From a virus (taxonomy: Duplodnaviria; Caudoviricetes), in the IMG/VR virus record IMGVR_UViG_3300037558_000833, positions 1 through 35,564 of that record: a stretch of 35,564 nt of DNA, one strand, 5' to 3'. A model generated the notes under the pieces. The model ran no database searches, was not told the origin of the DNA, and saw only the letters and a program-made list of their open reading frames with translations. Positions 1 through 35,564 of this stretch are shown here, piece by piece; within the stretch, counting starts at the first letter, position 1, and each line of letters begins with the position of its first letter. The translations under genes and the position numbers were made by a program.

Positions 1-47
1 ACCTGGTAATCTGCTATTCGACGTTTTTCTTTTTCGCTTAGTCTCAT
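1..47 (-). CDS. 5' fragment of Bbp19-like small head-region protein (MRLSEKEKRRIADYQ...), runs off the window
   Basis: ATG at 47 overlaps the portal stop (ATGA). Not in the ORF track. The expected C-terminal part is at 35413-35564. Confidence 0.65.
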   Translation of the reverse strand, partial: MRLSEKEKRRIADYQ

Positions 48-1699
48 GCGCTGTTTGCTCTTGCTTCATTAAGGTAAGCAACCGACTCATTACGGCGGCT
101 TTGACTTATCAGGTTTTGTTGTTCGGCAATCGCGTTAGCTTGTACCAGTTCTTGCTGTTGTGCTTGCTGTGCTTGCTCTGCTCTGGCTTCTTGCTCAACT
201 TCGTCCTGGCTCTTAAATACAGATGGTGAAACTTTAAGTATCTCTGCCGCCAGTTCAGCAACTCGCCCTGTCTGGAATCTTTGGATCACAGTTGGGTCAA
301 GTTGAGCAAAAGGCACCAGAAACTGTATTAGCTGAGAAATGCTGGCAAGTTCACCGGAACGCATTGCAATCGCAACGGGGTTGCTGTACGCAATCTTGAA
401 GTCTGCATCAAGCAACACCTGTGGTGGTGGTGGCAACATCTGCGATCTTAACATCACTGAAAGGGTCCGCATCACCAGTGGTGATAGGGTTTCTGACTCT
501 TGACGCGCAGTGATTGGCCCCAGGATAGAAAGCCTGTCTCGCTGTCGTGCTGCGATCTCTGTGGCGCTGAATCGCATTACGTCGCCATCCGCTGCGGTTG
601 GCCCTGGCAACTCCAGCATGTCTAAATAAAAGGTGCGGTCGATTGCGGCTCTGACCTGCCCAATCTTGGCTTCACTTAAATCTACCCGGCCACCTGTCTG
701 CAAAGGTGCAATCCTGTCCTGTGGTCCCAAACCAGCGCGATAGTAGTTCAGGCCACCTGGTGTGGTACGGATTGGCGATAAAAACCCATCATCTGGAACA
801 AGCAAAGGTGGATCAACAATCTTCTGCAGTGCGATCAACCCAACACGTTCCATCTCATTAATCATTCGGACATCTGGTAGCGCTTCAACGCCAGGGCCAC
901 GCCCATAGACTTCCATTGAGTTTTTTTGCCAACGTCCAACGATATAAGGCAATTCATCGAAGCCTCCTTCTTGCACCACCTTACGGCTTTCAGGGTGGAC
1001 ATAAACTGATAGAAACGGCTTCTGTTTTGAACTCCGTCCAGGTGCCGTGTTGCGGGGTCTGACGATATGCAGCAATTCAAATCTACGGAACGGTTCCTTG
1101 TCTGCAGCTTTTACGATTTCATCAGGTAATTTGTTGCCAAACTGACGATAAAGGCTTCTAGCCGTATCATCAAAACGGCGGTACACCGAATCCACCTGGC
1201 CGGTCTTGCCTTCAGCGATATAGGTGTGGCCTAAAAAATAGCTCTTGAACACAGGCCCAATACCCGGCTCTTGTGTCACATAAAGGCAAGCTGTCCCAAA
1301 GGCTAACAGGTCCAGATAGAACTCATGCATGCTTTGATGAAAGCCTGAACGTGGGGCATTGAACACGCTATTGCAACGGCGACTGGCGTCCTCCAGCCAG
1401 AGTTGTACCTGCCTGTTCTTCATCAGCTCACGGTCTTCTGTCTCCAGGTTGAACCATGGAACAGTCGAGCTGGTCAGTGTGTTATGCAGCCCAGAAGCAG
1501 CACGCACCAAAGCCCGTACAGCAGAGCTTTCATAGATTCGGTCCCGTCTCTGTTCGCCAGAGGCACGGTAACGGTTAGTGAAATCAGCACGCCTGGGTAT
1601 CATCAGTTCAGCAATATCTTGCCACATTGTTTCCCAGTTGCCCCGGTCTGACTTCAGTGCTTCATATTCCTGTACTAAGCTGTTCGCTAATTCGCTCAT
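44..1699 (-). CDS. Portal (head-tail connector) protein, T7 gp8/BPP-1 type
   Basis: 551 aa. Motifs W-x-x-I-A-E-L, FGTACLY, RW...YGRGPG-x-x-ALPD, SATEI. Position downstream of terL. Confidence 0.95.
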   Translation of the reverse strand: MSELANSLVQEYEALKSDRGNWETMWQDIAELMIPRRADFTNRYRASGEQRRDRIYESSAVRALVRAASGLHNTLTSSTVPWFNLETEDRELMKNRQVQLWLEDASRRCNSVFNAPRSGFHQSMHEFYLDLLAFGTACLYVTQEPGIGPVFKSYFLGHTYIAEGKTGQVDSVYRRFDDTARSLYRQFGNKLPDEIVKAADKEPFRRFELLHIVRPRNTAPGRSSKQKPFLSVYVHPESRKVVQEGGFDELPYIVGRWQKNSMEVYGRGPGVEALPDVRMINEMERVGLIALQKIVDPPLLVPDDGFLSPIRTTPGGLNYYRAGLGPQDRIAPLQTGGRVDLSEAKIGQVRAAIDRTFYLDMLELPGPTAADGDVMRFSATEIAARQRDRLSILGPITARQESETLSPLVMRTLSVMLRSQMLPPPPQVLLDADFKIAYSNPVAIAMRSGELASISQLIQFLVPFAQLDPTVIQRFQTGRVAELAAEILKVSPSVFKSQDEVEQEARAEQAQQAQQQELVQANAIAEQQNLISQSRRNESVAYLNEARANSA

Positions 1700-2562
1700 A
1701 GCGCATACCTACGGCGGCTACGGGTATCCCCACCACCACCAAGGATTGTGTCTTCACGACCATAACGATTTGTCATTAAACGGCGTATCCTGCGTAACCT
1801 TTCTTCTTCAGACATCTGCCCAGCTTTTGAAGTGGATTGTTCCGTCTCTGAGATGACACCTGGGTCGCCTAGCGTTGGGGCACTTGAAAGGTTGTCGCCA
1901 CCAAGCGCCTGTGGTTCTCCTGGTTTTGGCGGATCAAAAAAATTTGCTATGTCTGTAGGCAATGCCTCAATCCCGCCGGTGTTGCCTTCTGCTAGTCCTA
2001 CAAGAGTATTGCGTATCTGAACCGCTGGTTGCTTATCGCCAGCAGCTGTTGCCAGAACATCACCCGCAAAAGGAATTACTTTTTCTTCTGCGTACTTTGT
2101 GGCCTGGGCCAACTGTGATTCGGTTCCTCCTGTGATTTGATTGGCATAGCCTTCTAAGGTTGGGTTACTTTGGCCGCCAGAAACATTTTTACCAAATTGA
2201 ACTGCGTTTTCCTGCATTGCTGCACCTGCCCGTACTGCTTGCGCCTGGACTGCTGCACCGGCGTCAATTAGAGCTTGTTGGCCTGCTGAACCAATATTTA
2301 TGAGCTCTTGCTGGATCTGACCACCACGCTTGACCGCTTCTTCCTGCAAGCCACGCACACTGATTCGGCTAAGATCCTGGTCTAAATTCAAACTCATGTC
2401 GGGCATGGTTGGCATATTGATTTCAATCTTCGGCATCAAGTCCTGTTCGGTGTTGATACCCAGCGTGTCGGCATAGCCTTGCAGATTGGTTTTTGCTAAT
2501 TCGGTAAAGCCCGTGACATTCGTTTCTACTATCTCTTCAACTTTTTTCTTCGGATTACACAT
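1696..2562 (-). CDS. Putative virion/ejection protein (T7 gp6.7/7.3-like position) with five 11-residue repeats
   Basis: 288 aa. Starts MC. G/A/Q-rich with no His or Trp. C-terminal R-rich RYGREDTILGG. ATGA overlap with portal. Confidence 0.6.
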   Translation of the reverse strand: MCNPKKKVEEIVETNVTGFTELAKTNLQGYADTLGINTEQDLMPKIEINMPTMPDMSLNLDQDLSRISVRGLQEEAVKRGGQIQQELINIGSAGQQALIDAGAAVQAQAVRAGAAMQENAVQFGKNVSGGQSNPTLEGYANQITGGTESQLAQATKYAEEKVIPFAGDVLATAAGDKQPAVQIRNTLVGLAEGNTGGIEALPTDIANFFDPPKPGEPQALGGDNLSSAPTLGDPGVISETEQSTSKAGQMSEEERLRRIRRLMTNRYGREDTILGGGGDTRSRRRYAL

Positions 2563-2917
2563 CAGTCAACTCCTTTTGCATTAATACAGTTTTTAGTCGA
2601 AAACCTGCTTTATTGAGAATTCGCTGATAGCCCTTGAAGCCGTTTTGATAAATTCGCACAGCACCACGCTTGCGGGCATCCGCTTCCGCAGCCGGTAAGA
2701 CTTCGTTTACAATTTCTTTTAACGACCCAGCGACATAGATTCCAAACCCTTCTAAACCATTAGGCCCAGCTTCGTAAGCCCCAACCAGGCAACTGTTTTT
2801 TGAACTGTAGAATTCTAAACGCCCAGCTTCAATTGCAGCAACCACGGCATCAACTGTCGTGTTATGCTGATTGCGCTTGATTGCTTTGGCAATACCGTCC
2901 CTGAATTCTTGCTTCAT
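2555..2917 (-). CDS. Hypothetical protein, possible GNAT-fold
   Basis: 120 aa, translationally coupled on both sides. Pattern AGSL..I....P.AE..A+..G...I...G.KG.Q+.L.K.GF resembles phage GNAT-like proteins. Confidence 0.5.
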   Translation of the reverse strand: MKQEFRDGIAKAIKRNQHNTTVDAVVAAIEAGRLEFYSSKNSCLVGAYEAGPNGLEGFGIYVAGSLKEIVNEVLPAAEADARKRGAVRIYQNGFKGYQRILNKAGFRLKTVLMQKELTDV

Positions 2918-4449
2918 CGTGCCGTTCCTCGACGCTTGAAGCCTTTGCTTAGAATAGAACGTCGGTAACCTAGCCGGTCCCCACGTTTGCGGGCTTCGGT
3001 GTCAATTGCTAAAGAACGTTGCAATCCTGGGATCTGTCCTGAAATGGCCTGGACTTGTTGTTTCGACGTTTCCACCTGTTCGCTGTATTCGTTCAACTGT
3101 GGTGTCATCCCTTGGTAAACTGCCTGCAGGTCCGAATATTCTTGTTGGCTGGCATCATAAACAGCTTTCGTATCACTGGCTGCACGGTCCACATAGCCCG
3201 TGTCCTGGGCTAGCGACTGATAACTCTGCAGCGCCTGCTGTACTTGACCCGAACCCATGAAATCCTGGTAAGCCTGTGCGGCAGGGTTGTATGTGCTGGA
3301 AGCATACTGGTTGTAGTTGGTTACACTAGGGTTATAAGTGTTCTGGAGATAGTTCTGATAGTTCTGCAAAGCGCCTGCGGACTGCTCTTGAGCAACACGG
3401 GTGACAAAATCTTTGTCATTTACAAAAGTCTGATACTCTTGATCTACTGTTCTGTTTTGGACAACTACTTCAGCAAGCGATTGCTGGTTGCGTTGGATGT
3501 CGCTTTGGTAACCTTGGATATTTGTTTCATAAGTTTTTGCCTGATTCAATGCTGTCTGGGCATAACTACTGTAGGTATTTGCACGGGTTGCCACTGCTTG
3601 ATATGTCCCATACTGACTCGCACCACGACGATAGTTTTCATACACTGCATCAGAAAAAGTCTTTGTCCCCTGGCGTGACAGAAATTTAACTGCTTCTGTC
3701 AAAGACCCATAACCAGAATCTGTGACTTGCCCCAGCCCTTGGGCAAACCCAGAACCTTGCGGACGATACTCTTGGGCACCTGTAAACTCGTTGTTGTTGT
3801 CGGTGAAAACTCTGTAAATCTTATTTGTGCTATCCACTACATAACGACCGGCTAGCTCTGCTGTGTTCAAATACTGATTTGCAAAACTTCTTTGTGATTC
3901 GATGTTGCCCTGTTGTGTCCTGATCTGCTCATTCAGTCCTGTGATATTGCTTTCAAATCCTAAATAGTCTTGCCGTATCTGTTGGAATTGCTGTTGGAAA
4001 TCACCTAGCTTTGTTTGATACTGCTGCTGTCCAGCCTGAGTCCCCGCCTGATAGGCACTGGAGTATTGACCATAGAGTGTGTTTGCTTGTGTGGCATAAG
4101 AATCCTTAATTCCACCTAGTCTACCCAACTCTGTCTGTGCTGCTTTGTAACTACTTTCTAAACCAGATCCCTGGGCTGTGGCACTTTGATACGTCTGATA
4201 ACGTTGTTGAAGCTGGGTGTTGTAACTGCCAACCGCTTCATTCCGGTCTGTGACATAACGGTTGTAGTCCCCGGTTACCGTGCTTTGGTAGTTGCGGGCT
4301 TTCTCAACAGCAGTGTTGTACTTTGGTACCAACTCTTCATAGCCAGCCAGTGCCGCCCTGCCTGTTTCCTGTGCGCTTAACAGTTGTGACCGTCCGCCTC
4401 GCAAAGCCTTTCTGATATTAAAATCTGTGTCCAACCTAGTTCGGGCCAT
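2914..4449 (-). CDS. Long Q/Y-rich coiled-coil protein, putative virion/ejection protein
   Basis: Likely start ATG 4449 (511 aa) overlapping the terL end. No Cys/His/Trp from this start. Periodic Tyr. C-terminal RLGYRRSIL. Confidence 0.65.
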   Translation of the reverse strand: MARTRLDTDFNIRKALRGGRSQLLSAQETGRAALAGYEELVPKYNTAVEKARNYQSTVTGDYNRYVTDRNEAVGSYNTQLQQRYQTYQSATAQGSGLESSYKAAQTELGRLGGIKDSYATQANTLYGQYSSAYQAGTQAGQQQYQTKLGDFQQQFQQIRQDYLGFESNITGLNEQIRTQQGNIESQRSFANQYLNTAELAGRYVVDSTNKIYRVFTDNNNEFTGAQEYRPQGSGFAQGLGQVTDSGYGSLTEAVKFLSRQGTKTFSDAVYENYRRGASQYGTYQAVATRANTYSSYAQTALNQAKTYETNIQGYQSDIQRNQQSLAEVVVQNRTVDQEYQTFVNDKDFVTRVAQEQSAGALQNYQNYLQNTYNPSVTNYNQYASSTYNPAAQAYQDFMGSGQVQQALQSYQSLAQDTGYVDRAASDTKAVYDASQQEYSDLQAVYQGMTPQLNEYSEQVETSKQQVQAISGQIPGLQRSLAIDTEARKRGDRLGYRRSILSKGFKRRGTAR

Positions 4450-5947
4450 AACTCCCCAACGTCGTGTGTTTACTCCAGAACTCAAAAGGATCAAAGGTGC
4501 CGTCTGCCAGGCTTCCGACTGCTACGCTGGGCCGTGGGGCAATGTTGTTGGTTGTGGCGTATCTGAGGCTCTGACAGGCGTATCTGGTTGCACTCATCAA
4601 ATCATCAACCTTGCGGATGATCTTCCCATCCTTTCGGTGGTACATCCTAAATTCTTGGAACCAGGTGTCACAATGGTTAAAGACTTTGAAACGTCCTGTC
4701 TGCATTCTTGTCAACAGCGCCATGATCCCAGGTTCCACTGCAATGCCACCTTCTGGGTTCGTATAATGGCTACCAAGGAACCGTATCCCTGCTCTGCGGT
4801 ACTGTGTTGCTAGCGCTTCACCGGAACCCTTATCATGGATTGAACCGTCATGTGGCCACGCAACAGGAATCCAAGCGCCACGGTGTTTGATTGCTTCAGC
4901 GTGTTGAAGCATCCCTGAACCCTTTTCCCGATATGCATCATACAGATACACCGTGTCAGTGTCGCGGTCATGGGCCAGCCACACGACAGCTGTGGGGTGG
5001 TCAAATCCAAAATCAATCCCAGCGATGCGGCTCCAGTGTTCAGGGATCGGGAAACTTGGGCAACTGATGTTATCTTCTGGAACAGGAAACACCTGTCCGC
5101 TTCCAAGCATTGGGATGCCTTTAGAACGCATCAGCCGTTCATGCGGCGGTAGGGCGGCTAAAATTTCTTCGCGTACTTCCAAACTAAGATGAGGACTATC
5201 GTCCCAGGTGGCCTGAACTAATGCCTGACCTTTTTTGCGCTCATTCAAAAACATTCCAACGACACCGGTCACCCCGTTCTCAGGCGTAAAGGTCAAAACT
5301 ACTGGGCCACCAGACTTCAAAGTACCGCGAAGAGCTTGCGAATATATTTCTTGCGGTGGCTCCTCATCAAGCCAGACATAATCAATGGCCACACCCATCC
5401 AGGCACTAGGCCCAGAGTCGTATGACTTAAACTGCAAGCGACTGTTCCTGCCACTAACATGCTTGACCAGAGCAAAACCTAAAGCGTTAGGGACACCAGG
5501 ATTCCGCTCCGTCTTGACAATCAGATCCCTTGGGATTGCTGCTGTGCCAAAAGCTTCAGGGTCACCTGCCTGTCCAAGCAACTCCGCTTGAACAATGTCT
5601 CGTGTTGCATAGTGGGACTTCCCTGCAGCCCAACAATGGATCTCGCGATCAAAGCGGTGACCTGTCCACCAATCTGGGTATAACCCTGTCAGGTGGTAGG
5701 CCACTTCCATCGCACCAGAGTAGGTCTTGCCGGTCTTGTTACCTGCCATTAAACAACGTTGCCGTGCCCGGTGGCCCTGATCGTCCAACGCTTCATGGAA
5801 ACGTAACTGAAAAGGGTACGGCTCATAAAAATCAAACGAGCGGGTACGCCGCGTTTCTTCGTACAAGTCACGCAACTTCAGAACTTCATCAACTTCTTCA
5901 AGCCATTGCTCCTGAACGTATTCGTCTGCTTGCTGTCGGGTCGTCAC
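4436..5947 (-). CDS. terL: Terminase large subunit
   Basis: Q motif YPFQ, Walker A AGNKTGKT, Walker B VWLDEE, coupling motif TFTP, nuclease GIDFG...HD...DDLMSA. Confidence 0.97.
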   Translation of the reverse strand: MTTRQQADEYVQEQWLEEVDEVLKLRDLYEETRRTRSFDFYEPYPFQLRFHEALDDQGHRARQRCLMAGNKTGKTYSGAMEVAYHLTGLYPDWWTGHRFDREIHCWAAGKSHYATRDIVQAELLGQAGDPEAFGTAAIPRDLIVKTERNPGVPNALGFALVKHVSGRNSRLQFKSYDSGPSAWMGVAIDYVWLDEEPPQEIYSQALRGTLKSGGPVVLTFTPENGVTGVVGMFLNERKKGQALVQATWDDSPHLSLEVREEILAALPPHERLMRSKGIPMLGSGQVFPVPEDNISCPSFPIPEHWSRIAGIDFGFDHPTAVVWLAHDRDTDTVYLYDAYREKGSGMLQHAEAIKHRGAWIPVAWPHDGSIHDKGSGEALATQYRRAGIRFLGSHYTNPEGGIAVEPGIMALLTRMQTGRFKVFNHCDTWFQEFRMYHRKDGKIIRKVDDLMSATRYACQSLRYATTNNIAPRPSVAVGSLADGTFDPFEFWSKHTTLGSYGPN

Positions 5948-6054
5948 TTCTTCTTCTTCGCTTTCTTCTTGGCAGCCTTGGCAGCCTTAATCCCTGCAGG
6001 TGTGTAAGGGAATTTTTTCTTCTTACCCGTTTTCGGATCAGTAACCATTGGCAT
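5944..6054 (-). CDS. Small Lys-rich protein (36 aa, MPMVTDPKTGKKKKFPYTPAGIKAAKAAKKKAKKKK)
   Basis: Read directly, not in track. GGAG RBS. GTGA overlap with the terL start. Confidence 0.8.
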   Translation of the reverse strand: MPMVTDPKTGKKKKFPYTPAGIKAAKAAKKKAKKKK

Positions 6055-6056
6055 GA

Positions 6057-6227
6057 CTAACTCCTTTTTTTAGGTTCCCGTTTTGCAGTCTTCGCTGAGT
6101 CCTTAAAGGCTTTCGACGTCGGAGCGCCCTTGTCACCCGGTTTGCGCATTTTCTCCTTAGAGCCCGCTTTTATGCGACGCTTCTTGGCATGAATGTTGGC
6201 GTATAAGCCCGGCTTTTTCTTCTTCAC
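6057..6227 (-). CDS. Small basic protein (56 aa, ...GLYANIHAKKRRIKAGSKEKMRKPGDKGAPT...), family common in aquatic phages
   Basis: Read directly, not in track. GTG start with GGAG RBS. Recognisable GLYANIHAK motif. Confidence 0.8.
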   Translation of the reverse strand: MKKKKPGLYANIHAKKRRIKAGSKEKMRKPGDKGAPTSKAFKDSAKTAKREPKKRS

Positions 6228-6423
6228 GTAGTAGCTCCGAATGTTGTTCGTCCGTTATTGCCCACTGTAACCTGCGGTCTGCTAACAGCGCGTCCCGTAA
6301 CGTCTCCTGAATCGAATGTCGGTACCAGGCTGGGATACTTGCGCTGGGGGAAATCATCCCCTGGTTCGCTGCCAACTCACGCAATAGAAAATCAATCTCA
6401 AGCGGGCTCAAATTGACTAACAT
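6157..6423 (-). CDS. Hypothetical protein
   Basis: ATG 6423 overlaps the upstream stop (TGATG). The 3' end overlaps the next small gene by 71 nt. Confidence 0.55.
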   Translation of the reverse strand: MLVNLSPLEIDFLLRELAANQGMISPSASIPAWYRHSIQETLRDALLADRRLQWAITDEQHSELLREEEKAGLIRQHSCQEASHKSGL

Positions 6424-6623
6424 CAATTGCCCAGAATGCTTGGAAGCGCAGCGCCTGTGTAATCCCCAAGATCAACAGTATTGCTTTGAAGTGCGAACTC
6501 CGAACGTCTGCGTGGACTGTGGCAGCGACATGCTGTGGCGAACCCGATAGTGGGCGTATCCTCAAAAAGTTTACTCGCCAAGTTAGCACCCCGTGACGCT
6601 TCCAAATTCATTAACATCCCCAT
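6423..6623 (-). CDS. Hypothetical protein (start may be ATG 6611)
   Basis: Fills the gap in a coupled gene string. No recognisable motif. Confidence 0.4.
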   Translation of the reverse strand: MGMLMNLEASRGANLASKLFEDTPTIGFATACRCHSPRRRSEFALQSNTVDLGDYTGAALPSILGN

Positions 6624-6865
6624 GCCTTGCGGCTCCAGTAGTTAGCACTTGTGCGGTCAGTCTTGCCCTTGATACCGCCACTTCTGGCACAGTAACTCTT
6701 CTTACGGGCTGGCTGGTCTTTCTTGATACTCATCTTGCTGTCCCCAAAGGCTACCCGCACCACCTTGCCAGCGTTGTTCTTGACAAAGACTTCAAACTTC
6801 TTCGGCTTACCCGGTGTGCGCCTAGGCTTGTTCAGGCTTACTTTCTTGCCGCGATACTCAGCCAT
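6611..6865 (-). CDS. Small basic phage protein (DUF6321-like)
   Basis: 84 aa from ATG 6865. Motif KKF.V.V......V.FGD..M..K...PAR+KSYCAR......SANYWS...W. Confidence 0.8.
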   Translation of the reverse strand: MAEYRGKKVSLNKPRRTPGKPKKFEVFVKNNAGKVVRVAFGDSKMSIKKDQPARKKSYCARSGGIKGKTDRTSANYWSRKAWGC

Positions 6866-7367
6866 CGACTTTCTCCCAGTCAGCGTCTTCTGCTTCAACT
6901 ACCGGCTTACTTGCTGGGACAGGCTCTTCCTTAGGCTTCAACCCAAGAAGCCTAGAACCAAACTCATCACCCAAACGCTGCCGGACTTCCGCTTCAATTT
7001 CCTTCGGTGTGCGCTTCACTTCCGCCGTCACTTCGATGCGGTCAGTAGGCTTGAACCCTGCTCTGTCCAGAATGTCCTTGGCCGCCTTGTAGCGGGCATT
7101 CGGGTCATCACAGTCCAATAAATCAACCAGCGTTGCCATCGCACGGTGAACGTTTTCGTCCAGCTCTATGCGCGTTTGCAGAGCAATCTTGTCCGCCCTA
7201 GCCTTGCGTTCCTTGTCGTAAGTGTTCTTGTGGACGCCAAAGGCTGCAGCTTTCTCCGCCAAGGTGCCAGAGCCCATTGCTATCTTCATGAAATCACTGT
7301 CCAGCTTACTCTGGCCGACTACGTCTATCGTCGTACTGTGGGCGCTACTTGCGCTTCTGCGTGGCAT
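6858..7367 (-). CDS. terS: Probable terminase small subunit
   Basis: First gene of the late operon, AGGAG RBS. N-terminal HTH-like segment and A..TL..LL......RY.AAKDILDRAG motif. Confidence 0.7.
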   Translation of the reverse strand: MPRRSASSAHSTTIDVVGQSKLDSDFMKIAMGSGTLAEKAAAFGVHKNTYDKERKARADKIALQTRIELDENVHRAMATLVDLLDCDDPNARYKAAKDILDRAGFKPTDRIEVTAEVKRTPKEIEAEVRQRLGDEFGSRLLGLKPKEEPVPASKPVVEAEDADWEKVDG

Positions 7368-7739
7368 CTGCTTAACTCCTGGTTATGCCACATAGCCAAA
7401 CCAAACTTTCCAAAGGATTGCAAGGCGGTTCGTCGTAAAGGCTTAAGCCGGTGATGGTGAAAGCTTAAAAAACCGGCCCGTTTGGGGGAGTGGGTAGACC
7501 TACATACACATCGGCACCGTTTTGTGCCCCCCGGTACCCCAGAAACCGGGCAAGTAGGACGGCCAATCACAGGCCAACGGATTGTTGATCCGGTGTGTTG
7601 CTGCATCCGATACCGCATGTTTACTGGGGCAGCGGTGAGTTTCTGCTACCAAAATGCAAAATAATCGCGATAAAGTCGTAATCCGTTTGCGAATCCTACC
7701 ATTTCACAGCGGGTTGGGCGGTCCTTTTGCCCATTTTCT

Positions 7740-8156
7740 TTGGGTGGGAAATCACTACTTCAGCACTACTTACCTACCTTGACCGCTGTTTTGCCACAAC
7801 CAGACAGTAAGTCTACCAACGCACAGACCATGCGTGCCTGGCGTAAGGCGATGGGTCTGACACAGTTAGAACTTGGCGAGTTGCTAGGCTACTGTGTCTT
7901 TCACATCAACGCACAAGAACGCGGCGCTCATGCAGTCTGTGACTACACAATGCAGCACCTGTCAATGGTGTTTGCTATTCACAGCCTCCCGCCTGACGCA
8001 CCAGTATCTATCCTACAAGAGTTGCTCACACCACCTAGCGTAATTAATAAACGTGTGAAAGCTGCGGAGCGTCTAGCAGCACGCAAGGCGAAGAAGACCA
8101 AAGTTTCGAAGCGGAAACGCTCCAGACCGCGCAGTCCTCGCCAAAACAATCCATAA
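7740..8156 (+). CDS. XRE-family HTH protein with K/R-rich tail (true start probably 7779 or 7830)
   Basis: MRAWRKAMGLTQLELGELLG......ERG HTH pattern. Confidence 0.65.
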   Translation: MGGKSLLQHYLPTLTAVLPQPDSKSTNAQTMRAWRKAMGLTQLELGELLGYCVFHINAQERGAHAVCDYTMQHLSMVFAIHSLPPDAPVSILQELLTPPSVINKRVKAAERLAARKAKKTKVSKRKRSRPRSPRQNNP

Positions 8157-8427
8157 AACCCTTGAGCAGATTATCGGCATCTGGTTTGGCTTGATGCGGC
8201 TTGCCGTCATGGTCTTGCCGTTTACGCTTGGACCAAGAACGCGGCATGGTTAGGTAAAACCGCACGCTGAATTGATTTGGCAGCGTGAAACCTTGTTCTT
8301 CAGCGATAGCCCGCACAGCGTCACGGTATTCAAAGTACCTGACAACACAGGGACGCTTCTTCCAACGATCTGCCTGGTTCATGCGCGGAGCTGCAACCGG
8401 CACAACGTCAAACACAAATTTAGACAT
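8044..8427 (-). CDS. rusA: RusA-family Holliday junction resolvase
   Basis: MPRSWSK...H..KPDADNLLKGFMD catalytic motif. AGGA RBS. Confidence 0.9.
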   Translation of the reverse strand: MSKFVFDVVPVAAPRMNQADRWKKRPCVVRYFEYRDAVRAIAEEQGFTLPNQFSVRFYLTMPRSWSKRKRQDHDGKPHQAKPDADNLLKGFMDCFGEDCAVWSVSASKLWSSSPCVLLDAPQLSHVY

Positions 8428-8441
8428 TGCTTTGTCCTGTT

Positions 8442-8495
8442 ATATACACATGATGTGCATTTTATGCTTGCTATTATACATATGATGTATAAATT
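8442..8495. promoter_or_regulatory. Divergent promoter region with two related operator-like sites
   Basis: ATATACACATGATGTGCAT (8442-8460) and perfect inverted repeat TTATACAT-ATG-ATGTATAA (8474-8492). The second site lies between TTGCTA (8468-8473) and TAAATT (8490-8495). Confidence 0.65.
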
Positions 8496-8549
8496 AGGTT
8501 GTGTGCTGGCAATCACGCCAGTGTTTTTCTAACTCAATCGGGAACTACA

Positions 8550-8855
8550 ATGAAACAAACAATAAATTTCTACACTTTCCGCGATGCCTTCCGCGCCATA
8601 CGTCCAGACAACTTCAGCGCGGAAGGTCTTTCTGTGCTCTTCGACCACCTAGAGCAATACGAAGAAGACTGCGGGCAGGAACTGGAGCTTGACGTTATCG
8701 CGTTTTGCTGTGAATACAGCGAACACACCTTGGAAGAAGCCAACCGTAATCACGGTTGGGAGTTTGAGACAATTGACGAACTCACAGAGCATCTAAGCTA
8801 CGAAACGTATGTATGCGGCATGACAGACACGACCGTTGTTTTTCAAAGTTTCTAA
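8550..8855 (+). CDS. Small acidic hypothetical protein (101 aa)
   Basis: ATG 8550. 22 D/E versus 5 K/R. NFS..GL..LF..LE...ELDVIA.CC.Y.E pattern of the kind seen in phage early genes. Confidence 0.85.
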   Translation: MKQTINFYTFRDAFRAIRPDNFSAEGLSVLFDHLEQYEEDCGQELELDVIAFCCEYSEHTLEEANRNHGWEFETIDELTEHLSYETYVCGMTDTTVVFQSF

Positions 8856-8870
8856 CCAACAAAGGACAAC

Positions 8871-9131
8871 ATGGAAATTTTAAATTTTGACACAGACACA
8901 GACGCCGGATTTGCTTGGATTATTGTGCCGCAATCCCACGGTACAGAAACTTGGACGGTTCAATGCTGTTTAACAGATAACGGAGAAATAATTGTGGAGG
9001 ACTGTGGACACAATGAAGGCATTTGCGGTGACAACAATGAAGCTCCTTTTGCTTTCTGGGGAGAGAACCGTTGCATGACGGCTTTATTCAGACATGCCAG
9101 ATCAGCAGGGATTACAGTCATTGGACTATAA
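8871..9131 (+). CDS. Small acidic Cys-containing hypothetical protein
   Basis: AAGGA RBS. 86 aa with 13 D/E and no Lys. Confidence 0.8.
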   Translation: MEILNFDTDTDAGFAWIIVPQSHGTETWTVQCCLTDNGEIIVEDCGHNEGICGDNNEAPFAFWGENRCMTALFRHARSAGITVIGL

Positions 9132-9177
9132 CCACCACACAGCCCGCCAGTGTGCGGGCATCACCAACACAGGCGAT

Positions 9178-9408
9178 ATGACACACAAAGAAATTGCTCA
9201 AGCACTGACAAAAGCACGTGGCATTTACTACCAGACCAGCGAACCGCCTACATTTGAAGACTTGCTGGAAATGGTAGAAGAAGCCGACAATGCGTTAGCT
9301 GATTCGTTTGGACGTTATGATCATGTGACGATCCAAGCAGTTGTGCGTAAAATGCTGAAAGAAGCTGATTCAGCTTCCCGTATCTGCGCCAATCCACACA
9401 CGATTTAA
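9178..9408 (+). CDS. Small helical hypothetical protein (76 aa)
   Basis: ATG 9178 with AGG RBS after a GC hairpin. Confidence 0.75.
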   Translation: MTHKEIAQALTKARGIYYQTSEPPTFEDLLEMVEEADNALADSFGRYDHVTIQAVVRKMLKEADSASRICANPHTI

Positions 9409-9470
9409 TTTTTTGCAGTGGCGTTGCGTCCTAGGTGGCGTTGCGTCCTGCACTTCTAACCTAAAAACTT

Positions 9471-9650
9471 ATGACTGCTGAAGAATTCCGCGACAGCCGC
9501 AAAGCGCTTGGCTTGTCTATGGCAGCTGCGTCCCGTCGCTGCAAAATACCCTACCGAACTTGGCAAGCCTGGGAAGACGGCACCAACCGTGTTCCGAACT
9601 ACGCATTCTGTTTCCTGTTCTACCTGCGCCATACATCACCCACTCAGTGA
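9471..9650 (+). CDS. XRE-family HTH protein (59 aa), Aca2-N-terminal-like
   Basis: Read directly, not in track: MTAEEFRDSRKALGLSMAAASRRCKIPYRTWQAWEDGTNRVPNYAFCFLFYLRHTSPTQ. Confidence 0.85.
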   Translation: MTAEEFRDSRKALGLSMAAASRRCKIPYRTWQAWEDGTNRVPNYAFCFLFYLRHTSPTQ

Positions 9651-9986
9651 CGTTGCGTCCACAGGAGTGGCGTTGCGTCTCGCCAGCTCTAACAGCCTGG
9701 GTAGGTACTTGCGCCCAAGCTCTGTGACTTTCTGCTTGTCCAACACCTGTGCTGCTGGTGACGTTGCGGCTGGCTGTGTTCGCAGCACTTTCCAGATTTG
9801 CCCCTGTGTTGGCAGATAGCGGTCTTCTGTGCTGAAGAGTAACTGGCGTTGCGCCCGCTCAAAGTCTTCATCGCTGACGGTTTTAAAAACTTCAAACCAC
9901 TCTGAGGCTTGGTCGCTTGTAATAGTCCGACCAGTGTTCGCCGCCCAACTCTTCAGTGATCGGGCTATCGTTTCCCTGCTTGCCAT
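9636..9986 (-). CDS. Putative replicative helicase loader/inhibitor (SPP1 G39P/lambda P position)
   Basis: W...F..V.DE.F..A...L......Y.PT.GQI pattern. Directly follows the initiator. GAGG RBS. Confidence 0.6.
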   Translation of the reverse strand: MASRETIARSLKSWAANTGRTITSDQASEWFEVFKTVSDEDFERAQRQLLFSTEDRYLPTQGQIWKVLRTQPAATSPAAQVLDKQKVTELGRKYLPRLLELARRNATPVDATSLSG

Positions 9987-10737
9987 GATTATCCTCGTTT
10001 AGAAAATTGTCTAAAACGGTTTGGTTTTTTTCATCAGCGCTCTGGTAGCGTGGTGACGTTGCGTTCTGCTTGGGTGCAAAGACGCCAACCCACCCATTCA
10101 TGATGGAAGTATCCAAGCACTGTCGTGCTTCGGCTTCTGAAAAGTCAGCCGCTACTTGTTCAAGCGTTTTCAGGATTCGCGTTTCGGCTAGTGGCGTGAT
10201 TGGTTTCTTGAGCAGTTTGCGATGTTCGGCAAAGTCTTTCCAAAGCTCTGGAAACAACCACGGCGGTAACGCCGAATTTGTTTTTTCTTTTTGGTTTACT
10301 TTTTCTTTATTAGTTTCTTTTAATATAATAGGTACTACATGACCAGAAACGACCTTCTGGTTAAGTAGGCCTACATGACCAGAAACGACCTTCTGGTTTG
10401 GTAGGGATTCTGGCTCTGCAATTTCACCCATGTCTTGAGCCATTTTTTCTCCCTGATTAACGTCCCAGATCCATGAAATTACATGCCCTTGGTCGTTGCG
10501 TTCAGAACGCCTTTCCAGATAGCCTGCTTCTTGTAGTTCGGCTAGGACTTTACGGACACGCAGTCGACCTTCATCACAATGCTTGTGAATCCAGTCAGCG
10601 GTCACCTTGAAGTTGGGTGGATAGGACAGCAGAACAGCAAGCAAGCCCTTCGCTAGTAGGCTCAAGCCGCTGGACTGTAGGACTTTATTGCTGATTTGCG
10701 TGTAGCCGTCACCGGCTGGAACTTGCTTGTGTATCAT
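9892..10737 (-). CDS. Phage replication initiator (lambda O-like)
   Basis: N-terminal winged HTH (YTQISN..L....LS..AKGLL..LLS). Central iteron-encoded repeat. C-terminal P.WL..ELW..F..HR...KP.T...SI.NGW.G.F. Confidence 0.85.
   Translation of the reverse strand: MIHKQVPAGDGYTQISNKVLQSSGLSLLAKGLLAVLLSYPPNFKVTADWIHKHCDEGRLRVRKVLAELQEAGYLERRSERNDQGHVISWIWDVNQGEKMAQDMGEIAEPESLPNQKVVSGHVGLLNQKVVSGHVVPIILKETNKEKVNQKEKTNSALPPWLFPELWKDFAEHRKLLKKPITPLAETRILKTLEQVAADFSEAEARQCLDTSIMNGWVGVFAPKQNATSPRYQSADEKNQTVLDNFLNEDNHGKQGNDSPITEELGGEHWSDYYKRPSLRVV
10275..10398. repeat. Probable replication origin: two 28-bp iterons plus AT-rich tract
   Basis: CTACATGACCAGAAACGACCTTCTGGTT at 10335-10362 and 10371-10398 (36-bp period). 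T-rich tract at about 10275-10330. Lies inside the initiator gene. Confidence 0.75.
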
Positions 10738-10739
10738 GG

Positions 10740-11525
10740 CTAGGCTACTTCTTGAAGGCGTTCCTTCACCTTGGCCTCAAGACTGACAAGCGTCATCTGC
10801 TCTGCCTTACTGATGTCACCACGTTTGACGTAGCTATCCTTCAGCATCCGCGCTTCATCAAGCAGCTCATAGCTCGTTGCACTTTCTATAGCGTTGCGGA
10901 CCAGCTCTAAAGGCTTTAGGTCACTGCGCTCTACTCTGGGCTTCTCAGAAGCGTCAGCAGTCTTTTCTTCCAGTGGTGTCATGATGTCGCCGCCAACAAA
11001 AAGCTGGCGCAAATCAATCGTGGACTCTTCTAAGGCAGTCCAAGGGACAGCTTTGTCTTCCTGCTTGTCCAATTTTTCAATTGAATACTTTGTATCGGTT
11101 TTGGTAGTACCACTGCGAATTGCTGTTATATCATAAAGGTGCGGTGCCCCATGAATTTCAACAAGTTGTTCAACCCTTGTCTGAATTGTTGATTGGTTAA
11201 TCTGCCAACATTGGACAGCTTCCATTGGATAGTTGTAGATAGCCAAAGCCCAAAAATGTTTAATTTCTTCGTAGCCTGCATGGATTAAATCATTTTTATT
11301 GGGCATGGGCACACGATGGGGGCGTTTGATTTGCTGCCCAGTGGTTTGATCCACAACATATTCCCAGCCTTCCCAGCCACGCACTGCCAGCTTCGGGTCA
11401 TTAAAAGAGCCCAGTATTCGCAGTTTTACACCTTGTTTGTTAGAGGCATCCAATTTGAGATAAAGGCCAATCTTGTTTGGGTTGACATAATCTTTAGGTA
11501 GCCCCCAGTCGGTTAGATTGCTCAT
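10740..11525 (-). CDS. Putative single-stranded DNA-binding protein (T4 gp32-like OB fold)
   Basis: YLKL.....KLRILG...GWE.W ... KHFWA..IYNY...Q...I.Q.TI ... YDI...RSG....TKY pattern. Confidence 0.65.
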   Translation of the reverse strand: MSNLTDWGLPKDYVNPNKIGLYLKLDASNKQGVKLRILGSFNDPKLAVRGWEGWEYVVDQTTGQQIKRPHRVPMPNKNDLIHAGYEEIKHFWALAIYNYPMEAVQCWQINQSTIQTRVEQLVEIHGAPHLYDITAIRSGTTKTDTKYSIEKLDKQEDKAVPWTALEESTIDLRQLFVGGDIMTPLEEKTADASEKPRVERSDLKPLELVRNAIESATSYELLDEARMLKDSYVKRGDISKAEQMTLVSLEAKVKERLQEVA

Positions 11526-12019
11526 GTGGTTACTCCTTGATGAGCTGTTATGTAATCAATGTGCGATTCAATCGGATTTAGGGCTGATTGCGGCACCCAG
11601 TAAGCAGGGCGATTTTGGTTTGCTCTATCACCCCAATACTTATATCTCTTGCCGTCACGACCCATAATCCAACCGCGCACCTGATAAACACCGCCTCCTC
11701 CAGTCATTAGGACATACGGTGCATCGTCCAAGTCACGTGGGTGCAGTAACAAACTGCCTTCTGCATGTGATGTGCTGCGAATCTCCCAGCCACCGACATC
11801 GCCTTTAGTCAATTGGTCAGCCTTCCCGGCCCAGTAAAGGTTCATCATTCCAGCGAAAGCCATTTCTGCTAAAGCGCCTTCAATCCTGTTTTGCCAGGCG
11901 TTGCGGTAACCATCTTCTTCAGGCAACTTCTTCTTGATTGCGTACAGATGACGTTGGACACCGACAAAAGCACCCTGTTGAATTTCTGCTTTGCTTAGAC
12001 TGATTTCCATTCCATCCAT
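11522..12019 (-). CDS. Hypothetical protein, probable PD-(D/E)XK-like nuclease fold
   Basis: G.LAE.A ... DV...EIRST pattern. ATGA coupling to the SSB gene. Confidence 0.5.
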   Translation of the reverse strand: MDGMEISLSKAEIQQGAFVGVQRHLYAIKKKLPEEDGYRNAWQNRIEGALAEMAFAGMMNLYWAGKADQLTKGDVGGWEIRSTSHAEGSLLLHPRDLDDAPYVLMTGGGGVYQVRGWIMGRDGKRYKYWGDRANQNRPAYWVPQSALNPIESHIDYITAHQGVTT

Positions 12020-12146
12020 GATAAGGAGCTACCGACACCGTTGCCCTAGATCCTGGGGCGTATTGGTTTGATGCCACATGAAAAACTGCAGAGTTTAACT
12101 GGCTAGGAGCCCAGAAGAGGAACTGCAGAACACCTTGGCCGGTAGC

Positions 12147-13079
12147 TTAAATTTCGGCGTCATATTGGTCGTAGTGCCAGAAATTTTGCGGCACTGCCGT
12201 GTTGGCGTCATCTGCGCCTTGGGGCTGGTATTGCGTAATCAACCCGCCTCGTTTCAAAAAAGCTTCAATTGCGTCAGAGAATGACGTTTCGCCTGGCAGG
12301 ATTTTGCTTAACTTGACCCGCTTTTCCTGCCGTTCGCGTAATTCCTGCCGCCTTTCTTCAGCAGTTTCAGACAACAGCCTTTCATGTGATCTTTTCTGAT
12401 TGCCATACCGGACACTGCAGGCCCTAGAACAATTCATTGCGCGGATATTGTGTGACTTGAACGAAGTGCCACACATCACGCATGTTTTTTCGTGGATCTG
12501 GCGGGCAATCCATTTGTATTTGTTGCGACACGACACAGAACAGTAGACACGCCCAAGTGCGGGTAACGGGCCACCGCATGTCAGGCAGTCTTCACGACTA
12601 TTCGCTTTCAGCCTCAACCAAACCTTGTGTTTTTTTGCCTGTTTGTAGCAGGCGCGGGTGCAGAAATTATGGTTCGCCGACTTCTGAACAAAGAAAGATG
12701 TGCAGTGGGGACACTGCTTCTGCTCTGGCTTCCAAGTGCGAGTTTCCTTTTTCGCTTCCTTGCGCACCCGCGCTTGATTGTAATAGCATTCGGGCTGGCA
12801 ATAACGCTGGTTGTAGCGCTTTAAATGAAAGAACCTGTTGCAATACTCACAACGCTTCCCGCCACGACGTTCCTGTCCTTCTTTCGTTAAAGTGTCGTAG
12901 TAGCACTGTTTACTACAAAATAACCGTTTACCGCCTCTGGGCACGAAACTGTTTCCACATGACTTACAAGGTTGCGACGGCTTCAATTCTTGCTCATACG
13001 CTGACAATAACGACAGACCTTGCTGCCGAATACCCACAGTGGTGGTGTCGTCGTTTTGTAGTTGTTGCAGCCAGGACAC
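12147..13079 (-). CDS. Multi zinc-finger protein (five CxxC...CxxxC units); start may be TTG 12986
   Basis: CKSC..FCSKQC, CEYC..YCQPEC, CPHC..FCTRAC, CLTC..YCSVSC, CVMC..NCSRAC. Confidence 0.85.
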   Translation of the reverse strand: MSWLQQLQNDDTTTVGIRQQGLSLLSAYEQELKPSQPCKSCGNSFVPRGGKRLFCSKQCYYDTLTKEGQERRGGKRCEYCNRFFHLKRYNQRYCQPECYYNQARVRKEAKKETRTWKPEQKQCPHCTSFFVQKSANHNFCTRACYKQAKKHKVWLRLKANSREDCLTCGGPLPALGRVYCSVSCRNKYKWIARQIHEKTCVMCGTSFKSHNIRAMNCSRACSVRYGNQKRSHERLLSETAEERRQELRERQEKRVKLSKILPGETSFSDAIEAFLKRGGLITQYQPQGADDANTAVPQNFWHYDQYDAEI

Positions 13080-13207
13080 AGCCGCAGCTTTGGAACAGAT
13101 TTTTCAGGTATTATTATCTGGCGGTCCAAGCGCTTTGGGGCAGGCGAACTAACCTTTCTGTCTAAATGTTCCAGCCTTTCAGACAACCGCGCTGATAGCC
13201 GTTTCAT
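12983..13207 (-). CDS. Small zinc-ribbon protein
   Basis: CPGC...CRYC. ATGA overlap with the upstream gene. Confidence 0.65.
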   Translation of the reverse strand: MKRLSARLSERLEHLDRKVSSPAPKRLDRQIIIPEKSVPKLRLCPGCNNYKTTTPPLWVFGSKVCRYCQRMSKN

Positions 13208-13554
13208 AACGGACCCTTATTCATGATTTCAGCTAACTTATGAACATCGGGGTCATAGTCCCAGGTCTGGTCATTGAAAGGATCATCACAACGCTGCAAC
13301 CGCTCACTCAGCGACATTTCGGACGGCATGATTGGCGTCAGGTCTTTAGCTTCAGGGCACTTCAAGGCGTGCTTGGCACCGACAAGCTTCCCGCAGTCAC
13401 TGCATTCGTACAGAAAGCAGATAATCTTTAAATCGTTGCGTGCCCGGTACTCCCAGTATCGGTTCTGCCGGTCAAGTCTAGCCGTCTCAGCTAAGAACGC
13501 TTCATAGCGGCCCCGTGCCCGCAAGCGTGACTCTTCAATCTGCTCCTCTGTCAC
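13204..13554 (-). CDS. Hypothetical protein with CSDC...H..C motif
   Basis: GTG start, GGAGG RBS, coupled on both sides. Confidence 0.7.
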   Translation of the reverse strand: MTEEQIEESRLRARGRYEAFLAETARLDRQNRYWEYRARNDLKIICFLYECSDCGKLVGAKHALKCPEAKDLTPIMPSEMSLSERLQRCDDPFNDQTWDYDPDVHKLAEIMNKGPL

Positions 13555-13703
13555 CGGCGTCTATTCCTCCACCACCATTTTACTGTTAAGTATTGGAGAC
13601 GAACCCACCAATATACTTGACGCAGTTTGTAGGGCTTAGGTTTGAGTAGGTTGGATTTGCAGTCTTGGCTTTCCATGTCAAACAAGTATTCAACGCGGGT
13701 CAT
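13551..13703 (-). CDS. Small protein with Trp/Arg-rich C-terminus (50 aa)
   Basis: Read directly, not in track: MTRVEYLFDMESQDCKSNLLKPKPYKLRQVYWWVRLQYLTVKWWWRNRRR. GGAG RBS. GTGA overlap downstream. Confidence 0.7.
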   Translation of the reverse strand: MTRVEYLFDMESQDCKSNLLKPKPYKLRQVYWWVRLQYLTVKWWWRNRRR

Positions 13704-13897
13704 TGGCAACTCCATGTAGTTTTAACATTCATCCAATAGGCTGCAGTGGATATTAAAAAGTTAGGGTCGAACCGCTTTCATCCCATAGCCTTTCATGTCC
13801 AATGAACACATCCATTGAGTCCATTAATTCTGCAGCCTAGTCGATGGCCAGCTTAAGACAGGTGGGCGTTGTCACGGCGCTGGCAGGCCGGTGAGGC

Positions 13898-14080
13898 TCA
13901 CTGTTTGCGAATTGCTTGAAGAGCCGTTTCCATGTCTGCCAGGCGCTGTCTCTGGGAAACAGCCTGTTGCTGGCGTGTCAAGATCGGCAACCCTTGCGCT
14001 TTGGCTAAGTGGTTTAGATCAAGCCTCAAGCCGTGTAACAGGTTCTTGATTTCAACTAATTCAGTTGCTAGGTCGCTCAT
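13898..14080 (-). CDS. Small coiled-coil hypothetical protein
   Basis: AAGGA RBS. ATGA overlap with the cro-like gene. Confidence 0.7.
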   Translation of the reverse strand: MSDLATELVEIKNLLHGLRLDLNHLAKAQGLPILTRQQQAVSQRQRLADMETALQAIRKQ

Positions 14081-14274
14081 GCGGATTCCTTTAAAAGCGC
14101 TTGCAGCAATTCGTCTTTTCGGTTGTGCAAAGCCACGGTTGCTAGCTGTTTTATATCAGCGTTGGTTCTTTCATTTAAAAGCACCTGTCTTACATAACTT
14201 TGGGTAAAACCAGTGGTTTCAGCTAATTTACTTAGGCGGACGCCATAAAATTGGCACTGCCTTAAAAGATTCAT
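14077..14274 (-). CDS. Cro-like HTH regulator
   Basis: LSKLAETTGFTQSYVRQVL HTH. Divergent from the repressor. Confidence 0.75.
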   Translation of the reverse strand: MNLLRQCQFYGVRLSKLAETTGFTQSYVRQVLLNERTNADIKQLATVALHNRKDELLQALLKESA

Positions 14275-14334
14275 GGCAAAAGGATTGCTAGTCTGTTAGA
14301 CTCTGGTTTTGGTTCAAAGCATGTACAGGTTGCT

Positions 14335-14362
14335 TTGTTTTAAAACAATGTTTTATAACAAT
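14335..14362. promoter_or_regulatory. Operator-like tandem palindromes of the lysis/lysogeny switch
   Basis: Perfect TTGTTTTAAAACAA (14335-14348) followed at 13-bp period by TGTTTTATAACAAT, between divergent HTH genes. Confidence 0.6.
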
Positions 14363-14414
14363 ATGCAAACTGAGGAATCTTTTCAAGCACTAATTTTTAA
14401 CCGCGTGGCGATAT

Positions 14415-14849
14415 ATGATTGAACCTCCTGAAATTATTGAACGAATTAATTTTTATGTAAGGCAAAAAGGTGGGAATAAAAGCGCTTTAGCCCGTGATTG
14501 GGGCATTTCACCCAGTCATTTGGGAGTAGTGCTGAAAGGTACAAGGCAAGTTTCGGCAACAATGCTTAAAAATGCTTTAGCACAAGGTTATAATACTGAA
14601 TGGTTGTTGACTGGCGAAGGCTCGCCATATTTAGCGTCTAAAGCCAAAGAAATTGGGCTTCAAACGTCTATTTTTAAACATGGCGAGGACTACCGCGATG
14701 AATTGATATCATCTAAAGATGATGTGATTGCGTTGCTTCGCAAAGAAAACGAAAGACTGGAACAGGAGCTTTTAACAAAAAAAGTACTGGGGGTAGCGAC
14801 CAAGAAGAAAAGCGCGAAAATCGTGCATCTAAAAACAATTAACGGTTAA
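14415..14849 (+). CDS. CI-like XRE repressor without S24 peptidase domain
   Basis: KSALARDWGISPSHL HTH, N.EWLLTGEG motif, C-terminal coiled coil. Confidence 0.85.
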   Translation: MIEPPEIIERINFYVRQKGGNKSALARDWGISPSHLGVVLKGTRQVSATMLKNALAQGYNTEWLLTGEGSPYLASKAKEIGLQTSIFKHGEDYRDELISSKDDVIALLRKENERLEQELLTKKVLGVATKKKSAKIVHLKTING

Positions 14850-14867
14850 TCAGCAATATAGGTTGCT

Positions 14868-15992
14868 TTGATGCCGTTCATGCATATTGTTACAACATTG
14901 CTACCCCCCCCCCCCTTTAAGAGACACATGAGGCCCAACACGCTTTACAAGAATAAAGCAAGGAAGTTCTGGGCTGCCCAGCTTTACGCTGGTGGTAAGC
15001 GTATCCGGCGTAAAATCGCGGACTTTAGCGAACTGGTCGGTTTATCAGAAGAACAACAACAACAGTTGTTAGTAGGTAGGCTTGAGTCGTGTCGTGATGA
15101 GCTTGGCTTGCAAGAAAGCCCATTGCTGATGCTGTCTGCAGCGATCAAGCAATTCCTCGCTCACTGTCAAACTCGCAATAGCCCCCGCACCGTCTACACC
15201 TACACAGACTCGCTGAAACGCTGGCAACAGGCTACGAAACAGTATGCTATTGAGGATCACCAGCGTCGGTTTGCTGACCTGTTTGTTGCGCAAGAGCGAC
15301 ACCGTGGCTTAAATGACCGGACTATCAACCACCACATACGCAACGTTAATCGCTTTTTTTCTTGGGCTTTTGAAGAAGAACTGTTGTTAAAACCAGTAAA
15401 GCTTAAACAACTCCGCGCCGTCACTGTAGTGCCGCAAACCTGGAGTCGTGAACAGTTGGAATTGATACGCGAGTACATCGAAAGAAAGCTTACAGAAACA
15501 GGCTCACGCCGTTTCATCGCATTACAACGTGCGTTTTACTTGTTTCGCTACACAGGGATGCGTGCAACGGAAGCGATCAACCTGCGATGGGATCACATCA
15601 GCAAGCAAGGGATCTGGCTTGAAAGCAATGACAATTGGCAGACCAAGGGCAGGCGCGACGCCATCCTTCCGATAGCCAAGCCACTGGGCGCATTTTTGGA
15701 CAAAGAACCGCATGCAGGTGAAGTCTACGTTTGTGACAATGGTTCGGGCGGAAAGTTCTGGCGGGATTATTCGTCAGCAGGACACAGCTTTCAGAAAATG
15801 TTGGACCAGCTGGGGCTAAAAGGTCCCAAACGTACACACGGTTTTAGAGCTACTGTGGCTACAGAATTATTAGCTGCCGGCGAGTCACCAGTCCTGGTTC
15901 AAACGCTTCTACGACATCAGCAGATAAGTACCACCTTGGGGTATCTGAATACACAGGAAGTGCGGGTCCAGGGCCTTGTGGACAGGCTTTAA
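14868..15992 (+). CDS. int: Tyrosine integrase (start uncertain, 14868-14928)
   Basis: YTGMR, TKGRR, HGFR, LLRH..I.TT..Y catalytic residues and a SAM-like core-binding domain. Confidence 0.95.
   Translation: MMPFMHIVTTLLPPPPFKRHMRPNTLYKNKARKFWAAQLYAGGKRIRRKIADFSELVGLSEEQQQQLLVGRLESCRDELGLQESPLLMLSAAIKQFLAHCQTRNSPRTVYTYTDSLKRWQQATKQYAIEDHQRRFADLFVAQERHRGLNDRTINHHIRNVNRFFSWAFEEELLLKPVKLKQLRAVTVVPQTWSREQLELIREYIERKLTETGSRRFIALQRAFYLFRYTGMRATEAINLRWDHISKQGIWLESNDNWQTKGRRDAILPIAKPLGAFLDKEPHAGEVYVCDNGSGGKFWRDYSSAGHSFQKMLDQLGLKGPKRTHGFRATVATELLAAGESPVLVQTLLRHQQISTTLGYLNTQEVRVQGLVDRL
14904..14915 (+). repeat. C12 homopolymer tract
   Basis: Twelve consecutive C, ending 12 nt before ATG 14928. Confidence 0.9.
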
Positions 15993-16202
15993 GTGTTGCC
16001 AATACACTGAGAACAAGAACTGTTGCCAATGCGGGGAACCCAGACAACGTAAGGGATGTAGGCTTTTTAAGCGCATTATTCATAATCGCAAGGTCGGGAG
16101 TTCAAGTCTCCTCTCTGCTACCAACAAAATCAGTGACTTAGCGCACTCAGTAAAACCCAGAACGTCACCGCCCACACTGGCAACACTGAGAACAAGCAAC
16201 AC
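15992..16202. other. attP: core = 3' half of tRNA(CAT) (about 16078-16123) with arm-type repeats and an IHF-like site
   Basis: ATTCATAATCGCAAGGTC-GGGAG-TTCAAGT-CTCCT-CTCTGCT-A-CCA. ACACTGAGAACAAG at 16004 and 16183. AGTGTTGCCA at 15992, TGTTGCCA at 16021, inverted TGGCAACACT at 16178. AATCAGTGACTTA at 16128. Confidence 0.88.
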
Positions 16203-16361
16203 CTAAAAAAACCCAAAGCGCTTTTTGACCTGCTCACCTGTTTCTTTCGCCTTTCGAATCCTCTTATACATGACCACAGCGGGTATTGCGGCACCCATAC
16301 CCGTGGCCGCAAGTATCAACTCCAAACCACCTGAATCTACGATTGCGTTAAATAATTCCAT
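16203..16361 (-). CDS. Small membrane protein (52 aa), candidate lysis accessory
   Basis: Read directly, not in track: MELFNAIVDSGGLELILAATGMGAAIPAVVMYKRIRKAKETGEQVKKRFGFF. TGATG overlap with the endolysin stop. Confidence 0.7.
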   Translation of the reverse strand: MELFNAIVDSGGLELILAATGMGAAIPAVVMYKRIRKAKETGEQVKKRFGFF

Positions 16362-16771
16362 CAATACGTCCAGATTCGTTGTTTGCCGTCATCCAAATGT
16401 ATGAAGCGATTTGACCAATTTTTATCTTTTTGGCTTAAGCCCACACCTGAGAAATATTTGAGCGCTAGTCTTAGAAACGCCACTGCGTCACTCCCGGCAA
16501 TTAATACATCCACGGCGCGACCACGCGCATGATAACCACCAATCGGTAGCGGGTCACCATTGTGGTCGTATCTACGCGGTTTTGTACGCTCACGCGGATG
16601 ATCTGTAGTTCTGAAGGCGCTACTCAGATATATGGGCTGGCCCCAATCTAACCGCAGCTCTTCCAGCGCGGCCATGAACAGCGAATCCATTAACACCGGG
16701 GCGTCAGGCGCAAAGCTGCACTTGAGTTCATCGCGGCTGAAGTGTTTAGAACATTCAACTGTTTCACTCAT
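16361..16771 (-). CDS. Endolysin, peptidase M15A family
   Basis: HFS..E..C, SSAFR, H..G.AVD, FIHLD zinc-peptidase motifs. Confidence 0.9.
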   Translation of the reverse strand: MSETVECSKHFSRDELKCSFAPDAPVLMDSLFMAALEELRLDWGQPIYLSSAFRTTDHPRERTKPRRYDHNGDPLPIGGYHARGRAVDVLIAGSDAVAFLRLALKYFSGVGLSQKDKNWSNRFIHLDDGKQRIWTY

Positions 16772-17079
16772 AGCGTTATTTCACCTTTCTCGCATTGTTC
16801 TGCGTAGCGGGCGCCAGCGGCGCGACGTTCTTCTACCGTCAGTTTTACAACGTCAGTGAATAAATAATTTGCACGGAAACGATCTATGACACAGCTACAG
16901 CCTTCCACCGCATAGTTCTGAGCGAAATGCCGTGGCATGCCCTGGCGTTCAAACTGTGGCGCCATGATTTGTGCGCAGGCAGTTACCCAGTTCCAAAGAA
17001 ATGAAGTCTTGTATTCTAGTTCGGCAGGTTTGGATGCGTAGAGCGTGGCAGGTAATAGCAAAACGATGAAGGTTTTCAC
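16768..17079 (-). CDS. Secreted four-Cys hypothetical protein
   Basis: Signal-peptide-like MKTFIVLLLPATLYA. C...CSC...C. Confidence 0.65.
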   Translation of the reverse strand: MKTFIVLLLPATLYASKPAELEYKTSFLWNWVTACAQIMAPQFERQGMPRHFAQNYAVEGCSCVIDRFRANYLFTDVVKLTVEERRAAGARYAEQCEKGEITL

Positions 17080-17363
17080 TAGGACTTGCGTTCCATGCTC
17101 ATGATTGACTCATGAAGTTGGCTGATCGCTACCCGCATCTCAGAAAGCGTGATATTTGTCTGCTCCATTGTTTTGATGAGAGCTGCATTGCTTTCACGCA
17201 TTAGTGATCGAAGCTCATCATCGTTGCGACTGTCTTTGTCTAGGTGGATTTTACGCTCTTCAGCAAAACCGCGCAGAAGATACACGATTAGGTAACCTGC
17301 GAACGCAAGGCTAGCCATTGTCCCGCCTAAATCACCTAGTATCGCTACAAAATCTTCTGGCAT
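17079..17363 (-). CDS. Holin-like protein (one TM plus coiled coil)
   Basis: Hydrophobic LGGTMASLAFAGYLIVYLL followed by a coiled coil. First gene of the lysis cluster. Confidence 0.55.
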   Translation of the reverse strand: MPEDFVAILGDLGGTMASLAFAGYLIVYLLRGFAEERKIHLDKDSRNDDELRSLMRESNAALIKTMEQTNITLSEMRVAISQLHESIMSMERKS

Positions 17364-17389
17364 ATGCTCGGCCTGTTAATTAGTTTGGG

Positions 17390-18235
17390 TTAGCGGAAGA
17401 CTGCCAAACAGATGACAGGACTGTCCGTGTAAGTGCTTTGATCATTTCTACAGGTTGTAAATGTTACTCCATCAACTTCTGTAACAGCCAAAGTGTTACC
17501 AGATCTACCTAATAAGAATTGTCCACCATGTGCGGTTCCAGTGTCTGGTCTAGCAGATCCAACAACTGCATAATTTGTATCCGACATATTTGTACTAAAA
17601 TTTGCTTTGTACCATCCAGTACCATTACCTGTAATACTGCTAATATTAAAACTTCCCAGTATTGCAACTGTTCCTGTTCCATTAAAATTTACCCAGGCAC
17701 GGCATAGCTGACCACCTACCAGCCCAGGACTTAGCGCTTTGTTGGAAATGTAAAAAGCCACTGGATCGGTGCTTAGTGTTGCGCCTACAACACCAGACAA
17801 CGTAACGGTTGTGCCACTAATCGCTGAAACCGTAGTGCCTGGTGCGATACCTTCACCGACTACATAATCACCTACATTTATTCCTGTTGCAGACGCAACC
17901 GTCAGACTGTTAGAACCACTTGAAATCGTTCCAGTTGTGTTCGTTCCCGTGACTTCTGCCCTACTCGCAAAACCGGCTCCGATGTCTGCTAAGGAATTGC
18001 GCATTTCAACTGCTAGTAAATCACCAGCCGCGGCTCCTGTTGTCAGGACAACATCCGTCCCATTGGTTGCAGTAAAATCGGAACCACTACTAAGACGCAC
18101 ACCGTTCAAATACACTGAAATAAAGTTACCTGTGACATAACCAGAAGTTGCGAAGGTGGTCTGTGATGCCGTTGCCGTAAATTCTTGACGTGTCTCAGTT
18201 CCTGCTGGCGTTGGTACGCTTCCAATATATGACAT
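17390..18235 (-). CDS. Tail fibre / receptor-binding protein
   Basis: T/G/S-rich beta modules (FTATASQTTF...VYLNGVRL...DFTATNGT). C-terminal CRAWVNFNGT domain. Confidence 0.75.
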   Translation of the reverse strand: MSYIGSVPTPAGTETRQEFTATASQTTFATSGYVTGNFISVYLNGVRLSSGSDFTATNGTDVVLTTGAAAGDLLAVEMRNSLADIGAGFASRAEVTGTNTTGTISSGSNSLTVASATGINVGDYVVGEGIAPGTTVSAISGTTVTLSGVVGATLSTDPVAFYISNKALSPGLVGGQLCRAWVNFNGTGTVAILGSFNISSITGNGTGWYKANFSTNMSDTNYAVVGSARPDTGTAHGGQFLLGRSGNTLAVTEVDGVTFTTCRNDQSTYTDSPVICLAVFR

Positions 18236-18239
18236 CAGT

Positions 18240-18467
18240 CTAACTCACTGAAATTGCTTTTAATTCTTCGACACTGGTGGCCGTATCGCAAAGTTGGGTG
18301 ATGTCCCGAAGCCTGACTTTTTCCGCAATAATCGCAGTAGTGTCTGAGTTTGATTCCATAGCACGTTGAAACGCTACATCCTGCGCTTCTAGCAAGGGCT
18401 TTCTTTCTGCTCGTAACGAATCCTTTTTAATAACTTTAGCTTTTGCTAAATCAATCTCTATTTTCAT
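18240..18467 (-). CDS. Tail fibre assembly chaperone-like protein
   Basis: ATG 18467 in ATGA overlap. LRAER.PLL...D......K..LRDIT motif. Confidence 0.7.
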   Translation of the reverse strand: MKIEIDLAKAKVIKKDSLRAERKPLLEAQDVAFQRAMESNSDTTAIIAEKVRLRDITQLCDTATSVEELKAISVS

Positions 18468-18685
18468 GATCCCACTCCATCGTAGTCTGTGTCTAAATCT
18501 GGTGCTACCCAAGCATCTCTGAAGGTTCTGTCTTCTGGCAAATCGGTATGTTCGATAATCTTGAATTTGACTCCGGATGGACAATCTTTGAGGCATGTCT
18601 CCATTAAAGTAAGCCCACTATTAGGTGCTGGAATTAATACTGATATTGTATCAGAATCGGTTGGTTGAAAGACTGCTAGTTTCAT
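18464..18685 (-). CDS. Small tail-associated protein
   Basis: DLP.DR.FRDAW motif. AAGGA RBS. Confidence 0.7.
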   Translation of the reverse strand: MKLAVFQPTDSDTISVLIPAPNSGLTLMETCLKDCPSGVKFKIIEHTDLPEDRTFRDAWVAPDLDTDYDGVGS

Positions 18686-18694
18686 TTGGTTCCT

Positions 18695-19084
18695 TTATTG
18701 GATAACTGCAATTTGAATTGGGTCTTGAGGTGTGCCCGCACCACTAATATGTACACAACGAAAATGAAATTTATCAACTTCACATGCCGCATTGTCTGCT
18801 ACTATTACTGAATAGTTACTAGTTTCTGAAGACCCCACTACACTGCCCACTACAACGTATCTTATGTTCGGCATGTCGTGTTCAAAATTAACAGTGTATT
18901 CACTGTCAGCATTTTCAATAATACTTTCAATGTTTGCTGATTTGTAGATTGGCGGATTCGATGTCACGGCAGTTGTAGTGTCTGGGAAGTTAAACGTCCC
19001 ATCAAAAACAACGTATGCTCTACAAGCATAAACCGGAGCATCATCACCGTTCGGCAAGTTTGCTATATTCCTCGCATTACTCAT
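18695..19084 (-). CDS. Stand-alone paralog of the tail-fibre tip domain
   Basis: CRAYVVFDGT...S.NI.SI......YTVNF...MPN..YVVVGS parallels the C-terminus of 17390-18235. Confidence 0.7.
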   Translation of the reverse strand: MSNARNIANLPNGDDAPVYACRAYVVFDGTFNFPDTTTAVTSNPPIYKSANIESIIENADSEYTVNFEHDMPNIRYVVVGSVVGSSETSNYSVIVADNAACEVDKFHFRCVHISGAGTPQDPIQIAVIQ

Positions 19085-19124
19085 ACTATCTCCAGTAGTG
19101 CATCCGCTATTTTTCTGAAATTAC

Positions 19125-19484
19125 TCATTCGCTGATCTCCTCATATGAGCAGATACCTTCCAAATCGCTAGCTGCACTAGCCGTGAGTCGTAGTGAGTCA
19201 CCTTCTTCTAGGTAAATGCTGTTGTTGTTAATGACTTCTAAGGTTGAATCTGCAAATACTTGGATGGTTTTTACTAGGTGATATGCCGTTGAAGACCGAT
19301 ATAGATCCACAGTGACATCCGCGGCAACCGTCCCATCGACATTTGCAATCAACAGGGTATTCACCTTAAAGACTTTGCCACTAGATCCTGAGTTCGTAAC
19401 GATTGCCGCTGGACTTGTACCGATTGCTTGAACTGCGGTTTTGCCGGTAATCGTACCGACTGAAACGATGTTTGGTGCTGACAT
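19125..19484 (-). CDS. Conserved tail-region beta protein
   Basis: ANVDGT...IYLEEGDSL...SYEEI pattern common downstream of aquatic phage tail fibres. Confidence 0.75.
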   Translation of the reverse strand: MSAPNIVSVGTITGKTAVQAIGTSPAAIVTNSGSSGKVFKVNTLLIANVDGTVAADVTVDLYRSSTAYHLVKTIQVFADSTLEVINNNSIYLEEGDSLRLTASAASDLEGICSYEEISE

Positions 19485-19487
19485 AAA

Positions 19488-21473
19488 TTATCCGAATACA
19501 ATAGCCATTGCGATAGATTTACCTGTACTGATGCCGCCGCCGCTTGATTGATTAACAAAGCCTAAATTGCCACTGCCATCGGTCTTCAGTACCTGATCTG
19601 CGGAACCGTCTGCTGTAGGCCAAGAAAGCCCATCAAGAACAACTTTGCCCGTAGTGTGCGGTGTGATTGCAATATTTCCAGCCGACACGCTGACTATGCT
19701 ATTCCCGTTGACATCCAGGTTGCCGCCGAGCTGCGGTGTGGTGTCGCTGACCACATCTTGTAGTGCGCTGTCTGCTTTCGTGCCTTGGGCAGAAGTAGCA
19801 TAAGCCGTTGATGCTGTAGTTGCGGCTGTGCCCAGTCCAAGCGTTGACCGTTGTGCTGCAGCGTCTGCGTCATCTAACAGTGCTCGGCCTGCTGATGTAC
19901 AACTGATTTCTTCAATAACACCTGCACCGGCGCTGCTACGGCCAAGCACTTTGTCTGTGGCGGATACGTTTTGAATCTTGCTGTAGGTCACTGCGTCAGC
20001 GTCGATAGTCCAGGTAGCGCCAGAACTGCTGACCACGATGTCGCCCTTGTCGCCATCACTGATACCACCCGCGCTGACTGCTTCAAAGGCAGCACCACCG
20101 GAGCCGTCTGCTGTCAGTACATGGCCGTCAGATGCGCTTCCAGAACCCAAGGTGGCAGCATCTAAAGCACCCAAGCTAGTTTGTCCAGTGCCGCCATTGC
20201 CTACTGGCAAAGTGCCGGTAACATCTGCGGCTAGGTCTATTGCCCCCAGCGTAATGGCTTGTGTCGAAATACTTAGGTAGTCATGGCTACTAGTGACTAA
20301 GGTCACGTTTGTAGAATTGTCTGTCCCTGCCAAGTCTACACCTAAACTGGTGCGGGCAGTGGCACCTGATTCTGCTACAAAGGTGCTGCCGTTCCCTACG
20401 ATGATATTGCCATCAGTGACAGCTAGACCTGCGACTGCAGCTAGCTTGGCATTGTATGCCTGGACATCACTGCCTATTGCCAACCCTAACGCTGTTCGTG
20501 CTGCTGATGCGCTAGTAGCACCCGTGCCACCTAAAACGACGGGTACGGTCCCTGCCGTAATTACCTGGTTGCTGATCGTCAGGTAGTTACTGCTGACAGA
20601 AGCTAGGCTTGTCGTGACAGGTTCAAACGCGGAACCCGTGTAATACTTCAGGATGTTGGCGCTGGTGTCGTACCATAAGTCTCCTGCGTCAGCGCTACCG
20701 CTATACGGGTCACTACTGCCCGTTTTGTACTGTCCTTGAAAAGAAGCTAGGGCTGTTTCAGATGCCGTCTGTGCCGTTTCAGATGCCGTCTTTGCAGTCT
20801 CTGCCTGGGTCTTGAGTGTGCGCACCGTGGCAACGTCAACCAGCAACTCAAATTTATTCGTATCGGTCAGGCTGCTACCGGACGCGGCATCCACCTTGGT
20901 GAAGTACACGTTGTCATTACTGCTGTCGCGGATTAAGTCACGTACCACGTAGGCAGCGGTGGTGGTTGTGCCGTCACTACCTTTAAAGGTGCCAATTTCT
21001 TGCGTGGTGACAAAGGCACCAGTGCTGTCAAACGCCAGCAGCTTCCCTGCTAGGTCAGTGGTGCCAGATGCTAGCTTCAAGCTAGTCGTGCTGCTATCGC
21101 TGACGGTTTCTTCAAAGCCGACTGCACCTTCAATCTTGTTATCAAGTTGCTGGCACATCATCGTGAGCTTATCGAACGCCTTTTCTAAAGTCTCCGCATC
21201 GAGCGCATCGTTATTGACGTAATCAACGCCTTGCAGATAATCGGTTTCGCGGATCAATGACACGTTCACACCGCTACTAGGTGCTGTGCCAAACGTTACG
21301 GTGCCGGTAGCACCTGGTGCGGACAGCGTGTAGTGCGTCGTAATGGTTTGTAGCGTGCCACCTAGATGGACCTTGACCTGGCTGGATTCAGTGTATGGGA
21401 AGGTCACAGAGAAAGCGGTGGTGCTATTGTCACCTGTGTACTGAACTTTATTTCGTTTAACGCTTACGGTCAT
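19488..21473 (-). CDS. Tail fibre protein (T7 gp17-like N-terminal anchor)
   Basis: YTGD...F.V.F.Y......V...DKLTM..QQ N-terminus, followed by fibre repeats (GGTGAT.A..AR..LG, DTTPQLGGNLD). Confidence 0.88.
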   Translation of the reverse strand: MTVSVKRNKVQYTGDNSTTAFSVTFPYTESSQVKVHLGGTLQTITTHYTLSAPGATGTVTFGTAPSSGVNVSLIRETDYLQGVDYVNNDALDAETLEKAFDKLTMMCQQLDNKIEGAVGFEETVSDSSTTSLKLASGTTDLAGKLLAFDSTGAFVTTQEIGTFKGSDGTTTTAAYVVRDLIRDSSNDNVYFTKVDAASGSSLTDTNKFELLVDVATVRTLKTQAETAKTASETAQTASETALASFQGQYKTGSSDPYSGSADAGDLWYDTSANILKYYTGSAFEPVTTSLASVSSNYLTISNQVITAGTVPVVLGGTGATSASAARTALGLAIGSDVQAYNAKLAAVAGLAVTDGNIIVGNGSTFVAESGATARTSLGVDLAGTDNSTNVTLVTSSHDYLSISTQAITLGAIDLAADVTGTLPVGNGGTGQTSLGALDAATLGSGSASDGHVLTADGSGGAAFEAVSAGGISDGDKGDIVVSSSGATWTIDADAVTYSKIQNVSATDKVLGRSSAGAGVIEEISCTSAGRALLDDADAAAQRSTLGLGTAATTASTAYATSAQGTKADSALQDVVSDTTPQLGGNLDVNGNSIVSVSAGNIAITPHTTGKVVLDGLSWPTADGSADQVLKTDGSGNLGFVNQSSGGGISTGKSIAMAIVFG

Positions 21474-23974
21474 CTGTAGCCTCCGCCACGCGCAATCACG
21501 CTGCTTGGTGTCATGTCAAAACCAAAATAACTGTTGTAGTCCTGGTTGTTCTTTTGTTTAAATCTACGTTCCATGCGTTGCAGGCTGCCAGGGTTAAGGA
21601 TTTCTTGAACCTGGTAGTTAATCAGATAATCAAAAGCGGTGCGTGAAGCCCACCAGTTAGCGTAAGGAATATTTCCTTTGATTGCCCGCCAGCCCGCTGC
21701 CGCTGCGTCTACCGGATCGCCTCCTTTTGCCATGTCTACGGTAGCGGCCCCAAACTCTACAAGATCGTTGAGCGTTGAACCGCTTGGACCTGCAGCTAAA
21801 TCTAAGAAACTTGTGCTGTACTGCCGGTAGTCATTGAACAGGAAGTCGCCAGCAATACCACCGAAACCCGACTGTAGCACACTGCCAACGGCAACTTTGA
21901 CTAAGTCTAAAGGGTTATCTCCCCACTTGACTTCGCGGCCTTTCATTAAGTCTTTCATCGCCATTGCTCCGTACCCTACGGCGACCATTGGGGCAAGGTG
22001 CATCATCGCTGGGGCACCCATCTCGTAAGCCCTAGGCCATTGGCGAAACAACATAGTCAGACCAAAGCTACGGAACTGCCAGAAAAGCTTATTAGCCATT
22101 GCACTGCGAGTCCCTGCCTGGATTCCTTCATCGCCCGTAATAAACCGACCCATAAAAGCACGCTCGTTAGCCCCTGGCTGCAGAACAGCAAACTCGTTTT
22201 CTGTAATCAATACTTGCTGAATCTTTTCTGCTAACTGCTGGCTGCGTGGGATGGAATCGCCGGTGATGTTGCCTAGATCAATTTCATCAAAAACCCGTGT
22301 GGGACTAATGACATCAAGGCCATTAATCTTTTCAGTCGGTAAGCCGGCAACGTCTTTCCAGTCAGTATCAGTGATCCCATATCGCTCCAAAAGCCGCTTG
22401 TAGTTTGGGTTTAATTGGTCCCAACGTAACTTGGAAGCATCGGCCATGTCGCTGGCCATCAGATAGGCGGCACCTTCACGGTAGAAGTTTGTCCAGCCAC
22501 TCAGACCGTTGAGCCTAAAAAAATTATTGATGGCCCCTTGCATGTAATCAGTGGTGTCTCTTGCTCCTGACCAGCGGCTAGCTGCCGACCCAATAATCCC
22601 ATCAAAGCCCAGTCCCATCTTGCGGGCAAACATTTCAATTTCTTTGCTTTTGCCCCGCTGAATAAGGCGCATCACGCCGACATTCAAGAAAGCGTTGTAG
22701 TACGCTGTAAAGAAATTTTTACCATGATAATGCTGGGTGAACGCAACATAGATCGGATCTGTCGTGCTACTAAAAATTGCACTGCCCAGCTTGCTTAGAT
22801 TCTGAATTGCCGCAATGCCCTGAGTCATTTTATGACGGGCTGGGTTCGCTACTTCAAAGGCAGCTCCGCTGACCTGGTTATACTCAGACTTCAGCATTGT
22901 CCGTTGGTCTGGGTCAAAATCTTGGCGTTCCAACAAACGTTTAAAAGTGCCATCTGGATTGGCACCAAAAACCTTGATTAACTCCAAGCTGTCGCTCAGC
23001 CGCTCTACGCCTTGCACAATGGCTTGTACAGCGTTGCTGTGTCCGTATTTTTTGTTGTAGTCAATCCAAGCTGCAGAATCCTTGAAGTGTAGTTGACGGC
23101 TCTGACTGATCTTACTGCTAAGACTGCGGCGTCCCACACCTACTTCACTGACCAGTTCCACTGTCTGGCGCTTGCCGCTTTTAATGTTGTTGTAGACGGC
23201 TTCTAGAAACTCACGACGCTTGGCAGAGTCTGCACTAATAAAGGTGCGGCTTTCGTCTAACAACGGTTCAATGTCTCGTAACCAAGTGTCAAAACCGGCT
23301 TTGCCAATGGCTGCAGAGTCATGAGTCTGTGTCGTAACATGGTCATCAAGCCAACTGATCGGCACACCTTCGGCCTGAAGCTGATTAATCATATCGCGTT
23401 TTTCTTTCAGCACCGCTTCAGCCATCATGCGGGCTTCTGCATTACCGCTGGTGCCTAGCCCGTCAAACAATTCTTCAATTAGTGCAGTTTGAAACTCTTC
23501 ATCGTCAAACAGACCTTTACCAAATGGGAAGCGCCCAAACACGGTAGGGCGGCTAAGTTGCAGATTGTTTTTGCCAAAGACACTTAGAATGCGCCCATAG
23601 CGCAGCTTGCCCATTGCCACCTGTTTGCTGGCAATACTGTCTAGTGCTTCAAAACCACGCTTGGCGCTACCTACAAGCATCCGGCTTAGTGTCGCTTCTT
23701 TGTCGTTACCTGCGTCCATCTTCTTATCAAGCACTTCATTGGTGAAGACTTGGTTTTTGCGTGCGCGGCGTTTTTGTACCAACTCAAACTTATGTTTAGC
23801 GGTCAAGTCTTCTGCTACTTTGCGGAACTGAATCGTGTAATCACCGCGTGATTTTGCCCGAATGTTCTTTTGCTCATTCCGCAGTTGGTCAACCAGGTCT
23901 TTGGCTTCTGTTTCAGTCAGCCCAAATTTTGTGCTGTTGGCAACTCCAAGGCAGGGATCTATTTTTTTAGCCAT
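21470..23974 (-). CDS. Internal virion (ejection) protein, largest conserved core type
   Basis: 834 aa. R.LHFKD, KLGSA..SS..D, QF.SF, G.GG..GD motifs as in BPP-1/epsilon15-like core proteins. Confidence 0.8.
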   Translation of the reverse strand: MAKKIDPCLGVANSTKFGLTETEAKDLVDQLRNEQKNIRAKSRGDYTIQFRKVAEDLTAKHKFELVQKRRARKNQVFTNEVLDKKMDAGNDKEATLSRMLVGSAKRGFEALDSIASKQVAMGKLRYGRILSVFGKNNLQLSRPTVFGRFPFGKGLFDDEEFQTALIEELFDGLGTSGNAEARMMAEAVLKEKRDMINQLQAEGVPISWLDDHVTTQTHDSAAIGKAGFDTWLRDIEPLLDESRTFISADSAKRREFLEAVYNNIKSGKRQTVELVSEVGVGRRSLSSKISQSRQLHFKDSAAWIDYNKKYGHSNAVQAIVQGVERLSDSLELIKVFGANPDGTFKRLLERQDFDPDQRTMLKSEYNQVSGAAFEVANPARHKMTQGIAAIQNLSKLGSAIFSSTTDPIYVAFTQHYHGKNFFTAYYNAFLNVGVMRLIQRGKSKEIEMFARKMGLGFDGIIGSAASRWSGARDTTDYMQGAINNFFRLNGLSGWTNFYREGAAYLMASDMADASKLRWDQLNPNYKRLLERYGITDTDWKDVAGLPTEKINGLDVISPTRVFDEIDLGNITGDSIPRSQQLAEKIQQVLITENEFAVLQPGANERAFMGRFITGDEGIQAGTRSAMANKLFWQFRSFGLTMLFRQWPRAYEMGAPAMMHLAPMVAVGYGAMAMKDLMKGREVKWGDNPLDLVKVAVGSVLQSGFGGIAGDFLFNDYRQYSTSFLDLAAGPSGSTLNDLVEFGAATVDMAKGGDPVDAAAAGWRAIKGNIPYANWWASRTAFDYLINYQVQEILNPGSLQRMERRFKQKNNQDYNSYFGFDMTPSSVIARGGGYR

Positions 23975-25769
23975 TGTCTATCATACATTCTGTGACTTCA
24001 AAAACTGCGTCGTGAAAACTTTTTTGGGCCTTTACTTCTTCATCAATTTCCGCGATCGCACGGGCATCTTCTTCTTTCAGTGTGTCGTTCTCCTCTTTTG
24101 TACGAATACGTTCATCTTGCTTGGCTTCGGCTTCTTGTAATCGTGATTCATTAGCGCTGATTGGGATGTCATCCGGTGGTGGTAACTCTTTTAATGCAGG
24201 TCGTGGCGTGTTCCAAACTTTATCGGGTATCAGTTCGTTTTTTTGAAAATCAAAACGGCCTGGGTTGTAGATCGACTTAACGAGTTTCGGGTCAAAGATT
24301 GCCAGACTTGGTTTTTGCTGGCCGCCTTCTTCTATCCAAACAGCGTCGTAGCCTTTGTCTTTAAAATGTTTAGACCCAAGTTTTTCGGCGTCCTGCCATT
24401 TCATCGCCGGTGCGTCTTCAGAACCAAGCACCTTCTTGGCGTTGATGTAGACAGGCAGTACGTTGTCACCTTGGTAATTACTTTCGTAAAGCCGCTCAAA
24501 TTCTTTAGCAAAAGACGTTTTGTTTTTTGTCGCATTCTTAGCGATTGCATCAGCGTCTAAGTAATTGTAGCTATCGTTTTTTAGTGCTTTGCGTAATTTG
24601 CGGGCATCTAATACCTTGCCTGTTTTGAGATCAAAAACGCCTGGGTTTTCTTGTGCCAAAATTTGGAAATCAGTTTTAAATTCTAAAGAGCCTTTTGCTG
24701 CTGCGAACCCAGATGCCTCATCAGCGTTAGGTGTAAAATAAATTAACCCACCACGCGTATTTTGTGTTGTAAACGCTTTAATTTCTTGACCTGTGCCGTG
24801 ATACATCACTCGCGGTGTGCCATCGCTATTGATGATCTGGCTGTCTGCAAACGCTTCTTTAGCTGCCTGCATTCTTGCCGCCTGCTGTGCAATCGCTTGC
24901 TCCGCACCTTTCTGCCGTGGCACCGGCAAGCGGTTCTGCACACCCGCACTCTGTGACGCCAATTCTGCGTCTACTGCCTGCTTTTTCGTGACTGGGTCTA
25001 CAGAGTCCCAAGCACGCTCTGACGCAGTAGGTCGTGCGCTTGGCGCTTCTTCCTTAAACTCGACTTCGCCTTGCCGGTTGACCGCAACGGTGTTGGCTTC
25101 CTGCCTATTTCTTGGATCTGGGTCTTTCGGATGAACCCGCCCAAGTGCGGCACCCAGGCCAAAGCCTAGCCCTAGCGCCAGTCCTAGTTCGGTCAGGGCA
25201 TCGCGTGTGTCGTACTTCAGTTGGTAGGTGTCTCGTTCGGCAGCAACCAAAGGTTGAATCAAGGCAGTACCTAGCACCGCATCAGCGGCAGTGGTAGCAC
25301 CACGACCTAGCCTCCCAGATTGTGCAATCTTGCCCAACACGGCGGCGCTCTTGGCTTTGGATGCAATGCCTACAAAGGGTATGTAGTTGACCGGATCGGG
25401 CACCGTACCAACCAATGCACCTGCATAGAAGCTGGCAGTAGCTCCTGCGCCTGCACGCTCTAGCAAAAACCCTAGTTCGCGTTCGCGGTCACGGCGTTCC
25501 TTTAACAGTCTTGCTTTGGGTGTCGTGAAGCTATCGTCCCACTTGATTGCTTCATCAAAGAACTTACTGGCTTCCCAGTCTTGCTTGGTCAGCAATGGCT
25601 GGTTTTCTGCTTTGTCCATTTCCATCACCGACTGCATCAGCATAAAGCTGACATCTCGGAAACCGGCACCAATGCCTTCAGAAAACATCATGCCTGCTGA
25701 TGGCCGGTAGTTTTTCAAAAACTCTTCTTTCGCACCTGGATAGTCGCGGTGTTCGCTGTAGTACATCAT
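23967..25769 (-). CDS. Internal virion protein with inserted ART-PolyVal-like ADP-ribosyltransferase domain
   Basis: N-terminal DP.NYIP and G/A-rich hydrophobic helices. Domain at about 24249-24845: DG.P.V.YHGT, IYFT, V.PVYI, GYD.V, FDP..VKS..N.G.FD. Confidence 0.8.
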   Translation of the reverse strand: MMYYSEHRDYPGAKEEFLKNYRPSAGMMFSEGIGAGFRDVSFMLMQSVMEMDKAENQPLLTKQDWEASKFFDEAIKWDDSFTTPKARLLKERRDRERELGFLLERAGAGATASFYAGALVGTVPDPVNYIPFVGIASKAKSAAVLGKIAQSGRLGRGATTAADAVLGTALIQPLVAAERDTYQLKYDTRDALTELGLALGLGFGLGAALGRVHPKDPDPRNRQEANTVAVNRQGEVEFKEEAPSARPTASERAWDSVDPVTKKQAVDAELASQSAGVQNRLPVPRQKGAEQAIAQQAARMQAAKEAFADSQIINSDGTPRVMYHGTGQEIKAFTTQNTRGGLIYFTPNADEASGFAAAKGSLEFKTDFQILAQENPGVFDLKTGKVLDARKLRKALKNDSYNYLDADAIAKNATKNKTSFAKEFERLYESNYQGDNVLPVYINAKKVLGSEDAPAMKWQDAEKLGSKHFKDKGYDAVWIEEGGQQKPSLAIFDPKLVKSIYNPGRFDFQKNELIPDKVWNTPRPALKELPPPDDIPISANESRLQEAEAKQDERIRTKEENDTLKEEDARAIAEIDEEVKAQKSFHDAVFEVTECMIDNG

Positions 25770-28726
25770 TGATCTGTCCTACTTCTGAGCAGCGCTTCCA
25801 TCTCTGCACGCAGTTTAGGATCTAGTTCAGGTTGACTACCCAACAGCTTGCGCATCTGTTCCTTGGATGCGGTCTTCCCCTGCATCAACTGAAGCTGTGT
25901 TTCTAATAGCCGAAGTTTCTTCATTGCGGCTTCTTTGCCTTTGTTGTTGACTATCCTAGCCCGCAGGACTTCAGCGCCTTCAATCAAGCGTTCGGCTTCT
26001 GCTAGTTGTTCTTCAGGCACGGTGTCCAAGAAAGCGCGGGCCTGTGTGACAAAGCTGTCAAGCTGTTGTAGGTCTGGGTCTACTGGTTCAGGTTCTGGCT
26101 CTTGCGCTTCTTCTTGCGCTGGTGGCGCAACGTCTGCCGCAACGTCTTCAACCACTTCTTCTTCTGGTTGATCTATCGGCTTGCCTACACCGACGCCAAG
26201 CATCTCTTGCCCAACGCCATATGATTCCAGCATCGTGTCAATCACCGCCTGGTCTTCTGCAAACATGGCATCACTTGAATCAATGGCCTCATTGTTCATG
26301 TGCCTTTCAGCAAGTACGCGCAATTTAGTGAATGGTATGATTACACCGGAAGTGACGTACTGCGCCCGCTCTTCATTGAAGAACAACAGTTCCAATCCTG
26401 AGTCATCACCTTTTTTCGCCCAGGTGTACAAATCGTCACTGCCTGCCAAATCTATCAACCCTTGTTTTTTTTTAGCTAACAAAGTTTCGGTGTAGTTGGT
26501 CAAGGCAACTTCAGCGCTACCTGCAGGTATGCCATCCAACTGGGCATTGCGTAACAACAGCGGCGGTGTCTCTGCGTTCGGCTGAATAAAAGTAAAGTTG
26601 ACGCCAATCAAATGATCTGCCGCCATGTCTACCGCATCGTCCAGGTCCATACCGCGTGCGCCCATTTCCAAGACGTAGTCCGTCATGAATTCATTGAAGT
26701 CATTCATCAGCGGCACAGAGCCACGGTCACTTTCAAAACTCTTGTAGAAGTTCTGAAAACTTTCTTTCTGCATCATTTCTGCGCGGACTGCGCCCATGTC
26801 TGCGTCAAAGATTTCGCGGACACGGCTGCGGTTGGATTTGCTGTTTAACTCGGTGTCAAACATATTCTGACGCACCGCACGGTCTGTGACTTCGGTATAA
26901 AGTTGCGAGTAGTAGGGCAGGCCAATACCATTTTCTGCACGCTTACGGGCAAGTTCAGTAACCACCAATGGGCCATAGCTCTGAGTACGGCGCTCCAAGT
27001 CCATCATGAATTCAAAACGTTCCTGCCCATTTGTTGCCTGCATGTATTGCCCAGCTTTTGCAGCAATCGCTTCATCACTTAAAAGGCGTATTGCTTTTGC
27101 CTGGTGCAACCCGCGTAGTTGGCTAGGAGATAGATTGTTGGTGTTCTGAAAGCCCTTGTACTCCAACTGTGTTGCCACAACGTTGTCCAGGTTTGACACA
27201 TCCAACGGATCGGTGCCTTCTGGTATGACAGTAAAGCTGGCTCCGTCATCTGCACGCAACTTACGGACTGCATTGATTTCTTTGACTACGCCATTGTAGA
27301 TGCCACTGAAATGGGCAACGTCAGCGTTCAGGTCACCACCTATAAAACGTGGTGGCACTAGGCTTTCTTCGGCCTGCGCCAGCTCGGCTTCTGTCTTTTC
27401 GGCTAGCGTTTCTACGGCGTTCTTGGCCTGCCGTGCATACGAATGTAGCCCCCGGAAAGCCATTTGCGTGTTTTCGTCTGGGACGTTGGCTAATTGTTGT
27501 TCTAGGTTTGCAACCGATTCCACTTCTGCCCGCTGGCTTTCAGTCAAATTTGGGTCTAGGATTGCGCCTACGGTGAGTAACAGATTGCGCCGTACTTCCT
27601 GCGTGGCCTGTTTCTGAAGTGTTTCTAAACGATTGCGGGTAACATCTGCGTGTTCAGCTCGTTCATTTGGGCTAAGGCTTGGGAAAGATTCTTCATCATT
27701 CAGCAGCGTGTTCAACAACCCTGCAACGGCCTGGATGTTACCTGAGTTGCGCAGAAGTTTGATGTCGCTGTTGTCGATTTCCCTTTCATAGTTCACCAGG
27801 TTGACGGCAGCTTGTGCTTCTGAAAGCAACCCATCTGAAATCATTGAATCCTGCATTTCATCCAGCATCACCAGACGTTCTTCGCGTGGGCCTCCTCCCG
27901 TAACGATTCCCTGTTTTAAGCGCACATAGTCAGCTTTTACATCATCATCAATTGCCAATTGTTGGGCATTATAAAGCTGTTTAGCAGTTTGGCGAATCGT
28001 AGCTTGCAGGCGTTGTTCAGCTTGAATGCGTAAGCCTGGGCTAAGTCCTTCTAAATTAGGATTGATTACATCTTCTAAGTCGGTGGCAATCAGTTGCCTA
28101 CGCTGAGTAGGATCGTAGTTTTTTGCGCCTGCCAAGTCTTCTGGTGTCAATGATTGTAGTTTTGCGGTCAGCGCTTCTTGCACCCTATTAATGGCATCCC
28201 CAACTTTAGCAGTCTGTTGTTTTTTAATTTCCTGCATTGCAATCAGATCCTGGTCGGCAATCCGCTTGTCATCAAACATCTGCGTGACGGCTTTCTGCAC
28301 GCGCTTGGACTTGCCTTTCAGAAAGAGCTGAGTCTGTTGATACAGTCCTCTACTTTCAGGATCTAAAGGGTCAACGCCTTGATAGAATTCTTGATAGCGC
28401 ACCAAAGCATCAGCCATATCTGCAGGCGGATCTTTTTCTAGGCTTTGGAAGAACTGGTTGCGTGCCCTGTCACGAAACTGGCCGTATTCAACAATTGCAA
28501 TCTTTGCCTGTTCATCCTTTTCTTTTTCTGCCTGTGTCAGATAGATGTCTGCCGCACTGCGGCCTATGCGGGCGATGGTTGTACCCAGATCCATCAGCGC
28601 TTTGTTTTGTGCCCCGCTACCTGGCACACTCATGTCCATCGGACCAGGTGCGTTCGGTACGTTCGGTGCGCTCAGTCGGTTTTGCTGTGGCAGGACATTG
28701 GCCTGTTGGAACGGAAGCCTAGCCAT
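25766..28726 (-). CDS. Internal virion (ejection) protein
   Basis: 986 aa, helical. MARLP start. Second gene of the core-protein cluster. Confidence 0.7.
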   Translation of the reverse strand: MARLPFQQANVLPQQNRLSAPNVPNAPGPMDMSVPGSGAQNKALMDLGTTIARIGRSAADIYLTQAEKEKDEQAKIAIVEYGQFRDRARNQFFQSLEKDPPADMADALVRYQEFYQGVDPLDPESRGLYQQTQLFLKGKSKRVQKAVTQMFDDKRIADQDLIAMQEIKKQQTAKVGDAINRVQEALTAKLQSLTPEDLAGAKNYDPTQRRQLIATDLEDVINPNLEGLSPGLRIQAEQRLQATIRQTAKQLYNAQQLAIDDDVKADYVRLKQGIVTGGGPREERLVMLDEMQDSMISDGLLSEAQAAVNLVNYEREIDNSDIKLLRNSGNIQAVAGLLNTLLNDEESFPSLSPNERAEHADVTRNRLETLQKQATQEVRRNLLLTVGAILDPNLTESQRAEVESVANLEQQLANVPDENTQMAFRGLHSYARQAKNAVETLAEKTEAELAQAEESLVPPRFIGGDLNADVAHFSGIYNGVVKEINAVRKLRADDGASFTVIPEGTDPLDVSNLDNVVATQLEYKGFQNTNNLSPSQLRGLHQAKAIRLLSDEAIAAKAGQYMQATNGQERFEFMMDLERRTQSYGPLVVTELARKRAENGIGLPYYSQLYTEVTDRAVRQNMFDTELNSKSNRSRVREIFDADMGAVRAEMMQKESFQNFYKSFESDRGSVPLMNDFNEFMTDYVLEMGARGMDLDDAVDMAADHLIGVNFTFIQPNAETPPLLLRNAQLDGIPAGSAEVALTNYTETLLAKKKQGLIDLAGSDDLYTWAKKGDDSGLELLFFNEERAQYVTSGVIIPFTKLRVLAERHMNNEAIDSSDAMFAEDQAVIDTMLESYGVGQEMLGVGVGKPIDQPEEEVVEDVAADVAPPAQEEAQEPEPEPVDPDLQQLDSFVTQARAFLDTVPEEQLAEAERLIEGAEVLRARIVNNKGKEAAMKKLRLLETQLQLMQGKTASKEQMRKLLGSQPELDPKLRAEMEALLRSRTDQ

Positions 28727-29337
28727 TACTTTTCTAACTCATTGAATCGGTAATACAGTTGTCCAAAGTCAGCACCGCCACCTAATAATGTATTGAATAG
28801 CTGTAAATCGCGTGAACCGGCTACGTTCCCCGCACCTTGGTCGGCTAGGGCCGCTTTGCGCATCAGTTGTGTGTAGGCCAGTTGTCCGCGTCGTAGTTCC
28901 ATCTTTGCTTTGTTCTTTGCTTCCAGTCGCGTTCTCGCTGATTCGTAACGGGTGTTGTAGTCCAGCATCCTTTGGTTGTAATCGTTAGCAAACGCCTGCG
29001 CGATCTGTACGTTTGCCGGTGTCCCTACATTCACACTGGCCCCTGAAGATCCAGCACGGGCGCGGATGCCACCAATTCGGCGCTGACCGGCGATCTGTTC
29101 CTGCATCAGTAGTTCGGCACCACGGAACTCAATAGCTCTAGCGTTTTCAAAGCCTGTCTGCATGTACAAGCCTGCCTGCTCACGGGCGTAGGCCAGATTC
29201 TCTGCAGCGCTGGCACGGTACTCCCCAGCCTGGGCGCGTAGGTTCGTGACATCCTGGGCGTTCTGTTGCGCCTGCCCATACATTTTAAGGCCGGTACTGA
29301 TTGCCGTTATTGCGGCAAAAGCTGCAAATGCACTCAT
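28726..29337 (-). CDS. Small internal virion protein (T7 gp14-like position)
   Basis: A/G/Q-rich with hydrophobic N-terminus. R.R.G.SG....GTP motif. Confidence 0.75.
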   Translation of the reverse strand: MSAFAAFAAITAISTGLKMYGQAQQNAQDVTNLRAQAGEYRASAAENLAYAREQAGLYMQTGFENARAIEFRGAELLMQEQIAGQRRIGGIRARAGSSGASVNVGTPANVQIAQAFANDYNQRMLDYNTRYESARTRLEAKNKAKMELRRGQLAYTQLMRKAALADQGAGNVAGSRDLQLFNTLLGGGADFGQLYYRFNELEK

Positions 29338-32330
29338 TCGTTGGTTTGGTAGTCAATTGCTAGTAAAGTGACAGAAAACGGGTACGGCTGATCCTGCCTG
29401 AGAAATAGCTGTGTAATGGTTGAGAACTGGTCACCGACCTGAAAAGTTTTCTCGCCTGTGAAGAAAGCTAGAGCGCTACCTATGTTATCGCTGGCAGTAC
29501 GGAAAACCGCTTCTGTCAGGTCACTGATGTTGACGCCAAAATTAAGTCCAAGGCTTTCTAAATAAGCAATCGTGGCGGCGTCCAAGTCGTTGGTGTTGGT
29601 TCCAAACTTAAAAGACAGTGACTCTAGTAATCTGACGGTGAATCTGTGGATGCGCTTGCGGTTACCAACGCTGGTGCCTTGCCCAGTCATTGCCACCATT
29701 GGCAGGCTTTCAATGTCTGAGTTGTAGCTGAAACCAATACGAAAGTTGGTCGCTGCGGTCTGTAGTGTGATCGCACCAGAGCTAACCGTTCTGTCTGGTT
29801 GAACTGCCGCATCGGCCAGGATCGCAACGCTTTCACCTTCCAGGTGATTTAGGGCACTGACGGCGGTGCTAGCGGTGGTGCGGGTAGGTGGTTCTTCTAG
29901 ACCACTGTCTACAAAGTGGGCGTCACTTGGCAAAACTTCTGAAGCAACAAAGAACCGCTCTAAGAACTCAACATAGCGCACTTCTGTGACAACACGCAGT
30001 GTACTGACGGCAACACTACTCGTTGAACCGCTCACCGTGACGGCTGCACCGCCTGAAGATTCTGAAAGCTGGAAATCATTGGTTGCTGTCGAAACAACGT
30101 AATACAATTTGTCAGCAGAAAATCCGGTGATCGTGGTGCTGTCAAAAACGACAATGGTGCCGTTGGCTAGCCCGTGGCTGGATTTTGTGAATTTATCTGT
30201 GGTTTGATTGAAAGTGATCGAAGTCAACGCCGCCGCACGTAAATGACGCTTCACAATCATGTAGAGTTGGTCGTGTGTGCCGCGTGGTATGCTTGCAATA
30301 CTTTCAACTTTGGCGTGTGACCCATGCGTGGCGTCGTAGTGTGCTCCACCTATCGTATGCCGGTGCCAGGCACGCATCTGCAGAAGATCCACATACGTCA
30401 AGCCAGCAAGCCTGCCATCATTTCTTAGACACCACAGCACACTATACGGCTGGTCCTGGTACGCTGTGGCGATCAGTCCAGACTCGCTGATGTCTTCTGC
30501 TCTAAGTGTCAGGTCGGCGGCGCTATATTGGTCTTGGAGTTTGTCAAAGGCCAACTCGCGCAGCTTCCGCCCGTTGTTCTGTACATATAATAGGTTGTTG
30601 CCGACTTTTGCTGGCAGCGCGGTTGCGTCACACGCCCAAGCGCTGACTTTTGTAATACTGAAGCTGAACGGTGTTAATGTCACATCGTCATCTGTCCCGT
30701 AGCATTGGAATATGCCACCACTGGTACCGATAGTCAGACGACGGTCTTCAGATAGCCATTCAATCTGATCCACCGTGTCTGAACTGATCGTAAGGCTTAG
30801 TGCATTGTCTTCATAAATTTGCTCACCAATGATTGACCTACCACTGCTGTCGCGCTGTCCGGTTTGCTGACCTAGCGGTTCGGTGGCTGCAAAGTTCAGA
30901 AAGTCAGCAGTCTTAGAGAAAAAGATCGTCTGTGGTTCTTCTGCTGTACCCGCATAAACAAGACGCTGCTGGTATATCTGTACGGTGCGTGGGTAGCCTG
31001 TGGTTTCGCTGAAACTGCCTAGTTGCCATTCTGTCGTAGCTCCAACGCCTGCAATTGCTTTCTTCAGTAAAACTAAGACCACTGTCGCGCTGGTCCGCTC
31101 TACAATTTCGCCGTATCCCCACTTGATCTGGGGGGCGATTTCCGTATTAAAACGAACATAGCGGCCTATGTCTGTTGTTTGAAATCCAGTGTCGTCGTTG
31201 ATACCAGCCTGTGCACTTGCGGTAACTTTTAAATACTTTTCTTTATCAACAAAACTTTTATTAACAGTCAGGTCTGCTGAAGTCGGTGCACCGGTGATGT
31301 CTGCAGGTGTGCCGCCTGCTGTTGTTGCTAATTTAAAAGTGTTCTGGGTGGCGCTGACTACAAAATAGTCTGTAGTCGCTGACAAGGTGGGTGTGCTGGC
31401 GAAGCCAGACGGTATGCTGGAGAACTGCACCTTCATCCCATTGACAAGCGGATGATTCGCTAGCGTAAAACTATTTGTCGTGACATCAACATTACTGGGA
31501 CTGACTGTGCCAACTTCTTCCAGGCTTAGTGTCTGGGTAGAATCATCGATCGTTGCAGAAAACTCTGAATTTGCTGCAAGCGCAACCGTCAAAGTTGTAG
31601 TCGTAGTATTGGTTCCCATGAAAGGACCATCAGTCAGCACTTCGGCTGGACTGCTACCTGCACTAGGTAACAACTCTGTCAGCGTCCAATCGTTTGTGTC
31701 GTTACGTTCTAAGCGGGCTGGTGGATGGCTTGGATGGGCTAAGAAAAGTACGTCAGCGGACTGTGTGAACGCTAGGTCGTTAACCTGTGCGGCAGTATAC
31801 GGCGTGACCACTTCCGCACGCTGACTGATATTAACGTTAGAGCTGCTAACGGTCTGGCTGGTGGTGCTGGTAACTGTGAAGGTATTAACATTAGCTACGG
31901 TGGCGATTGTGTAGAAGCCATCAACCCCTGCGCCAGAAGTAAAATCTAAATAAACTTCATTGCTTGCACTGTAGCCGTGGCTAGCCTTTGTGACGGTAAC
32001 AGTAGTCGTGCTTTGAGTGTACGTCCCTGCAATGTCATCGGTGCGCACAGGGCCGTCATTCGCAAAGAAGCGGATGTAAAGGTTGCCAAACTCAAGCACT
32101 AGGCTGGTGCCCTGACCACGGCTAAACGGTATCAACCTGGCTGCACCATTGGCCTTTGTGGTTGCACCGAAAAATGTACCAGGTCTGCGGGTAACGCTAC
32201 CCTGTGGCAAGACAACCATGTTCTCAAGCGTTGCCAGGCTGGATTTGTAGGACTCCAACTCAACCATACCTTGCATACGCGGTGATATCTGTCCGTCTGC
32301 AAAGCTGGATTGAAGTGCCTGGATTCGCAT
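29334..32330 (-). CDS. Tail tubular protein B / nozzle (T7 gp12-like) with beta-domain insertions
   Basis: Q.SF..G.ISP, N....QG...RRPGT, LEFG..Y.RF, QSADV....H, GYP....YQQRL, AWHRH, VDSG. Confidence 0.92.
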   Translation of the reverse strand: MRIQALQSSFADGQISPRMQGMVELESYKSSLATLENMVVLPQGSVTRRPGTFFGATTKANGAARLIPFSRGQGTSLVLEFGNLYIRFFANDGPVRTDDIAGTYTQSTTTVTVTKASHGYSASNEVYLDFTSGAGVDGFYTIATVANVNTFTVTSTTSQTVSSSNVNISQRAEVVTPYTAAQVNDLAFTQSADVLFLAHPSHPPARLERNDTNDWTLTELLPSAGSSPAEVLTDGPFMGTNTTTTTLTVALAANSEFSATIDDSTQTLSLEEVGTVSPSNVDVTTNSFTLANHPLVNGMKVQFSSIPSGFASTPTLSATTDYFVVSATQNTFKLATTAGGTPADITGAPTSADLTVNKSFVDKEKYLKVTASAQAGINDDTGFQTTDIGRYVRFNTEIAPQIKWGYGEIVERTSATVVLVLLKKAIAGVGATTEWQLGSFSETTGYPRTVQIYQQRLVYAGTAEEPQTIFFSKTADFLNFAATEPLGQQTGQRDSSGRSIIGEQIYEDNALSLTISSDTVDQIEWLSEDRRLTIGTSGGIFQCYGTDDDVTLTPFSFSITKVSAWACDATALPAKVGNNLLYVQNNGRKLRELAFDKLQDQYSAADLTLRAEDISESGLIATAYQDQPYSVLWCLRNDGRLAGLTYVDLLQMRAWHRHTIGGAHYDATHGSHAKVESIASIPRGTHDQLYMIVKRHLRAAALTSITFNQTTDKFTKSSHGLANGTIVVFDSTTITGFSADKLYYVVSTATNDFQLSESSGGAAVTVSGSTSSVAVSTLRVVTEVRYVEFLERFFVASEVLPSDAHFVDSGLEEPPTRTTASTAVSALNHLEGESVAILADAAVQPDRTVSSGAITLQTAATNFRIGFSYNSDIESLPMVAMTGQGTSVGNRKRIHRFTVRLLESLSFKFGTNTNDLDAATIAYLESLGLNFGVNISDLTEAVFRTASDNIGSALAFFTGEKTFQVGDQFSTITQLFLRQDQPYPFSVTLLAIDYQTNE

Positions 32331-32926
32331 TACGGGGCCGGTACTGCGCGGCGGTAGGTTGAACCAACTAGCCTCGCATTGATAAAGCCGTCGGCAATGA
32401 ACTCACCTGCCTGTGATCTTTCTTGGCTGTCTACACCACGGGCTTCGGCTAGAAGTTGTAGGTACTTCGAAAGCATCCTGTCGCGCAACTCTGCACGCCC
32501 TGTCAGCGCTTCAGCGATCTCACTACCTAGTTTCATCGCTACAGCGTGTAAAAGCAGGCTATCAAACTGTGTTGGATCGGTGACCTTGGCGATATACAAC
32601 AGATTGACTGCCGTCGCATCAGTAAAAATGAAACGGCCTTCAACTTTATATGCCTGGTAGTAGTCCTCGATGTCCAAGACTCGCAGGCAGTCTGCGGGTA
32701 GGGCAAATTTCTTGGCGAATCCCCAGGCTGGTGCAGTCACGTTGGCAGCAAGCGCTACTCTGGTGACTGCAGCGTTCCAAGGATGTGAGCGAAGCACGGC
32801 ATCACGGCAGTCTTCATAGCGAAGATTACACTGTCGCGCCCGCTCATTTTCGTCAGTTAGCGCCGCGATTTTAGCTTCACCAAGGTTGGATAAAGCAATG
32901 TTACAAATCTGAACGACGCTACTCAT
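32330..32926 (-). CDS. Tail tubular protein A / adaptor (T7 gp11-like)
   Basis: ICN.AL..LG, R..VLR.HPWN.A, LPADCLR motifs. Confidence 0.9.
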   Translation of the reverse strand: MSSVVQICNIALSNLGEAKIAALTDENERARQCNLRYEDCRDAVLRSHPWNAAVTRVALAANVTAPAWGFAKKFALPADCLRVLDIEDYYQAYKVEGRFIFTDATAVNLLYIAKVTDPTQFDSLLLHAVAMKLGSEIAEALTGRAELRDRMLSKYLQLLAEARGVDSQERSQAGEFIADGFINARLVGSTYRRAVPAP

Positions 32927-33423
32927 TAGTCAGCCACATAAACAATGTAGCCAACAAGATCGTCCCCATCCGCAATGGCTTTGTCTGATTTACTGGTAGC
33001 CCGAATCACTACACCAGTTTTAGATTCAAAGACAAAGGTTCCTCCAGTAGCCTTAACTCCTGCCAAAGCGCCTTCTAATGTGAAGTAACCCGCACTTTCT
33101 ACGTCTAGCCCATCGACTAGCCCGTCAGGGTCGGCGACTACTGCGGTCCCTGCAGTGTTAGTGTAGGCATCCCAACCAACATCAAGCGTCTGGCCTGCTG
33201 TAGTCCAATTGACATAAACCCTAGACAAAGCACTAATGATGCGGATTCGCCCAGGTGGAAGTTTGCCAAGCGCTACAGAAGAACCAGCATCACCTACCCC
33301 GGATTGGTCATGCGTAAAAAACATGACTCGCATACGGCCTTGGAATTCCGTTGTCGAATTATTGACAACAGGGTCTGCCAGAGTGTTCGCGTACTCGACA
33401 GAATTTTGTAAAGTAACAGCCAT
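32926..33423 (-). CDS. Probable capsid decoration/cement protein
   Basis: 165 aa beta-rich protein immediately after the capsid gene. AGGAG RBS. Confidence 0.65.
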   Translation of the reverse strand: MAVTLQNSVEYANTLADPVVNNSTTEFQGRMRVMFFTHDQSGVGDAGSSVALGKLPPGRIRIISALSRVYVNWTTAGQTLDVGWDAYTNTAGTAVVADPDGLVDGLDVESAGYFTLEGALAGVKATGGTFVFESKTGVVIRATSKSDKAIADGDDLVGYIVYVAD

Positions 33424-33437
33424 TGTTCAGCTCCTGT

Positions 33438-34325
33438 TTATGGCGATTCATCGCATTCGATTTGCACAACTTTTTCTTCTTCCATTCGCGTAGCGCCAAT
33501 ACTCATGCAGGCATATACCTGCACTGCGTAACCTTTGTCTGGCCGCTCGTCAATTCGCACTGTCAAATCCTTGCCAACTGCAAGCGTGATCCCATCAACT
33601 GCGTAGGCGAAACATGACCTAACATCAGACGAACTGTCATGCGCTAAGCGTGTTGAAGTGACGAAGGTGAACCCCATAAAAGTGTTAACTTCGCCTTGGA
33701 CAAGAGCTTTGACGGTGTTGAAATCGCTGCTGGTGACGCTTGTCTCTGCCAGCAAATCCTGAATCTGCTTCGGCCCGCAAACCAGAATACGCGGGATGCT
33801 GGGGTCAACATCGTTGTTGTCCATTTTAAATTTGGCTTCCCGCAGCTTGCCAATGTTTAACCCCGCGTTGCCACTGGCTACCCCAACCGTTTTTGCAACC
33901 ACTTGGCCTGCTGGCAAGCTCGTAGTCGTCCCGCCAGTTTCGCCCGTTTTACTATCAGAGATAGCAGCGCTGATTATAACGTCGTCCATGCTGCGTCCAA
34001 TAGCGAATGCCTGGGCTTGGGCATATGAACTGGTTGGATCAACAATCATCCGTAGTTTGTCTTGATCGTCAATTAGATCGGCTACTTCGTAGTCGGCAAG
34101 CGTGACCATTCGGCGGCTGTGTGGGGTGTCGTTCAGTAGGGTGTCTGCAGCTCTTGTTGAACGTACTGAGGCAGACTGGCTACCAATCTGATCGAAGAAT
34201 GCTTGTTTACCGCGTACAGCTTCCACACGCACAACGCCGCGTAGGCGGGAACCTTTTTGCTGGCTCAAGTGCTGCAAATTTGCAGAATACTGCTGTACAA
34301 AAGCAGTTGTGATTTGTGATGACAC
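33438..34325 (-). CDS. Major capsid protein (BPP-1/HTVC010P type)
   Basis: ITTAFVQQY, QQ.GS.LR, A.GR..D..I, ALV.GE..TFMGF.F, GATR.EE motifs. GGAG RBS, GTG start. Confidence 0.95.
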   Translation of the reverse strand: MSSQITTAFVQQYSANLQHLSQQKGSRLRGVVRVEAVRGKQAFFDQIGSQSASVRSTRAADTLLNDTPHSRRMVTLADYEVADLIDDQDKLRMIVDPTSSYAQAQAFAIGRSMDDVIISAAISDSKTGETGGTTTSLPAGQVVAKTVGVASGNAGLNIGKLREAKFKMDNNDVDPSIPRILVCGPKQIQDLLAETSVTSSDFNTVKALVQGEVNTFMGFTFVTSTRLAHDSSSDVRSCFAYAVDGITLAVGKDLTVRIDERPDKGYAVQVYACMSIGATRMEEEKVVQIECDESP

Positions 34326-34347
34326 AGGTCAACTCCAATTTTAAGCG

Positions 34348-34440
34348 GCCATGCTCAAAATGTAGAGTTGTCCCTGTTGGGGCTCTGGCAGGTGCGATGA
34401 AACGGGTCTGACGATTGTCCGAACCGCAACCTCACATGGC
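34348..34440 (-). ncRNA. Candidate structured cis-regulatory RNA leader of the capsid gene
   Basis: Closing stem GCCAUG/CAUGGC. Two hairpins share an ACAA/C internal loop. Confidence 0.5.
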
Positions 34441-34449
34441 GGATAGAAC

Positions 34450-34626
34450 CTAGCGTTTGCGGCCAGGCGGTGATTTTTGTCCGGGTAATTCCGGTTCTTC
34501 TGATATAACCCACAGATAATAGGTGTTTGCAAGTGGGATCGGATCACTGACGTCAACAGGTGTCCCATTTTCTACAGCAAGCCGTAAGCATTCCATGCGG
34601 AGCTCACGCTTGTCTTCTAATGTCAT
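34450..34626 (-). CDS. Small conserved head-region protein (58 aa)
   Basis: Read directly, not in track: MTLEDKRELRMECLRLAVENGTPVDVSDPIPLANTYYLWVISEE... ATGA overlap with the scaffold stop. Confidence 0.75.
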   Translation of the reverse strand: MTLEDKRELRMECLRLAVENGTPVDVSDPIPLANTYYLWVISEEPELPGQKSPPGRKR

Positions 34627-35465
34627 GTCAGTAATTCCCGCAAGCGTAAGGCTTCTTGGACATACTTGTCGTGGTCCCTGTGCATGCCATCCCAGTAAGG
34701 GCCGTCTGGGGCCATCAGTTCAGACAAGCGGCTTTCTACATCGACTCTGCCACCGTTGCCAGAAGTACCGACATCATTCTGCAGCAAGCCGTCTTCAGCC
34801 ATCAGTTGGCCAACCTTGTTCATCATTTTAACAAGCCCAGGATGGTTACCAATGCCTGTTTCTTCAACCAGTTTTAGAGTCTCAGAATCTGCTAACTGCA
34901 AAAAAGCACGGCGTGCTACATCGGTGTTCGCCGCATAGTCGCGACCCCATTCCCGTTGTAAATCCTGAACATAATTCTGTTGCTGAAACTGCCAGGCGTC
35001 TTTGTCTGCAGACGTATTTGATTCTTGGCTCTTTGAATACCAATCATAAATTGACCGTACTTGATTCTTTGAAAGACCTTGCTTATGGGCTTCTTGCAGG
35101 AACCCTTGGGTTGTCTCATCTTGCGCGTTGATTTCGTAACCGCTGACTTCGGCAGGGCGGCCAAGACGTTCGTAGACTTCACCCCATCCGCTGTCATCAC
35201 TTGACGATGGGAGCCTGACAAGTTGCTCTGGTGGGACGCCCAGACGCTTGACTAAATGAACATAACTCTTTGCAAGATTACCTACGTTGTCAAAGGATCT
35301 AAGACTTGGCTCACTTGCCAGGTCATCAGGTAGACTTGTAGGATCAAAAGCCAGGCTGTTGACGCTTGCGCCTTCAGGGGCTAACCCTGTCTGGCTTGGT
35401 GCAATCGGGGTTTCAGATGGCAGCGACTCGTTCGTCGCTGGTGCTTCTTGGATCGTAGCTTCCAT
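34623..35465 (-). CDS. Capsid scaffolding/assembly protein
   Basis: Acidic. LAKSY, Y..LGRP, L..EWG..Y, G.GNHP motifs. Upstream of the capsid gene. Confidence 0.88.
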   Translation of the reverse strand: MEATIQEAPATNESLPSETPIAPSQTGLAPEGASVNSLAFDPTSLPDDLASEPSLRSFDNVGNLAKSYVHLVKRLGVPPEQLVRLPSSSDDSGWGEVYERLGRPAEVSGYEINAQDETTQGFLQEAHKQGLSKNQVRSIYDWYSKSQESNTSADKDAWQFQQQNYVQDLQREWGRDYAANTDVARRAFLQLADSETLKLVEETGIGNHPGLVKMMNKVGQLMAEDGLLQNDVGTSGNGGRVDVESRLSELMAPDGPYWDGMHRDHDKYVQEALRLRELLT

Positions 35466-35564
35466 AGGGCTGGGATAAAAGGTTTTCTAATTGTTCCTGG
35501 TCAGTCTTCAGATATCGCAAAATATCAACAATGACAGAACGACGGCCATCATTATAAGCTGTAC
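35413..35564 (-). CDS. 3' fragment of Bbp19-like protein (...TAYNDGRRSVIVDILRYL...)
   Basis: TA.N(E/D)G.RSV...I motif of the gene that lies between portal and scaffold. Open at the window edge. Confidence 0.7.
   Translation of the reverse strand, partial: TAYNDGRRSVIVDILRYLKTDQEQLENLLSQPYGSYDPRSTSDERVAAI

Follow-up and report, generated by a model that had tools for sequence, protein, structure and literature searches.

A predicted Aca-like autoregulated, linker-shuffled early gene array, probably for counter-defense, in a temperate podovirus-like phage

Phage genome and location of the cassette

The window, which is the whole stretch of viral DNA analyzed here, is a single contig of 35,564 bases. 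It carries genes for a portal protein, terminases, T7-type virion proteins, an integrase, a CI-like repressor, an O-like initiator, and the resolvase RusA, and the phage is temperate and podovirus-like; the nearest cultured terminase is at 52%. Sequence of this phage is present in runs labeled marine metagenome (X1, which may be its source, and, in part, X2), and no RNA runs are among the listed runs that contain it. A GTDB search with the gene on the right flank of the cassette returned no locus, and the integrase search for a host gave one weak, unrelated match only. The 3' half of a tRNA with a CAT anticodon is found directly past the integrase gene (16069 to 16124) and, judged by eye, is a likely attP.

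A plus-strand cassette interrupts the minus-strand run from rusA to the replication genes at 8428 to 9650, as a preliminary description made from the sequence had reported, about 1.1 kb upstream of the small terminase gene. The terminal HTH gene noticed in that description is indeed missing from the list of open reading frames, because its 59-aa product falls below the 60-aa cut-off. Searches with gene 1, the HTH gene, and the right-flank gene yielded 33 loci having both promoter and HTH, window included, and removal of eight duplicates left 25 distinct cassettes. The features of the window cassette and its flanks are as follows.

8044-8427, minus strand: rusA resolvase (PF05866), left flank, outside the cassette
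8444-8458, no strand: operator 1, imperfect palindrome ATACA-N5-TGTGC, at the same position in all 25 distinct cassettes
8468-8495, plus strand: predicted sigma-70 promoter TTGCTA-16-TAAATT, by eye, 8/12 consensus
8476-8490, no strand: operator 2, palindrome ATACA-TATGA-TGTAT, in the promoter spacer
8503-8524, plus strand: 5'-UTR hairpin, stem-GC-AAUNNN-GC-stem, conserved with compensatory changes
8550-8855, plus strand: gene 1, 101 aa, acidic, large viral family (phrog_9974)
8871-9131, plus strand: gene 2, 86 aa, acidic, Cys-rich, rare
9142-9159, plus strand: linker hairpin GCCCGC-loop-GCGGGC, then C/A-rich spacer and ribosome site; 1 to 4 copies in 23/25 cassettes
9178-9408, plus strand: gene 3, 76 aa, mildly acidic, no family assigned
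9409-9470, plus strand: pre-HTH linker with T-run, tandem TGGCGTTGCGTCC, and no clear Shine-Dalgarno sequence; conserved in relatives
9471-9650, plus strand: Aca10/Aca2-like HTH, predicted autorepressor (structure and profile matches, allele-operator covariation)
9636-9986, minus strand: right-flank conserved gene after the O-like initiator, outside the cassette; 84 to 91% identity in relatives
9648-9680, plus strand: two further TGRCGTTGCGTC copies at the right boundary; the empty-site junction in L046 lies within this motif
9892-10737, minus strand: O-like initiator gene (replication genes)

The three cargo genes had been described as small and acidic, which is true of gene 1 (22 D/E versus 5 K/R in 101 aa) and gene 2 (13 D/E and no Lys), each with a pI of 4.2; in gene 3 the acidic excess is small (12 D/E, 8 K/R, pI 5.2). 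The 5' hairpin, the repeated linkers, and a TGRCGTTGCG motif were not in the preliminary description. At position 9930, within the right-flank gene, the A of the window is C in all four runs, which may reflect a variant or an error of assembly.

Promoter, operators, and 5' hairpin

The promoter-like region with two related operators holds up on comparison: both sites are imperfect palindromes that are conserved in relatives, and operator 2 is the sole perfect ATACA-N5-TGTAT in the window. Since a loose palindrome search allowing three mismatches is by itself only marginal (8 matches versus 3.7 expected, a level reached by 3 of 100 shuffles), the operators rest on this conservation. The promoter is a weak consensus match and was not listed by a sigma-70 consensus scan of the window. 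With the promoter as predicted by eye, an inverted repeat lies inside the core promoter, as in acr-aca operons. In L087, a locus of a second phage lineage, TTGACT-17-CATACT flanks the same kind of operator, and in each of the six cassettes with a methyltransferase gene, a further operator of the cassette's own type lies in the interior.

The 5' hairpin, with loop AAUNNN, is found downstream of the operator in both phage lineages. Over its 14 distinct versions, 91% of cells are paired, a value that relatedness may inflate, versus 22 to 41% in slid controls, and four of the eight pairs are altered on both sides. The window copy alone is no more stable than shuffles (z of -0.75), and an Rfam search of 8300 to 10200 gave no match.

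Cargo turnover and linkers

The 25 cassettes contain 82 called genes of at least 26 families in 24 arrangements (in both L030 and L080, about one gene escaped the gene caller); a looser count of 41 loci gives 28 families. The constant parts of the slot, which extends from rusA to the replication-operon gene, are the promoter, the two operators, the 5' hairpin, and the terminal HTH. The cargo varies across related cassettes in this neighborhood comparison, and homologs of the window genes are not fixed core genes. In L046 the cassette is absent and rusA adjoins the right flank, with the empty-site junction falling within a TGRCGTTGCGTC motif. L057 is truncated, and L032 has collapsed to a GP88-HTH fusion (5902 to 6180), in which a short microhomology joins the start of GP88 to the HTH in one reading frame and the operator type is the locus's own.

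Recognized cargo includes ArdC (PF08401 and PF18818) in two cassettes and a DNA methyltransferase (phrog_757) in six; these occupy the same first slots, and 8 of the 25 cassettes carry one or the other. The remaining 17, the window included, have no gene with a recognized counter-defense function. GP88, whose role is not known, is the commonest cargo, with 14 genes in two families, present in 11 and 3 cassettes, and DUF7699 is found in four cassettes. Half of the cargo families (13/26) have a net charge of -4 or lower. Acr models gave no match to the four window proteins or to 27 cargo representatives, in a type of scan that new Acrs escape, and a PADLOC scan returned nothing meaningful.

Alignments of relatives reveal that gene swaps terminate at linkers, with exceptions in L032 and L057, where the deletions begin inside a gene. 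The linkers comprise a first-slot leader, the GCCCGC-loop-GCGGGC hairpin, which is combined either with a ribosome site or with a T-run and TGRCGTTGCGTCC, and, ahead of the HTH, TGRCGTTGCGTCC in tandem. One linker precedes different genes, and one gene follows different linkers. The window has a single copy of the linker hairpin (z of -2.76), and its linker (9132 to 9177) has no promoter match in the sigma-70 scan. The repeats of the pre-HTH linker are at 9419 to 9431 and 9436 to 9448, and its fold is -20.7 kcal/mol (z of -2.58).

In the runs, a contig of X2 spans 8431 to 9180 and then continues into another cargo family, and a loose end at 8543 in X4 starts like ArdC (both recognized by eye). 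X1 contains a 100-base record with a linker in place of 9139 to 9430 (gene 3) beside a record that has gene 3; the joint has 30 letters per side, one below the bridging rule, may stem from a related phage in the sample, and is suggestive only as evidence of cargo replacement. Judged from the sequence comparisons, it is quite probable that cargo genes come, go, and replace one another through recombination between copies of the linkers, which we infer as was done for the PeSLs of T4-type phages (PMC2839356).

The TGRCGTTGCG motif occurs seven times in the window versus 0.19 expected, at 9419 to 10063. In the window and 22 related loci there are 116 copies on one strand and 0 on the other (151,561 bases), all at -329 to +1084 from the HTH start, and copies also lie within the flanking genes and in L046. 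Because the motif is constant across all HTH alleles, it was rejected as the HTH target; as a guess, it could act in recombination as Chi does or be bound by a protein.

The terminal HTH and its pairing with operator types

The best PDB match of the HTH is 7XI5 (E value, 8.8e-6), which we read as Aca10 because PMC9410881 names the entry and the residue numbers fit, followed by Aca2 (E value, 0.012); profile matches have E values of 2e-7 and 6e-7. Aca2 chains align over their first 43 to 50 residues, that is, within Aca2 residues 1 to 50 only. The designation of the gene as Aca2-like stands as far as Aca-like is concerned, but the protein is nearer to Aca10 and has no counterpart of the Aca2 C-terminal half. 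Membership in Aca2 was rejected, since the HTH is 59 aa without a C-terminal domain versus about 120 aa. As for Aca10, whose homologs have been collected at 50 to 100% identity and 80 to 100% cover (PMC9410906), the HTH has an identity of well under half of 51 aligned residues and falls outside the family by sequence. Its score against PF13560 is 21.2 bits, with a cut-off of 27. The HTH is 58 to 59 aa long in relatives and under purifying selection (pN/pS, 0.03 to 0.24).

Residues 33 and 38 to 40 of the HTH vary among cassettes and align with Y34 and R39 of Aca2 and Q38 and R44 of Aca10, which read DNA (PMC9410881). The equivalent of Aca10 Arg44 is absent in the window HTH, which has Asn39 there and Arg40 next to it; Arg39 is present at this position in one allele of the clade and in L086 and L087. 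The helix alleles and the operator types found with them are as follows.

AWEDGTNR: operator ATACA
DWELGNSP: operator ATACGG
DWELGNRP: operator ATACGC
QWEDGTNR: operator ATACT

Operator type tracks the recognition-helix allele in 23 of the 24 cassettes that could be read (L080, which is cut, was dropped), the exception being L077, in which a window-type helix occurs with another operator type. The adjusted mutual information between HTH allele and operator type is 0.86, compared with 0.41 for the 5' hairpin, 0.28 for the first cargo, 0.23 for the last cargo, and 0.05 for the rusA cluster. The loci form one recombining clade and are kin, which makes permutation p-values too small and overstates significance; the real control is given by the nearer-linked markers. 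For 23 loci, the operator has an adjusted mutual information of -0.09 to -0.04 with the first 15 codons of the HTH gene itself, and its type is unrelated to the linker immediately 5' of the HTH. RusA, the cargo, and these first 15 codons recombine freely.

L086 and L087 belong to a second lineage, in which the HTH is 53 to 55% identical, has D33 and R39, and lies directly after gene 3. Their promoter has the ACGCAATGCGT core, the one paired with D33/R39 in the clade. Because the helix allele matches the operator across recombinants and in the second lineage, predicted autorepression of the cassette promoter by the HTH is strongly supported. Going by the sequences, the HTH very probably binds the operators, with four helix alleles paired to four operator types. 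The regulator module of the other lineage is found beside an integrase or repressor gene (L087, 1320 to 2802; L086, 3660 to 4395), and in L087 it opens with a YccJ-like gene and its 5' hairpin recurs before the second gene.

Cargo genes of the window

Gene 1, present in 7 of the 25 cassettes, belongs to a viral family (4195 clusters at 50% identity), is under purifying selection (pN/pS, 0.23 to 0.27), and has a confident model (pLDDT, 91.7). Outside the clade, 12 of the 20 loci scanned have the homolog in divergent orientation to a terminase or portal gene, where six of the 12 are one lineage and 8 of 28 loci have no upstream ORF to scan; Psychrobacter phage D'Alembert carries a homolog as its gene 6, at the left end. 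In an unrelated phage (L024, 6001 to 8485), an ArdA gene lies between two gene 1 paralogs, the only other gene 1 locus with an anti-restriction neighbor among 91 neighbor proteins scanned. Gene 1 resembles the DNA mimics ArdA, small ArdA, and Ocr in being small, very acidic, and near the packaging module, as well as in these paralogs flanking ArdA. It differs in that it has no sequence or profile match to ArdA (hhalign probability against one ArdA profile, 0.2%) and a fold score at background level (ArdA 2W82: Z, 2.6; rmsd, 3.9; 67 aligned). PDB fold searches gave no match (Foldseek best E value, 1.3; VIA best Z, 4.0, with none of 5 or more), BFVD matches are unnamed phage proteins, and Atlas matches are unnamed viral clusters. 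The homodimer prediction is 0.24 against a mark of 0.42.

Gene 2 has four homologs (49 to 93% identity) with conserved cysteines and was not found in viral contigs. Its model (pLDDT, 89.9) has three strands followed by two helices. Fold searches gave no match beyond background-level scores for AcrF10 (6ANW: Z, 4.3; rmsd, 3.6; 72 aligned) and AcrIF13 (7FI4: Z, 3.9), which serve only as leads, and the Atlas search returned nothing. Our favored guess, which is doubtful for each of the two acidic proteins, is that genes 1 and 2 act by DNA-mimic-type binding of a DNA-sensing defense enzyme. Gene 3 is present in 3 of the 25 cassettes and travels with the HTH in two lineages, the second being that of L086 and L087. 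It is under purifying selection (pN/pS, 0.16 to 0.23) and has no match in a PDB sequence search.

Proposed function and alternatives

The cassette is probably an Aca-like autoregulated, linker-shuffled early array for counter-defense and not a demonstrated acr-aca operon. The acr-aca-like architecture first proposed is apparent in a small terminal HTH gene that ends an operon of small genes and in the repeat in the promoter; the likeness is one of regulation, because no Acr was found and the HTH belongs to neither Aca2 nor Aca10. We consider it fairly probable that the locus is a hypervariable array in which the Aca-like HTH represses its own promoter and linker-swapped cargo provides an early counter-defense burst, mainly against restriction-type systems. 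Upon phage entry, host RNA polymerase would fire the promoter because the repressor is then absent, and the cargo would be made in a burst. With its gene in last place, preceded by a hairpin and a weak ribosome site, the HTH would build up late, bind both operators, and shut the operon, which would stay off in the lysogen. If packaging is headful, the position of the cassette upstream of the small terminase gene would have it packaged last and entering early. We further hypothesize that, owing to the specificity groups, an incoming phage would escape the repressor of a resident relative.

That the cargo disarms host defense is, by association, fairly probable, and the target is probably restriction systems more than CRISPR. 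Restriction evasion is pointed to because relatives carry ArdC, which has been described to protect transferred DNA from restriction (PMC5512222), or a DNA methyltransferase. The window genes had been put forward as candidate anti-defense proteins, anti-CRISPR among them; the association with ArdC or methyltransferase genes in 8 of 25 cassettes sustains the general proposal, and the anti-CRISPR part is left without a match to Acr models.

It is improbable that the cassette is a true acr-aca operon, in which at least one window gene inhibits CRISPR-Cas and the HTH is a new Aca, although its nearest solved relatives are Aca10 and Aca2 and much of the cargo is small and acidic. Like Aca10 of the acrIC7-acrIC6-aca10 operon (7XI5; PMC9410881), it is a stand-alone HTH (59 to 65 aa) that ends an operon of small genes, with an RTWQxWExG helix and a palindromic promoter operator with an ATAC(G) half-site; the Aca10 operator and one operator type here both have the half-site ATACGC. 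The layout, with a promoter operator, often a second one upstream, a covarying hairpin between operator and first start codon, and intergenic hairpins, is as described for acr-aca1, acr-aca2, and acr-aca10 and for dual DNA/RNA regulation by Aca2 and Aca1 (PMC13551039). On the other hand, the operator here is 15 bp (5-bp arms and a 5-bp center) versus the 19-bp minimal site of Aca10 (PMC9410881), and Asn replaces Arg44 in the window allele. Unlike the acr-aca10 operon, the array contains no known acr gene in any of the 25 cassettes, falls into four helix/operator groups, and turns over its cargo through linkers. The HTH also differs from Aca2 (115 to 125 aa) in lacking the C-terminal half, and the hairpin type follows the HTH allele only loosely, unlike in the Aca2 and Aca1 systems. 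PMC13551039 states that no RNA binding by Aca10 was observed and places RM genes and many genes of no known role under Aca control, and PMC9410906 describes Aca-like genes without acr genes. The cargo recognized here is of the anti-restriction type.

Acidity is common among small phage proteins. This would also suit an autoregulated accessory operon that serves host takeover, metabolism, or inter-phage competition instead of blocking defense, an explanation that we regard as unlikely. The prevalence of GP88, the presence of DUF7699 and of the YccJ-like gene in L087, and the lack of a known role for most families are in its favor, but ArdC and the methyltransferase sit in the same first slots, and the extreme turnover together with the repressor specificity groups would fit conflict-driven selection. 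Far less probable still is that the HTH acts as a Xer activator or as a general regulator of the phage, with the palindromes serving a different protein, for example CI. The phage does encode other HTHs (7740 to 8156 and 14415 to 14849), and the HTH has a sub-threshold match to NCBIfam VC1465 (31.6 bits; cut-off, 70). However, it spans only 44 of the 111 positions of VC1465, the phage itself encodes an integrase and contains a tRNA-half attP, and the operator tracks the helix of this HTH across recombinants and lineages; identity with the VC1465 Xer activator was rejected.

Aca regulation and PeSL shuffling are known separately in the literature. As in T4-type PeSL cassettes (PMC2839356), repeated stem-loops lie between small nonessential genes, and gains, losses, and replacements end there. 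Each PeSL brings its own promoter, and in the lytic myoviruses these elements are scattered across hyperplastic regions, whereas the linkers here are promoter-less and belong to one operon with one autorepressor in a temperate podovirus-like phage. The swaps thus end at repeated elements as in PeSL-type shuffling, and the elements do not each have a sigma-70 promoter and terminator. The closest functional parallel is given by the establishment regulons with ardC of pLS20-family plasmids (PMC8708921), in which variable genes follow conserved regulatory sequences and are expressed rapidly and transiently on entry. Those are Bacillus conjugative plasmids with several operons, and the available description mentions no terminal Aca-like HTH.

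Literature searches, which covered few subscription papers, turned up no description of an array that combines linker shuffling with an Aca-like repressor whose helix alleles pair with operator alleles. The supplements of PMC13551039 (Aca10 RNA motif and protein clusters) may include some of the cargo families. A bolder reading, possible though rather doubtful, is a recombinase-free, integron-like array in which one phage population shuffles at least 26 inhibitors through linkers, with repressor specificity groups by which an incoming phage would escape silencing by a resident prophage and gene 1 representing a huge anti-defense family. If true, gene 1 would be among the largest undescribed viral anti-defense families (>4000 clusters). 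Selection by a common regulator and slot yields about 26 candidate inhibitors of defense in aquatic phages that are uncultured; the findings also offer a hypothesis on the function of the very large, unannotated family of gene 1 and extend the Aca marker to arrays without known acr genes. The natural helix/operator pairs make the DNA-recognition code of Aca-type HTHs testable, as well as the silencing by prophages of the counter-defense of incoming relatives.

Other features of the window

A second plus-strand HTH-like ORF (7740 to 8156) overlaps the end of rusA and is about 50 to 60% identical in relatives. Within the O-like initiator gene, a direct repeat of about 27 bases (10335 to 10400) likely represents iterons, and relatives have other initiator alleles with other repeats. 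Among the internal-virion genes, a minus-strand gene (23967 to 25769) encodes a protein with an ART-PolyVal ADP-ribosyltransferase domain (E value, 2.8e-10), which is possibly an injected anti-host enzyme.
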